57,694 nucleotides of DNA from an uncultured archaeon (GTDB lineage: Archaea > Aenigmatarchaeota > Aenigmatarchaeia > GW2011-AR5): assembly GCA_964456345.1 (NCBI GenBank), contig CAYVZO010000001.1, positions 1-57,694 on the forward strand. Reading direction: 5' to 3'. The translations under genes and the position numbers were made by a program. Below are positions 1 to 57,694 of the stretch, piece by piece; the stretch's first letter is position 1; each line of letters begins with the position of its first letter. Below the pieces are notes generated by a model. That model did no database searches, was not told where the DNA came from, and saw only the letters and a list, made by a program, of their open reading frames with translations.

Positions 1-510
1 ATTCCTACTGTCTCACTTAGATACTTCAATGTATATGGTCCTAGACAATCTTTATCAAACCCTTATGCTGGTATTATTGCTATTTTCATTAATAGAATAA
101 AGAATAACAAACCTCCTATGGTTTTTGAGGATGGAAAACAGACAAGGGATTTTGTTTCTGTGCATGACATAATTGATGCTAATATTCTTGCAATGGAAAA
201 AGATGCAGCAAATTATGAGATATTTAACGTTGGGACTGGAAAGGGAACAAGTGTATTGGAAATTGCTAGAATTCTGACAAGGTTATATGGAAAAGATGTT
301 GAACCTTATGTATCAGGAAAGTTCAGAAAGGGGGATGTAAGGCACTGTATAGCCGATATAAGTAAAATAAAGAGATTCCTAGGGTGGCAACCAAAAATAG
401 ATCTAGTGAATGGGTTAAAAGAAATTATAGAATGGTCTAAATCTATAAATTCGGAGGATATTTTTGATAATGCCATAGATGAACTTACTAAAAAGGGGTT
501 GTTAAAATAG
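1..510 (+). CDS. NAD-dependent epimerase/dehydratase (extended SDR), C-terminal part; 5' end outside the window
   Basis: Frame 1 is open from base 1 (IPTVSLRYFNVYGPRQ...) and continuous with the listed ORF 118..510. YFNVYGPRQ and the C-terminal pattern are typical of UDP-sugar epimerase-like SDRs. Confidence 0.8.
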   Translation: MPTVSLRYFNVYGPRQSLSNPYAGIIAIFINRIKNNKPPMVFEDGKQTRDFVSVHDIIDANILAMEKDAANYEIFNVGTGKGTSVLEIARILTRLYGKDVEPYVSGKFRKGDVRHCIADISKIKRFLGWQPKIDLVNGLKEIIEWSKSINSEDIFDNAIDELTKKGLLK

Positions 511-1614
511 ATTTTTGTATTCAGAAATAAGCTTCTTCACTATTTTCTGTGACTCGAATTCTTTTGATTTCTTATATGCTGCTCTTGACAAAGAGTCTAG
601 TCTTTTTCTATTTGTTTTTTTAATTACGTCGGTTATTTTTTCAGCGTTTTTTGCGTCGATCAAAAATCCTGTTTTACTATCGACTAATTCAGGCAGTCCT
701 CCTACTTTTGTTGCTATAACAGGTGTGGCGTTTGCGTATGCCTCTATAACTACGCGACCGAAAGGTTCTTGCCATAAAGATGGTACAACAAGGATGTCTG
801 CTGCACGGTAATAAAGAGAGAGGTCTTCGTAAGGGACGAATAGGAACAGATTCATGTTTCTTGGCATATTTGACATGAAATCAGGATCATATTCAAGCGA
901 GCCTTTGCCAACTACAAGGAAACTGTAATCAGGTAATTTTTTGGCAAAATCCTTTAGGAGGTGTGCTCCTTTTTTCCGTTCGAGTCCTCCGACAAAAAGT
1001 ATTGCCTTTTCTACACCAAGTCTTTTCTTTGCCTGCTTCTTGGAAAGCTTTGATAATATTTTTTTGTCCACTGGATTGTAGAGCGTCTTTGCCTCTATAC
1101 CCTGTTTTTTGCATTCTTTTGCCATGAAGTTGCTGTTCGTAAGCACAAGGTCGAATTTTTTCAGTTTTTTCTTATATTTATTCTCAAGTAACCTGCTGTC
1201 TCTGACATGGGCCACTTTTTTCGCCTCTGTTCCCACGTCTGCCAAGCCAAGAACAGACTCGAGGTTATGTGCGTGAATTATATCTGGCTTGTTCTTTTCA
1301 AGGTATTTCTCTATCTGTTTCTTGAATACTCTTGCTGAATTATTAACATACAGGAAATGTATGAAATTAAAAACGCTTTTCTTCTGTGCCAGGTTTGACT
1401 TGGTATTAATAGGTGCATGGGAACGGAAAACAAACCTGTGGACATTAACTTTGTTTTCTCTATTCTTTATTTCGTCCCTCCTCGATCCATAATTAGGGGT
1501 TAAGACAGTAACCTTGTGTTTCTTTGCAAGTTCCTCTGCTATTATCTTTGTGCTTATCTCTCCACCACCCCGGACAAATGGTGGATAATACTCTGTTGTG
1601 AAAAGAATGTCCAT
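502..1614 (-). CDS. Glycosyltransferase, GT4 family (GT-B fold)
   Basis: 370 aa. N-terminal YYPPFVRGGGE and C-terminal VVPSLWQEPFGRVVIEAYANATPVIATKVGGLPELV (EX7E region) are typical of GT4 enzymes. Confidence 0.85.
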   Translation of the reverse strand: MDILFTTEYYPPFVRGGGEISTKIIAEELAKKHKVTVLTPNYGSRRDEIKNRENKVNVHRFVFRSHAPINTKSNLAQKKSVFNFIHFLYVNNSARVFKKQIEKYLEKNKPDIIHAHNLESVLGLADVGTEAKKVAHVRDSRLLENKYKKKLKKFDLVLTNSNFMAKECKKQGIEAKTLYNPVDKKILSKLSKKQAKKRLGVEKAILFVGGLERKKGAHLLKDFAKKLPDYSFLVVGKGSLEYDPDFMSNMPRNMNLFLFVPYEDLSLYYRAADILVVPSLWQEPFGRVVIEAYANATPVIATKVGGLPELVDSKTGFLIDAKNAEKITDVIKKTNRKRLDSLSRAAYKKSKEFESQKIVKKLISEYKNLF

Positions 1615-1665
1615 AGATTAGGAAATGGTTAAAAAAGATTTAAACCTTTTAATAATAGAGTTCGT

Positions 1666-2793
1666 ATGAAGATTGCTCTGCTAACAAGCCAGTTCCCTCC
1701 GATAGTCGGCGGTGTTGCAAAGATAACCGAGATGGTAGCAGGTGAGCTTTGCAGACGAGGAAACGAAGTAGAAGTTTATACTGACGTTGGCAAGCATTTC
1801 TTCAAGCACAGGTTTCCAGGAACTAGCCCCACAGAAAAAAGGGGTTTTGTTGTAAAAAGGTACAAATCCCATGATATTTTTCGGGGCTACCATTTTAACA
1901 AAAAGATGGTATGTGACATTATAAAAGAGGATTACGATGTAATACATTCCTATCATTTCGGCTATCTGCCTGCCACGTTTGGTTTAGTAGCCTCGAAGGC
2001 AAGACATATCCCGCATATCTTCACCCCAGAATACCATCCACCTATTTATGGTGTGAGAAGGAAATTGCTTTTCTGGTCTTATCAGTTAACACAAGGGCTT
2101 CCTCTGCTGAGGTTCTCTGACAGGGTTATTGCACTTACCGATTATGAGAAGAGGATGATAATGAAGGTGGGCGCAAAAAAAGATAACATATCAATAATAC
2201 CAAATCCTGTTGATGCAGATTTCTTTAAAAGAGCAAATACCGAAAAAATCAGGAGAAGATACAACCTGAAGAAAAAGGTTGTGCTTTATGCCGGAGGGAG
2301 CAGCAAAACAAAAGGAATGCATATCGTCTTCAAGATGGCTGAAAACCTTGTTAAAAAATGTGACTGTTCTTTCGTTCTCCTCGGCGAGGGTGAACTCCAG
2401 GAAAGCCTCAAAAGGAGGAACAGGAATAAAGACATAATATTCCTTCCATTCGCTGACAGGCAGACTTTAAAGGACTTCTACAGTGTTGCTGACGTGCTTG
2501 CACACCCATCTTATTACGAGGCCTTTGGCATGGTTCTGGCAGAGGCCATGGCCTGCGAGGTTCCCATCGTTTCAACTAAACAGGGGGGTATACCAGAAGT
2601 TGTGGATAATGCAGGCTTTGTTGTGAATTACGGGGATTGGAAAAAGTTCGAGAACCACGTTGAAAAGCTTTTGGAAAGCAGTTCTCTGAGAAAGTCTATT
2701 GGAAAGGCTGCCAGGAAAAGGGTTCTTGAAAAGTTTGATTTAAAACCGGTTGTTAACAGTATAATTGGAGTGTATGAGGGTGTTAGAAAATGA
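1666..2793 (+). CDS. Glycosyltransferase, GT4 family
   Basis: 375 aa. SQFPPIVGGVA at the N-terminus and HPSYYEAFGMVLAEAMACEVPIVSTKQGGIPEVV near the C-terminus. Confidence 0.85.
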   Translation: MKIALLTSQFPPIVGGVAKITEMVAGELCRRGNEVEVYTDVGKHFFKHRFPGTSPTEKRGFVVKRYKSHDIFRGYHFNKKMVCDIIKEDYDVIHSYHFGYLPATFGLVASKARHIPHIFTPEYHPPIYGVRRKLLFWSYQLTQGLPLLRFSDRVIALTDYEKRMIMKVGAKKDNISIIPNPVDADFFKRANTEKIRRRYNLKKKVVLYAGGSSKTKGMHIVFKMAENLVKKCDCSFVLLGEGELQESLKRRNRNKDIIFLPFADRQTLKDFYSVADVLAHPSYYEAFGMVLAEAMACEVPIVSTKQGGIPEVVDNAGFVVNYGDWKKFENHVEKLLESSSLRKSIGKAARKRVLEKFDLKPVVNSIIGVYEGVRK

Positions 2794-3719
2794 ATTCTAT
2801 ATCAGTAGTTATATGCACCAAAGACAGGCCTGACAGTGTAAACCGCCTAGTCAACGCACTAAAAAAACAGAGTTTCAAAGATTTTGAAACTATAGTCGTT
2901 GATACGGGGAACAAAGAAACGGAAAAGGTTTGCAAAGATCAGTCTGTTAAATACATAAAAGAAACCAGGCCAGGCAGGTGCCTTGCTAGGAACATCGGCA
3001 TAGAGAACGCCAAAGGTGATATAATATTCTTTTTTGACGATGACACTGCTCCTGAAGAGAATTACATAAAAAAGATTATGAAGCATTTTGATGATGAATC
3101 TGTCGTAGGGGCAGGAGGCAGAGAGATAACTGTTATTGAAAATGGCAGGGCGAGCATGTCCTTGCTTTCGAAGTTTGAGGCAGTTTTGGTCTATATCCTT
3201 AACCCGTTCATAAAAAACAAGGAGATAGGAATAATAAGGCCAAGCGGCAGGGCAACAGCAAACTTCAACATGGACCCCGGACATACTGTTGACGTCATGT
3301 ACCTCAAGGGGTTTGCGATGGCTTTCAGGAAGAATGCCCTTCTCAGGGCAGGCATGTTCGACGAATGGTACGATAGGGTCGCGCACAGGGAAGAAAACGA
3401 CATATGTGCAAGGATAATCAAAAAAGGTTACAGGATAGTGTACGATCCATCTGCTGTAGTCAAGCATTACCATTCAGAAGCCGGTCGTTCGGACCATTAC
3501 ACAGCAATGTATTGTATGTACAAGCAGCATCAGTACTTCGTGTTCAAGAATGACATGCTGAAAGGGTTCGGATGGATTGAATATCTTTTTGGCGAAGCAC
3601 TGGAATCCATGATGATATTCATTAAACTTTTTATATACAAGGACTGGCGCTTCCTTGGCTTATTCAGGGCCAAGTATGAAGGGATACGCGAAGGTCTCAG
3701 GAGGAAGTGGATGGCATGA
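2790..3719 (+). CDS. Glycosyltransferase, GT2 family
   Basis: 309 aa. ISVVICTKDRPD start and FFFDDD (DXD-type) motif. ATGA overlap with the upstream GT4 gene. Confidence 0.8.
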   Translation: MNSISVVICTKDRPDSVNRLVNALKKQSFKDFETIVVDTGNKETEKVCKDQSVKYIKETRPGRCLARNIGIENAKGDIIFFFDDDTAPEENYIKKIMKHFDDESVVGAGGREITVIENGRASMSLLSKFEAVLVYILNPFIKNKEIGIIRPSGRATANFNMDPGHTVDVMYLKGFAMAFRKNALLRAGMFDEWYDRVAHREENDICARIIKKGYRIVYDPSAVVKHYHSEAGRSDHYTAMYCMYKQHQYFVFKNDMLKGFGWIEYLFGEALESMMIFIKLFIYKDWRFLGLFRAKYEGIREGLRRKWMA

Positions 3720-5089
3720 AAGTGCTTATAATAGGTCTTGATGGAGCTGACCCGGATTTTATAGAAAAGAATAAAAGCCGTCTGAGGAACATCTCCGGCA
3801 TTATTGACAAAGGCATTTCAGGCAAGCTTAGAAGCGTCATACCACCGCTGACGGGTCCTGCATGGACATCTTTCATGACAGGCGTTAACCCCGGAAAGCA
3901 CGGTGTCCATCATTTTATATCAACTGACATAAATTCAGGAGAGGAAAAAATACTGAACTCTGAGATGATAAAAGACAGCAAGAAACTGTGGGATATTCTA
4001 GGTGAAAACCAAAAAAAAGTTACGGTAATAAATGTCCCTGTCACCTACCCTCCTTATCCTGTGAACGGTTATATGGTAACAGGCATGCTCACACCTGACG
4101 AATCGTGTGAGTTCACCTATCCAAAAACACTCAAGAGTGAACTGAAGGATTACAGGATATTTGTTGACTGGATGGATTATTCAAACCTTGAGAAATTTCT
4201 TTCCGACCTCTATGATGTGACGGACAAAAGGGTATCGAACGCGCTTATGCTTATGAACAGGCCCTGGGACTTCTTTATGCTGGTCTTCTCAGGTACGGAT
4301 GTAATACAGCACTTCCTTTTCAAGGAGGAGGACCATGAAAATAAGGGGATTTACGACGAGGCGATATTGAAATACTTCATGTTTATTGACGAAAAAATCG
4401 GTGAGTTAAAGAAAAAGGCAGGAGCTGACGTTGTTTTACTTATGTCAGACCACGGCTTTGGAAAGATACCGAAAAAGGCAGTCAATCTCAACGTATGGCT
4501 TGAGAAGAAGGGTCTGCTGGTATCAAAGAAAAAGACGCTTGACATGAAAGGCGTGTTTTTCGAAATTGCTATGAAGTTCAGAAAACTCAGGAGCATTGCA
4601 CCGAAATCTGTGAAAAGGGTTGCAAAACCGCCTGTTATGGACATCGACTGGCCTAAAACAAAGGCTCATTTTTCCAAGGCCTGGATAAACGTAGGGTACA
4701 TAAAACTCAGCCAGAAAGATGAAGAGCTTAGGAACAGAATAATATCCGAACTAGAAACCATAGAGGACAGCGGTAAACGTGTAATCGACAGCATATACAA
4801 GAAGGGGGACATATATTCAGGCAGACACTTGGACGAGATTCCTGACATCGTCTTTCTTTTTTCTGATGATTATACAGGGTCCCTGAAACCTGTATTCATA
4901 GAGGAAATACCGAAAGACAGGAGACCTGCTGGCCACAGGATTAATGGTTTCTTTGCGATCAGCGGCGAAAAAATAAAGAGAGCCAAAACAGATGCAAGCA
5001 TAATGGATATTGCACCCACTGTACTTGACCTCTTTGGCATAGAAAAGCCCGGGTACATGGACGGTAAAGCACTTGACGTGAGGGGCTAG
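3716..5089 (+). CDS. Alkaline-phosphatase superfamily protein (type I phosphodiesterase/nucleotide pyrophosphatase-like)
   Basis: MKVLIIGLDGADPDF, PPLTGPAWTSFMTG and LMSDHGFG metal-ligand regions. The ATG at 3716 overlaps the TGA of the GT2 gene and is preferred over the GTG at 3707. Confidence 0.7.
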   Translation: MKVLIIGLDGADPDFIEKNKSRLRNISGIIDKGISGKLRSVIPPLTGPAWTSFMTGVNPGKHGVHHFISTDINSGEEKILNSEMIKDSKKLWDILGENQKKVTVINVPVTYPPYPVNGYMVTGMLTPDESCEFTYPKTLKSELKDYRIFVDWMDYSNLEKFLSDLYDVTDKRVSNALMLMNRPWDFFMLVFSGTDVIQHFLFKEEDHENKGIYDEAILKYFMFIDEKIGELKKKAGADVVLLMSDHGFGKIPKKAVNLNVWLEKKGLLVSKKKTLDMKGVFFEIAMKFRKLRSIAPKSVKRVAKPPVMDIDWPKTKAHFSKAWINVGYIKLSQKDEELRNRIISELETIEDSGKRVIDSIYKKGDIYSGRHLDEIPDIVFLFSDDYTGSLKPVFIEEIPKDRRPAGHRINGFFAISGEKIKRAKTDASIMDIAPTVLDLFGIEKPGYMDGKALDVRG

Positions 5090-6105
5090 GAAAAAAGTTT
5101 CTTGTTCTCTGATATCCATTCAAAGGTCTTCTTTATGCCGTCTCTGACACTGGTTTTGGGTTCCCAGGAGAAGTCCTTCTTTGCCTTTTTTATGTCGCAA
5201 TAAAATACCTTCTGGTCAGCAGGCCGCCAGTCAGAAAATTTGTATGTTATTCTTCTGCCTGTCAGCTCCTCCAGTAATGCTATCAATTCCAAGATGGATA
5301 TTGTATTCTCTCTGCCACCGCCTATGTTATAAACTTCGCCTGAAAATTCCTTTATCTTTTTGGTTTGCTTCTCGAAAAGCTCTGCCAAATCATGTATAAA
5401 AAGTATGTCACGTACCTGCTTTCCATCTCCGTAAATCGTAAGCAGCTTGTTGTTTATTGCAGATAGTATGAAGTGGACAACCCAACCCTGGTCAGTCGAG
5501 CCGAATTGTCTCGGGCCGTAAATACAAGACTGTCTGTTAGTTATAGTATTGATACCGTATATGGAAGCATAATCCCTTGTATACTGGTCAGCTGCAAGTT
5601 TTGAAGACCCGTAAGGCGTATGTTCCTTGGCATCAATGGGAAAGCTTTCGTTGACGCCTTCTTCGCCCTCGAAATCGTACCTTTTTTCCTTTTCTTTTAT
5701 AGGTATTTTGTTTACATTGTCTCCGTATACCTTGTTTGTTGAGCAGTAGATTACTGGCAGGTCGTTTTTCCTTGCGGCTTCCAGTACGTTGAACGTGCCC
5801 AAAGCATTTATTTCAAAGTCTTTCCTGGGGTCCTTCACAGATATCGTGACAGCTGTCTGGGCTGCGGTGTGGTATATTATATCACATCCATGGCATGCTT
5901 CTGACAGGAATTTCTCGTCCCTTATGTCGCCGCTGATAATTGTTACGCCTTTCTTGGACTTTAGCCATTCCATGTTCTTTTCAGTGCCTTTCCGGTAAAT
6001 GCTGTCAAAGACCACCACCTCATTCCCGTTGCCTGAGAAATAGTCAGCAAAGTTCGTTCCGATGAAACCGCATCCTCCTGTGATAAAGATTCTGATTCTA
6101 ACCAC
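5086..6105 (-). CDS. NAD-dependent epimerase/dehydratase (sugar-nucleotide epimerase-like)
   Basis: ITGGCGFIGTNF Rossmann motif and YGSSKLAAD (YxxxK). GTG start one nt after the stop of the upstream gene. Confidence 0.85.
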   Translation of the reverse strand: MVRIRIFITGGCGFIGTNFADYFSGNGNEVVVFDSIYRKGTEKNMEWLKSKKGVTIISGDIRDEKFLSEACHGCDIIYHTAAQTAVTISVKDPRKDFEINALGTFNVLEAARKNDLPVIYCSTNKVYGDNVNKIPIKEKEKRYDFEGEEGVNESFPIDAKEHTPYGSSKLAADQYTRDYASIYGINTITNRQSCIYGPRQFGSTDQGWVVHFILSAINNKLLTIYGDGKQVRDILFIHDLAELFEKQTKKIKEFSGEVYNIGGGRENTISILELIALLEELTGRRITYKFSDWRPADQKVFYCDIKKAKKDFSWEPKTSVRDGIKKTFEWISENKKLFS

Positions 6106-6106
6106 C

Positions 6107-7417
6107 CTAAGCAGTCATATTTTCAGGAAAATTAACCCTGAACAGTTTCACTTCGCCTCCCCAGTTTTTGACGAACTCAAAGTGTTCCAGATTAGCTCCG
6201 TTGAATAGGAACATCCTAGTGAACATCGAATTCTCAAGCTCAGGAGGCATGTATATAACGAATTCTTTTCCCGGTGATACCCAGAGAAGCCCCTTGACAT
6301 CTGACTCAGGCTCTACTTTGAAAAGACCTTCATTATTCTGGAAGAAGAATATCTTCTCTATCGTAAGGAATTGCGACCCCTGCTGCAGCACTGCCTGTAT
6401 CTCTTCTTCTGTCTCATACAAAAGGAATGCCTGGTCAGCTCCCATCGGATAGGTATGCACTATGGCATTTTCCAGTATCTTCGGCTGGCTCCTGGAAACT
6501 GTAACATAGAAGTACTTCTGGCCCTTTGGATCGTGGTCAGGATGCCACGTAGCAAAATACGTCCACCACTGGCTCTTGCCTATCAAATCATACGAAGCAA
6601 TATAGTACATCTCGCTGCAGTTTGGTTTCATGTAGTTCTTCAGTATTTCAAGCGCAAGCGTTTCGTTACTTGTAAGCAGAGTCGTACTGATATCCTGGAT
6701 CCTTGCTGTATAAGTTTTGTTGTCCTCTTCGAGGACTATGTGGTTTATCCCGTTGTCGTAGCTTTCTATACTGAGCCCGCTGTTGTCGCCGCCGTCCCTG
6801 ACAAACAGCGCGTTCTGTGAAGCGCCGTCAAACACAACGGCGCGGCGCGCTATGCCTGTTATGAAGTGTCCGGGGTCCCAGTAAGTAGCAACGACTGAGC
6901 ATTCTGCTGTGTTATTCTTTACCCAGTTCAGAGCATCCCACCAGTTGTTGGAAAGTACAGTACCATATGACCTCGGTACGTTCAGAGCCGAAGTAGGCTT
7001 CGACAAGTCAAAATAGAAATAATATGCATGAGTTATTACAAGAAAGGAGAATAGAACTGCAAGCACCGGCTTGGTATCTATGACCTTCCTGTAAAAAAGT
7101 ATTCCCAGGACTATGCCCATGCCTACGAATCCTGTCCACAGGTCCAGAAGCCTGAACAGGAGAAAATTGACTAAGTACAACAAAGGCATGAGGTAGATTA
7201 CAGCCATAAATTCTCTGGTAGCTTCCCTCTTCTGCCTGAGAAAAGCCCATACGACAAAGCCGAAAACTCCGATAACACCGAGTATGAATGCCAGTAATCT
7301 TTTCTGTTCTGTCTTTTTTGCATCAAGGTAAAGCAGCAAACCTGTGATTATGCCGAGTAATGGTATGCATAACTGTACCATTGACAATATAACCGTAATA
7401 AAGATTGCGTTCAGCAT
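6107..7417 (-). CDS. aglB: Oligosaccharyltransferase AglB/STT3, C-terminal half (last TM helices plus WWDYG-type domain)
   Basis: 4-5 N-terminal TM helices, then WWDALNWVKNNT...ATYWDPGHFITG...VFDGASQN, which follows the STT3/AglB pattern around the WWDYG motif. It has its own GGAGG 7 nt upstream of the ATG. Confidence 0.7.
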   Translation of the reverse strand: MLNAIFITVILSMVQLCIPLLGIITGLLLYLDAKKTEQKRLLAFILGVIGVFGFVVWAFLRQKREATREFMAVIYLMPLLYLVNFLLFRLLDLWTGFVGMGIVLGILFYRKVIDTKPVLAVLFSFLVITHAYYFYFDLSKPTSALNVPRSYGTVLSNNWWDALNWVKNNTAECSVVATYWDPGHFITGIARRAVVFDGASQNALFVRDGGDNSGLSIESYDNGINHIVLEEDNKTYTARIQDISTTLLTSNETLALEILKNYMKPNCSEMYYIASYDLIGKSQWWTYFATWHPDHDPKGQKYFYVTVSRSQPKILENAIVHTYPMGADQAFLLYETEEEIQAVLQQGSQFLTIEKIFFFQNNEGLFKVEPESDVKGLLWVSPGKEFVIYMPPELENSMFTRMFLFNGANLEHFEFVKNWGGEVKLFRVNFPENMTA

Positions 7418-7419
7418 TC

Positions 7420-8859
7420 CTAATCCTCCAGTTTCTCGTGCTCAATGAAGTATTTCGAAATTTTTGAAATTATTATCGCGGACCCCAGTATGATAGGCGA
7501 GGCCAGCATTATCGAGAACCTCAGCGCAAATATAGTGGCAATGAAAGGTCCGAGGAACCATATTGAAAGAAAGATGAAAGCATTGAGATGCGCCTTGCTT
7601 CTAACGGACTCGAAAAATATTGCCATGATAACCAGGAGGTAGGTGAACACAGCGCCCATAACATATATGTTGTTCACTCCAATTGATACCACAAAAATCA
7701 GAAGAGGTATCAAAAACCACAGCATCTTCATGGTGAGATTATCTGTAAGCTTTTTCTTGTTTATGGAAGCATATGAAAGATAGAAAATTGCGTACATCAT
7801 GAGAAGCATGGGTGAAATGAAGAACGCCACCAACGAAGCGATGAAGCTGGTAACCACGCTAGGCATGTTCTCAGGTGAGACGCTTTCCCAGTCAACATTA
7901 AATGTGAACGAAAACAGGCTTGTTTCCTGGACAACCCGAATCAGGTTTCCTGGCTCTTGCAACTCCTGCACTGACACATAGACGTTCGGGAAACTTGCGC
8001 CTTCTTCTGACTTTATGCCGTGGAACGTCAAAGGACCAAGATATGTCGAGCCGACATATTTAAGACCAAATATCGGAATGGTCAGTGTAAAAAAGATGAG
8101 CATGATTAAAGCGTAATTTATCACGATGTACTTAGTTTTCCTCCACAGGGCCTTTATGTTCCTGGTCAGAATAAATTCATATGCTATAACAGCTATGAAG
8201 AACCCTGTTATAAGCCATACAACCCACCAGTGACCTGTCCATGTAAACCCCCATGCTGCAAGGGCTACGCCTGTAAGCAACGAGAACGGCAGCATCTTCT
8301 TCAGGTTGTTTTTTGAGCTGAACTTGTGGGAGAACAGGAAAAGTGTTATTACAACAAGCGGTATCAGCAGAATTATGGCATCGCTGTCAGGATCTCCGCC
8401 AAGCGTCCGGCGCATTATTGAAGATTCAAATACTACAAAAAGCGCTGCTATGACCCCTGCTCTCCTGTCATAGAGTATTTTTCCAATAAAGTATATAGGT
8501 ACTGCAGCGAAGGAAGCAAGCAGAGGCGGGAACCAGACAAGAAATTCCCATAAAGGCATGTTGTTCATGAACATCCGGAAAAACATATAGGAATATGCGC
8601 CTGCGTATACGTAGAAATTGTGACCTATAAGCTCTCTGTTGACTCCATAGGGCGCCTCAACAAGCGGGTCGTGCTCAGGTATAGTTCCGTTGTTATTGAC
8701 TATATCATCCATCTGCCTGAAGAACGTATATGAATCTATGTTCCTTAGGTAGGGCCAGTTGTAATCAAGAAGCCTGACGTGTACCCCAAAATATATTATT
8801 ATCAGAATTGAAAAAATTACCCAATATTTTTTCAGTAAGTTAAAAATCGGTTTTTTCAT
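7420..8859 (-). CDS. aglB: Oligosaccharyltransferase AglB/STT3, N-terminal transmembrane half
   Basis: 479 aa polytopic protein. Acidic loop motifs NIDSYTFFRQ and GGDPDSDAI, an SVSE/TIXE-like SVQE in a long loop, and LRFSIMLASP late in the sequence. Recognition is at pattern level only. Confidence 0.65.
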   Translation of the reverse strand: MKKPIFNLLKKYWVIFSILIIIYFGVHVRLLDYNWPYLRNIDSYTFFRQMDDIVNNNGTIPEHDPLVEAPYGVNRELIGHNFYVYAGAYSYMFFRMFMNNMPLWEFLVWFPPLLASFAAVPIYFIGKILYDRRAGVIAALFVVFESSIMRRTLGGDPDSDAIILLIPLVVITLFLFSHKFSSKNNLKKMLPFSLLTGVALAAWGFTWTGHWWVVWLITGFFIAVIAYEFILTRNIKALWRKTKYIVINYALIMLIFFTLTIPIFGLKYVGSTYLGPLTFHGIKSEEGASFPNVYVSVQELQEPGNLIRVVQETSLFSFTFNVDWESVSPENMPSVVTSFIASLVAFFISPMLLMMYAIFYLSYASINKKKLTDNLTMKMLWFLIPLLIFVVSIGVNNIYVMGAVFTYLLVIMAIFFESVRSKAHLNAFIFLSIWFLGPFIATIFALRFSIMLASPIILGSAIIISKISKYFIEHEKLED

Positions 8860-8877
8860 GTTATCAATCCTATAGGA

Positions 8878-10044
8878 TTATTTCTTCTTAAACTCTTCTG
8901 TATCAAGCTTTTCCTGTCCGATTATGATCTGGGATTCATCGCTCAGGAAGAAGGAGTTTTTTAAACCCCACCTTTTTGTAAGTTTCCCTATTAATTTTCT
9001 TCCCATACCTATAGGTCGTCCAAACCCTTTCCTGTTGACCTGCCTTATAAGTGTGCAGTTCTTGCCTATTATAGACTCCATTACACGGCCGTAATATTCT
9101 ATAAGGCTGTTTTCCTGCACCATTGAGCCCGAAAGGAACGTGTTCTTTATCTCGCATCCATCTGCTATAGAAGAGTCCTTGATTTCACACTTCGGTCCTA
9201 TCTTGCAGTTCTTGCCGATGGATACACTGCCTGCAAATTTAACAGGCCCTACTATCGTTGCGTTTTCGCCTATTTCCGCGTTCTCTATGCCGGTTATCTT
9301 TTTACCTATTAATACGCCGGAGTTCCTGGGCTTTATTTTCTTAAGGAAGTGGGTATTCGCTTCTAGAAGGTGCTCGGGTCTTCCGACGTCGAACCTACTC
9401 CCTGTAAGCTCTTTACAGCGGACCTTCCGCCCTGCGTCAAGCATGAGCTGTATTGCATCCGTTATTTCATATTCGCCTTTTTTGTTTGGTTCAGCCTTCT
9501 TTATAAAATCGAATATTTCCGGATGGAATATGTAGAAACCTGTTATGACAAATTCGCTCGGTGGATTCTCCGGCTTTTCTATTACCCTGCGCACGTTCCA
9601 GTCGTCGTGAACAACGACGCCGAATTTGCTCGGGTCCTTTTCTTTCTTGACCGAAAGCTCTGCTGAAGGGCCATTTTTATGGAAGTCCTTTACTGTGTTC
9701 TCTAGGTCTCCGTCGAATATCGTATCGCCGAATAAGACTATGAAAGGGCCCTTTATCAGGCTCTTTGCCTGCATTATTGCATGGGCGATACCTAATTGTT
9801 TTCCCTGCTCCACGTAATGCAGTTTCATGCCATAGTCCTTTGATTCCAGGTAATTTATCAGCTCTTCCTTCTTGTATCCTACTATTAAAACTGTTTCTTC
9901 GACTCCGAGCCTTTTTAGCGTATCTAATGTGTAGTCTATTGCAGGCCTGTTGGCCAGCGGTATCATCGCTTTCGGGCAAGTGAACGTATGCGGACGCAGC
10001 CGCATGCCTATGCCTGCTGCTGGTATTACTGCCTGTCTTATCAT
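8878..10044 (-). CDS. Sugar-1-phosphate nucleotidyltransferase with C-terminal left-handed beta-helix domain (GlmU/ST0452-like)
   Basis: AVIPAAGIGMRLRPHTFTCPKAMIPL nucleotide-binding loop, followed by hexapeptide-repeat-like C-terminal region. Confidence 0.8.
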   Translation of the reverse strand: MIRQAVIPAAGIGMRLRPHTFTCPKAMIPLANRPAIDYTLDTLKRLGVEETVLIVGYKKEELINYLESKDYGMKLHYVEQGKQLGIAHAIMQAKSLIKGPFIVLFGDTIFDGDLENTVKDFHKNGPSAELSVKKEKDPSKFGVVVHDDWNVRRVIEKPENPPSEFVITGFYIFHPEIFDFIKKAEPNKKGEYEITDAIQLMLDAGRKVRCKELTGSRFDVGRPEHLLEANTHFLKKIKPRNSGVLIGKKITGIENAEIGENATIVGPVKFAGSVSIGKNCKIGPKCEIKDSSIADGCEIKNTFLSGSMVQENSLIEYYGRVMESIIGKNCTLIRQVNRKGFGRPIGMGRKLIGKLTKRWGLKNSFFLSDESQIIIGQEKLDTEEFKKK

Positions 10045-11328
10045 TTACCACGCAACCCCTTCAAAGCCCCTGACCTTGTTCCTGCCAAGTACCCTTCTTC
10101 CTTCTAGTATTATCCTGTTTCGCATTTTATCAAAATCCCTGTCTTCCAGCTGCCTGAACTCGTCCCAGTCCGTGAGTATCAGGCATGCATCAGCATTGTC
10201 AAGGCATTCTCCAATGTCTGCGTACGTTATTCCTGGAAACCTTTTCCTCATATTTTCAACCGCGTTTGGGTCGTACGCGCTGATGAACGCGCCTTTGTCT
10301 GTCAGCTCTTTTATTATAACTGCTGCTGGAGAATCCCTTACGTCGTCTGTTCCTGCCTTGAAAGACAGACCCAGTACAGCTATTTTCTTTCCTTTTACAT
10401 TAGTTTTTTTCTCGAGCAGCTCTATGATTTTCAAGGGCTGGCCTTTGTTTGTGTCAAGCATAGCCTTGATTAGCTTTGGTTCGCAACCAAGCTGGTCAGC
10501 TTTCTTTAGCAGCGCTGAAATGTCTTTTCTGAAGCAGGAACCGCCGAAGCCGATTCCTGCTTCCAAAAATAACTTGCCTATCCTCCTGTCGTAGCCGACC
10601 GCCTCTGCGACGTCGTAAACGTCTATTCCAAGCTTTTTGCATATGTTCCCTATTTCATTTATCAGTGATATCTTTGCCGCCAGGAACGTATTGGAAGCGT
10701 ATTTTATCATCTCTGCTGTCTTTATGTTTTTTCTCAAAATGGGCGTTTTTAATTTTTCATGGATTTTTTCAGCGATATCGCCGGATTTCTTGTCAAGCTC
10801 ACCTATGACTATCCTGTCAGGATTCAAGAAATCGTGCAAGGCTTTCCCCTCCCGCAGAAACTCAGGCACCATGCAAACCCCGAATTCGCCTGCTTTTTTG
10901 CCTGAGTGCCGCTCTAACTCAGGTATGACGATGTCATCTGTTGTGCCTGGCACGACAGTTGATTTTACAGCAATGACGTGATAACCATCTTTGTTCCTCA
11001 GCGCTTTGCCGAGTTCTCTGGAAACCTTCTTTACGTAGGTAAGGTCTATGCTTCCATCGTCTTTGGACGGCGTGCCAACTGCTATGAAACTTATTTCTGA
11101 ATTTTTTACTGCATAATCAGTGTCTGTAGTAGCTGTTATCTGCTTTGCCTCTACAGCTGCTTTGAGTCTCGCTTCGAGCCCGTCTTCGTAGATGGTCGGA
11201 ACTCCGTGATTTATTTTGTCTACCTTTTCTTTTTCTACGTCTACGCAGATTACCTTATGGCCCAGAGAGGCAAAGCCTACTGCAGTGCATAAACCGACGT
11301 ATCCTGAACCTATAATCGAGATGTCCAT
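10045..11328 (-). CDS. UDP-glucose/GDP-mannose 6-dehydrogenase family protein
   Basis: ISIIGSGYVGLCTAVGFA NAD-binding N-terminus and GFGGSCFRKD catalytic-Cys motif. 427 aa. Confidence 0.9.
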   Translation of the reverse strand: MDISIIGSGYVGLCTAVGFASLGHKVICVDVEKEKVDKINHGVPTIYEDGLEARLKAAVEAKQITATTDTDYAVKNSEISFIAVGTPSKDDGSIDLTYVKKVSRELGKALRNKDGYHVIAVKSTVVPGTTDDIVIPELERHSGKKAGEFGVCMVPEFLREGKALHDFLNPDRIVIGELDKKSGDIAEKIHEKLKTPILRKNIKTAEMIKYASNTFLAAKISLINEIGNICKKLGIDVYDVAEAVGYDRRIGKLFLEAGIGFGGSCFRKDISALLKKADQLGCEPKLIKAMLDTNKGQPLKIIELLEKKTNVKGKKIAVLGLSFKAGTDDVRDSPAAVIIKELTDKGAFISAYDPNAVENMRKRFPGITYADIGECLDNADACLILTDWDEFRQLEDRDFDKMRNRIILEGRRVLGRNKVRGFEGVAW

Positions 11329-11388
11329 AATTATCCACTAGATATCGTAATCTAAAAAATAATTAAAAGCTTTAAAATGATGTAGTTA

Positions 11389-12345
11389 TTGTTATTCATG
11401 TTGAAAAAATACCGGCTGGTGCTGATAACCATAAGTATTCTGATATTGCTGGCCATTGTATGGTTTGCAAACCCCCAGCTTCTTTTCTCCTACCTACTGA
11501 AAAGCGACATAAGGTTTGTGCTGCTTGGTCTTTTGGCATCAGGGCTTGCGCTTGTCATACGCGTATTGAAATGGTATGTCCTGCTTGATAACGTGAAATT
11601 CACAGAACTCATGCCGGTACAGCTCCTCGGGATAGCGATAAGCAACATGACGCCAGGCAAGGTGGCAGAGCCTGCAAAAGCTGTTCTTCTGAAATTGAGG
11701 ACAAATAAAGATGTGTCCAAGACCCTGCCTTCGGTCATCTGGGAGAGGCTGCTGGATATTATAATACTGGTGTCTTTTGCTCTATTCGGCATACAGCTAT
11801 TCGGCCTGAAGGCAAATTTCTACTCCTTAAGTGTGTTTGCTGTCGGGGCCTTTGTCTTGCTTATAGCCATGCTACTGGTTGTTCTGTTTATCAAAAGAGT
11901 TGGCATATTTGTCTTTAATACCCTGAGAAGGCTACCTTTGCTGAGCAGGGTTTCTGAGGATTTTGTCCATGCATTCTACGAAAAAAAGGTCAGGAAAAGG
12001 CGTCTGGTTATATGCTTCCCGATAACTGTTTTGCCGTGGATTCTCGACGGACTGGTTCTCTATTTTGCAGGGCTGGCTGTGGGTATTGAAATAACTCCGT
12101 TTGTAGCCATAGGTGTCATAACGCTCTCTGTGCTCATAGGCATTGCAAGCTCCCTGCCTGGCGGCCTTGGTTCAGCAGAGGCGGTTTCTATACTCCTCCT
12201 TGGGCTGGTTGGGATATCCAGCGCACCTGCTGCTGCAGTCGTCTTTCTCGCGCGCTTCCTTTCTTTCTGGTTCTCCATATTAATAGGCGGGCTGTCATTC
12301 ATCTATCTGAGCAAGAAAATAGACATGAAAGCATTGAAGTTCTAG
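11389..12345 (+). CDS. Flippase-like / lysylphosphatidylglycerol-synthase TM-region family (UPF0104) membrane protein
   Basis: 318 aa with about 8 TM helices. A VIRVLKWYVLL-type segment after TM2 is typical of the family. Divergent from the glycan operon. Confidence 0.55.
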   Translation: MLFMLKKYRLVLITISILILLAIVWFANPQLLFSYLLKSDIRFVLLGLLASGLALVIRVLKWYVLLDNVKFTELMPVQLLGIAISNMTPGKVAEPAKAVLLKLRTNKDVSKTLPSVIWERLLDIIILVSFALFGIQLFGLKANFYSLSVFAVGAFVLLIAMLLVVLFIKRVGIFVFNTLRRLPLLSRVSEDFVHAFYEKKVRKRRLVICFPITVLPWILDGLVLYFAGLAVGIEITPFVAIGVITLSVLIGIASSLPGGLGSAEAVSILLLGLVGISSAPAAAVVFLARFLSFWFSILIGGLSFIYLSKKIDMKALKF

Positions 12346-12564
12346 CTAAAGAAAAACAAGTTAATTCTATTCGTACCAAGAACGTGATTGATATGTTTAT
12401 TATTACAGCAGACAAGAGTTGAATTATTCTCTTCATAATAAACTCATGCCTTTCGGGTACGGCGTATCTTTCGTTTTCTGGCATAGTAAAAATTTGTATA
12501 TAGGATATGTTCATATATTTCGATATCAAAAAAGAATTAGCCTCTGCTGTCTTTGCACTATTAT

Positions 12565-13614
12565 TCATATTACTGCAGGCACACGTTTCGCTGCGAATCC
12601 TATGAGTTTTCTCTTCGGCATTCTCCAGAACGCATCCGTAAGATGGTCATAGTCAAAATCAGGCACGTCTTTCACGCAGTCGAAAAAGTCGTCTATATCT
12701 TTGTTCGTGAGTTTCCGGTATAGCTTCCTCAGCCACAGCTGTTTCCTTATCTCAAAACCGAAATCCTTTTTCCATGCGTCCTCGTATTTTCCAAGCACTT
12801 GCCTGTCGAACCTCTGCCTAGCAAAGGCATTTCTTATTGTATCTGCAGCGTGCCTTGCTGCTGTCAGCGAGAAGACGATTCCTCCGCCTGTGACAGGCTT
12901 GACCTGGCCGCATGAATCACCAACCAATAAAGCGCGGTTGGAAAAAGACTTTGTATATCCAATCGGTATCTGTGCCGCGTAGATACGCCCACCAGGAAGT
13001 CCCATGCTGTCTTTGAAGTACTGCAGATATTCGCGCGGTCTTATGTTTGTTATAAGGCCGTACTCGTTTTTCGGAACAATCCACGAAAAGAACTCAGGCG
13101 AGTAGTACTTATTGAAATAAACAGATATGTTTTTCTTTATCTTCTTCTTCGTCTTGACGAGCATGCCCAAGAAAAGCTCAGGATCCCTTATACCCAGTTC
13201 CCTGCGCACTAGCGAATTTGCGCCGTCCGCACCGACAACAAGCTGCGCTTCATGGCACCCTTTGTCTGTTGTGACCAATACACCCTCATCAACTATCTCG
13301 ACCTTTTCAGCCTTCTCGTATCGCGGCTTCTTAAGCTTCCTCAAAAAATGTGAAAATTTTTTTCTCTCTAGCAGGTAAGAGAAGTCTTTCTCTACCACAA
13401 TCTTCCTGTTTGCAGAAACAAGCTCCATGCAGCTTATCCTGTCCTTTATGACGCGCCTGTCGTTCACGAATTCCCTGAATTTTTTCGAAACAATTCCGCT
13501 GTCTTTTATTGTTATTTTGCGCTCTTTTTCAAGAAGGATTACGTCAAACTCGGGCAGCAGACTTGCAAGATACGGGCCTGCCACTCCTGCGCCCACGATT
13601 ATTACATCATGCAT
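12565..13614 (-). CDS. Geranylgeranyl reductase family FAD-dependent oxidoreductase
   Basis: DVIIVGAGVAGPYLA dinucleotide-binding motif, VVGADGANSLVRR and LVGDSCGQVKPVTGGGI motifs. Confidence 0.75.
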   Translation of the reverse strand: MHDVIIVGAGVAGPYLASLLPEFDVILLEKERKITIKDSGIVSKKFREFVNDRRVIKDRISCMELVSANRKIVVEKDFSYLLERKKFSHFLRKLKKPRYEKAEKVEIVDEGVLVTTDKGCHEAQLVVGADGANSLVRRELGIRDPELFLGMLVKTKKKIKKNISVYFNKYYSPEFFSWIVPKNEYGLITNIRPREYLQYFKDSMGLPGGRIYAAQIPIGYTKSFSNRALLVGDSCGQVKPVTGGGIVFSLTAARHAADTIRNAFARQRFDRQVLGKYEDAWKKDFGFEIRKQLWLRKLYRKLTNKDIDDFFDCVKDVPDFDYDHLTDAFWRMPKRKLIGFAAKRVPAVI

Positions 13615-13688
13615 TTTTATGCGTATTGCGAAAAACTATTAAAAACTTGGTCGATTTGCACGAATCGTCTACATAATAATTAAAAGTT

Positions 13689-14555
13689 ATGCAAAAGATG
13701 ATTAATATTGAAAATATTTTAGTGATACAAATGATTGAGAAGGGTGGCTTGTGGAAATTCCTCGTCTTTATACCCATTGCTCTGCTTCTCTTCTCTGTTT
13801 TTGTTATTTTTTCGAATATCTTGGAGAGGGGTTTCATAATAGAAAGGGACGTCGAACTTGCAGGCGGAAAGATGATAACAATCGATATCGGCAACCAGGA
13901 ACCTGACTTGGACGCGATAAAGGATGCGATACCTTATGCGTCTGTACATGTTGCATCAGGGCTTACAAACAGCCTGATAGTCGAGATATCATACGAAGAA
14001 GACGAGGAAAAAGTAATAAACGAGTTGCACAAGTATGTGGACGGGGAGTCAAGCATAAGGACAATCGGGCCTGCTATGAGCGAGGTTTTCTGGGAGCAAA
14101 CGCAGATAGCAATAATAGTAGCTTTCGTGTTCATAGCACTGATAATATTCATCCTGTTCAGGAGCCCTGTACCATGCTCGCTCGTCGTGTTCGCTGCTGC
14201 AACAGACATCATCGCAACCGTAGCCATAATGAGCATTGTCGGCATAAAGCTCTCGCTTCCAGTTCTCGCCGCGCTTCTTATGCTGATTGGCTACTCTGTT
14301 GATACGGACATACTACTGACTTCAGAGGTAATGAAACGCCGCGAGAAAGAGCTTCCTGCGCGGATAAGGACTGCGATGAAGACCGGGCTCACCATGACCA
14401 CAACTACTCTTGCTGCTCTTGTGGCGATATATTTTGTCACAGGATCGTTTGTTCTGGAGCAGATCGCTATTGTTTTGATGATTGGCCTTTCAATTGACAT
14501 TCCTTCAACATGGTTCACCAACGCAGGCCTTCTAAGGCTCTGGGTGAAAGAATGA
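13689..14555 (+). CDS. secF: Protein-export membrane protein SecF
   Basis: C-terminal 6-TM SecD/F domain with IGYSVDTDILLTSEV. The exact start among several Met codons is uncertain. Confidence 0.8.
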   Translation: MQKMINIENILVIQMIEKGGLWKFLVFIPIALLLFSVFVIFSNILERGFIIERDVELAGGKMITIDIGNQEPDLDAIKDAIPYASVHVASGLTNSLIVEISYEEDEEKVINELHKYVDGESSIRTIGPAMSEVFWEQTQIAIIVAFVFIALIIFILFRSPVPCSLVVFAAATDIIATVAIMSIVGIKLSLPVLAALLMLIGYSVDTDILLTSEVMKRREKELPARIRTAMKTGLTMTTTTLAALVAIYFVTGSFVLEQIAIVLMIGLSIDIPSTWFTNAGLLRLWVKE

Positions 14556-16141
14556 GATCCATCAATGTACGTATAGCAATATGGCTGTTCTTTGTAGTCG
14601 TATCAGTCCTTCTTATAGGGCCAAACTTTAATCCAGTAGGGCTTGTTGTCGATTCTGCCAGCAACACGACTGCTATCTCAGCAGGCGACATCATCTATGA
14701 AATAGACGGCAAGATAGCGACTGTAGATGACCTGGAAAAAGATTATTACGGAAGCGTTACCCTGGATACAAATAAAGGGAAAAAAATAATGATGGCCAAC
14801 GGCTCTCTGGGCATAAGTGCTGAGCCGGTAAGTATGACCAATCTTATTTTTGGCCTTGATATAAAAGGCGGTACAAGGGCCATTGTAAAGCCGGACTCTA
14901 CGGAAAACAATACAATAGACAGGATAATCTCCACCCTGCAGACGAGGATAAACGTGTACGGGCTTCGCGACTCAAGCTTCAGGCCGTTGATGTACAAAGA
15001 TCAAGGATACATAGAGATAACAATGGCAGGCGGGACACAGAAGGAGCTTAAAGAGCTTCTCGAGCGCCAGGGAAAGTTCGAGGCTCACATCCCTCTGCGC
15101 ATAGAGCTTGCCAACAATACCGGAACGATAAATCTCGACAAGGAATACAAGATGATTGTTAACGAAAAGCTTTCAATACCTTCTGCTGGTATAGAAGCAG
15201 GTGTCGGTGAGGAATTCACACTTGCAGGCATTCCTTTCATAGTGAACAGCCTAGACGAGGTTGTAAACATAACGTCCATTGTTTATACAGGTGATGATAT
15301 CGTCAGCGTCTTTCTTTCAGGGCAGACTGCTAAGGAAGGCGGGTACTATAGATGGGAGTTTCCTGTACAGATATCCATGCACGGAGCTGAGAAGTTTGCG
15401 TGGATAACGCAAAACGTGCCAAGAAGGCTCGAACACCTGGAATCGAAGATATACCTCTACCTGGACAATAACCTTATTGACAGCCTTAATATAGCAGCCG
15501 GACTAAAAGGTAAGGCAGAGACGAACATTCTGGTAACAGGTGGCTCAGACACCCAAGAAGAAGCTATAGAAGAACGGACACGCCTGCAGTCGATACTTCG
15601 TTCAGGTGCACTGCCTGCGGGCATAGAAGTAGTGCAACTGGAGGACATCTCCCCGAACTTGGGCACCGGGTTCGTCAAAAATGCTATTATAGCCGGGCTT
15701 GCTGCTGTACTCGGGGTCTCAATAGTAGTTTTGTTGAGGTACAGGAACCTGCTCATAGTAGGGCCTATGATCATTGTCTCTCTAAGCGAGATTCTCATAA
15801 TACTCGGCGTGTCCGTTCTTATCAAGTGGACAATAGACCTAGCTGCAATAGCAGGCATAATAGCAGCTGTGGGCACTGGCATAGATTCGCAAATCATAAT
15901 ACTTGACCAGACCCTGCGTAAGGAAGCACGTGAGGAGACGCTTCGCGAACGGCTTTCTCGCGCATTCTTCATAATATTCGGCGCAGGAGGCGTTGTCATC
16001 GCAGCCATGCTGCCTTTGATGACGCTAGGCTTTGGCCTGCTGCGGGGCTTTGCTATAACCACCATGATAGGCGTGCTGGCAGGCATACTGATAACAAGGC
16101 CTGCCTTCGGAGAAATCGTAAGGAGAATCGTCAAAGAATAG
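14552..16141 (+). CDS. secD: Protein-export membrane protein SecD
   Basis: N-terminal TM helix, large periplasmic domain (GLDIKGG) and C-terminal TM bundle with AGIIAAVGTGIDSQIII. The ATG at 14552 overlaps the secF TGA. Confidence 0.8.
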   Translation: MRSINVRIAIWLFFVVVSVLLIGPNFNPVGLVVDSASNTTAISAGDIIYEIDGKIATVDDLEKDYYGSVTLDTNKGKKIMMANGSLGISAEPVSMTNLIFGLDIKGGTRAIVKPDSTENNTIDRIISTLQTRINVYGLRDSSFRPLMYKDQGYIEITMAGGTQKELKELLERQGKFEAHIPLRIELANNTGTINLDKEYKMIVNEKLSIPSAGIEAGVGEEFTLAGIPFIVNSLDEVVNITSIVYTGDDIVSVFLSGQTAKEGGYYRWEFPVQISMHGAEKFAWITQNVPRRLEHLESKIYLYLDNNLIDSLNIAAGLKGKAETNILVTGGSDTQEEAIEERTRLQSILRSGALPAGIEVVQLEDISPNLGTGFVKNAIIAGLAAVLGVSIVVLLRYRNLLIVGPMIIVSLSEILIILGVSVLIKWTIDLAAIAGIIAAVGTGIDSQIIILDQTLRKEAREETLRERLSRAFFIIFGAGGVVIAAMLPLMTLGFGLLRGFAITTMIGVLAGILITRPAFGEIVRRIVKE

Positions 16142-16180
16142 GCTTAAGTAAATTTACGTGATTTTTTCTTTGGTGTAGAT

Positions 16181-17656
16181 ATGTCAGGTGTAACTGGTGC
16201 TTACTCTTTGCTGAATCCTAACGTTGTAGTTGACTATACCTTCAAACCACTTTCTTTCATACAGCACAGGGGGGAAATAGGTGCAGGTATTACTGTTGGT
16301 AAAAATGGGGGGTTCTCTCCTCCGCATAAGGAGCTTGGCAACAGGGTTTATATAATTTTCCAGCGCTGTTTAGACCAGCTTAAAATGATTGAACCGAATG
16401 TTGCTGTTGCTCACACCAAGTTTGGGAAAAAGGACCAGCTGCAGCCTAATACGTATGACACTGGCGGAAGGTATAAAACAGCATTTGCAAAAGACGGCAA
16501 TGTAATCGGTATGAGCTCTTACGAAACTGGCGCTTTCTTGCACGATTGCCTAGAAGAGACCCAAGATATCTATCATGCAGCGGAAAAATTTATGAAAGAG
16601 CTGTACGGAAGAGGTGCTTATAGCATTGTCTGGTCCATAGTCGATAAGAAAAACGGTGACATGAAATTAGTCGGCATTCGGGACCCTTTCGGAATCAACC
16701 CTTTCTGCAAAGGCGAAAAAGATGGTGCCTATTTATTATGTTCCGAGACCATTGGCATCAGGTCAGTTGGCGCAAGATGCAGTGGTTTTGTTGAGCCTGG
16801 AGGTGTGGTTGTTTTTTATGAAGATAAAGAATTGCCAACCGAGGTTGTTGTAGAAGCCCCTAGGCATTACCATGATTTTTTCGAATACCTGTATACTGCA
16901 AGCCCGTTTTCAGAGCTGGACGGTGCTGGAAGAAGCAATTTTGAGATAAGGTATGATATAGGCAGGGATCTGGCCTACAAGTTTCCTGTAGATGCTGACA
17001 TTTATGCCGGTTCTCCTGATTCTGGAATTCCGGTTTCCCTTGGCTATATAAGAGGTATAAATGAACAGATCCTGGAAAGCCTGCAGAAGGATGGGAAAAG
17101 AGTAACTATGGATGACTTGAAAGAGTTCCTAATGCCAATAGGAAAGAACCGCGGTGCTGTAAGAACATTCTTTGCTGACCCCAGTGTAAGGGACATGGAA
17201 TCTGAATTGAAATTTGTTTTTAATGAAAGCATAATCACCCCTGGCTTGAGGATAATAAATCCGGATGAGGTGTGTTTTAACGAAGTAGCGGGAAGGAAAG
17301 TTGTTGTCATCGATGACAGCCTTGTCAAAGGCACTGTTTATGACAGCACAATCAGTAAAATAGAATATTGTGGCGGCGTATTTAGTGGGCTTGTCCTTTC
17401 AAGTCCTGCCTTGGTGGCGAATTCCATAAGAGATTTTGATGATACGAAGCAGAGGCTTCTTCACGGTCATTGGGACAAAACAAATGAAGAAAAAATGAGG
17501 ATAGCCAGCGAGAAACTTGGTTATCCGGTTTATTATTCTGAAATACCTGACGTTGTCAGGCAGATAGGGATTGAAGACCTGGATTTAGGAACAGTAAGTG
17601 GATGGTTCCCTCTAAAGAAAGAGTACCTGCCAGACGGGTATAGGTCCCTTTTATAG
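16181..17656 (+). CDS. Amidophosphoribosyltransferase (PurF)-like protein, divergent, lacking the N-terminal Cys nucleophile
   Basis: IQHRGEIGAGI, IRDPFGINPF, CSETIG, FFEYLYTASP, GSPDSGIPVSLGY, VRTFFADP and the PRTase loop VVVIDDSLVKGT parallel PurF motifs. The N-terminus is MSGVTG rather than MCGI. Confidence 0.6.
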   Translation: MSGVTGAYSLLNPNVVVDYTFKPLSFIQHRGEIGAGITVGKNGGFSPPHKELGNRVYIIFQRCLDQLKMIEPNVAVAHTKFGKKDQLQPNTYDTGGRYKTAFAKDGNVIGMSSYETGAFLHDCLEETQDIYHAAEKFMKELYGRGAYSIVWSIVDKKNGDMKLVGIRDPFGINPFCKGEKDGAYLLCSETIGIRSVGARCSGFVEPGGVVVFYEDKELPTEVVVEAPRHYHDFFEYLYTASPFSELDGAGRSNFEIRYDIGRDLAYKFPVDADIYAGSPDSGIPVSLGYIRGINEQILESLQKDGKRVTMDDLKEFLMPIGKNRGAVRTFFADPSVRDMESELKFVFNESIITPGLRIINPDEVCFNEVAGRKVVVIDDSLVKGTVYDSTISKIEYCGGVFSGLVLSSPALVANSIRDFDDTKQRLLHGHWDKTNEEKMRIASEKLGYPVYYSEIPDVVRQIGIEDLDLGTVSGWFPLKKEYLPDGYRSLL

Positions 17657-17657
17657 C

Positions 17658-17891
17658 CTATTTCTTCAGAGAGAATAACCCGTACGTTAAGAATAGTACT
17701 CCTGCTATGGTCTTTATCGAAAGATAGAGCCAGTTTATAACAAGCATTTCTATGGCCAGCATTGGCGTTGTCTCCACGACAACAAGTATGCTTATAACGG
17801 ACTCTATTATGAATATGAGACCGAGAAGCAGAACACCGGACGAGAGTATCCTCTGCGTACTTATCGTACGTTTATACTTTTTCTTTGCCAT
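17658..17891 (-). CDS. Small membrane protein (2 TM), hypothetical
   Basis: 77 aa with two hydrophobic helices. It starts immediately after the stop of the NAC gene. Confidence 0.4.
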   Translation of the reverse strand: MAKKKYKRTISTQRILSSGVLLLGLIFIIESVISILVVVETTPMLAIEMLVINWLYLSIKTIAGVLFLTYGLFSLKK

Positions 17892-18224
17892 TCATTTCCC
17901 CTCAAGTTCCATTATGGCTTTTGCCAGGTCGTTGTCAAGCTCTTCCAACTTTTTGACAACAGTTGTCCTGTCTTTGCCTGTCTTTTCCATGACCATTTTT
18001 ATATCGTCCTCACTTACCTGCGATGATTCGCTTACCTCACCGCTTATCTGGTAAACTTCCTTGCCCATCATGTCTGTTATCATGACCTCTGGCTTGGAGA
18101 TTATTACGTTTTTGTCATGGCATTTTATTATTACTTCCTCTGCTTCGAGCTCACGCACGTTCATGTTGAGCTTCTTCATCATTTCCTGCACTTTCTTCGG
18201 GCTCATCTTACCTGGCAGCATCAT
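17892..18224 (-). CDS. nac: Nascent polypeptide-associated complex protein (archaeal NAC)
   Basis: NAC domain (VRELEAEEVIIKCHDKNVIISKPEVMI...YQISGE) followed by a UBA-like tail (SEDDIKMVMEKTGKDRTTVVKKLEE). Confidence 0.8.
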   Translation of the reverse strand: MMLPGKMSPKKVQEMMKKLNMNVRELEAEEVIIKCHDKNVIISKPEVMITDMMGKEVYQISGEVSESSQVSEDDIKMVMEKTGKDRTTVVKKLEELDNDLAKAIMELEGK

Positions 18225-18266
18225 AAAAACATCTATTCTTATTTATCACGTGCTTATTATTTAAAT

Positions 18267-19457
18267 ATGTTTGAGTTTGCCTTGCTTCTTTTGCTCGGCA
18301 TCCTTGCTGGAGTGGTAATGGGGCTTATACCAGGCATCCACCCGAACCTTATAGTATTGACAGTGCCCTTTCTGCTCGTCCTGGATATAGCGTCGTTATA
18401 CCTCCTGGTTTTCATGGTTGCCATGGCAGTAACCAACAGCATAGTGGATTTCATACCATCTATATTTCTGGGCGCGCCTGATTCAGGCAACGAGCTGTCC
18501 ATACTGCCTGGGCACAGGATGCTTCTTTCTGGTCAGGGCTACCAGGCAGTGAAACTCACTGTTATAGGCGGTGTGGGCTCTGTCATTGTCTGTGTGCTGC
18601 TGCTGCCTTTTTTGGTTTTTATTGTGCCTTTTCTCTTCAGAATCCTTGGTAATTATATCTTCGTCCTGCTGGCAGGAATTGTCCTTGCTATGGTCCTGAG
18701 CGAGCCAGGGAAGAAAAAGATTGTCGCGATAGCCTGTTTTTCCCTTGCAGGCGTGATCGGCCTTCTTGCAGCCAGGCTTCCTATAGACAGTAATCTTGTG
18801 CTTTTTCCTATATTTTCGGGTTTCTTCGGTCTCAGCCTGCTTGTGCTTCAGCTGAAGAACAATGTCGTGGTGCCTAAACAGAAGAAAAGCGAGGGCTTCA
18901 TTTCTTCTCGGCTCATAAACCGCTCGATATTGTCAGGCTCGTTCGGAGGCGTTGTCTCCGGCCTTCTTCCTGGCGTAGGCTCAAGCGAGATTGCGTCTCT
19001 CGTCAGCATGAACAGGAATGACAGGTCTTTCCTAATCTCGATAGGTGCATTGACAACCGCGAATATAATAATTTCCCTTCTTGCTTTGTGGTTAATAGGC
19101 AAAACAAGAGCAGGCGTGGCTGTGGCAATAAACCAGCTTATGGCTATTGGAACGAACGAATTCTTGGTTATAATATTCGCCTCTCTGGCTGCCTGCGGGG
19201 TAGCTGCTGTTGCGACTTTGATACTGGCAAAAGTAATACTCAACAAGATTCAGGGAATAAATTACAGCACTATTAGTTTGTTCGTGATTGTCATGCTGGT
19301 CTCTCTGATTGCCATATTTACCGGATTCTATGGTCTCGTCCTTGCGTTAACGTGCTGCTCCTTGGGTATATTCACGAATCTCGCAGGAGTAAAGCGCGGA
19401 AACCTCATGGGTGTATTAATATTGCCGACAATATTGTTTTACATCGGGTTCTTGTAG
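18267..19457 (+). CDS. TctA-family (DUF112) tripartite tricarboxylate-transporter-like permease
   Basis: Polytopic protein with GLIPGIHPN and GLLPGVGSSE loops characteristic of DUF112. The ATG at 18267 avoids overlap with the NAC gene. Confidence 0.65.
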   Translation: MFEFALLLLLGILAGVVMGLIPGIHPNLIVLTVPFLLVLDIASLYLLVFMVAMAVTNSIVDFIPSIFLGAPDSGNELSILPGHRMLLSGQGYQAVKLTVIGGVGSVIVCVLLLPFLVFIVPFLFRILGNYIFVLLAGIVLAMVLSEPGKKKIVAIACFSLAGVIGLLAARLPIDSNLVLFPIFSGFFGLSLLVLQLKNNVVVPKQKKSEGFISSRLINRSILSGSFGGVVSGLLPGVGSSEIASLVSMNRNDRSFLISIGALTTANIIISLLALWLIGKTRAGVAVAINQLMAIGTNEFLVIIFASLAACGVAAVATLILAKVILNKIQGINYSTISLFVIVMLVSLIAIFTGFYGLVLALTCCSLGIFTNLAGVKRGNLMGVLILPTILFYIGFL

Positions 19458-19523
19458 TTAATAGTTAGATTTAAAAGGTTTGTAGCTGATTTTATGATAT
19501 TTTACACACAAGGAGGTTATTGG

Positions 19524-19700
19524 ATGGCAGAAATGCTGGTAGTAAAAAGCAAGGTTAAGGAATATGCAAAAAAGAAGAAGATGAGCTTTGGCGGAGATGC
19601 TGCTGATGCTCTGAGCAGGGAAGTTGCAGCTTTGGTTGATAAGGCAATAGCCAGGGCCAAGGCAAACAAAAGAGCAACAGTAAAGGGAAGAGATATCTGA
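19524..19700 (+). CDS. Small histone-fold-like (DUF1931-type) protein
   Basis: MAEMLVVKSKVKEYAKK...FGGDAADALSREVAALVDKAIARAKANKRATVKGRDI. AGGAGG lies 7 nt upstream of the ATG at 19524. Confidence 0.55.
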   Translation: MAEMLVVKSKVKEYAKKKKMSFGGDAADALSREVAALVDKAIARAKANKRATVKGRDI

Positions 19701-19791
19701 TAAGCTTTCATAAAGGATTAAGAAAAATTCCCTGCTTTTTCTTTTATTTTTGCTGTAACATTTATACTCCGGTCTAATTCTTAAAGAAACT

Positions 19792-19998
19792 TTACCCAAT
19801 ATACGAGTCATCTGGCAGAACAAGGTCTTCTGGTCTTGTCACGCTGTCGATATCAGGCTCTTCTGGTTCTTCTGTAATTGTTTTTCTTACCCTCCTACCA
19901 ACAGGTCCTAGATATCTGCTCGTAACCTTGTCGCCTTTTCTTATTGACTCGTAATAGTACTTTCTGCCATTGATGGTTTTGATGTGTTTGTTAGGCAT
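19792..19998 (-). CDS. Hypothetical small basic protein with acidic tail
   Basis: 68 aa. INGRKYYYESIRKGDKVTSRYLG, then an acidic, Pro-rich C-terminus. No family assignment possible. Confidence 0.4.
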   Translation of the reverse strand: MPNKHIKTINGRKYYYESIRKGDKVTSRYLGPVGRRVRKTITEEPEEPDIDSVTRPEDLVLPDDSYIG

Positions 19999-20017
19999 GG
20001 AATCACTCTAATTCGTT

Positions 20018-20028
20018 GTGAAGTTCAC
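20018..20028. promoter_or_regulatory. Perfect 11-bp palindrome GTGAAGTTCAC upstream of the small ORF 19792..19998
   Basis: Read directly from the sequence. It has the same GTGAA half-site as the 47-kb iteron array. Confidence 0.35.
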
Positions 20029-20177
20029 TATTTAAGGTTTTTGTCATTCGGGTGGATATTTCGGAAATGTCATGTTCATCCCCATGTTCATAATGCCAAT
20101 TCACACCCCTTCATTTCCACTGCAAATGTATTCATATAACAGCGTTATTGATATGAACAGCTAGAAATAGTCTAGGA

Positions 20178-22868
20178 TTACTTCTTTTTTTTCATTTTTG
20201 TTCCTGATGAACCACTGCAGCTTATCAGAAGTTCACCTCCGCATTCACATACTCCCTGGAGCGGTATCCTCCTGTAGGTCTTGTTGCATTTTTTGCATAT
20301 AAAACCTTCCCAGTCATCAACTACCTGCTCCTTTTTCTGTGGCCTGTATTCTATTTCTATGTCATGCTTCATCTTCCTTTTGTTTCCGTTCATGATGTCA
20401 AATATGCTGGTCTGTCTGCCATTCCCAAGAAGTTCGCTTTTCGTTATTCCTAGTGAAGCCAGGATTCTTTCTATTGGCGGGAATAGCTGGTTATGTATGT
20501 AATAATCAGAATCTATCTGGAGCCCTTTCTTTTTGACGTAATTCGGGTCTTCAGCTCTTTTAGAGAGCATCTGGTTGCCGCGGACTATGACAAAGTCTAT
20601 GCGCTCGCCTACGATGGGTTTGTTTTGGGGCTCCCGCTCTGCGATTTTCTTGGCAAGCTCTATGTGCGGAAGCGTTCCTGCATAGTTTTCAATGCTCTTT
20701 GTTATGCCTTTTGTAATCGTAAGCTTTTCTGCAGGTATCTCGTTGTTCCTCAGCTTTTCCAGCACCTCCCTTACCTTGTTTATGGCCTTTTCGATGTCAC
20801 CCTCTTTCAAAACGATTTCAAGTATCTCTATCATGGTTTCTGATACAAGGGGACACCAGTCCCTTCTCACTGTCTCTATGCCCTTCATTTCTATGCTGTC
20901 TTTCCACTCGTCATCCACTTTCTCGAACTTCCAGCCAGCATAGCGCTTTTTTGTCAGTATCAGGAAGGTGCGGTATATCTTCTCGAATTCAAGCTCGAGC
21001 TTGCCTGGCAATTTTTGTGTCACAAAATCTGATATTTTCTTGCCAAGTTCTTCTGCATCATCTAATTTTGTTATATTGGTCTTTAGAAATATGGAATCAG
21101 TATCACCATAAACAACTGTGACAGGGAAGTTGTCTTCTATGAGTTTTTTCGTCTTCACGATATTATCCCTTCCAAAAGCTGTTATGGTGTTTGCCACATC
21201 TATCATGTATAAGCGGGCTCGTATGTAGCCTGTATAGCCGTAGAATGAGTTGGACATATCCTTTAGCGCAAGCTGCCTGGCATTCAGTATGCGCCTGGCT
21301 TCGCCAGACTCCTTCTTCATCTCCTTCTTTATGCGCCCTCTTGCCACCATAAGCTCCCTTAGTATCCGTGGCATCACGCCTTCCCTTGTTTCCTTGTCAA
21401 CAAACAAGGCACCTGAAGGTGATTTTATAGCTGCTTTTTTTTCACCGTCCAAAAGAAGAGTGTCTGGCGATACGTTATAGGTACGCATTATGCTCGGATA
21501 AAGGCTCTTGAAGTCCAGGACAAGTATGCACCCCTCAGAGTGCAGTCCTTTTATCGGCTCAAGGACTGTAGCGCCCTTCAGCCCTTTTTTCGCCCTTTCC
21601 CTTGCGCGCTTTGACAGGACTGCACTGTTCGGCTTCGACGGCATTACAAAATTGCTTTCCTTGAATTCATGCAGTATTTTTATTTCCACCCTGGAAGACT
21701 GTCCTCCGAATGTATCCTGGAGCAGGAGACCCGAGACCTTAGAAAGCTCGAAGAATTTGTCAAGAAGCCTCACCTTTAGGAGCAGGTCCAGGTTCAGCTG
21801 GGCATCCTTTCTCGAATATTCAATAAATCTTTTCGGGTCTTTTTTCCAAAGCTCAGGCATTTCACCATAGGTGACGTCAAGCTTCTCCTCGTTTAGCAGC
21901 TCTTTGGCTATGTTCTTAAGTGTGTATCTGTGGAATTTAACCCAGGGGTCTCTCTTCAGTATCTGGTAAGGATCGACAACGACACGTCCCTGGACAATAC
22001 AGTCCTGCGTCATGCCGTATGTTCTCGTAAAGACATTTTTCTCACAGCGCCCGAAATTCTGCTGCAGCTTGTGGTGTTTTAGCCTTTCGAGTAGATAGGG
22101 GAAGTCGAAGTTGTTGCAGTTGTAGCCTGTTACGATATCAGGGTCGAAACTGTCTACTATCCTGAGGAATTCCTCAAGCATCTCCTTCTCGCTCGGGAAC
22201 CCCCTTGCATCTTTCCCCCTAAACGGCTTCGCGAGTATGACCAGGCTTTTCATCCCCCTGAATTCAGGCTTGAAAGCAAGGGACACCATTATGATCTGGT
22301 CCTTCTTTGCGTCAAGCGGCTTGTTCACGTCGTGAGGTATGCACTCTATGTCAAAGGAGAGATATTTGAGGTCGAGGTTTTCTTTCCTCTGGATTGCTTT
22401 TAGCTTCCTTACGTGGTAAGAGGGGACTTTCGACGCCTTTGTAAAGGCCTTCTCGCCCTCTGCCTCAACCCAGTCCATGCCATGCAGACCATGATCAACC
22501 ATGAACCTGTACTTGAACAGTATGTCCGCCTCATAAGAATCCTCGATCACGCCGTCAGCCAGCAGCTGGTCCTTTACCTTGGGCACGTTCTGCGGATTCG
22601 TGAGCGTAAGTTTGTAGAGCTTGGCCGGCTTTTCGTTGTACCCGAGCGGTATGAGCTTCTCAACCTCCTCTATTTTTATTATTTCTTTCATGTCTTCCAG
22701 GCTGGACAGCGCGAGTCTGTTTTTCTCGTTAAGCTTTACATAGAAATAGGGCATAAAGTCATCGTAGATGGCGCATACGGATTTGCCGTTCTCTGTCTTC
22801 CCAAACAGCCTAAGAACCGGCTTGCTGCCGTTTAGAAAGTAATCACTATCCAATAACTGAAAGAGCAT
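20178..22868 (-). CDS. polB: Family B DNA polymerase with about 65-aa C-terminal Cys-cluster (zinc-ribbon-like) extension
   Basis: Exo I FDIEC, Exo II NCNNFDFPYL, Exo III YSRKDAQL, motif A DFKSLYPSIM, motif B KDMSNSFYGYTGY, motif C VYGDTDS. C-terminal CKKCNKTYRRIPLQGVCECGG. Confidence 0.95.
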   Translation of the reverse strand: MLFQLLDSDYFLNGSKPVLRLFGKTENGKSVCAIYDDFMPYFYVKLNEKNRLALSSLEDMKEIIKIEEVEKLIPLGYNEKPAKLYKLTLTNPQNVPKVKDQLLADGVIEDSYEADILFKYRFMVDHGLHGMDWVEAEGEKAFTKASKVPSYHVRKLKAIQRKENLDLKYLSFDIECIPHDVNKPLDAKKDQIIMVSLAFKPEFRGMKSLVILAKPFRGKDARGFPSEKEMLEEFLRIVDSFDPDIVTGYNCNNFDFPYLLERLKHHKLQQNFGRCEKNVFTRTYGMTQDCIVQGRVVVDPYQILKRDPWVKFHRYTLKNIAKELLNEEKLDVTYGEMPELWKKDPKRFIEYSRKDAQLNLDLLLKVRLLDKFFELSKVSGLLLQDTFGGQSSRVEIKILHEFKESNFVMPSKPNSAVLSKRARERAKKGLKGATVLEPIKGLHSEGCILVLDFKSLYPSIMRTYNVSPDTLLLDGEKKAAIKSPSGALFVDKETREGVMPRILRELMVARGRIKKEMKKESGEARRILNARQLALKDMSNSFYGYTGYIRARLYMIDVANTITAFGRDNIVKTKKLIEDNFPVTVVYGDTDSIFLKTNITKLDDAEELGKKISDFVTQKLPGKLELEFEKIYRTFLILTKKRYAGWKFEKVDDEWKDSIEMKGIETVRRDWCPLVSETMIEILEIVLKEGDIEKAINKVREVLEKLRNNEIPAEKLTITKGITKSIENYAGTLPHIELAKKIAEREPQNKPIVGERIDFVIVRGNQMLSKRAEDPNYVKKKGLQIDSDYYIHNQLFPPIERILASLGITKSELLGNGRQTSIFDIMNGNKRKMKHDIEIEYRPQKKEQVVDDWEGFICKKCNKTYRRIPLQGVCECGGELLISCSGSSGTKMKKKK

Positions 22869-22915
22869 GCAATAGAATTTCGCGTAAACACTTTTATTGT
22901 TTTAGAGTTCTCGAA

Positions 22916-24034
22916 TTATATTTTCGACCTCATCAAGTCCACCTGGGCAGCCTCGCGGGTTTCTAAATCTATTACGACAGGCCTGAATTTTGCAAGAGGC
23001 GAGCCCGAATTTACGAGTGTGACGGACTTGTAGTTCATTATTTGCGGCTCGTGCGTGTGCCCAAAATGGACTATGTCAGGCACCTCTTCCAGAACAAGAT
23101 GGTCTTCGGCCATGACAGCCCTTGTTTTTCCGAGATGCCTCTTCTTCAGCATGCTGATGTCCATTTCATGTATAACAAGAATTTTTACGCCGTTTACCTC
23201 AACCATGGAAGGATTGCTGAGCGGTATTATTTCCCTGCTGTCAAAATTCATCGGCAGCTGAGGATACTCGTCGCCATCGACGTTGCCAGGTATCACGAAA
23301 ACCTTTCTGCCGTAGCAGTGCTTGGCAACCATATCATCCAAACTTTTTACGTCTGCTGTATCGCCTGCTATAAAAAGATATTTTATGTCCTGGTTTTCGA
23401 ACCAGGTGAAGAATTTCTCTATGTCAGCAGACGGGCTCTCATCCAGGTGAAGGTCCGAGATAAAGCAGACTTTCCCGTGCCCCTTGACAGGAGTCCTCAA
23501 CGGAATGTCCGGGTAGATGATTTCCTTGCCGAAAAGTATTTTACCCCCTGAAACCGCCCTTACAGCAACAACGTCGTCAAGCTCGAGGTCGTTCTTTTCC
23601 TCAAAAAGTATTGGTATTGTAGCTGTCTGGTCTTCAAGGTCGACGGCTACTCCTTTCTCTTTCTCCTTTACGTCCTTGACTATTCCTATAACATAAACCT
23701 CGTTGCGAAAGCTGTCCAGCTTGTTCAGTGAAATGAAATTCTTCTGGAGCCTCTTCATGAGTATATTCTTTGTTTTCTCGTACCTTGACATGTAGAACCG
23801 TACGAAATCGTCTGTAGAGGCCTCCTTGAGCTTCTCTGTAATGTTCTTTATCACTCTTACCTTTTCTGTTTTGGCGTCTCTCTGCACAAAATCCTGCGGA
23901 GTCAGAACGAGCTTTTCCTGCACGGGTTTGAGTTCTTCCTTCTGGTTTTCCAAGAAAGACAGAGCCTCTGGCGTAAGCAGCATGCCCTTGTCCAGATAAC
24001 TCTTAACAATATTCTCCTTTTCCATAAATCTCAC
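22916..24034 (-). CDS. DNA polymerase II (PolD) small subunit DP1-like / B-subunit family protein, short form
   Basis: N-terminal IVKSYLDKGMLLTPEALSFL and an OB segment VYVIGIVKDV...LEDQTATIPILF. Phosphoesterase motifs are ISDLHLD, IAGDTAD, PGNVDG, VIHE and GHTHE. Only 372 aa. Confidence 0.8.
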   Translation of the reverse strand: MRFMEKENIVKSYLDKGMLLTPEALSFLENQKEELKPVQEKLVLTPQDFVQRDAKTEKVRVIKNITEKLKEASTDDFVRFYMSRYEKTKNILMKRLQKNFISLNKLDSFRNEVYVIGIVKDVKEKEKGVAVDLEDQTATIPILFEEKNDLELDDVVAVRAVSGGKILFGKEIIYPDIPLRTPVKGHGKVCFISDLHLDESPSADIEKFFTWFENQDIKYLFIAGDTADVKSLDDMVAKHCYGRKVFVIPGNVDGDEYPQLPMNFDSREIIPLSNPSMVEVNGVKILVIHEMDISMLKKRHLGKTRAVMAEDHLVLEEVPDIVHFGHTHEPQIMNYKSVTLVNSGSPLAKFRPVVIDLETREAAQVDLMRSKI

Positions 24035-24040
24035 AAGAAA

Positions 24041-25255
24041 TCACTCAAAACGCTCGTCAAGGAAGGTCTTGACCTTTTCGAGAACAGAATCGTTTATGGC
24101 GAGCGATATTTCCCGTGTCCTGCCATAACGGCCCTTTGATATCACCTTTGCGTTTATTATACCCAGCATATCAAGCTCGCTTATAAGGTCGCTTACCCTC
24201 CTCTGTGTCAGGCATTTCAGAGCGTTGTCCTGGCATATCCTTTTGTAGGTATTGAAAACATCTCCTGTAAGGAGCCTCCTGTCAACCCATGTGCCTCCGT
24301 TGTTTTCGTGACCATTGCCAAGCCGTATTATGGCGTTCAGGACTGCTTGTGAATGTTTTGGCTGCGTCTTTATGGTTTCAGATACCCTATCCAGGTCGAT
24401 TTTCTCTTCAGCTGCATCAACGTGCCTTTCTTCTATATCCTGGTCGCCAAGGCGTTCGCTTATTTCTCCCGCCACCCTCAACAGGTCCAGGGCGCGCCTT
24501 GCATCACCATGCTCTTGCGCAGCAAGCGCTGCACACTTGTTTATCACATGGTCTTTTATCTCACAATTGAACCCCTGCTTTATCCTCTGAGACAAGATGT
24601 CCCTTAGCTGAACAGCGTCATAAGGCCTGAAAATCGCCTCTTCCTCACTAAGCGAGGACTTTATCCTCTGGTCCAGCGTATCGCGGAACGACAAATCATT
24701 TGTAATGCCTATGATTGTCACTGTGGAGTTCTTTAGGTCGGTATTAATCCGCGTGAGATTGTAAAGGAACTCATCTCCTATTTTCCTGAAAAGGTTGTCT
24801 ATCTCGTCCAGAACGATGATAAGTGCCTGTTTCTTCTCGTCTATAGTATCAAAGAATTTTCTGTAAAGAACATCGGTTGGCAGTCCTGTATCAGGCACGG
24901 TCTCGCCAAGCTCTTTCAGCATCTGTGCCAGCAAACGGTATTCTGTATCCGCCACCTTCTTCATCTTGCAGTTTATGTATATTGATGTTATGTTTCTGTT
25001 CTTTGTTATCTGTTTTAGCTGACTCAACACGAACTTCACTACAACTGTCTTGCCTGTCCCGCATGTACCATATATGAAAAGGTTGTTAACACTATATCCA
25101 CGAAGCGCAGGCGCGAGGACAGCGCTTATCTGTTTTATCTCCTCTTCCCTGTGCAGTATCTTTTCAGGAGTGAAATTAGCAGTAAGTGCGTTTTTGTTCT
25201 TAAAAATAGTGGGTTTTTCTAAATAAGTAGAAAATATATTATCCACAAACCACAC
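24041..25255 (-). CDS. cdc6: Orc1/Cdc6 replication initiator
   Basis: Walker A GTCGTGKT, Walker B IIVLDEID, GDARRALDLLR and a C-terminal winged helix. GTG start. Confidence 0.95.
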   Translation of the reverse strand: MWFVDNIFSTYLEKPTIFKNKNALTANFTPEKILHREEEIKQISAVLAPALRGYSVNNLFIYGTCGTGKTVVVKFVLSQLKQITKNRNITSIYINCKMKKVADTEYRLLAQMLKELGETVPDTGLPTDVLYRKFFDTIDEKKQALIIVLDEIDNLFRKIGDEFLYNLTRINTDLKNSTVTIIGITNDLSFRDTLDQRIKSSLSEEEAIFRPYDAVQLRDILSQRIKQGFNCEIKDHVINKCAALAAQEHGDARRALDLLRVAGEISERLGDQDIEERHVDAAEEKIDLDRVSETIKTQPKHSQAVLNAIIRLGNGHENNGGTWVDRRLLTGDVFNTYKRICQDNALKCLTQRRVSDLISELDMLGIINAKVISKGRYGRTREISLAINDSVLEKVKTFLDERFE

Positions 25256-25465
25256 CCCAAACTAACCTTAATTTCTTTTAGAAAGTATATAAATATATCT
25301 CTATCGGAAACTAAGGTTATTAACCTATATTTTTTGAAAACAAAAACCCCCCTATATTTCTTATAGAGACCTTGTGTTGTTGTTTTTCTTTCTATAACGA
25401 TGTTATAAGAAGCTATGGTTGTTGATTTTGACAAAGTTTTAAATTCTCCATAAGAAAACAGCCCC
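25256..25465. promoter_or_regulatory. orc1/cdc6 upstream region (promoter; classical position for an oriC, but short)
   Basis: 210 bp, AT-rich. It contains TAACCTTA / TAAGGTTA inverted copies and the 13-bp palindrome AGGTTATTAACCT. No ORB-like long repeats seen. Confidence 0.3.
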
Positions 25466-25867
25466 TCAGACCAGGGAAAATTTTATTGTGTAATAGATAA
25501 GCCCGTTTTTGCCATCTTCATGCTGCTGCCTGAAAACAGGAGCAACACGCGAACCTTTTTTTATCTTTTCAGTGTCTCCCACAACAGGGGCTGTGATGTT
25601 AGGCCCTTCATCTAGTTTTATAACAGCCAGGACATAGGGCGCAAGGCGTTCGAAACCAGCAGGCGGGGCGTGAATTTTGGTATAGCTTATGACCTCGCCT
25701 GTGCCTGCTAGCCTGTGTTCGACAAGGTTGCCCCTGCGTCTGCACTCAGGGCAGAAACTTCTTGGTGGAAAAAACACGCTACCGCAGGTTACACAACGAT
25801 TGCCGAAAAGGCTGTATTTACTCTTCTTCAATCGCCAAAATAAAGGCACGCTGGATTTATGAGGCAT
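25466..25867 (-). CDS. DUF35 OB-fold/zinc-ribbon protein (thiolase-HMGCS scaffold)
   Basis: CVTCGSVFFPPRSFCPEC zinc ribbon followed by an OB-fold. Directly downstream of the thiolase gene. Confidence 0.85.
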   Translation of the reverse strand: MPHKSSVPLFWRLKKSKYSLFGNRCVTCGSVFFPPRSFCPECRRRGNLVEHRLAGTGEVISYTKIHAPPAGFERLAPYVLAVIKLDEGPNITAPVVGDTEKIKKGSRVAPVFRQQHEDGKNGLIYYTIKFSLV

Positions 25868-27036
25868 TATTTCAACTCCCTGCTTAGTATGCTTACTACT
25901 GCTGTAGCTCCTGACCCACCAACGTTCAGGGCAAGACCTGTTTTTGCGTTTTTTACTTGGTTTATAGAACTTCCGCGAAGCTGCTTCACTATATCGACAA
26001 TCTGTCTTATCCCTGTTGCGCCGACTGGGTGGCCAATCGCTTTCAGACCACCCGTCGTGTTCGTCGGTATTATACCACCAAGCATAACATTGCCGTCTTC
26101 CACGAACCTGCCGCCCATTCCTGGCTCACAGAAGCCAAGCCCCTCCAGGGAAAGTATCTCATTTATGGTGAAGCAATCATGAACCTCTGCCACGTCTATA
26201 TCTTCTGGCCGCAGGCCAGCTGTTTCATAAGCTTTTTTTGCCGCTATCTTTGTCGCAAGAATCTCTGTTAAGGAGGCCCTGTCGTGTAGTGCAAGCGCAT
26301 CTGATGCCTGCTCTGACGACAACACCCAGACAGGATCCTTGAAACCCTCAGCCATTTTTTCTGATACAAGGACCAAAGACGCAGCACCGTCTGTTATAGG
26401 CGAACAGTCAAGAAGATGCAGCGGCTCAGCTATCATTGACGAAGAAAGCACGTCTTTTATTGTTATTTCTGACCTGTATTGGGCAAGTTCGTTGTTCAGA
26501 GCATTTTTGTGGTTTATTACAGCAACCTTAGCCATCTGCTCCGGCGTTGTGCCGTACTGTTCCATGTGAGCGCGGGCCATGAGTGCGTATAAGCCAGGAA
26601 AAGTCATGCCGATTGCTGCTTCCCATTCCTGGTCGCCTGCGCCTATAAGAGAGGTAGTGACCTCACCGGTCTTCAGGTCCGTCATCTTCTCAGCTCCAGC
26701 AGCCATCACAATGTCGTATTTGCCAGAAGCAATAGCAAGGCAGGCCTGCCTGAACGCTAGTGCGCCTGAAGCACACGCAGCCTCGCACCTGGTTGCAGCT
26801 ATAGGGTTGAGCCCTGCTTGGTCAACAGCCAGCGCTGCCAGGTGTTCCTGTCCCACGAAGCGGCCAGAAGACATGTTTCCTACGTACAGCGACTGAATTT
26901 CAGTACCGTGAAGCTTCGCATCTTCAAGAGCAGTCTTGCCAGCTTCTACTGACAAGTCGCGAAGCGATTTGTTCCAGTGCTCTCCAAATTTCGTCTGCGC
27001 AACACCAACAACAGCAATGCCCATCATTTTTATCAC
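25867..27036 (-). CDS. Acetyl-CoA C-acetyltransferase (archaeal thiolase)
   Basis: Thiolase fold with [13 protein letters not shown] active-site Cys region and C-terminal GHPVGATG / NVGGSGAT. Confidence 0.9.
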
Positions 27037-28070
27037 ATCTTCAGCTTTTTCCTCAACCTGACGTAATTACCGTAATCGACATAGCTTTTTTTCCTTATAT
27101 AGTAATCAGTAGTTGGGGCCAGAGCCCTTCTTTTCACGAGATTATCCGTGACTGTCAACGCAAAGGAGTCAGAGCCAGCACCTGAGCCAAACGACGTCAT
27201 GAGTATGCGCTCACCCGGCTTCGCGATATCGAGAGTTGAGCAAAGCCCTATTAAAGAAGACGCGGAGTACGTGTTTCCAATCTTCTTTACCACAAGACCA
27301 GGCATCACCTTCTCTTTTTCAAACCCGAGTTTTTTTGCTGCTGACAAAGGGAACTTTCCGTTCGGCATGTGGAAAACCGCGTAATCAAAATCTTTAGGCT
27401 CTGCGTTTACCTTCTTCAAAAGGCCCTTTGTCGCTGATATTACATGATGGAAATACGCCGGCTCGCCTGTGAATCTCGCACCGTGCTTCGGATAGGTCTC
27501 GCCCTCGCGCCGCCAGAAATCAGGAGTATCAGTGGTGTAAGAATACATATCATCTATTGTTGCAAGCGGGTCCTCGCCTATTATGAAGGAAGCTGATCCT
27601 GCAGCAGCTGTATATTCAAGAGCGTCGCCAGGCATGCCCTGCGCTGTGTCAGAGCCTATGGCAAGTCCGCTTTTTACCATGCCTGATTTTACAAGGCCCA
27701 TGCAGCACTGGATAGCTGCTGTACCTGCCTTGCACGCGAATTCGAAATCAGCAACAAGCACCTCAGGCACGATTCCAAGCGCTTCTGCCACGACTGTTCC
27801 GGAAGGCTTTACAGCGTAGGGATGACTCTCTGAGCCTATGAAAAGGGCACCCACATCTTTCGGGTCCATGCCAGCACGCAAAAACGCATTTTTTGCGGAT
27901 TCAACGCTCATCGTTATCGTGTCCTCATCCATGTCAGGCACGGTTTTCTCCTCAACCATCAGGGAATTCTTTATGTTCTCCGCATCCTGCCCCCATATGC
28001 GTGCAATCTCCTCCACCTTTATCCTGTAAGCAGGCAGGTAGGCTCCGTAACCAACTATACCGTGACTCAT
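27033..28070 (-). CDS. Hydroxymethylglutaryl-CoA synthase
   Basis: 345 aa. [13 protein letters not shown] start, [14 protein letters not shown] catalytic Cys region and FHMPNGKFP. First gene of the HMGCS-thiolase-DUF35 operon. Confidence 0.9.
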
Positions 28071-28136
28071 ATAACCACGAAGATTACCAGAAACATTTTT
28101 AAATAGATACCACTCAGAAAGTTTTTAAACCAAGAT

Positions 28137-28310
28137 TCAGCCAAGATAACCCAGGTCTTTTAGCCTTTTCTTGATGTCCTTTTCGTCCTGCCTTAGGATG
28201 AATGTGACGTAATCAGAAACCGAGCCGAACCCCGTACCTTCGATATCCTTCCTTATCTTCTCGAAAAGAGGCTTCGGTATCGTTATTGTCGTGTGTTTTC
28301 TCCCTTTCAT
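28137..28310 (-). CDS. Ribbon-helix-helix (CopG/Arc-type) DNA-binding protein, 57 aa (below the ORF-track cutoff)
   Basis: Manual translation: MKGRKHTTITIPKPLFEKIRKDIEGTGFGSVSDYVTFILRQDEKDIKKRLKDLGYLG. It shows the beta-strand/helix/helix pattern of RHH proteins and is divergent from 28363..29061. Confidence 0.65.
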   Translation of the reverse strand: MKGRKHTTITIPKPLFEKIRKDIEGTGFGSVSDYVTFILRQDEKDIKKRLKDLGYLG

Positions 28311-28362
28311 AATAGTTAATGCAACTGCATTTTATTTAAGTTTTTGCACCAATACTGAGACC

Positions 28363-29061
28363 ATGATAATAATCCTCGGGTTTGACGCTCTCGAGAAGTC
28401 GCTGGTGGAGAAGTACAAATGCGTCGAACTCATGCAGGAGAGCTATGGCAACACGGATATAACGGACTTCAACGCCGAGCGGACAGTCGTTCTGTGGGCA
28501 TCGTTTCTTACAGGCAAAAACATGGAGGACAAAATACCGCTCAAGGGACAATGGCAGTTCACCCTTCCGATGAAAGATACGCTGTTCTCCGGATTCAAAA
28601 CGCCATTCGCCATAGATGTCCCTGCATTTACGTTGCGGCAGGACGACCACGAAAAGGAGAGAAGATACCTGGCTGGCTATTTCAAGGACGAAAACACGGT
28701 CGAGGAGTTCGACGAGGTTGTGTGGAGCATCCACGAAGAAACAAAGAGAGAATTTCTCAGCAGGCTCGAGGAAAATTACGACATACTCATGGCCTATTTC
28801 AACCTGGCTGATACTGTTGGGCACCTGAGCTTCGGAATCGATGAAAAAATGAGGAAAGTGTACGAAGAACTCAACAGCATAGCAAGAACAGCCAGGAAAA
28901 AAGGCGCCACAATTTTTATCGTGTCTGACCATGGCATGAAACAGGTGGGCCGCTTCGGCGACCATACCTCCCATGGCTTCTGGTCTTTTAACCGTGATAT
29001 GAAACTGGATAAACCGAAAATAACAGACTTCAGGAAAACAATAGAGCAGCTTAGGCAATAA
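28363..29061 (+). CDS. Small alkaline-phosphatase-superfamily metalloenzyme
   Basis: [27 protein letters not shown] and IVSDHGM match the metal and nucleophile regions of the AP/NPP superfamily. The ATG at 28363 is preferred. Confidence 0.6.
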
Positions 29062-30295
29062 TATCAAGTATTATGCCTGCTCCTATTATGTTTCTGTTCT
29101 TCATGAGTATGAATCTTCCAAGAGGCGGAATCTCAGAGAAGCTGTCCATTGCAAATTCTTCATCAGCCAGGAAACCGACTATGCCTGCCTCGTTCTGCAT
29201 TATTTTTTTCGCATCCTTCTCGATGACTTCGCCGTTCTCGGAGTTTATTCTTTGCGATATCTCTTTTAGCCTGCATCTGCGGTCAGCTGTCCCGCATCTT
29301 ATGACAAGTTCATCTTCTATGTCGATGAAATCATTTTCCGTTATCAGGACCACTTGGGCAGAGAACCCTTTTCCTACGAAGGGCTTTTTGTCTGGATAGC
29401 AGCATACCTCGCCCCGCCCTACTGCTGTATTTTTTCCGTTACCAACCACGAAACCTATGCTCTCACCTGGCCCTGCTTTCTCAAGTTCCTTTTCGAGGAC
29501 AAGTATTTTTTTGACATCAGTCTTTATTCCAGACGGGAGGAAAAGAACCTCTCTCTTTTCAAGGATGCCTGACTCGACCATACCCACCAATATTTTTTCG
29601 TCATCAATCTCATATACGTCCTGTATAGGCAGGCGGAAGGCCTTCTCAGAAGCTGGCTCTTTTGGTGTTACCTTGTTTTCTATAGCCTCTACTAACGCAG
29701 GGCCATTGTACCATTGCATGCGGCTTTTTGCTTTCAGGACATTGTCGCCCTGCTTGGCAGATATAGGGACAAATACAAGCTCGCTTGGCGAGTAACCAAG
29801 ACCGGCCAGGAATTCTTTCAGCCCAGAAACAATACCATCAAAAATATTTTTGTCATAGCCAATTGTATCCATCTTGTTTACCGCCACGAAAACCTGTTTT
29901 ATTCCTAGAAGATTCACCAGGAACATATGCCTCTTCGTCTGCTCCTGTATGCCCTCGCCTTCTTTGGCAGAACAGACGAGTATGGCTGCATCTGCTTGGG
30001 AAGCACCGGTAATCATATTCTTCAGGAATTCCTTATGCCCAGGGCAATCTATTATAGTGTAGCTGTACTTCTCGCTTTCGAAAGGCGTCTGTATAGTGTC
30101 TATCGTTAGTCCGCCCTTCCGCTCCTCTTCCAGGTTGTCCATGAAGTGTGCAAAGTCAAGACCGCCTGATTCTGCCTTCACTTCCTCCATTCTGCCAGGA
30201 TTTATCGCGCCGCTGTCGTAGAGCAGCCTGCCTATTAACGTGGATTTTCCATGGTCCACGTGGCCGACAATGACAAGACTTATTTTCGGCTTCAT
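29051..30295 (-). CDS. cysN: Sulfate adenylyltransferase subunit 1-like GTPase (CysN, EF-1alpha-like subtype)
   Basis: G1 [21 protein letters not shown] and C-terminal [17 protein letters not shown]. Located downstream of cysD. The start at [11 protein letters not shown] is preferred over 30412. Confidence 0.75.
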
Positions 30296-30308
30296 ACCAA
30301 CCTTTTCT

Positions 30309-30563
30309 TCACCGTCTTTCGAATACACTAAAACTTCGGAAACACCCAGCTTGCCTAACCTTTTTCTTATTAAGTAAAGGGGTATCAAAGAAGTCTTTTC
30401 TTTCCTCTTCATTCAGTTCGTTAATGCTTTGTACATGCCTCCTTGGTATCAATATATGGCCTTTCGTAACGTACGTAAGAGAGAGCACAGCCATTGTCCT
30501 ACCTGTTTCGTAAACCATCAGTTTTTTCATATCAGCGCAAAAAGGGCATTCCATAAAAATCAC
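30309..30563 (-). pseudogene. HIT-family (histidine triad) N-terminal fragment lacking the HxHxH motif
   Basis: ECPFCADM...[23 protein letters not shown] matches the first half of HIT proteins. No histidine triad follows in any frame. The reading frame appears to switch into the 5' extension of the cysN ORF. Confidence 0.45.
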
Positions 30564-31366
30564 ATATAACCCAGAGCCCGAAGCTTCTGCATCATGTAGG
30601 CCTTTTCCTTGTCCTGGCAGCGGCCTGAGCGCTCTGAGACCTTCGTGGTCCTGAGCTCTTCAACTATCTTGTCGATTGTGTCTGCATCCGAATCTACAGG
30701 TTTTGTACAGGGAACGCATCCAAGGCTTCTATAGCGCTTACCAGGATGCTTGAAGTTTGCAAAATATAATGGGTTTACAGGGATATCCTCCCTTTTTACG
30801 AATTCCCATATGTTCAGCTCGCTCCAGTGGAGAATCGGATGGACGCGTATATGCATGGCGTTTTCCGCCCTCCTGAATATGTTCCACATCTCAGGCGGCT
30901 GGTTCTTGTAATCCCACTGGAACTGCTCGTTCCTCGGCGAGAAGTAACGCTCCTTCGCGCGTATGCCGTGCTCATCCCTTCTTATTGCCAGGAAGAGGGC
31001 GTCGAACTTGTACTTCTCTAAGCATTTCTGGAGAGCTTCCGTCTTCAGCCTTGTGCAGCACTCCAGACGACCTTTCTCAGGGCATACGCCTTCTTTCTTT
31101 GCTTCCTCGTTCGTCGCTATTATAAGTTTCATCCCCCATTCCTTCACCAGCCTGTCCCGGAATTCGTACATCTCTGGGAATTTATAGCCTGTATCTATAT
31201 GTATGACCGGGAAAGGGATTTTTCCGAAGAATGCCTTCTTGAAAAGCCACAGAAGCGCAGTTGAATCCTTCCCAACGGACCACAGGGAAGCAGGATTCTT
31301 GTATTGAGCATATGCCTCCCTTATTATGTATATGCTTCTGTTGATAAGGTCGTCGAGATTATCCAT
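30560..31366 (-). CDS. cysD: Sulfate adenylyltransferase subunit 2 (CysD; PAPS-reductase/ATP-PPase fold)
   Basis: SVGKDSTALLWL PP-loop, HIDTGYKFPEMYEFRD, and a C-terminal ...KLRALGYM tail typical of CysD. Confidence 0.9.
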   Translation of the reverse strand: MDNLDDLINRSIYIIREAYAQYKNPASLWSVGKDSTALLWLFKKAFFGKIPFPVIHIDTGYKFPEMYEFRDRLVKEWGMKLIIATNEEAKKEGVCPEKGRLECCTRLKTEALQKCLEKYKFDALFLAIRRDEHGIRAKERYFSPRNEQFQWDYKNQPPEMWNIFRRAENAMHIRVHPILHWSELNIWEFVKREDIPVNPLYFANFKHPGKRYRSLGCVPCTKPVDSDADTIDKIVEELRTTKVSERSGRCQDKEKAYMMQKLRALGYM

Positions 31367-31375
31367 GATACCACA

Positions 31376-32152
31376 TCACCAAATGAATATATTTGCAATA
31401 ATCCATATACCGGAAACTATTGAAAGCACGCCTACTATTTTGCGCACAAGCGCACAGTCCATTTTTGTACATATGAAAGGCCCTATCAAGCCGCCGAAAA
31501 AAGCACCTGTGCATAGAATAGTTGTGAAGAGCATGTCAGGCATCCCGCTCAGAAGGAAATAAAAGAGAAACCCGAGAAGGCATATCGGCACCTCTGCATA
31601 GGTTGTAGTAGCAACACTCACCCTGCCGCCAAGTCCTCCTATAATCTTTCCTGTGCTTGTCACAGGACCGAATCCTCCGCCTGATAGTGCCTTGTTGAAT
31701 GCGGACAGCGCCCCTATAAAGTACATTTTCCACCAGCGGAACTTATAGCTGTATTTTGCAATACACAGAAATCCCATCGCTATAACAAGCATTCCGATGT
31801 AGGTTTTTACCCATAGAGCTGGGATTGATAATGCTATAAAGGCACCCAGGGTTACAGCAGCGATACCTGGGGCAACAACAGCAAGTACTATTTTCGTATG
31901 CTTTGTGAGGCCCCAAAAGTCAGCATTCTTCTTTTTATGATGAAATATAGTGCCGCTTATACTTCCGATTGCCTGTGATATCAGTATAGCAGGAACTACG
32001 ACAAGAGGGCTGAATCCCATTATGATAAACATAGGCGACAGCAGAGTACCGTACATCATACCCAGGGAGCTGTCTATAATTTCCATAACCATCGCCATTA
32101 AAAACATTATTACGATCATTTCTATTCCAAACATGCAAACAGCCCAAAGCAA
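31376..32152 (-). CDS. TauE/SafE-family (DUF81) anion exporter-like membrane protein
   Basis: 258 aa with about 8 TM helices and Gly-rich loops (ALSGGGFGPV). Lies between the DUF2061 gene and cysD. Confidence 0.65.
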   Translation of the reverse strand: MLWAVCMFGIEMIVIMFLMAMVMEIIDSSLGMMYGTLLSPMFIIMGFSPLVVVPAILISQAIGSISGTIFHHKKKNADFWGLTKHTKIVLAVVAPGIAAVTLGAFIALSIPALWVKTYIGMLVIAMGFLCIAKYSYKFRWWKMYFIGALSAFNKALSGGGFGPVTSTGKIIGGLGGRVSVATTTYAEVPICLLGFLFYFLLSGMPDMLFTTILCTGAFFGGLIGPFICTKMDCALVRKIVGVLSIVSGIWIIANIFIW

Positions 32153-32210
32153 CCAAGATATATTTTAATTAAAATACATTAAGAAATATTTAAAGGTTTC
32201 GACCCAGTTG

Positions 32211-32501
32211 TTATTCAACGTATCCGAGTTCCTTCAGCCTTTTGAAGAGTTTTTCTTTTTGCGCTTCGTTAAGGTCTTCAAAATCCGAAGCCTTTATTTT
32301 TTTCTTACCGAAACTTACATGTTCCCATACCCTTTCGTGGAAATAATAAGAAAATAGCTTTGCCACGCTGTCCACGCCGGCTATAGCAGCTGAAACGAAG
32401 AAGTTCCCTGTAAACACGTAACTTACGATACCGGTTATAATAAATGCAACAGTCCTCCATGTTACGGTCTTCGTTATCGAACGTATCCTCCTGTCAGGCA
32501 T
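32211..32501 (-). CDS. DUF2061-type small membrane protein with CysD-like C-terminal tail
   Basis: RSITKTVTWRTVAFIITG... two-TM core, then a soluble tail ending KLFKRLKELGYVE. Confidence 0.6.
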   Translation of the reverse strand: MPDRRIRSITKTVTWRTVAFIITGIVSYVFTGNFFVSAAIAGVDSVAKLFSYYFHERVWEHVSFGKKKIKASDFEDLNEAQKEKLFKRLKELGYVE

Positions 32502-32595
32502 GGTATATAATTAATCAAAAAACGATTAAATAAGCATTTCAATAACTTGGTAATCGCATAAATACATTTTTATTCTCCTTCTGCTAATTATATTC

Positions 32596-33396
32596 ATGGT
32601 TCTCGAGTCGATGCTGGAGCCGATGAGCGCCGAGAAGAGGCCCCTGAACGTTTTAATCATAGCCTTCCTTTATACTATAATCGCGATAGTGGCAGCGAAC
32701 CAGTTGTTCCCTGCACAGTCTTCCATCCTGGCAGTCGCGCTAGTCACGATGCTTTTTGTCCCGCTTTTCCAGAAGATTTTCATCCTTGAGGAGAAGAGGG
32801 ACCTTGTAAAAGGAGAGAACATATTCGTACGGCACCGCGAGGTTATCACAGTCTTCTCCGCTTTCTTTTTGGGCTCGATACTGGCAGTGAGCTTCGTCTT
32901 CATATTCTTCAACAGCCAGTTCGGCAACGTCTTTTTCCTGCAAAAGGACTGGTTCATAAGGCAGGGAATGATAGCCACAGGCAATGTAGTAGGGTTCTCG
33001 GACTTCTTCTTCAACAATACCCAGGTAATGGTGCTTATATTCATACTTTCCATGCTGTTCGGCGCAGGAGCTGTGTTCATACTTTCCTGGAACGCGTCAG
33101 TCATCGGTGTTTATACAGGGCTGATAGTTAATTCCTTCATGGTAAAGGGCCTGCCTGCAATGAACGCTTACGTATTCGGCGTGCCTGTCGCGTTAGCCTC
33201 GATAGCGTTGCATGGCATGCATGAGATACTTGCCTATTTCTTTGCAGGAATCGCAGGCGGTATCCTGTCGGTTGGCCTCTTGAGGGAGAGGATAGGAAGC
33301 AGGAACTTCAGGATGATATTTATAGACTCGCTGAAATTCCTTGTCATAGCCGAAGTGTTCATAGCAGCCGCTGCCTGGCTAGAAGTAGTTTTCTAG
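32596..33396 (+). CDS. SpoIIM-like (DUF95) membrane protein
   Basis: Polytopic protein. HGMHEILAYFFAGIAGG matches the conserved HG..E motif region of the family. Confidence 0.6.
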   Translation: MVLESMLEPMSAEKRPLNVLIIAFLYTIIAIVAANQLFPAQSSILAVALVTMLFVPLFQKIFILEEKRDLVKGENIFVRHREVITVFSAFFLGSILAVSFVFIFFNSQFGNVFFLQKDWFIRQGMIATGNVVGFSDFFFNNTQVMVLIFILSMLFGAGAVFILSWNASVIGVYTGLIVNSFMVKGLPAMNAYVFGVPVALASIALHGMHEILAYFFAGIAGGILSVGLLRERIGSRNFRMIFIDSLKFLVIAEVFIAAAAWLEVVF

Positions 33397-34658
33397 TTGC
33401 CCTCTAAAATATCTTTTGCTCTTGCAACTGTAATGTTCTTTTCTTTTATCATCTGTTCAGCGATTTTTTCCACCAAATCGCCCTTTGCACCTGCGATAAC
33501 CGCGATATTGTTTGCATGCAGCTCCATATGCCCTCTCTGGATGCCCTCTTTTGAGATTGCCCGGACAGCTGCGAAGTTGTTTGCAAGACCGACGCATGCC
33601 ATTATCTCTGCAAGCTCTCCTGCGCTTGAAACTCCCAGTATCTTTAGCCCTATCCTTGCAACTGGATGGGTCTTTGTGGCACCGCCAACTATGCCGACTG
33701 CCAACGGAATTTCTATGCTCCCGACCAGGTTGCCTTTTCCATCTTTTTCGTATTTTGTCAAAGGCTGGTATTTGCTGCTGCTGCCTGCTTTGTAAGAAGC
33801 ATAAGCATGTGCACCTGCTTCCAAAGCGCGCCAGTCATTGCCTGTGGCAATAGCAACAGCATCAATGCCGTTCATTATCCCTTTGTTGTGGGTTGCTGCC
33901 CTGAAAGGGTCGTTCTTTGCCAGGTGATAAATATCAAGCATGCCCTCGATGACGTCTTCTCCAAGGTCTTTTTTCTTCCACACCGCCCGTGCCCTCACCA
34001 GCCGCTTTTCCGCAAGGTTTGATATTATCCTTAGTCTAGACCTCCCTCCTGTAAGCTCTTCCAAGAATGGGGCAAGATACTCTACCATCGTGTTTATCGC
34101 ATTTGCTCCCATGGCGTCTTTTACGTCAACTATGATGTGGACAATAAGCATCTTCCCGCGCTCGCTTTCGATTATACGTGCTTCCACGTCCTTGACCCCG
34201 CCGCCGAATTTTATGAGCATGGAGTCACGGCTGTTCGCCCTTTTGGTTATCTCCTCCTTGTTAGCCAGGATTGTGTTTTTCGCCTCTTCCACGTCTTTGA
34301 TATTCACAAGCTGTATCTGGCCTATCATAAGGGAAGCTTCGCTCTCAGCAGTGAACCCCTCAGGAAGCGCAAGCTTTGCAGCATGCGATGCAGCAGCAAT
34401 GACAGAAGGCTCCTCGATAGCCATGGGGACAAGGACCTCTTTTTTATTTATCTTGAAGTTGGTTGCTATACCGAAAGGAATTTCCGTGGTGCCAATAACG
34501 TTCTCAACCATTATGTCAGCAAGCTCGAGGCTTATGGCGGATTTCCTCAGAACATCGCATTCCATATCATTGAGGCCGGCAATTTCCTTGATAATCTTAA
34601 GCCGTTCCTCAGGCTCCAGTTTCTTGAGGCTGTGTAATCTGGAACTTTTAGCACTCAT
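33393..34658 (-). CDS. HMG-CoA reductase, class II
   Basis: VENVIGTTEIPFGIATNFKINKKEVLVPMAIEEPSVIAAASHAAK closely follows the class II (Pseudomonas mevalonii-type) signature. 421 aa with no membrane anchor. Confidence 0.9.
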   Translation of the reverse strand: MSAKSSRLHSLKKLEPEERLKIIKEIAGLNDMECDVLRKSAISLELADIMVENVIGTTEIPFGIATNFKINKKEVLVPMAIEEPSVIAAASHAAKLALPEGFTAESEASLMIGQIQLVNIKDVEEAKNTILANKEEITKRANSRDSMLIKFGGGVKDVEARIIESERGKMLIVHIIVDVKDAMGANAINTMVEYLAPFLEELTGGRSRLRIISNLAEKRLVRARAVWKKKDLGEDVIEGMLDIYHLAKNDPFRAATHNKGIMNGIDAVAIATGNDWRALEAGAHAYASYKAGSSSKYQPLTKYEKDGKGNLVGSIEIPLAVGIVGGATKTHPVARIGLKILGVSSAGELAEIMACVGLANNFAAVRAISKEGIQRGHMELHANNIAVIAGAKGDLVEKIAEQMIKEKNITVARAKDILEGN

Positions 34659-34813
34659 AACAACATAGAATTGATATTATCGTATTTAAGGTTAATCCCG
34701 AGGTAAAAATAACAAGCAAAAAAATCAGTAAAAAACTACAACTTATTTCTTTTTAGGTCCGCGTGAACCGCAACCCACAAAATTACCTCGAATATTTTAA
34801 TTACTCCACATAC

Positions 34814-35188
34814 TTATATATCCTCTATGCTTATCCCGTGCTCCTGGGCAAACTTCTTGCCTATATTGCCCTTGTTGCTCATCACGTCAGGAAGCTTAAG
34901 GAAAATCCAGCCTTTTCTGCTGAGCTTCCACGCGATATAAGGCACTGCTCCTGCTTTTTCTTCCCACTGTTTCAATTCGTCCAGCTGCTCTTTATCCATC
35001 GTGAAAGCATCCCTACGGGACTTGCATTCTATTACAACAAGCCTCCTGTTTTTGGCAGCCACTATGTCAGGCGAGGCCAGGCATATGCGCCCTGAACGCG
35101 GGGTCCGTATAACCATGAATCCAAGCTGTGAAAGAAGATGAACGAGCTCGCGCTCAGCTCTGTAGCCCTTGGAGTATTTCTTAATCAT
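34814..35188 (-). CDS. hjc: Holliday junction resolvase Hjc
   Basis: GYRAERELVHLL...PDIVAAKNRRLVVIECKS nuclease core. 124 aa. Confidence 0.85.
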   Translation of the reverse strand: MIKKYSKGYRAERELVHLLSQLGFMVIRTPRSGRICLASPDIVAAKNRRLVVIECKSRRDAFTMDKEQLDELKQWEEKAGAVPYIAWKLSRKGWIFLKLPDVMSNKGNIGKKFAQEHGISIEDI

Positions 35189-35226
35189 GAAATCTTTTTA
35201 ATATGGCAGACTATTAATAATTAGGT

Positions 35227-35763
35227 GTGAGCATGAGATTCAAAGTTCTGGTAAGCGAGGTAATGAACAGGAGAGTAAGGACAGTTAAATTGAACGATAC
35301 TATAAAGAAAGCAGCCGGGATAATGAAGAAGTCCGGCATCGGTTCTGTCCTAGTGGTAGAAGGCAGGAAAGTCAAGGGAATAATAACAGACAGGGATATA
35401 GTATTCAAGTTCGTCGCACTTGGCAGGGGTAAACTCGCAAAGGATATTATGACGAGAAAAATCGTTACGCTCTCTCCGAAAAAGACCATAGAGGATGCAG
35501 CTCTCCTCATGGCCAAGAAAAGGATAGAGAAGCTGCCGGTCATCGAGAATGGCTGTGTTATAGGCATTATTACGAGCACGGACATACTCAGGATAGAGCC
35601 CGCACTTTTTAACATACTGCTCGAGAAAATGAAGATAGGCGGACCTTCCAAATTCATTCAGGAGGCGGATTTCGGCGAATGCGAGGTGTGCGGCAACTAC
35701 TCTGACGACATAAAAGAGTTAGACGGACGATATATGTGCAAGCAGTGCCGGGAGACGGTATAA
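35227..35763 (+). CDS. CBS-domain pair protein with C-terminal zinc ribbon
   Basis: Two CBS repeats (VMNRRVRTV...GIGSVLVV; IMTRKIVTL...IEKLPVI) followed by CEVCGNYS...CKQC. Confidence 0.8.
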   Translation: MSMRFKVLVSEVMNRRVRTVKLNDTIKKAAGIMKKSGIGSVLVVEGRKVKGIITDRDIVFKFVALGRGKLAKDIMTRKIVTLSPKKTIEDAALLMAKKRIEKLPVIENGCVIGIITSTDILRIEPALFNILLEKMKIGGPSKFIQEADFGECEVCGNYSDDIKELDGRYMCKQCRETV

Positions 35764-36204
35764 ATGGGAAGGGTGGAAAAAACCTCTTTTTCGAAGAAAT
35801 TCATCATAAGGACAAAAGACCCGGTTTCATTGGCAGCAAGTTTGTTTGAAACAGTATCATCGTACGGAAACGTGGAAAGGAATAAGAACATCTACGAGAC
35901 AGACGGGCCCAGGAAAAGGCTTAACATGGAATTCGAGCTGCTCGAGAAAATAGACAACAAGTCAAGCGTACGGCTTGTTTTCTCCCTCCTTGGCGAGTGG
36001 AATGGCTATGGTTTTCTTGAGATAGGGATGAAGAGCGTATCGACAACGGAAAGGGAGCCTGGCGGTGTATTCACTGAAACGTTCTCTGAATTCTATATGA
36101 ATGAGCTTTTGCCAAGGAGCCTTGGAACCGCAGAAAAGAAGATAGAAGGCATAGCCGAAGACATAGAGAAGAAGCTCAGGAAAGAGCACCCTGATGAATT
36201 TTAA
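35764..36204 (+). CDS. Hypothetical protein; in frame with the downstream HD-domain segment across one TAA
   Basis: 146 aa with no recognisable motif. It ends ...KKLRKEHPDEF, then TAA at 36202..36204. Confidence 0.45.
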   Translation: MGRVEKTSFSKKFIIRTKDPVSLAASLFETVSSYGNVERNKNIYETDGPRKRLNMEFELLEKIDNKSSVRLVFSLLGEWNGYGFLEIGMKSVSTTEREPGGVFTETFSEFYMNELLPRSLGTAEKKIEGIAEDIEKKLRKEHPDEF

Positions 36205-36681
36205 TCCTTTGTCACTTATTCTATCCTACTTTCTGAAAAACTGGGCGCAGACAAGGAAGTCGTCGAACTTGCTGCCTGGCTGCACGACATAACAGTTAGA
36301 AAAGACGATGAAAACCACCATGAAAGCGGGCAAAAAGAGGCAGAAGAAATCTTAAAGAGGTTTGGGTATCCCGAGGATGTGATAGATAAAGTAAAGGACT
36401 CTATCGAATCGCATAGGGCATCCAAGGACATAGAACCGAAAAGCCTGGAGGCGGAGATAATACGCAATGCAGACGCCATGTCGCATTTGGATATTCTGCC
36501 TGTACTTTTCAAATATAGGTCAGAGAAAGAAAAGGACTTCGCCAAAGTCTTCCAGTGGGTATACGACAAGGTTGAACAGGACTGGAACAAGAAAATAACA
36601 CTAAAGGAGGCCAGGTTTATGGCGAAGGAAAAATACGACGCGATAAAGACGATTCTCGGTGCCATGAAGAAATATTTGTGA
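36205..36681 (+). CDS. HD-domain phosphohydrolase segment without its own canonical start codon
   Basis: Manual translation from 36205 gives SFVTYSILLSEKLGADKEVVELAAWLHDIT...SIESHRAS...IIRNADAMSHL, with HD motifs. The first start in frame is the GTG at 36379, downstream of the HD dyad. Confidence 0.5.
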   Translation, partial: SFVTYSILLSEKLGADKEVVELAAWLHDITVRKDDENHHESGQKEAEEILKRFGYPEDVIDKVKDSIESHRASKDIEPKSLEAEIIRNADAMSHLDILPVLFKYRSEKEKDFAKVFQWVYDKVEQDWNKKITLKEARFMAKEKYDAIKTILGAMKKYL

Positions 36682-36896
36682 TCATTCCTGCTGAATTCTA
36701 ACCTACTAAACGGGTATTTTACCGCTTCTGGAAAGGCTTAAGTATGTTTCTGTGGTTAACTATAAGCAATATTTATCTGGTAGAAATAGGAATGAATGAT
36801 AATCATCGAGTGATTTCATGTTCATAAAATCGGCTGTTTATACAATGTACGATTAGACCTGTTTCTGCTAGTTTAACAAAAAGGAGTGTGATTATT

Positions 36897-38078
36897 ATGG
36901 CCAAGTTGGCCCAGAATTTCGCAAAGTACCTTATTTACGCAAAACTAGATGCAAAAGGCGTGGTCGAGAGACCTGACGTAATCGGAGCTATTTTCGGCCA
37001 GACAGAAGGCCTGCTCGGCAATGATTTGGACCTGAGGGAGCTCCAGAGGACAGGAAGAATAGGCAGGATAGAAGTGAACGTTAAGACGAACAGGGGAAAA
37101 GCTACCGCAGAAATAACAATACCTTCAAGCCTGGACGCGTCTGAAACATCGCTCATCGCTTCTTCTTTGGAAACCATAGACAAAGTAGGGCCGTGCGATG
37201 CAAAAATCTCTATAGAAAAGGTCGATGATGTAAGGTCGGTAAAAAGGCGTTACGTTGTTGACAGGGCAAAGGAGATATTGAAGAACATGGTGGAGATAGG
37301 CATACCTGATTCGCAGAAGCTTTCCGAGTCGATAAAAGAGGCAGTCAGGTCATGGGAGGTCTCTTCTTATTTCGGACTGAGCTGCGGCCCGAATATAATG
37401 GACACGGACGAGATAATAGTTGTCGAGGGCAGAGCGGACGTCATAAACATGCTGAAGAACGGCATCAGGAACGTAATAGCCATAGAAGGTAGCCGGATAC
37501 CCGAGGCTATAATAAAACTTTCCAAGGAAAAGGTTGTTACAGCATTCATGGACGGTGACCGCGGCGGTGACCTGGACCTGAAGAAACTGGTTGAAGTGGC
37601 TGACATAGACTTCGTAGCCAGGGCAGAGAGCGGAAAAGAGGTTGAGGAGCTCACGAAGAAACAGATATTCAAGGCCCTGAGGGAAAAAATACCTGTTGAC
37701 CAGGTTACAGACAAGACTGCTATGTCGGAAAAGGAGGCAGAGTCTACATCCGTTATCAGCCGTGAATTCGATGAGAAAAACCTGAAGCTCGTGAAGTCCC
37801 TACTTGAGGACCTCGTGGGAACGAAGGCTGCCTATCTTTTGGACAGCAACCTCCAGATACTGAGCAAGGTCCCGCTAAGCGAATTGGGCGACGTCATAAA
37901 CAACTTCAGCAACGTATATATGCTGATATTCGACGGTAAAGTGAACCAGTACATTACAGATCTTGCACTGCAGAGGAAGATATATTACATAGTAGGCATG
38001 GATATGAAAGAACCTGTAAAGACAGGGTCTGTAAAGGTGCTTACCATGGAAAACCTAACCAAAAGAAATGAACAGTAG
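36897..38078 (+). CDS. dnaG: Archaeal DnaG-type primase (Toprim)
   Basis: YLIYAKLDAKGVVERPDVIGAIFGQTEGLLG N-terminus, with Toprim motifs IIVVEGRADV and FMDGDRGGD. AAGGAG lies upstream of the ATG at 36897. Confidence 0.9.
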   Translation: MAKLAQNFAKYLIYAKLDAKGVVERPDVIGAIFGQTEGLLGNDLDLRELQRTGRIGRIEVNVKTNRGKATAEITIPSSLDASETSLIASSLETIDKVGPCDAKISIEKVDDVRSVKRRYVVDRAKEILKNMVEIGIPDSQKLSESIKEAVRSWEVSSYFGLSCGPNIMDTDEIIVVEGRADVINMLKNGIRNVIAIEGSRIPEAIIKLSKEKVVTAFMDGDRGGDLDLKKLVEVADIDFVARAESGKEVEELTKKQIFKALREKIPVDQVTDKTAMSEKEAESTSVISREFDEKNLKLVKSLLEDLVGTKAAYLLDSNLQILSKVPLSELGDVINNFSNVYMLIFDGKVNQYITDLALQRKIYYIVGMDMKEPVKTGSVKVLTMENLTKRNEQ

Positions 38079-38305
38079 AAAACCAAAAACAATTTAAACA
38101 GAGGATTGAACATAATAAAAGTGAGATAGGATGATGCAGAATTGGTATTATTCTAATTCTAATTTAGTTAGGCCATCCTATCTGTTCCACAAGCTTACAG
38201 CAATCGTATGCTGATACGGGATGACTCTTTTCTAAGATGACCATATCATAATCCCAAAGCAATTGTTTTTGTTTCTTAATATATAATAACAAGAGGTGAT
38301 AAAGA

Positions 38306-38446
38306 ATGGAAATGCCAAAGTGTTGCGGAAAGGAAATGAGAATAAACATAGAAACAGACAGATTTACAGAGGTACAATGCCCTGTCTGCGGAGACGTTAT
38401 ATTCATCAAGAGAGGATCTTCTTTACCTCAGATGATTGATGACTAG
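38306..38446 (+). CDS. Small zinc-ribbon protein, 46 aa (below the ORF-track cutoff)
   Basis: Manual translation: MEMPKCCGKEMRINIETDRFTEVQCPVCGDVIFIKRGSSLPQMIDD. GAGGTGA lies 7 nt upstream of the ATG. Confidence 0.4.
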   Translation: MEMPKCCGKEMRINIETDRFTEVQCPVCGDVIFIKRGSSLPQMIDD

Positions 38447-39411
38447 AAGCCAGTAAGGTTCACAGCCTTGTTACTTTTCAGAAGGTAGGTATTCTCCAGC
38501 CTCACCCCATTTTTTCTGTATAGGCCAGGCTCTATGGTAAAAGTCATGCAAGGCTTGAGAATGTCTTTGCTGTTTTTCGACAAAGAAGGCTTTTCGTGTA
38601 CAGCTAACCCTACGCCGTGACCAAGGCTGTGTGTAAAGAACTTCTCGTCTTTGCCAAGGGCCTTTCTTGCAAATTTTTCCAGGGACCCTGCCTCTATGCC
38701 AGGGTGTATCCTTTTTTCAACAGATTCAACAAACTCTTTCATTTTTCCTTCTAGAGGGTGGTTGAACGTCCTTGTCACGTCTGAATAATAACCCCTGTAC
38801 GTGCAGCAAATATCCACCAGAACAGGCTCTTTATTACATAACTTCTTGTTTGATGCAGCGTGATGAGGGCTGGCTGTGTTCTTGCCGAAAGCTACTATTG
38901 CCTCTGCTTTCGAGTTGTTTTCCCTGGCCAGCATTTCTATCTGTCCCAAGAGCTCGCATTCCTTTACGCCTCTCCTCAGGTCTATTTGACTGAATATTTT
39001 TTTATTAATCCTGCAGGACCTCTTTATGCAGCCTATTTCGTAGTTCGTTTTGATGGACCTTGCGTCTTCCAGAATTTTTGAGATGTCCTTCACCCTGACT
39101 CTGCTTTTCAGCTTTTCGTAAAAAGAAGCGTTAATATACCTCTTGTTTACCCCGACAACGCCTTTGGTCAGTTTTAACACTTCATTGAGAAAATCTTTTG
39201 TGCCTAATTTCTTGACTTTGAACCAAGATTTCTTTGCAGAAAGAAAATCGAAATCTGACGAAAGCATCATCGGGTTTGAAAAATCATAAACAAATATTCC
39301 GGCATTGCTGTTTGTCAGATATAGCAGATTGGGGTCGTTTTCGAATATTATTATTGAGTCTACCCATTTTTTAATATGGTTTATTTTTCTGAGCCTTATT
39401 TGGCGTTCCAT
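38443..39411 (-). CDS. M24-family Xaa-Pro peptidase / aminopeptidase P-like
   Basis: HSLGHGVGLAVHEKP and FTIEPGLY metal-ligand motifs. The start at MERQIRL (39411) is preferred. Confidence 0.8.
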   Translation of the reverse strand: MERQIRLRKINHIKKWVDSIIIFENDPNLLYLTNSNAGIFVYDFSNPMMLSSDFDFLSAKKSWFKVKKLGTKDFLNEVLKLTKGVVGVNKRYINASFYEKLKSRVRVKDISKILEDARSIKTNYEIGCIKRSCRINKKIFSQIDLRRGVKECELLGQIEMLARENNSKAEAIVAFGKNTASPHHAASNKKLCNKEPVLVDICCTYRGYYSDVTRTFNHPLEGKMKEFVESVEKRIHPGIEAGSLEKFARKALGKDEKFFTHSLGHGVGLAVHEKPSLSKNSKDILKPCMTFTIEPGLYRKNGVRLENTYLLKSNKAVNLTGF

Positions 39412-39585
39412 ATAGAAAATATTCACCACAGGCTTATAAATTACTAGAAACGACAAAACATCATCGCAACTGATTGCTCAGTTATCTAATTTATTTCTTC
39501 TTTTTCTTCTTCTTTTTCTTTGCCATTTTAATTCACCAATTATATTTTATAATAAGTTATATTTAAAGTTTTTGAAAAGATTTTC

Positions 39586-40740
39586 CTAATCAAAACAATA
39601 TTTTCCTTTCTCTATCAATGTTTTTTCTTTTCTTTTCGTAGCTACGGAAAGGTTTATTCCCTTGTTGCTTATGAAGTCCCAGTGCAGGCATGAATGACTT
39701 CTTCCGCACGGGAAGCGATAGTTCTCTCCTACAGCCACATGTATAGTGCCGCCTATTTTCTCGTCAGTCAGCAGATAGCCTATTATCTTGTTTATTACAG
39801 GGTTCATGCCTATGCCAAGTTCAGCAACATTTATTGTTCTCACAGTCTTGTATAATTTTTTGTCAACTCTTATGCAGTTCTTCAGTGTTGTCTTGAGTGC
39901 TTTCTCGTTCTTTTCGGCAGTAGTTTTTTGCATATTCAGCCTGCCTTTCTCGAAAACCATTCTTATATCCTCTATCATCTTACCCGAGAAAACATCCGTT
40001 CGTTTCGGGCATACAAGCACACCATGCCCGTAAGTTTCTACCGGCGCCAGAAACGTCTCGCCGCAAGGCAGGTTATTGTGCAGGTCGTCGTTCTTTATAT
40101 CAGAATTGCTTATGAAACCGTCATCCACAAGCGGCCTCCTTCCTTTTATTCTTAGCCACAAATCACTGCCAAATTCGTCGTATATGTGCGCGTACTCGGC
40201 GTTAGCTAAGTTTTTCTCAAGAAACACCGCCTTCTTCATCAGGTCCTTATAACTTATCAGCATGCCTGAGAAAATGAATTTCTCCAGCAAAGGATACGGA
40301 ATGCATAGCTTTGAAGCCATCTCTTTAGTGGGATAGCCGACAGCACAAGTTTTTATTTTCCTCTTTTCTATGATTTTTTCTATAGGTTTGCTGGATTCCT
40401 GGGCAGCTGCTATCTTCTTTGGCGGGAATTTCTCAGCTACTCTAGGATCTTTCAGGCGTTCTATACCAACATAATTGTTTAGGCTTTTCATTATGCTTAT
40501 AGAAAGTTTTGATGTCTTTCTGAGATATCCTACCGGGATTTCTGTATAGATTCTTTTCGCAAGATTATCAGAACCCATGGTTGCCATTACTTCATTTCCC
40601 TGCTTCATGGCCATTATAGACATTTCCTCTATCAGATCCTGCTCGTGCGAGCCGCCCTTGAACAAGACGGCTTCGCCTTTCTTCATGTTCATCCCCCAGA
40701 CAATACGCCTGGCAATTTTTTTCCTTAATGCCGAGTTCAT
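39586..40740 (-). CDS. M29-family (AmpS/aminopeptidase T-like) aminopeptidase
   Basis: 384 aa. GGTIHVAVGENY and the overall pattern resemble thermophilic metalloaminopeptidases. Confidence 0.6.
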   Translation of the reverse strand: MNSALRKKIARRIVWGMNMKKGEAVLFKGGSHEQDLIEEMSIMAMKQGNEVMATMGSDNLAKRIYTEIPVGYLRKTSKLSISIMKSLNNYVGIERLKDPRVAEKFPPKKIAAAQESSKPIEKIIEKRKIKTCAVGYPTKEMASKLCIPYPLLEKFIFSGMLISYKDLMKKAVFLEKNLANAEYAHIYDEFGSDLWLRIKGRRPLVDDGFISNSDIKNDDLHNNLPCGETFLAPVETYGHGVLVCPKRTDVFSGKMIEDIRMVFEKGRLNMQKTTAEKNEKALKTTLKNCIRVDKKLYKTVRTINVAELGIGMNPVINKIIGYLLTDEKIGGTIHVAVGENYRFPCGRSHSCLHWDFISNKGINLSVATKRKEKTLIEKGKYCFD

Positions 40741-40791
40741 AGAATCACATTGGTTACACTAATATTTTAATCCTTCTGTTCATATAAGCTT

Positions 40792-41706
40792 ATGGTCGAC
40801 AAGAGAATTCTCAATACTCTCCGGTTGTGCCTTAAGATAAAAAAGAGCGACAAGGTCCTTATAGTTACCGACAGGTTCAAGATCGGACTTGCAAAAAAAT
40901 TTGAAGCCGCCGCGAAGGAGCTCAGCAAGAGCGTCACTGTATTAAAGACAATACCCAGTGGCCAGCATGGCAGGGAGCCTGACAAGAAGACTGCAGCAGA
41001 GATGCAGAAGCACGACGTCCTTATTTGCATAACAAGATGGTCGTTAACCCACACGAACGCGAGGAAAAATGCCACGAGAAGGGGTGCGAGAATTGCGACA
41101 TTGCCGAATTTCACGGCAGATATGCTTCCTTCCCTTGGCGTTGATTACATCAGAATGGAGAGAATAAACAACAGGATAGAGAAAATAATGAGGAATGGAG
41201 AAAGGGTGGAGATAACGACGCCTTATGGAACAGACCTAAAATTCTCGATAAAAGACAGGAAGGTCATATATTCAGAAAAGCGCGGAAAAGATGTATTCAA
41301 CATCCCGCTTGGCGAGGTTGCAGTGGCGCCGAGAAAAGCAAATGGCGTGCTTGTATTCAATGCCCACGAGGACATAATAAGGAAACCCACGAAAATAATA
41401 ATAAAAAACAACAAGGCTCTTTCTTTCGATAAGACGAGAGAGGGGAGAATAATCAAAAAGATAATATCAATTCCTAGGGGGCGAGTCGTTGCTGAATTCG
41501 GTATAGGCACCAACAACAAGGCAAGGCATGTGTGGAACACCCTTCAGGATGAGAAGGTTATGGGAACGTGCCACATAGCATTCGGAAGCAACATAACATT
41601 CGGTGGCAGAAACAAGAGCAACGTCCACGTGGACTTAATGCTTTTCAGGCCAACCATAAAGATAGACAACAGAATAATAATGGATAAGGGAAAGCCAAGG
41701 TGGTAA
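40792..41706 (+). CDS. M29-like aminopeptidase, short paralogue
   Basis: 304 aa. SDKVLIVTD, GEVAVAP and GTCHIAFGSN parallel the neighbouring M29 gene, from which it is transcribed divergently. Confidence 0.5.
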   Translation: MVDKRILNTLRLCLKIKKSDKVLIVTDRFKIGLAKKFEAAAKELSKSVTVLKTIPSGQHGREPDKKTAAEMQKHDVLICITRWSLTHTNARKNATRRGARIATLPNFTADMLPSLGVDYIRMERINNRIEKIMRNGERVEITTPYGTDLKFSIKDRKVIYSEKRGKDVFNIPLGEVAVAPRKANGVLVFNAHEDIIRKPTKIIIKNNKALSFDKTREGRIIKKIISIPRGRVVAEFGIGTNNKARHVWNTLQDEKVMGTCHIAFGSNITFGGRNKSNVHVDLMLFRPTIKIDNRIIMDKGKPRW

Positions 41707-41707
41707 T

Positions 41708-43039
41708 TTGAACAAGCATATCTTCCGTTCGTATGATATCAGGGGAGTTTACAAAAAGGATATCGACGAAAACCTAATGAGGAAAATAGGAAATGCATTC
41801 GCTCAGTCAGTTGAAGGAGAGGTTCTCGTTGCGAATGACATGAGGCTGAGCAGCGAGAGCCTGGCCAGGGCGTTCATCTCAGGAGTTAACGATGCAGGAA
41901 AGAACGTCTTCAGTCTCGGCCTTGTTCCGATGGCAGTTGCAATGTTCCACGCCTGGAAAAACAATTTAGAGCTTGCCTATATAACTGCTTCTCATCTGCC
42001 CAAGGAGTGGAACGGAGTAAAATTCTTCCACAAAGACGGCATCGGCTTTATTGACAGGGAGAATTATAAAATAAGGGATACGGTTATAGATGAAAAATTT
42101 GTCAAGAATGAAAAAGGAAAGACACTTGAACTTAATTCCAAAGAGGTTATGGAGAATTACAAGAATTATCTGCTCTCAAAGCTGAGGGCAGAAAAGCCAT
42201 TAAGAATCATCGTAGACTGCGGCAACGGCACCACCGGACTTGTTGCAAAGGACTTGTTTGAAAAAGCAGGATTTTCCGTATCAGTTATTTTCGAAAAGCC
42301 GGACGGGAACATGCCCAACAGAGGTGGCGATCCCCATGAAGACGGATTGGAAGAGCTAAAGAAAAAAGTAGGGGATGCCGACCTGGGAGTCGCGTTCGAC
42401 GGGGACGGCGATCGTGTAGTTTTGATGGATGAGAAAGGGAACAAGCTTTCTTCGGAAGAGACTGCTTACATCATTATGGAAGAACTCGGAAAAGAGGAAG
42501 GACCGATAGTAGCAACTGTCGAATGCACACATCTGATAGACGACATAGCAATGCGATTTAACAAGGACGTGATACGCACGCCAGTTGGGCATACTTTTCT
42601 AGTCGAGGCTGTGCACAAGCACAAGGCGTGTTTTGGAACGGAGAACAGCGGTCACGCTATAATACCTTCCATAACTCCTTTCGACGATGCGATACCAATA
42701 AGCATTTATGCCGCCATCGTGGTTGCAAAAAGCGGGAAAAGACTGTCAGAACACCTGAGCGAAATGCCTCACTACCCTTTCACCGCAAAAGCATTCGTAT
42801 GCAGCGACGACAAGAAATTCGAAATAATCAATAAACTGGAAAAAAGGTTCTCGGAAGAATACGACAAAGTTAACACAACAGACGGCGTTCGCATTGACTT
42901 CGAAAACAGCTGGGTTCTTATTCGTGCATCAAACACCGAGCCGAAAATAAAACTAAGCCTGCAGGCAATGGACAACGAAAAGCTGAAAGAAATGAAGAAG
43001 AAGTTCTCAAAAATTCTGGAAGACGCGATAAAACAATAA
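41708..43039 (+). CDS. Phosphoglucomutase/phosphomannomutase family protein
   Basis: IFRSYDIRG, phosphoserine loop ITASHLP, Mg loop FDGDGDR and GTENSGH. TTG start one nt after the upstream stop. Confidence 0.9.
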   Translation: MNKHIFRSYDIRGVYKKDIDENLMRKIGNAFAQSVEGEVLVANDMRLSSESLARAFISGVNDAGKNVFSLGLVPMAVAMFHAWKNNLELAYITASHLPKEWNGVKFFHKDGIGFIDRENYKIRDTVIDEKFVKNEKGKTLELNSKEVMENYKNYLLSKLRAEKPLRIIVDCGNGTTGLVAKDLFEKAGFSVSVIFEKPDGNMPNRGGDPHEDGLEELKKKVGDADLGVAFDGDGDRVVLMDEKGNKLSSEETAYIIMEELGKEEGPIVATVECTHLIDDIAMRFNKDVIRTPVGHTFLVEAVHKHKACFGTENSGHAIIPSITPFDDAIPISIYAAIVVAKSGKRLSEHLSEMPHYPFTAKAFVCSDDKKFEIINKLEKRFSEEYDKVNTTDGVRIDFENSWVLIRASNTEPKIKLSLQAMDNEKLKEMKKKFSKILEDAIKQ

Positions 43040-43339
43040 CTCATCCTAAGAAGCATAATTTATAAGCCTTTCGTCAAAAGAAGAAGCGATAATCATACCC
43101 AAAAATAACAAAAGCCACGATTTAGCAAAACCCCAGCAGAAGGAATCCATAAGAATGAACACTGCCTTTATGGGGTCGAAAGAAGGCTAAGGCATTGGAA
43201 ATATACAAAGAAAATGCATGTAAGGTTTTGGTTACTGGCGGATATTCAGGAATCCTTTTTGATGAAAATAACGAGCTTTCCTTAAGGCATAAGGAGTTTT
43301 TGGATGAATTTTGGAGGCGTGAAGGCGATGCCGTCCTCT

Positions 43340-44104
43340 TTACGCACCCGAGTAAAAACCCTGTTTCTTCTCCATGAATTTGCGTGTTTCTTCTAATGCT
43401 TCTTTATTTCCTATGTCGAACCAGTAATCACTGAAGACATAACCGAATACGTCCTGTTTCTTATGCAGCCATTCTAAGAAAAAGCCGGGCGCATCCTTCT
43501 TTTTGCTTTGTTTCAGATATTCCGAGAAAAGCTTGAGCGTGTCTTTCGGAAAGATATAACAACCAGTGCTCGCTAGGGTGGATTTAGGCTGTTCCGGCTT
43601 TTCGTCGAATTCGATGATTTTATTTTTGTCATCTATTTCGACGATGCCGTACCCCTTGGCCTTTTCCACGTCTTTTACATCAAAAACAGCGACTACAGGC
43701 GCTTTCTTCTGCCTGAAGAACTCTATGAAATCCCTGACCTCAAAAGAGAATATATTATCCCCTGCTAATATTATGCAATCTTCATCTATTTTCGCGAGGT
43801 TTATAGCAAAGTCTATGCCTGCTATTGAACCCAGCTTCTCCTCCTCGCTATGTGCGCCTTCGATAACGAATTTCAGCTTTTCGAATCCGTATTTTTGGAC
43901 CCATTCCTTGAAAACCGGCTCGAATTTGGCGTTTGTCGATATTATTATCTCATTAATTTCTCCCATCTTCTCAAGCTTTTCTACTATATAGTTCATTATG
44001 GGCTTGCCGCCGACTTCCAGAAGCGGCTTGGCCTTTTCAAGTGTCAGGGGCCACAAGCGCTTGGCAAAGCCCCCGCATAAAACAACTGCCTTTATAACAA
44101 ACAC
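43340..44104 (-). CDS. Sugar-phosphate nucleotidyltransferase (NTP_transferase family)
   Basis: AVVLCGGFAKRLWPLTLEKAKPLLEVGGKPI signature. GTG start. Confidence 0.8.
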   Translation of the reverse strand: MFVIKAVVLCGGFAKRLWPLTLEKAKPLLEVGGKPIMNYIVEKLEKMGEINEIIISTNAKFEPVFKEWVQKYGFEKLKFVIEGAHSEEEKLGSIAGIDFAINLAKIDEDCIILAGDNIFSFEVRDFIEFFRQKKAPVVAVFDVKDVEKAKGYGIVEIDDKNKIIEFDEKPEQPKSTLASTGCYIFPKDTLKLFSEYLKQSKKKDAPGFFLEWLHKKQDVFGYVFSDYWFDIGNKEALEETRKFMEKKQGFYSGA

Positions 44105-44469
44105 CTCTCTATAACATCTGCAATTATTTCCAGTTCGCCTTTGTAATTCTCAACCTTGCCCTTAGCTGTAACTTTGTCGTTTCTAGTTAAATTATAAACT
44201 GCAGGATAGTTTCTTGCTGTAGTGGCGAACATAACCACCTTTATATTAGAATTATTGTCATCAAGTGTTATAAAAACATGACCATCTTTCGTACTCATTG
44301 ATGATATTATGCCTGACACAATCACTTCCCTACCGACTTTGGATGAAGTAATATTCCCTATGCTAAGATTTTCCGGCTGTATAACTAGATTAGTGATGAA
44401 CAGGCATACTATACCAACTACAGCAACAAGAAAAGATATCTTCATCAGACTCTTGTCGGATATCATCAT
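44092..44469 (-). CDS. Membrane-anchored OB-fold protein
   Basis: N-terminal TM helix, then an OB-like VIVSGIISSMSTKDGHVFITLDD...KVTAKGKVENYKGELEI. Confidence 0.5.
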   Translation of the reverse strand: MMISDKSLMKISFLVAVVGIVCLFITNLVIQPENLSIGNITSSKVGREVIVSGIISSMSTKDGHVFITLDDNNSNIKVVMFATTARNYPAVYNLTRNDKVTAKGKVENYKGELEIIADVIERCLL

Positions 44470-44999
44470 CTACCCAGCTCAAAAACTTTAATGCCCTCGT
44501 ATACAGGGCCTTTCGGCGTTAACGTGCTCTTCTTCAGCGTTATTTTATCAACAGGCATGGTGCCAAAGCTTTCGTTTTCGTATTTCTTGACAATTTTTGC
44601 AATAATATCTTTTCCTCGAGGAGAACGAACACGAGTTATTGTTAAATGCGGAGTTACTTTTTCTGGCTTACCAGGGAGCAAACGTGACACGTTTTTATGC
44701 AGGCTAATGAAATCATCTGACAAAACACCAATCCAGATAACGCGTATATAGGATAGGCTCGGAAAAGCGCCCATCCCACTTAACTGGATGTTGAATGGTT
44801 TGGTATTTTTTGTTAAGCCGGCTATACTTTGTGCTATGTCTTTAATTGAATTTTCGTTTATTTCTCCAAGGAATTTTAGCGTGAAATGTAGGTTCTTTTT
44901 TTCTACCAGTTTTGTATCGAAAGAGGCAAACTCCTGCTGAATTCCTGCTATCTTTTTCTTTAGCTCTTCCGGCACATCTACAGCTATAAAGCAGCGCAT
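44466..44999 (-). CDS. RNA 2',3'-cyclic phosphodiesterase / 2'-5' RNA ligase (2H family, LigT-like)
   Basis: Two H-x-T-x motifs, HFTLKFLG and HLTITRV. 177 aa. Confidence 0.8.
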   Translation of the reverse strand: MRCFIAVDVPEELKKKIAGIQQEFASFDTKLVEKKNLHFTLKFLGEINENSIKDIAQSIAGLTKNTKPFNIQLSGMGAFPSLSYIRVIWIGVLSDDFISLHKNVSRLLPGKPEKVTPHLTITRVRSPRGKDIIAKIVKKYENESFGTMPVDKITLKKSTLTPKGPVYEGIKVFELGR

Positions 45000-45070
45000 A
45001 AGTATAACTTTTCAATTCCTTTTAAAAGTTTTCCGCTATCCAATTAACGGTATTTTATAACGGTGAATTT

Positions 45071-46576
45071 ATGGTATATACTGCACAGGATCTTAGAGAT
45101 TTTTCCAATAGAGAACTCGGAGATGTGAACTATTTAGTAGCGTCAAAGAGGCAGCCAAGGAGGCATTATAGATCAGAGAGTGGCGAAATAAAAATACAAG
45201 AGACGTCAGGAGGACTTACAAGAGCTCTCGAGCCTCCTGTCAGATATTCCAATGGTGTTTGGGTAGCTTCTGCAGACACAGAGGCCGATTTCGAGGTAGT
45301 GCAAGCTGACAACAGCGTAATGGTCCCTTCAAGAGACCCGAAATACAAGCTTCTGAGATTATGGCTAAGAGGAAGGGGCGATTTCCCAAACAGGTATCTA
45401 TGGTTCAATTTCCATAACGTCCCAGGGATAACCCCCAGGTTTAATGCTAGAATGTTTACTGATTATCTATTTGACAACCGTCAGTACAGTATCAGCATAG
45501 ATCACGAAGCTCTCAGAGCAGAGAAAGCTGGCAAGAGAACCTTGGCAGATATCCAAGACTATCACCTTCTGCTTGTTGGTCAGGATCTCGAGTGGCTGAA
45601 TCCTGACGTATTCAAGATGCTTTTTATTCATACCCCGTGGCCTACGGCTGATGAATACTGTGAAATGCCCGAGCCTGCAAGATATAAGATAGCCAAAGAT
45701 ATGCTCGCTTTCGATATTCTTGGGTTTCAGACGGAAAAAGATTCGGAGAATTTTATGAATACCATAGAAAAAACCGTCAAATGTGCAAGAACCAAGGACG
45801 ATGGCCGTATCACTGTTAACGGACATTTAGCATTGGTTCGCAGCTATCCTATAGGTATAGATTATGATGAAATAAAGGCCCGGGTTGCAGACAGAGAGAG
45901 AATGGAAAAAGAAACAAGAAGAATCAAGAAAAGACTTGGCATAAAGGAAAACCAGAAAGTCTTTATAAGGTGGGACAGGGCAGACCCCTCAAAAAACATA
46001 CCCAACTCAATCAGGGCTTATGAAAGCTTCCTCGATAGCAACCCCCAGCATATTGGAAATGTTTGCTATTTGGTCATAGCTGAGGAAAGCAGGCAGCACC
46101 TTAAAGTTTATCGCGATTACAACAGAGAGATACGTGACACAGTTGAGAAGGTGAACCAGAAATACGGCTCTGAACTTTACAAACCTGTTATCTTAACAGG
46201 TGGCATACCGCATGATAAATTGCATCCTTACTGGTATATGTTTGACATTCATATAGCCAATTCCTGGAGAGACGGACAACATCTTGGAGTCAAAGAAGGT
46301 GTAGCAGCAAACAAAGGAAATGGCGTTTCGATAATAGGAAACGAAGTAGGTGCTGCTAAGCAAGGCTATTGTAATGGAAAAGGAGCCCTTATTACTGACC
46401 CTAGAAGTGGAGATGCAATTCAGGAGCTGGCAGATTTAATGAAAAAAGCAATAGAAATGCCAGAAGCGGAAAAAGAAGCCAGAATGGCTAATATGAAGAA
46501 GGTTTTCGAGGCAGATAATATTTTCAAATGGGAAGCAGAAAGGCTTGAAGATGCGTTAAACCTTATGAAAAGATAA
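45071..46576 (+). CDS. GT20-family glycosyltransferase (trehalose-6-phosphate synthase-like)
   Basis: SGGLTRAL, LWFNFHNVPG, IQDYHLLLV, HTPWP, DILGFQTEKDSENF, SYPIGIDYDE, RWDRADPSKN and RDGQHLGVKEGVA follow the OtsA motif order. Confidence 0.7.
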   Translation: MVYTAQDLRDFSNRELGDVNYLVASKRQPRRHYRSESGEIKIQETSGGLTRALEPPVRYSNGVWVASADTEADFEVVQADNSVMVPSRDPKYKLLRLWLRGRGDFPNRYLWFNFHNVPGITPRFNARMFTDYLFDNRQYSISIDHEALRAEKAGKRTLADIQDYHLLLVGQDLEWLNPDVFKMLFIHTPWPTADEYCEMPEPARYKIAKDMLAFDILGFQTEKDSENFMNTIEKTVKCARTKDDGRITVNGHLALVRSYPIGIDYDEIKARVADRERMEKETRRIKKRLGIKENQKVFIRWDRADPSKNIPNSIRAYESFLDSNPQHIGNVCYLVIAEESRQHLKVYRDYNREIRDTVEKVNQKYGSELYKPVILTGGIPHDKLHPYWYMFDIHIANSWRDGQHLGVKEGVAANKGNGVSIIGNEVGAAKQGYCNGKGALITDPRSGDAIQELADLMKKAIEMPEAEKEARMANMKKVFEADNIFKWEAERLEDALNLMKR

Positions 46577-46694
46577 CTTGTGAGTTCTGTTTCAAGAATT
46601 TTCGTGTCACACCTAATTCTTCAAAATTTTGCTTTTGTGGGCAAAAACAAACAATAGAAATCTTTTTATGTACAACTGTCCATTTTATTTGCGT

Positions 46695-46997
46695 ATGGGA
46701 AGAAAAAGAGGCTTTGATGAAAAGAAGATAGTATCTATTATTGGTTTATTGGCGAGTAATCCTGACGGATTGTGGCTAAGGCGGATAGCAGTAGAGCTGA
46801 ATTTATCGCCTACTACAGTTTCTAAATATATAGACGGAATCTTAAAGCCACTAGTAGAAGACGTTTCTCTGGGCGGCTCTGGCAAGCCGCTTCTCCGCGT
46901 CATACGGCTAAGGCCTTTTGTTCTTGAGAGGCTTGCTGAAGGCAAGAAAATAAAGCAGATAATGAAGATGCTTGATATTATGAACAAAATAGGCTGA
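46695..46997 (+). CDS. Small winged-helix DNA-binding protein
   Basis: IVSIIGLLASNPDGLWLRRIAVELNLSPTTVSKYIDGIL is an HTH/wHTH pattern. The ATG at 46695 is preferred. Located immediately left of the iteron region. Confidence 0.5.
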   Translation: MGRKRGFDEKKIVSIIGLLASNPDGLWLRRIAVELNLSPTTVSKYIDGILKPLVEDVSLGGSGKPLLRVIRLRPFVLERLAEGKKIKQIMKMLDIMNKIG

Positions 46998-47127
46998 TTT
47001 CCCGGATTATTATACAAATACTTTTGTTATATAGATTTTTTTGTGCCTTATAAAGGGCAAATATGGATTTTAAGGAGCTAAAAGTTATATTTTATTCTTA
47101 AATTTTTAAGATTTAGGCTCTCTAAAC

Positions 47128-47589
47128 CTCACAGAATACTCATATTTGCTCACAAACAGTATAGGTATATATGAAGGTTGCGTGAATATCTCGTGAACAT
47201 ATCGTGATATTCACGTGAACATAGTGGTTTTACGTGAATATTTCGTGAATACCTGTGAATATATGTGAACTTGAAATGAATATATCGTGAACATCAGTTT
47301 TAAGCCTCACAAAAACAATAAAAATAGCACTGAAAACTCACATATTGGCCTTTATTCCATGTTTTAGCCGTAATAACCTTCACAAAACCTTCACTTTACC
47401 CTTCACAAAACCTTCACAAAACCTTCACCATGTTCACAGTGAAAGAAATATCTAAATTTGGCATTCACGTGAAGTTCATAAACATTCATGTGAATATATC
47501 GTGAATATCACGTGAAGTTGTTAAATAAGCGTGAACATCATCGTGAACATGCTAAAATAGCTCGTGAAGGTACGTGAAATTGGAGTGAA
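47128..47589. repeat. Iteron array: about 26 copies of a GTGAA/TTCAC core (consensus about CGTGAAYAT) with 10-12 bp phasing, in three blocks
   Basis: Counted by eye: 18 GTGAA and 8 TTCAC on the + strand, plus near-copies. Blocks at 47182-47291 (direct), 47377-47437 (inverted orientation) and 47464-47589 (direct). Confidence 0.9.
47377..47429. repeat. Tandem 11-bp repeat CCTTCAC(A/T)AAA, about 5 units, followed by the dyad TTCACAGTGAA
   Basis: ccttcacaaaaccttcactttacccttcacaaaaccttcacaaaaccttcacc read directly. The dyad lies at 47433..47443. Confidence 0.9.
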
Positions 47590-47624
47590 TATCTAGGCAT
47601 AGTTTTTTAAACCGAGGCATATAT

Positions 47625-48899
47625 ATGAATAAAATGGAAGAGGAGAGAAAAGAAAAGCAAGATAGCCAAGACCAGCAAACAACTGCGGCAAACGAGCCTG
47701 CAGAGGCAAAACAAGAAGAGAAGAAACTAGGGGATTTAGGCACCCCCAAAGAGCAAAAAGATAGCCAAGAAGCAATGCCCGAAAAGAGCATCCTAGAGAC
47801 GCCTCAAACACTAACAAAAGAAATCTCTGAGAAAATGCCCGAGAAGTCGAACAGGACCAAGGAATGGATGAATGAGATTGGATGGTCAAGAAGCCCTTTC
47901 ACCTTTTCCATAGTACCTGAGTTATTTGTCGGCTATATTGAACAGGTAAACAGCATTGTCACCCTGCTTGAGGAAAAACATAAAGTAATACTTTTGGTCG
48001 GGCCAACCGGGTCCGGGAAAACGACGCTCTTGAAATGGGTTTCAGGCAACCTTCCTGAAGAATTCGACTATATTTTTATAGGAAAACCCCCTGAAAGAGC
48101 AGAAGAATTCGTTGATATATTCAATGAAAAGTTCAGAGTTCCCTGGTACAAGAGGCTGTTTACCTCTAACATAAAAAACATACACCAGATACCTGAAAAA
48201 CTTAACAAGAAACTTAAAAAGCACCTGGTTATAATGTTTGACGAAGCACACGAATCCTCGATAGATGTTCTTGAATGGCTAAGGGTATTCAGCGACCAGG
48301 TAAATAATATGTCTGTCCTCATAGCAGGACTGCCAAGTTTTGATGAAAAATTGTCTGAGCTTGAGACACTCAGAAAAAGGATTGTGACAAAAACAGAGCT
48401 TATATCCCTGACAAAAGAAGAAACTACAGAACTCATAAGGAAAAGAATAGCAAGCGTAGGCGGGAAAGATCTGAGGCCGTTTAATGCTGATATCATATCG
48501 GAGATATACGAAAAAACAGGAGGCTTTCCTCGCGAGGTCATTCGTATATGCAATGACCTTGTGAATAAGGCAGTCAAAGCGTATAAATTCGACGTAACCC
48601 GTGACATGCTTATAGGTGAGAAGGCTGAGGAAAAGAAAGTTTCCTTGGACATTCTGGACAGGATGACGCCGCTTCAGAAAGAAATAATGCAGCTGCTTTC
48701 GAAGGGCGCTTACACACCAGGGGAGGTTGCGAACTCGCTCGATCTGAGCAAATACAAAAGCAGGCAGCATGCGGTGCGTTCGATAAACAATATTATGAAG
48801 AGGCTCATGGCCGAAGGCTTTTTGGAGAGAAGTAAGCGTGACAAGGCTTATATCTACTCACTGGTGCCGCAGCTGAAGACAATCCTGATAAAATCATAG
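47625..48899 (+). CDS. AAA+ ATPase with C-terminal winged helix (Orc1/Cdc6-like architecture; ExeA/TniB-like ATPase core)
   Basis: Walker A GPTGSGKT, Walker B VIMFDEAH, GGFPREVIRICN, and C-terminal LQKEIMQLLSKGAYTPGEVANSL...RLMAEGFLER. The first ~85 aa are a low-complexity K/E/Q-rich region. Confidence 0.75.
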   Translation: MNKMEEERKEKQDSQDQQTTAANEPAEAKQEEKKLGDLGTPKEQKDSQEAMPEKSILETPQTLTKEISEKMPEKSNRTKEWMNEIGWSRSPFTFSIVPELFVGYIEQVNSIVTLLEEKHKVILLVGPTGSGKTTLLKWVSGNLPEEFDYIFIGKPPERAEEFVDIFNEKFRVPWYKRLFTSNIKNIHQIPEKLNKKLKKHLVIMFDEAHESSIDVLEWLRVFSDQVNNMSVLIAGLPSFDEKLSELETLRKRIVTKTELISLTKEETTELIRKRIASVGGKDLRPFNADIISEIYEKTGGFPREVIRICNDLVNKAVKAYKFDVTRDMLIGEKAEEKKVSLDILDRMTPLQKEIMQLLSKGAYTPGEVANSLDLSKYKSRQHAVRSINNIMKRLMAEGFLERSKRDKAYIYSLVPQLKTILIKS

Positions 48900-49020
48900 T
48901 CTTCTATATCTAACATAAGAAACTGAGAGTCATAGGTATTCCACGAATTTGTTATGCCTGTCAGCCTCTGTAAACCTATTTAAATTTTTGTCAGATAATA
49001 AATACAGGTAAGGTGGTTGA

Positions 49021-49278
49021 ATGATAAAGAACAGAGGGAAGGATCTGGTTGGAAGGGTAATAGTTTCTGAGGAAACCGGACGCAAGTTTGGCGTGGTCGG
49101 TGATATAAATTTCGTTTCCGAAAGCGGAGAATTACTAAGCCTGGTTTTGGTCGAGCCGACAAAACACAGTAATGACCTTAACCTAGAGAGGGACGAAAAT
49201 AACAAGATCTTGATTCCATTTTCTTCCGTGAAAAGCGTCGGAGATTTCGTTATAATCTCCGAGAAAGAGATAATTTGA
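49021..49278 (+). CDS. PRC-barrel domain protein
   Basis: LVGRVIVSEETGRKFGVVGDINFVSESGELLSLVL...ILIPFSSVKSVGDFVII fits the PRC-barrel pattern. 85 aa. Confidence 0.7.
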   Translation: MIKNRGKDLVGRVIVSEETGRKFGVVGDINFVSESGELLSLVLVEPTKHSNDLNLERDENNKILIPFSSVKSVGDFVIISEKEII

Positions 49279-49427
49279 GGACTTCTGATGGAACAGCTAT
49301 ACAAGACTAATCTTGAAAGGATTATAACTATTATGGACTCTATAGAGCACGCTGCCGAGAGCGAGAAAGACGAGCGGTTTCTGAGAAGGCTTTTCGTTTC
49401 GCTTGCGTAAAAATGAAAAGCAAGGTT

Positions 49428-50372
49428 CTAGTCTTCTATTCCCTTTTCAGTCACTGTGAAGATCGCTTCGCCTTCAGGCCTTGATGGTGAGTCGATCAGT
49501 CTGGCTATACGCTTGTTCTGTTTGCTTTTTCGCAGATAGAGGCGGAACGTGGATGCGTGGCCTAGGACATGACCGCCTATGGCTGTAGTTGGGTCGCCGA
49601 ACAAAATATCAGGACGAGCCATCACCTGGTTCGTCACGTAGATAGCAATATTGTTCGTATCAGCCATTCTTTGAAGGGCGTGTAAATGCCTGTTCAATTT
49701 TTGCTGCCTTGGTGCAAGCTCCCCCCGGCCGCTGTAATCTGAGCGGAAATGCGACATAAGGGAGTCTACGATCAATAATTTTACGTTCTGGTTCTTTACA
49801 ACGTCCTTTGCCTTGTCTACCAGCACGACCTGGTGATCGCTGTTGAAGACCTTTGCAACATATATGTTCTTCAGGACTTTCTTGGGGTCCAGGCCGCGGG
49901 TCTCTGCGATCTGCTTTATCCTTTCAGGACGGAAGGTCGATTCAGTATCCAGGAATATGCACTTGCCGTTTAAACCGCCTTTGTCTTTCGGGAGTTGGAC
50001 ATTTACAGCAAGCTGGAACGCAATCTGGGACTTGCCTGAGCCGAAGGCACCGTAACCCTCTGTTATTGCCTGTGTTTCCACTCCGCTGCCCAACAGGTCG
50101 TCAAGTGCTTGGGAACCGGTTGTAATCTTGCCTACACTTCCCCTTCTTTCCATCACTTCTTCAGCAGTCTTGAAACCCATGTCAAGCTTGCTTCTCGCAG
50201 CTTCGATTATTTTTTCCGCAGTTGCCTCGCCGATTTCGCAGGCAGAAGATATCTCGCCTGCAGATGCTGCTGCTATTGAAAGCAAATCCTCATAACCTGT
50301 CTCGCGCAGTTTTTGGGCGCCCTTCGGCCCAACTCCTGGGAGATCTTCTATAGTCAATCCTTTATCAACCAT
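49428..50372 (-). CDS. radA: DNA repair and recombination protein RadA
   Basis: N-terminal HhH ([12 protein letters not shown]), Walker [10 protein letters not shown] and Walker B LLIVDS. 314 aa. Confidence 0.95.
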
Positions 50373-50375
50373 GCT

Positions 50376-51335
50376 CTAACCTCCTGCCAAAATTTCTACC
50401 TCTTTCTTTACGTCGACATCCTCTATGTTGTTCACTATGAATTCCAGCCGGTCGAAATACGCGTTCCTTCTTGCCTGCCCCTGGAAGATGAACTCCTTGC
50501 CAAGGTCTATTCTGCCAAGCAGCGTTTTTTCGTTATCGAAGATTTTCTTTGCTTCGTCTTTTTTCATTCCGAGAACTTTTTCTGCATTTTCCCTGAAAAA
50601 CACAGCGCGCATATTCCCTGTTCCGTCGTCAATTATGCCGCTTATTACCATGCCGAAGTCAATCTCAGCTTCCGGATGGTCTTCACACTTGAAGTTGGTT
50701 TCCTCACGCACGCGTGCCCCGCATTTCGAGCACACCTCGTAGAAAGGATTCGTGTCAAACACATGAAGCAGCGAAGCACGCACCTCCCTGCTCTGGCCTT
50801 CCTTTATATTCGCGATGTCAGACCGCTCGTATTTCCTGGTTTCCACCATATCACCAATCTCTATTACCTCATCGCTTTTCTGTATAACACCGTATTTTCC
50901 CAACCGGATTTCAAGCCCGCCCAGTTTGTTTTCCCTTACGTAGCCACGAACGTTCACAACATCGCCTTTTTCAAATCCCTTTATTTTATCTATTTCATCG
51001 TTCCATAAAGAAAGACGGATAGAGCCGGTGTTGTCAGCTATGAACATATTGAGCACGCGGCCGCTTGCCTTTTCCGTGGAGAATTCCCGCACCTCTGATA
51101 TTTTAACTATCTTGCCAACGATGTCCACGTTCTGCATACCAGGCATTACGTTTTCTATGTTCAGCCTTGCCTGTTTCAAAAGGCTGATGCCAAGCTCCTT
51201 GGCAACTATATACGCTGCGCCTTCTTCTGATATGAGACCTGAAAGCTCCACCTGCTTGTCTGCTACCCTTTTCCTTATATTGCTTTCTGACAGACCAGAA
51301 TCAGCTGCTATTTTGCCGATAAGTTCCTCAATCAT
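50376..51335 (-). CDS. Replication protein A-like ssDNA-binding protein (OB folds plus zinc finger)
   Basis: N-terminal SGLISEEGAAYIVAKELGI, OB folds and CSKCGARVREETNFKCEDH. The start at MIEELIGK is preferred. Confidence 0.75.
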   Translation of the reverse strand: MIEELIGKIAADSGLSESNIRKRVADKQVELSGLISEEGAAYIVAKELGISLLKQARLNIENVMPGMQNVDIVGKIVKISEVREFSTEKASGRVLNMFIADNTGSIRLSLWNDEIDKIKGFEKGDVVNVRGYVRENKLGGLEIRLGKYGVIQKSDEVIEIGDMVETRKYERSDIANIKEGQSREVRASLLHVFDTNPFYEVCSKCGARVREETNFKCEDHPEAEIDFGMVISGIIDDGTGNMRAVFFRENAEKVLGMKKDEAKKIFDNEKTLLGRIDLGKEFIFQGQARRNAYFDRLEFIVNNIEDVDVKKEVEILAGG

Positions 51336-51392
51336 GCGACACACCCTGAATAAACAGGCATTAGTATATAGAACCCAATACATTTAAAGATT

Positions 51393-51602
51393 CTATTCGT
51401 CTAGAATCTTTCTTGCAAGCTTTATGTCGCGTTTCATGATGGTCCTGCGGTTTCCATGTTTTGACAGTTTTTCAGCTTCTAAGGCGATGAGCTTGGTTTT
51501 TTCTTCCATTATTTTCCCAAGTTCAGATGCGGCCTTGTCAGAAACACGCTTAGCGCCCACGCTTTTGAACAATCGCCTTATCGGCTGCAGGGTCAAAACC
51601 AT
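51393..51602 (-). CDS. Archaeal histone (HMf family)
   Basis: 69 aa. LQPIRRLFKSVGAKRVSDKAASELGKIMEEKTKLIALEAEKLSKHGNRRTIMKRDIKLA aligns by eye with HMfB. It is the internal Met of the longer listed ORF. Confidence 0.9.
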   Translation of the reverse strand: MVLTLQPIRRLFKSVGAKRVSDKAASELGKIMEEKTKLIALEAEKLSKHGNRRTIMKRDIKLARKILDE

Positions 51603-51675
51603 AATAATATTTTGTTCGAAAATATTTAAACCAGAATATATATAATATATCATATAGGGTGCTGAGGCAGGTGTC

Positions 51676-51966
51676 ATGACAGTAAAAACAGAGCTTGAAG
51701 AGCTTTTTCTGAGGAAGAAACCCGTGAAGCTACTCCTTAACATAAAGATGAAGAACAGTACGTACATATCTACACTGGCCAAGGACACGGACTGTACGTA
51801 TTCGCATACTGTAAAGCTTCTGGATTTCTTTAATAACCTGGGTCTCGTGGATTTCGAGAAGGCAGGACGAATAAAATACGTGAGACTGACGCAGGATGGC
51901 GAAAGCCTGGCAAACGATTTTGAATCCGTCCTGAGGAAGTTTAGCAAACTTAAACCAAGGAAGTGA
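51676..51966 (+). CDS. Winged-helix transcriptional regulator (ArsR/TrmB-like)
   Basis: [43 protein letters not shown] is an HTH-plus-wing pattern. Divergent from the histone gene. Confidence 0.6.
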
Positions 51967-51970
51967 TGTT

Positions 51971-52315
51971 ATGAGGAAGAAAGCTCAATTCGATGGTTGC
52001 TCATCATGTGATTGCTCGTCTATCACAGGTCAGGCTGTTGCAGTCGGCGCATCTGCTGTCATCAGGGGCGAGAGGTATCAAAGTACCAGCAGGTCGTGGC
52101 TCGTGAGGAAGATAGACTTCTATCAGCAGATAATCGACCCGAGAATTAAGGCAAAAAAGCACGTAAAAAGAATATGCAAATATCATCCGACATGCTCAGA
52201 GTATTCAAAGCAGGCAATAAAGAAACATGGTACTGCAAAAGGTCTCGTGCTTGCAGTATGGCGACTTCTCCGTTGCAATCCATTCAGCAAAGGCGGCTAT
52301 GACCCTGTGAAATAG
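51971..52315 (+). CDS. yidD: YidD-family (DUF37) membrane protein insertion efficiency factor homologue with Cys-rich N-terminal extension
   Basis: [10 protein letters not shown]...[19 protein letters not shown]...[15 protein letters not shown] matches the YidD signature, preceded by about 45 extra residues (GCSSCDCSS). Confidence 0.75.
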
Positions 52316-52532
52316 ACTCTGCCATAATTCTGAAGAAAACTAAGCTATTTTTGAACTATATTTTCAAAAAAATGCCTTACTCCTAGTTTTGTTAATAATT
52401 ACTGTCAAATACCACAAACAATAAAAATTCCTAGGACAAAAGGAGTTAATACATGGGCAAGGTTTTGTGCCGAAGATATGAAAAACAGGGGATTTTATAG
52501 TTTCGCTCCAACTAAAACATGAAGGTGTTTTT

Positions 52533-52730
52533 TTGCTTGAAATAAGAGAAAAGCCTCTAACAAAGGAAAAATTATCAATAACTTATGAACGTGCTGTTTG
52601 GGAAGCTATGATAATAGTAGGCAATGGAGAACCAAGATTACCTTATTGCCCTGAGTTTATTGATATGAATGACCCAGAAACTGTAACAATCTACCCTCTA
52701 GGTAGGGGTTATTCCATAGGAGTGAGGTGA
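52533..52730 (+). CDS. Hypothetical small protein
   Basis: 65 aa, TTG start preceded by GAAGGTG. No motif recognised. Confidence 0.3.
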   Translation: MLEIREKPLTKEKLSITYERAVWEAMIIVGNGEPRLPYCPEFIDMNDPETVTIYPLGRGYSIGVR

Positions 52731-52734
52731 AAAA

Positions 52735-53277
52735 ATGCCAAAAAAGAAGCTTTCAGACATGGTTTTTCAGAGGATTGGGCCGCCTGACAACAAGCTAAAC
52801 ATAGGTGTAGAGGATCTTTCTAACGTTCTGGTTAGAAGACTAGGACTCAAGCGAAAGGAGAGCAAGGCGCAGCATGACAAGCTGTTGATGGAATTCCTGA
52901 AGTTCAGGAAGGATAACATACCGCTTTCCATAGAAAAGATATCGCAGATTCTTGCTGTTTCGCAGTCGCAGACCTATGAGGAATTGAGGAAATGGAGAAC
53001 ACTGGGCCTTGTCGAATTCGTCAAAATGCCGTCTGGGAATGACTTTATAAAGGGCTATATGATAACAGCACCAACTGTCAACAGGCTGATAGACCGTGTT
53101 GAATCGTCTGCAAAGGGCTTCATGCGTAAAACTCGTCGCATAGCCAAGGATTTTGATGATCTTCTTATGTTAGAGGTTGCGCGCTCCAACAGGCCGGAAA
53201 AAACAGAAGAGCTAGAACCTGAGGAACCAGAGGTCGAGCCAGAAAATAAAGAGCAGGAGCAACCCAGTCAGACATGA
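52735..53277 (+). CDS. Hypothetical protein with central wHTH-like segment and acidic tail
   Basis: GAGGTGA upstream of the ATG. LSIEKISQILAVSQSQTYEELRKWRTLGLVEFVK is HTH-like. The C-terminus is E/P-rich. Confidence 0.5.
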   Translation: MPKKKLSDMVFQRIGPPDNKLNIGVEDLSNVLVRRLGLKRKESKAQHDKLLMEFLKFRKDNIPLSIEKISQILAVSQSQTYEELRKWRTLGLVEFVKMPSGNDFIKGYMITAPTVNRLIDRVESSAKGFMRKTRRIAKDFDDLLMLEVARSNRPEKTEELEPEEPEVEPENKEQEQPSQT

Positions 53278-53438
53278 GCACAATTAATTTTCTTATGTTA
53301 GGGATGGGAAGCCCAACTATCGATACAAAATATATTTTATATAATATTTATACTATAGAACATATTATTAAAGATTTTTTACTAAATATATTTTATAGTG
53401 TATAAGTAAACCCCACTCGAATGTGAGAGTTAAAGCGA

Positions 53439-53459
53439 GACACTATATTATATAGAGTC
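53439..53459. promoter_or_regulatory. Near-perfect 21-bp palindrome GACACTATATTATATAGAGTC, 17 bp upstream of the radical SAM gene
   Basis: Read directly. There is one mismatched arm position (4/18) around an unpaired centre base. The palindrome overlaps a TATA-like element. Confidence 0.4.
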
Positions 53460-53475
53460 TGGGAGAAAGAAAATT

Positions 53476-54363
53476 ATGAATAGAGTTCTGAGGCGTTACG
53501 AGAAAATACTGAAAGGCGGGGAAAAAACAAGGTTCTTGACTAATAAACAACTCAAGGATAAGGTAAAGAAAGCCTATTCTCTATTGAAAAAATGCGAATT
53601 ATGCGAGAGGAAATGCCTTGTAAACAGGAACAAAGAGATGGGCGAATGCAAGGTAGGCAATTCACCAGTGATATCATCTGCTTTCCCTCATTTCGGCGAA
53701 GAGCCTTTCTTCGTGCCGTCTTTTACCATATTCTTCATGGGATGCAATCTGCACTGCCAGTACTGCCAGAATTTTACGATATCACAATGGTGCGAGACAG
53801 GGAAGGAGATAACAACAGATGAGCTTGCCGATCTGATAAAGGGCGCAAAGGAATGCAAGAACGTTAATTTTGTTGGCGGCGATCCTACGCCGCACATCCC
53901 GTTTATCCTGGATGCGCTGGAAAAGGTAAGCAGGGAGGATTTCAACATCCCCATAATATGGAATTCCAATTTCTATATGTCCACAAAAGCCATGGACCTG
54001 TTGAAGGGCACGATTGATGTCTATCTCAGCGATTTCAAGTACGGAAACGATGGATGCGCTTCCAGGCTGTCGAAAGTGAATAATTATTTCGGCGTAGTCT
54101 CAAGGAACCACAGGTCTGCTTTTTACGATTCCGAGCTCGTCATCCGCCATTTGCTTCTGCCAAACCACTTCGAGTGCTGCACAAAACCGATATTGAATTT
54201 CATAGCTGAAAATTTCGGCGACAAAGTGATCGTGAATATAATGGACCAGTACAGGCCGACCTCCCTAGCAAACAAGTACCCTGAAATCAATTGCTGCCTT
54301 ACAGACGAGCACGAAAAGGCTGTAACTTACGCAAACAGGCTGGGCCTTAACTTCATACATTAG
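53476..54363 (+). CDS. Radical SAM protein, PflX-like (activase-type)
   Basis: CELCERKCLVNRNKEMGEC, then HFGEEP and the CX3CX2C cluster CNLHCQYCQN. Confidence 0.8.
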   Translation: MNRVLRRYEKILKGGEKTRFLTNKQLKDKVKKAYSLLKKCELCERKCLVNRNKEMGECKVGNSPVISSAFPHFGEEPFFVPSFTIFFMGCNLHCQYCQNFTISQWCETGKEITTDELADLIKGAKECKNVNFVGGDPTPHIPFILDALEKVSREDFNIPIIWNSNFYMSTKAMDLLKGTIDVYLSDFKYGNDGCASRLSKVNNYFGVVSRNHRSAFYDSELVIRHLLLPNHFECCTKPILNFIAENFGDKVIVNIMDQYRPTSLANKYPEINCCLTDEHEKAVTYANRLGLNFIH

Positions 54364-54392
54364 TTAAAAATCTTCACTATGATGGTATTATT

Positions 54393-54767
54393 ATGAATAT
54401 GAGAAAAATTTACCTGTTGGGCAATCCCCTCGTTGATGCGGACAGCCTGCCGCTGAAGATAGCCAAGAGTCTGCAGAAGGAATTCCCTGCCATAGAGTTT
54501 GCAGAGTTCGACCCGACAGAAGACCTCCCGGAAGAAATGATAGCAATAGACACCGTAATCGGCATAGACAAAGTAAAGGTAATCGATAACATAGATGACG
54601 TAATCAACGGCAAAATTTATTCTTTGCACGACTTCGACATAGGCTTCAACCTCAAGCTCATGAAAAAGCTGGGAAGGATGAAGAACGTAAAGATAATAGG
54701 GATACCAGCTGGCCTCACCGAAGACGAGGCAGTAAGTAAAGTGAGCGAGAAGATAAGAAGCCTCTAG
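54393..54767 (+). CDS. Hydrogenase maturation endopeptidase (HycI/HoxM-like)
   Basis: IYLLGNPLVDADSLPLKIA N-terminus and LHDFD region are typical of Ni-dependent C-terminal processing proteases. Convergent with the large-subunit gene. Confidence 0.7.
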   Translation: MNMRKIYLLGNPLVDADSLPLKIAKSLQKEFPAIEFAEFDPTEDLPEEMIAIDTVIGIDKVKVIDNIDDVINGKIYSLHDFDIGFNLKLMKKLGRMKNVKIIGIPAGLTEDEAVSKVSEKIRSL

Positions 54768-56056
54768 AGCCATCTCACGCGCAAAAAATGTGTTGCGCAG
54801 CTCATGCAGGGATCGTACGCCCGGATAAGCTTCTCAATCTCGTATTCTATTTCCTCCCTACGCATATCTTTTATTCTGTCCTCAACGAGCTTTGCTATGT
54901 CATTTTCTATGTTTATCTGGTTCTGTGATGTGGGCACAACAACAGTGGCATTCTTTATTTTGTTATTTGCTATTACGAACTTGTTGTACAGGGTTCCCCG
55001 CGGTGCTTCTATAACGCCGACTCCTGTTCCTTTGTTGGATGGAGCCTTCTGCAGCTCTTCCTTGACGAAATCACTACTTTCCAATATTTCTATAGAATGG
55101 TCTATGCTATGGAGTATTTCTATCGCCTGGGCAAGGTTGTTGTGGAACACGTTGTTCGAAGGAAAAGCCTTCAGGTATTTTGCAGCGCTCTTTTTCGTTT
55201 CCTTATGGAGAGCAGACTTGTTCAGGTTGACCCTCGAGATAGCGCCTACTAGGTAGTCTTCCCCCTCGAATTCGAAGCTGCGCGACTGTGAATAAGGAAT
55301 CACGATATTTACCAGATGGTCCATATAATCTTTTTCTTTCACGCAGAGGTTGTTGCTGCTTCTTATTTCACCTTCGAGGAAGCTGAAGTCTTTTGTCACA
55401 AGAGCCACGTGATCGGTATCTCTGTCGAATCTCTCATGCCATCTATGGAAAATATCTACGAGGTCTATGACAGAAGGCCGTACCCTTCTCAGCTCCTCTA
55501 TCGTGTTTTTTACAGCAGTTTTGTCAGGCGTCTTGAGGAAACCGCCTATTGTTGGGAAAGGCGCGTGCACCGCCTTCCCTGCTACGAGAGTTGACAGCAA
55601 GTTGCCTGCACGCTTCACGTCGAACGCATCGTGGAGTAGCTTGTGTTCTTTCTCGTTTTTCTCGTCAAAATCAAGTATAGAATCCTTGCCAATCAGGTCT
55701 GGAAGGCTGAAGAAATACAAATGCAGCGCGTGGTCGCGAATCATTAATCCGTACATTGTAAGTTTCTTCATCATCAGTGCCTGCTCGCTGGGAACTATTC
55801 CAAGTGCCTTCTCAATCGCTTCTATCGAACATATCAGGTGGGCGTTACTGCACGTTCCGCATATGCGCGCCATGAGCTGGGGTGCTGCAGAAACGGACTG
55901 GTTCCTGACTGCCTGCTCGTAAAATCTCTGGCTGTCTGTAATCTTGAATCGTACGTCTTCTGCTTTTCCGTCTCTTACCTTGACATCCAGGTCAGCGTGA
56001 CCTTCCATCTTGCTCAGATTCTTCATAGTTATGTCGAAGCTATGCATCTTTGGCAA
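54764..56056 (-). CDS. [NiFe]-hydrogenase large subunit (group 3-like, about 430 aa)
   Basis: N-terminal RICGTCSNAH and C-terminal DPCMSCATH, followed by a 7-aa tail (FLRVRWL) that would be removed by the protease. Confidence 0.9.
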   Translation of the reverse strand: MPKMHSFDITMKNLSKMEGHADLDVKVRDGKAEDVRFKITDSQRFYEQAVRNQSVSAAPQLMARICGTCSNAHLICSIEAIEKALGIVPSEQALMMKKLTMYGLMIRDHALHLYFFSLPDLIGKDSILDFDEKNEKEHKLLHDAFDVKRAGNLLSTLVAGKAVHAPFPTIGGFLKTPDKTAVKNTIEELRRVRPSVIDLVDIFHRWHERFDRDTDHVALVTKDFSFLEGEIRSSNNLCVKEKDYMDHLVNIVIPYSQSRSFEFEGEDYLVGAISRVNLNKSALHKETKKSAAKYLKAFPSNNVFHNNLAQAIEILHSIDHSIEILESSDFVKEELQKAPSNKGTGVGVIEAPRGTLYNKFVIANNKIKNATVVVPTSQNQINIENDIAKLVEDRIKDMRREEIEYEIEKLIRAYDPCMSCATHFLRVRWL

Positions 56057-56537
56057 ACTCCTTTATGCACTTGTCCATGATATTCAGAAAAATCCCCTCG
56101 TTCATCGGGCATCCCGGAACCTTTTCATCCACCTTTACTATTTCTCCCACTGCAGCTACTTTATCCCTGTAGTCGTAAGAATCCAGCGCGCTGGATATTT
56201 CTTTCCTTATCTTTGCGTTGAAATTGTTCCTCTGGCCTGATGGAAGACCGGTCACTGCGCACGAACCGACTGCTACAAGTTTTTGGCAGTTTTTTCTGAT
56301 TTTCTTCAGCTTGAGTTCTGAGCTTTTCGTGGATATGGCCCCCTCGACAAATGCGACGTCCAGGTCATTCATATCGTTGTTCTTTTTCAAAATTCTGGCA
56401 TACCGTATGTCTATCAGGTTCTTCCATTTGTCGTAGTGGTCGTTAAGGAGCTCAGTGAAAACTATGGAACTATCTTCACAGCAGCTGAAGGAGAACCATC
56501 CCATTCGCATTTTTCTCTTCATTTTTACCCAACTCAT
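56040..56537 (-). CDS. [NiFe]-hydrogenase small subunit, minimal NuoB-like form (proximal cluster only)
   Basis: SCCEDS, GSCA and PGCP motifs form the NuoB-type four-Cys pattern. At 165 aa there is no room for medial or distal cluster domains. Confidence 0.8.
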   Translation of the reverse strand: MSWVKMKRKMRMGWFSFSCCEDSSIVFTELLNDHYDKWKNLIDIRYARILKKNNDMNDLDVAFVEGAISTKSSELKLKKIRKNCQKLVAVGSCAVTGLPSGQRNNFNAKIRKEISSALDSYDYRDKVAAVGEIVKVDEKVPGCPMNEGIFLNIMDKCIKEFAKDA

Positions 56538-57433
56538 ATAGCTCTTTGTTCACTTTTAATCCCGGCAATCATATAAGCGCCGACCAGGATTACAGCAGAA
56601 CCTGCAAGTTGTATTAGCGGTGCAGGCTCACCAAGAAACGTTACACCCAGAATAAGGGATACAACAGGCGCTAGTAGTAATAGCACCGAAGCCTTGGATA
56701 CATTAATGAAACGCAGGGCCCAGTAGTAGCACAGTACGTAAGTGAATAATATCACTGTGGATATTCCTATATTGACAATCTGCCCGGCTGTCAGTGACAA
56801 CAAGATGCCTAATTTCCCTGTTATGAGGACAACACCGAACAGTATCATCCCGCCGAAGAACATTCTTGCGAACGAGACTATGAAATTCGTCTCGCCTTTT
56901 AGCATAGCTTTTCTTGCTATAACATTTTCAGCAGCCCAGAGTATTGTCGCACCTATAATCATCAGGTCACCTAATTGCGGATTCATCCAGAGTTCTGCAG
57001 GGTTTATGGTCGCAGAATATATTGCTATTGTACCCAAAAACATCAATGCCATAGCGAATAGATATTTTTTCGTAATCTTCTCTTTCAGTAATATGAATGC
57101 AAGAACAGCAACATACAACGGAAGCGTCTTGTGTAGGAAAGCTGCGTGACCAGACGTCGTGAGTTTCAACCCTGAGAAAAAAAGCAGGAATGCGAAAGAG
57201 CCGCCTACCACTGCGATAGCTGCAAGGTACTTCCAGGAAACAGTAAATTTCTTATGTCCTTTATTCATAACCAATGACAATGCCAAGAATATGCTGCCTA
57301 TGATAACCGCACGGACTGCAGTGAACACAACAGGATCGGTGCTCACAACGAATATCTTGTTCGCGGGAATGGCAATACCGCTGACTATTGCAGTTAATAA
57401 AGCTAGTATTGTGCCTGCTAGTTCTTTATTCAT
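56534..57433 (-). CDS. EamA/DMT-superfamily transporter
   Basis: 299 aa with about 10 TM helices in two similar halves. ATGA overlaps with both neighbours. Confidence 0.75.
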   Translation of the reverse strand: MNKELAGTILALLTAIVSGIAIPANKIFVVSTDPVVFTAVRAVIIGSIFLALSLVMNKGHKKFTVSWKYLAAIAVVGGSFAFLLFFSGLKLTTSGHAAFLHKTLPLYVAVLAFILLKEKITKKYLFAMALMFLGTIAIYSATINPAELWMNPQLGDLMIIGATILWAAENVIARKAMLKGETNFIVSFARMFFGGMILFGVVLITGKLGILLSLTAGQIVNIGISTVILFTYVLCYYWALRFINVSKASVLLLLAPVVSLILGVTFLGEPAPLIQLAGSAVILVGAYMIAGIKSEQRAI

Positions 57434-57687
57434 TTAATCACTTCAACTATAAAGTCCCAATGCGTCACTACTTTATCATTTTTATGCACGTCTACAAAAT
57501 CTGTCTTATAATTTCTCTTTCCAGCTGAATTTATAACTGTTGCTTCGCCAGCTTGAACAGATAAGACCGTACCAATACGCGTTTGGCATGCTTCTGGATC
57601 AAAGTCTCCCATTTCTTCGTATCTTTTCTCAATCACTTCGTCATGCCTTTTGAGAAAATATTCCCTAACAACATCTTCGTCTATCAT
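57430..57687 (-). CDS. Hypothetical protein with weak HypC/HupF-like C-terminal pattern
   Basis: CQTRIGTVLSVQAGEATVINSAGKRN...VHKNDKVVTHWDFIVEVI loosely parallels HypC (MCxxxPG...GDyVLvHvGfAi). The Cys is internal, at about residue 34. Confidence 0.3.
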   Translation of the reverse strand: MIDEDVVREYFLKRHDEVIEKRYEEMGDFDPEACQTRIGTVLSVQAGEATVINSAGKRNYKTDFVDVHKNDKVVTHWDFIVEVIK

Positions 57688-57694
57688 GTCCTTG

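Follow-up and report, generated by a model that had tools for sequence, protein, structure and literature searches.

A conserved AAA+-winged-helix ATPase gene and its phased RTGAA repeat array: a candidate origin-like or centromere-like chromosome element in DPANN archaea

The locus described here lies on a contig of 57,694 nucleotides from an uncultured archaeon of the Aenigmarchaeota, which was analysed over its full length (hereafter, the window). An open reading frame on the forward strand (47625..48899), beginning with ATG, encodes a protein of 424 residues, which is named 'ExeA' in source annotations. In agreement with the initial annotation, the protein consists of an N-terminal region rich in K/E/Q followed by an AAA+ core and, at its C-terminus, a winged helix, and the ATPase and winged-helix motifs are where they had been placed (GPTGSGKT at residue 126, VIMFDEAH at 202, GGFPREVIRICN at 299 and LQKEIMQLLSKGAYTPGEVANSL at 350). 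Lysine, glutamate and glutamine make up 45% of residues 1-85, and the tail predicted by AlphaFold2 to be disordered (Table 1) carries the duplication reported earlier, both in the protein (MPEKS at residues 51 and 71) and in the DNA (two copies of the 12-mer AGATAGCCAAGA, at 47660 and 47759; another, at 54457, is unrelated). The tail differs in length between close relatives and is missing in distant ones; the duplication is thus a lineage-specific low-complexity expansion. Three ATPase motifs are invariant across 39 family sequences, i.e. GPTGSGKT (Walker A, 48000-48023), DEAHE (Walker B, 48228-48251) and GGFPRE(V/I) with the sensor-2 arginine, R303 (48519-48554), as are Y377, R380-S386, N388 and N389 in the winged helix. 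The AlphaFold2 model of the whole protein has a pLDDT of 82.5.

The ATPase gene belongs to a conserved series in the order LigT, small HTH protein, repeat array, ATPase, PRC barrel, RadA and RPA. The small HTH gene, previously noted as flanking the array, is real and a conserved part of this module, its product being 60-86% identical in other Aenigmarchaeota with its position unchanged; sequence searches of the PDB with it gave no informative match, and comparison with an HTH gene downstream of PRC in locus L007 gave an hhalign probability of 8%. The PRC-barrel gene (64-88% identity) adjoins the ATPase gene in nearly every locus, but because its orientation flips in some loci the two do not form a strict operon. 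The radA and rpa genes run towards the locus from its opposite side, and the array lies outside their promoter. The gene order, with its LigT, RadA, RPA and histone flanks, recurs in approximately 40 loci from different samples and several DPANN lineages, and this chromosomal neighbourhood is inherited vertically. It had been proposed that the module might be what remains of an integrated replicon, which would be that of a plasmid or virus with iterons and a Rep-like ATPase, and its form does resemble that of iteron-plus-rep modules; however, the housekeeping synteny across phyla, the lack of an integrase at the locus and the lack of viral or plasmid Rep affinity, with BFVD matches being to generic clamp-loader/AAA+ folds, contradict this proposal, which we consider extremely improbable and reject. 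Membership of a defence system was likewise rejected, PADLOC yielding weak P-loop hits only and nothing specific.

Table 1. Coordinates of the features of the ATPase-array locus and of the canonical orc1/cdc6 gene in the window.
Feature	Coordinates	Strand	Basis or remark
Canonical Orc1/Cdc6 gene	24041..25255	-	Cdc6_C 4.6e-25, Cdc6_lid 1.7e-20
Small HTH protein gene (100 aa), left edge of array	46695..46997	+	Weak Pfam HTH matches (GerE 1.9e-6)
AT-rich leader of intergenic region	46998..47123	.	Most AT-rich part; 72-77% AT, position-aligned average over loci
First CTCAC box pair (AAACCTCACA, CTCACAAAC)	47124..47163	+	Repeat families D9, D11; in most loci, block I follows this pair
Block I, about 9 RTGAA repeats at 10-11 bp spacing	47170..47296	+	Repeat families D1-D4
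Central conserved box pair (AAGCCTCACAAAA, AAAACTCACATAT)	47299..47345	+	Alignment of central regions, 23 loci
Block II, tandem A(A/C)CCTTCAC units at 11 bp (reversed RTGAA sites)	47374..47438	-	Repeat family D5; kept in nearly all loci
Palindromic sites (TTCACGTGAA at 47464) and block III RTGAA repeats	47439..47592	+	Repeat families D6, D8, D10
Disordered K/E/Q-rich N-terminal tail (aa 1-72), with MPEKS and 12-mer duplication	47625..47840	+	AlphaFold2 pLDDT <50
Conserved N-motif (EW..GW..(S/N)PFTF.I.P.LFVGY), AAA+ base and lid	47856..48614	+	AAA_22, ATPase_2 and TIGR03015 matches; pLDDT >90
C-terminal winged helix	48651..48896	+	Penicillinase_R 4.6e-4 (Pfam); domain model pLDDT 87.9
Recognition helix KYKSRQHAVRSINNI	48750-48794	+	Inside C-terminal winged helix
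PRC-barrel protein gene, constant downstream neighbour	49021..49278	+	PRC 7.7e-6 (Pfam)

The array occupies the gap of 627 bp between the small HTH and ATPase genes (46998-47624); no other non-coding gap in the contig is as long or as rich in AT (GC 0.32, compared with 0.44 for the window). Rfam and tRNA scans of the window gave no match, and the gap therefore holds no known RNA gene. The gap contains 18 GTGAA and 8 TTCAC sites (26 per 600 bp, versus a window mean of 1.4) and 13 of the 27 copies of CGTGAA present in the window, an accumulation well above what chance would produce. Paired sites number 21 inside the array and 7 across the remaining 57 kb. The sites are arranged in three blocks, with GTGAA at 47182, 47193, 47215, 47234, 47245, 47255, 47265 and 47287 in block I, the reverse complement TTCAC at 47379, 47390, 47402, 47413, 47424 and 47433 in block II, and GTGAA at 47439, 47469, 47490, 47501, 47512, 47531, 47543, 47564, 47574 and 47585 in the region of block III, the end of which comes within approximately 35 bp of the ATPase start codon. 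When 23 loci are aligned, the central boxes are conserved as (C/T)CTCAC(A/G)AA, followed after approximately 35 bp by AAACTCACATTT. Since CTCAC boxes were seen only where the small HTH gene stands upstream, the four boxes are probably the target of the small HTH protein. The AT maxima lie in the leader and in the stretch between blocks II and III, and the position-aligned AT profile over loci reveals no clear AT-rich unwinding element between the inverted blocks I and II.

The linkage of gene and array in other genomes, which the initial annotation had named as a check, was present in all 28 distinct Aenigmarchaeota loci examined, in which a gap of 360-730 bp precedes the ATPase gene, and it recurs, though less strongly, in another four DPANN lineages. 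The density of GTGAA/TTCAC in the gap is 18-52 per kb versus 1-3.5 per kb outside it in 25 of the 28 loci, and ATGAA replaces GTGAA in three. The commonest spacing of same-strand RTGAA sites (787 sites) is 10-11 bp, and harmonics appear near 21, 31 and 42 bp; each locus has some 25-38 phased short repeats, and the three-block layout is the same in nearly all Aenigmarchaeota loci. Usable loci came from a metagenome scan with the winged-helix domain alone; when a genome collection was scanned with the full alignment, matches to the Walker A pattern drowned out the rest, and one useful locus, L007, was recovered. Where the recognition helix is kept (L007, L058, L063 and L064), upstream (C)TTCAC(G)/RTGAA repeats are also kept, although in L007, L058 and L064 they overlap the LigT coding region and the long spacer is absent. 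In the Nanobdellales the recognition helix has diverged, and no repeats were found in the 600 bp upstream. Across DPANN lineages, the array is thus present where the recognition helix is conserved. We found no description of such a module in the literature on Aenigmarchaeota or DPANN origins, Cdc6 or ExeA, and the RTGAA array with its AAA+-winged-helix ATPase looks to be an undescribed chromosome element of an origin-like or centromere-like kind.

The initial annotation had placed the AAA+ core nearer to the ExeA/TniB type, and sequence comparisons bear this out, relating it more closely to ExeA/TniB/MuB-type ATPases than to Orc1/Cdc6. The window protein matches AAA_22 (2.6e-13; 50.9 bits against a Pfam gathering cut-off of 27, with all 39 family members matching) and ATPase_2 (1.2e-9), with NB-ARC and nSTAND matches also present; its match to TIGR03015 (4.5e-21), at 75.5 bits, is far below the NCBIfam equivalog cut-off of 324.5, and its best PHROG match is to 'DNA transposition protein' (phrog_296, 2.5e-11). 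The distance from canonical Orc1/Cdc6 was also correctly foreseen. An hhalign comparison with an alignment of 20 Aenigmarchaeota Orc1 proteins gave a negligible probability of 5.3% (E 0.0073), pairing GGFPRE..IR with HGDARRALDLLR, and BLASTP gave an E value of 0.078; no Pfam match to Cdc6_C (PF09079) occurs in the window protein or the 39 members, and the Cdc6-type lid (PF22703/PF22606) is absent from the matches of the window protein and from the 25 commonest families among the members. PDB sequence searches, with the single sequence and with a profile, returned P-loop matches only.

Structural comparison of the whole AlphaFold2 model points the other way, so that the profile and structure comparison proposed at the outset favoured ExeA/MuB at the sequence level and Orc1/Cdc6 at the level of fold, in line with the Orc1/Cdc6 domain order that had been recognised. 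Ranks 1-16 of the Foldseek PDB matches are all ORC/Cdc6 chains (E 5e-13 to 7e-10; 360-446 aligned columns), headed by 7jgr_A (4.9e-13) and then 1w5t, 2qby_A and 1fnn, which align over 360-420 columns. The next matches, to RuvB, NLRs and MuB, have E values of 1e-9 to 2e-8, which makes the margin modest, and the highest target-normalised TM score in the list (0.65) belongs to the MuB filament 8xvb. By DSSP, the model has helices at residues 161-169 and 186-196 between the strands 147-152 and 200-205, which would be compatible with the initiator-specific motif of Orc1/Cdc6, an extra helix between β2 and β3. For the winged helix modelled alone, the closest folds among the top 50 Foldseek hits are RosR, CzrA/SmtB, MecI/BlaI, AspA and PadR, with no Cdc6 winged-helix domain among them. 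Judged by its sequence, the protein is not an Orc1/Cdc6 but an ExeA/MuB-like (AAA_22) AAA+ protein with an ArsR/PadR/BlaI-like winged helix; as modelled, the ExeA/MuB-type AAA+ module, lid and ArsR/PadR-type winged helix together adopt an Orc1/Cdc6-like three-domain fold.

The likeness of the winged helix to ArsR, PadR and BlaI/MecI repressors, together with the NB-ARC/nSTAND matches, fits a purely regulatory role, in which the protein would be an ATP-switched transcription factor comparable to Orc1-2 of Sulfolobus or to MalT-type STAND proteins, and the array an oversized autoregulatory operator accompanied by single sites elsewhere. Such a role is unlikely in our view, given that a conserved tripartite layout with so many phased sites goes far beyond what an operator needs, that the array lies outside the radA/rpa promoter, and that the other 57 kb has hardly any paired sites, even though block III abuts the promoter of the ATPase gene and isolated palindromes do occur outside the array (GTGAAGTTCAC at 20018, intergenic, and GTGAAATTCAC at 11593). 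Orc1-2, an Orc-like regulator that is not an initiator, provides a precedent (PMC9738581), and the RadA and RPA neighbours also speak for a regulatory role.

Comparison with ATPases of known function reveals partial likenesses only. The nearest bacterial relatives are of the ExeA/GspA/MshM type (COG3267; TIGR03015), which provide the best sequence match for the AAA+ base and lid. The bacterial proteins lack a DNA-binding domain and are encoded in T2SS or type IV pilus/secretin clusters (L008 and L011, for example, adjoin T2SSE/T2SSF or a secretin), whereas the DPANN proteins end in a winged helix and their genes lie in a neighbourhood of DNA metabolism beside a cognate repeat array, with no T2SS, type IV pilus, secretin or PEP-CTERM neighbours in approximately 45 archaeal loci. 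MuB, TniB and TnsC, to which the PHROG and 8xvb matches relate the family, form ATP-dependent DNA-bound polymers; they bind DNA non-specifically, however, without a sequence-specific winged helix or site array, and no transposase lies nearby in the conserved neighbourhood. In DnaA, as in the window protein, a DNA-binding domain lies C-terminal to an AAA+ module, and E. coli oriC shares with the array sites of 11-bp period (9-mers, 2 bp apart) in two opposed groups (PMC6070618), but no sequence relationship to DnaA is detectable beyond AAA+, and a winged helix takes the place of the domain IV HTH. The features shared with Orc1/Cdc6 are the AAA+ base, lid and C-terminal winged helix in that order, the Walker A and B motifs, a box VII-like arginine and a sensor-2 arginine in a G-x-x-x-R-x-(V/L) context, as well as a gene placed directly beside short repeats in opposed orientations; these repeats have a 5-bp core at a period of 10.5 bp in the window, compared with the 13-36 bp of an ORB.

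The canonical orc1/cdc6 gene reported earlier in the window is real, lies on the minus strand and, as in three other Aenigmarchaeota, is directly preceded by the signature of a canonical ORB-type origin, with elements of the form TCTCYATMRGAAA with a G-string or, in L060, CTCCACAGGAAATGTTGGGG. These elements occur only upstream of the canonical orc1; none is found inside the array, the RTGAA repeats of which are neither ORBs nor mini-ORBs. Because this origin stands 22 kb from the array, the array would be an additional element. The distance from array to orc1/cdc6 is 18-48 kb on four Aenigmarchaeota contigs and 7.6-7.7 kb in two other lineages, and their sharing of one chromosomal region might suggest that the array belongs to the canonical origin system and is bound by Orc1/Cdc6 itself, the adjacent ATPase being accessory or unrelated. 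The palindromic TTCACGTGAA is loosely like the mini-ORB TTCCAGTGGAA, which has the invariant cores TTCC and GAA (PMC1904270). The difference between the two sets of repeats, and the observation that the array co-varies with the recognition helix of its neighbouring ATPase rather than with Orc1, make this arrangement very unlikely.

We favour, as the best single reading and a tentative one, that ATP-dependent cooperative assembly of the ATPase on the phased sites marks a second, origin-proximal replicator that is independent of Orc1/Cdc6. In the mechanism that we propose, the invariant recognition helix (KYKSRQHAVRSxNN) would read the 5-bp core RTGAA and, since sites are one helical turn apart, bound protomers would all be aligned along a single face of the DNA. 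With ATP bound, the AAA+ modules would touch via the conserved arginine in LRKRI and the sensor-2 arginine in GGFPRE, giving cooperative oligomers on the three blocks, with that on block I facing block II and that on block II facing away from block III, by analogy with DnaA on the two opposed, 11-bp-spaced arrays of oriC and with Orc1 on inverted ORBs. The complex should also autoregulate, because block III reaches the ATPase gene's own promoter. Consistent with this replicator are the linkage in 28 distinct loci with its phasing and shared multi-block layout, the near confinement of paired sites to the array, the Orc1/Cdc6-like fold and invariant motifs, the absence of the array where the recognition helix has diverged, a repeat motif that differs from the ORB elements beside orc1/cdc6, and the location of array and orc1/cdc6 in the same region. 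There are precedents in E. coli oriC, where clusters of four DnaA sites 2 bp apart form two oppositely oriented arrays that guide cooperative ATP-dependent oligomer growth (PMC6070618), and in archaeal origins, which usually adjoin the initiator gene and carry repeat clusters (PMC1904270). The initiator role is weakened, however, by the ORB-type origin directly upstream of the real orc1/cdc6; with a genome of approximately 1 Mb (as estimated from the largest contigs), an origin 18-48 kb from another has no obvious use. The missing unwinding element, the overlap of repeats with LigT coding sequence in three loci, the regulator-like rather than Cdc6-like winged helix and the negligible profile similarity to Orc1/Cdc6 also argue against it, and GC skew on the 57.7-kb contig tracks gene strand, with nothing at 25 kb or 47 kb that can be read as a switch.

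Several of the same observations could be accommodated by a centromere-like or chromosome-organising site, with the phased array as an origin-proximal loading platform on which the ATPase and the small HTH protein, as co-binder, build a segregation or organisation complex, possibly coupled to division via the PRC-barrel protein. The parallels would be R1 parC/ParR, AspA of pNOB8 and origin-proximal parS/ParB. In R1 parC, repeat clusters of 11-bp period flank a central region upstream of the ATPase gene; here too such clusters lie upstream of an ATPase gene and beside the gene of a small, putatively binding protein. The array is origin-proximal but not origin-adjacent on six contigs, is essentially the sole site cluster in 57 kb, and in L007, L058 and L064 tolerates sites within a coding region, as is typical of parS-type sites. 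The centromere-binding winged helix of AspA is among the top fold matches, although weakly (E ~1e-3) and mixed among generic winged-helix regulators. The constant PRC neighbour is of interest in that PRC-barrel proteins act in archaeal division, but some are not division proteins (10.1101/2023.03.28.534520), the gene's orientation flips, and the neighbourhood of this ATPase is not reported in that work. The motor, moreover, is AAA+ rather than ParA, ParM or TubZ, and the locus is chromosomal and conserved across phyla, unlike R1 parC/ParR and pNOB8 AspA. No ParA-like gene lies within 5-8 kb on either side in the loci examined, and we know of no partition system with an AAA+ motor. On balance, we consider a centromere improbable, while the second replicator remains our preferred, if provisional, interpretation.

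More broadly, and with some reserve, we suggest that the module may represent an ancient, self-contained, Orc1/Cdc6-independent system of chromosome maintenance in several DPANN phyla, in which an ExeA/MuB-derived AAA+-winged-helix polymer would assemble at one protomer per turn on the RTGAA array, as either a new class of initiator or the first AAA+ centromere. To our knowledge, the replication initiators recognised in archaea comprise Orc1/Cdc6 and, in Sulfolobus, also the Cdt1-like protein WhiP, and the handling of DPANN chromosomes is essentially unstudied. The results define a pair of protein and DNA site conserved across phyla, with a proposed binding code in which an invariant recognition helix would read RTGAA sites repeating every 10.5 bp, and correct the database names 'ExeA', 'TadA' and 'thymidine kinase' for the family. 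If the element is a replicator, it would represent an independent, DnaA-like form of origin recognition in archaea, arising from an ATPase family otherwise associated with secretion and transposition; a centromere or organiser, on the other hand, would provide a new class of motor for chromosome segregation. In either case, a purifiable 40-kDa protein and 450 bp of DNA offer a handle on lineages that are uncultivated.

The protein encoded beside the array combines an AAA+ module of ExeA/MuB type with a winged helix of ArsR/PadR type. Its best sequence matches are to AAA_22 (2.6e-13) and ATPase_2 (1.2e-9) in Pfam, to the ExeA-like TIGR03015 in NCBIfam (4.5e-21, well under the family cut-off) and to the MuB/TniB-like 'DNA transposition protein' PHROG (2.5e-11), with a weak Penicillinase_R-type winged helix over residues 348-412 (Pfam). 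Its closest bacterial relatives, ExeA/MshM-type ATPases sited in clusters of T2SS, type IV pilus or secretin genes, have no DNA-binding domain, whereas the archaeal protein carries the winged helix at its C terminus. Cdc6_lid and Cdc6_C are absent from its Pfam matches and from the top 25 families matched by 39 members; the window's true Orc1/Cdc6 matches both strongly. Profile-profile alignment with Orc1 has a probability of 5%, and BLASTP against Orc1/Cdc6 gives E = 0.078.

The AlphaFold2 model (mean pLDDT 82.5; 291 residues ≥90; confident except in the tail) has Orc1/Cdc6 chains as its top PDB structure matches, Drosophila Orc1 being first (4.9e-13), followed by Aeropyrum ORC2, Sulfolobus Cdc6-1 and Pyrobaculum Cdc6, aligned over 360-420 columns with 14-17% identity; lower down (1e-9 to 2e-8) come RuvB, NLR/Apaf-type STAND proteins and MuB. 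Modelled by itself (pLDDT 87.9), the winged helix matches RosR, CzrA/SmtB, MecI/BlaI and AspA, i.e. sequence-specific regulators and one centromere binder, and no Cdc6 winged helix stands among its 50 best Foldseek hits. The ExeA/MuB-like sequence matches and regulator-type winged helix thus indicate that the Orc1/Cdc6 domain order has been rebuilt in a protein outside that family. The initial annotation, which had proposed both an ExeA-like core and an Orc-like order of AAA+ domain and winged helix, was right on each count.

The reading frame encodes 424 residues, as annotated, with all the motifs originally picked out: GPTGSGKT (residue 126), VIMFDEAH (202), GGFPREVIRICN (299) and LQKEIMQLLSKGAYTPGEVANSL (350). 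In 39 sequences with 46-66% identity to the window ATPase, Walker A, D206/E207 of Walker B, R252 in LRKRI and G300-R303 in GGFPRE are invariant, and the recognition helix is mostly so (Y377, R380-S386, N388 and N389). The AAA+ ATPase is apparently intact. The low-complexity N terminus (K/E/Q 45% of residues 1-85) has the reported duplications, MPEKS at residues 51 and 71 and, in the gene, the 12-mer AGATAGCCAAGA. Residues 1-72 are predicted by AlphaFold2 to be disordered; the tail varies in length in near relatives and is absent from distant ones, which makes the duplication a local expansion of low-complexity sequence without wider importance. The reading frame that contains a third exact AGATAGCCAAGA copy (..LKIAKSL..) is unrelated; this copy is probably due to chance and unconnected with the ATPase N terminus.

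The gap upstream of the ATPase gene is the contig's longest non-coding stretch and has the lowest GC (0.32 vs 0.44). It holds 18 GTGAA and 8 TTCAC, a density of 26 per 600 bp where the window averages 1.4, together with 13 of the window's 27 copies of CGTGAA; sites paired as palindromes or one turn apart number 21 there and 7 in the other 57 kb. Scans of the window found no tRNA or Rfam family. Two lone palindromes of the same unit type as those of the array, GTGAAGTTCAC and GTGAAATTCAC, may be single candidate binding sites beyond it or chance matches.

The linkage of gene and array predicted by the initial annotation is present in 28 distinct loci, with a gap of 360-730 bp upstream of the ATPase gene. 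In 25 of these, GTGAA/TTCAC density is 18-52 per kb in the gap versus 1-3.5 per kb outside; the other three are very AT-rich and use ATGAA instead of GTGAA, so the core is RTGAA. Over 787 sites, the commonest same-strand spacing is 10-11 bp, and harmonics appear near 21, 31 and 42 bp; this places the sites on a single face of the helix. The order of elements, listed in the table, is uniform in nearly all loci.

Features of the array module, the canonical origin region and the comparison loci (window coordinates unless a locus is named)
Feature	Position	Strand	Composition or remark
GT20 glycosyltransferase gene	45071-46576		
Small HTH gene	46695-46997	+	
Gap	46998-47624		
Element 1			AT-rich leader
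Element 2	47124-47163	+	two CTCAC boxes
Element 3, block I		+	6-12 RTGAA
Element 4	47299-47345	+	(C/T)CTCAC(A/G)AA box, ~35 bp, then AAACTCACATTT box
Element 5, block II		opposite	3-6 tandem A(A/C)CCTTCA(C/T) units, 11 bp
Element 6			TTCACGTGAA-type palindromes
Element 7			short AT-rich spacer
Element 8, block III		+	3-6 RTGAA, ending a few tens of bp short of the start codon
Extended CTCAC boxes	47124-47163; 47299-47345; L063:4281-4540	+	AAACTC(T)CACATTT
ATPase gene	47625-48899	+	
AGATAGCCAAGA copies	47660; 47759; 54457-54468		
PRC-barrel gene	49021-49278	+	85 aa
Lone palindrome GTGAAGTTCAC	20018-20028		in 354-bp gap 19824-20177
Lone palindrome GTGAAATTCAC	11593-11603		
Canonical orc1/cdc6	24041-25255	-	
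orc1-upstream region	25256-25465		directly upstream of the gene
TCTCYATMRGAAA elements	25298; 25357; 25445	+; -; +	13 nt each; one followed by a G-string
Equivalent position	L060:2690-3005		CTCCACAGGAAATGTTGGGGTGT and inverted copies
Equivalent position	L061:2600-2960		ACTTCCATATGAAATGCTGGGGGG and TTCCATAGGAAA
Equivalent position	L062:2560-2870		ATTTCCATAAGAAATTATGGGGTG
Repeats partly in LigT	L007:7270-7980; L058:7550-8000; L064:1900-2445		5' part of divergent coding region
Nanobdella aerobiophila orthologue	L057 (AP019769.1, 428.8-429.9 kb)		

Comparison of recognition helices and sites across lineages points to the adjacent ATPase as the reader of the array. In Aenigmarchaeota the helix KYKSRQHAVRSxNN is conserved and accompanies the full array; in the DPANN locus L063 a conserved helix, SYKTKQHAVRSVNNI, accompanies a 720-bp gap with five or six CTCAC boxes and 24 RTGAA per 500 bp. 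Three further DPANN loci (L007, L058 and L064) conserve the core YK..HA.R..NN and carry 12-15 (C)TTCAC(G) repeats in 500-600 bp, against a median of 1, without the long gap or an upstream small HTH gene. The repeats there lie partly within LigT, which abuts the ATPase gene, at ~11-bp spacing and encode Val-Lys on the coding strand, recalling the Pyrococcus ORB cluster within dp1 (PMC1904270). In L058 an ACGTTA(A/C)C repeat is interleaved with them. In the Nanobdellales loci L057 and L065 the helix has diverged (KERYNDATIHAISNI) and GTGAA/TTCAC is absent from the 600 bp upstream; a tRNA-like sequence, recognized by eye, stands directly upstream of the orthologue in place of the repeats. The CTCAC boxes, four or five per locus and all on the + strand, are confined to loci with an upstream small HTH gene; this suggests its product as their reader and makes them candidate sites for it.

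The word-index search yielded >733 relatives, chiefly from Aenigmarchaeota metagenome-assembled genomes and labelled 'AAA family ATPase', 'ExeA' or 'TadA'; exhaustive HMMER searching of 1.84 billion representatives gave 113 clusters at E ≤ 1e-30; relaxing the threshold to E ≤ 1e-10 raised this to 10,248, a set that represents the wider ExeA-like superfamily. Full-length relatives extend to Nanobdellota, including Nanopusillus and the cultured Nanobdella aerobiophila. The annotation of the latter's orthologue as 'thymidine kinase' (weak PF00265 match) looks like a misannotation; in L057 and L065 DEATF replaces DEAHE and the neighbourhood differs. AAA_22 modules akin to this one are found in other domain arrangements (proteins P0164-P0200, P0309-P0311, P0312 and P0314): one with an N-terminal extension of ~200 aa but no winged helix, another with TPR fusions, and an Aenigmarchaeota paralogue with a sigma-70 region 4-type HTH; the module has been joined to different partner domains more than once.

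Gene order hardly changes across ~40 loci from metagenomes and several contigs of genomes: small OB-fold protein (-), LigT (-), small HTH (+), gap, ATPase (+), PRC barrel (+), RadA (-), RPA (-) and histone (-). Across the phylum, identity is 60-86% for the small HTH. The PRC-barrel protein, found in almost all loci, exceeds the ATPase in conservation, with 64-88% identity. A DUF92 gene separates the ATPase and PRC genes in L059, L063 and L064. Between LigT and the small HTH gene, this contig alone has a GT20 gene (trehalose-6-phosphate-synthase-type), other loci having PhoU/PHO4 or nothing; this junction therefore accepts insertions. The locus is a vertically inherited housekeeping neighbourhood, and BFVD and PADLOC returned nothing specific for it. 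The proposed module of small HTH, array and ATPase is thus borne out by conserved gene order, which, with those searches, makes the suggestion of an integrated, mobile replicon relic wrong, its residual probability being negligible.

Directly upstream of orc1/cdc6 lie three TCTCYATMRGAAA elements, the only matches in the window, although the pattern was set after seeing them, which leaves the estimate of chance no more than indicative. The resemblance of these elements to the classical ORB is independent of that pattern: ORB elements, among them the clear CTCCACAGGAAATGTTGGGGTGT, occupy the equivalent position in the Aenigmarchaeota orc1 loci L060-L062. In mini-ORBs the cores TTCC and GAA are invariant (PMC1904270). 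As in Thermococcales, an ORB-type origin signature thus belongs to the orc1-DP1(-PolB) cluster itself, and the region is probably the phylum's primary oriC. The RTGAA array is distinct from these elements and has another recognition code; that it is an accessory target of canonical Orc1 is improbable. It lies 17.5, 22, 30 and 48 kb from orc1 in four Aenigmarchaeota contigs, 7.6 kb in L058 and 7.7 kb in L007; in all six cases it thus shares a region with the canonical origin without adjoining it.

About 25-35 sites stand one turn apart in opposed blocks, strictly linked to the gene of a protein with a sequence-specific type of winged helix and an invariant recognition helix that correlates with the site. 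We envisage that one protomer would bind each RTGAA, and that adjacent AAA+ modules, 35 Å apart on one DNA face, would contact each other in the ATP state via conserved arginines, enabling cooperative oligomer growth along each block. The same logic holds for Orc1 on inverted ORBs and for DnaA on E. coli oriC, where 9-mers in clusters of four, 2 bp apart, form two oppositely oriented arrays (PMC6070618). The position of block III at the promoter implies autoregulation, by which the ATPase gene would be controlled through that block.

The observation behind the initial annotation is confirmed, as are its ExeA-like call and gene-array linkage; its initiator role is plausible but unproven, of minority-to-plurality standing. 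The Orc-like fold, the opposed arrays and the juxtaposition of initiator and repeats typical of archaeal origins favour a second replicator independent of Orc1; the main arguments against it are the canonical origin 18-48 kb away and the failure to find a clear unwinding element between the opposed blocks. We rank it first, as a tentative reading somewhat short of probable. A centromere-like or organizing site, which we consider rather unlikely, would accord with an origin-proximal yet separate position, a parC-like design of 11-bp period, tolerance of sites within coding sequence and proximity to the PRC-barrel gene; proteins of this type, such as CdpB, act in archaeal cell division (10.1101/2023.03.28.534520), hinting at a cell-cycle link. 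To an ATP-switched regulator, favoured by a winged helix of regulator type and by Orc1-2 as a precedent (PMC9738581), we accord a similarly low probability, and what remains falls to roles not thought of.

A full-text literature search found no description of the ATPase family, the RTGAA array or their linkage. The design principle, an AAA+ domain with a C-terminal DNA-binding domain beside phased cognate repeats, is known, but not the ATPase family, the RTGAA site or the conserved DPANN-wide module.
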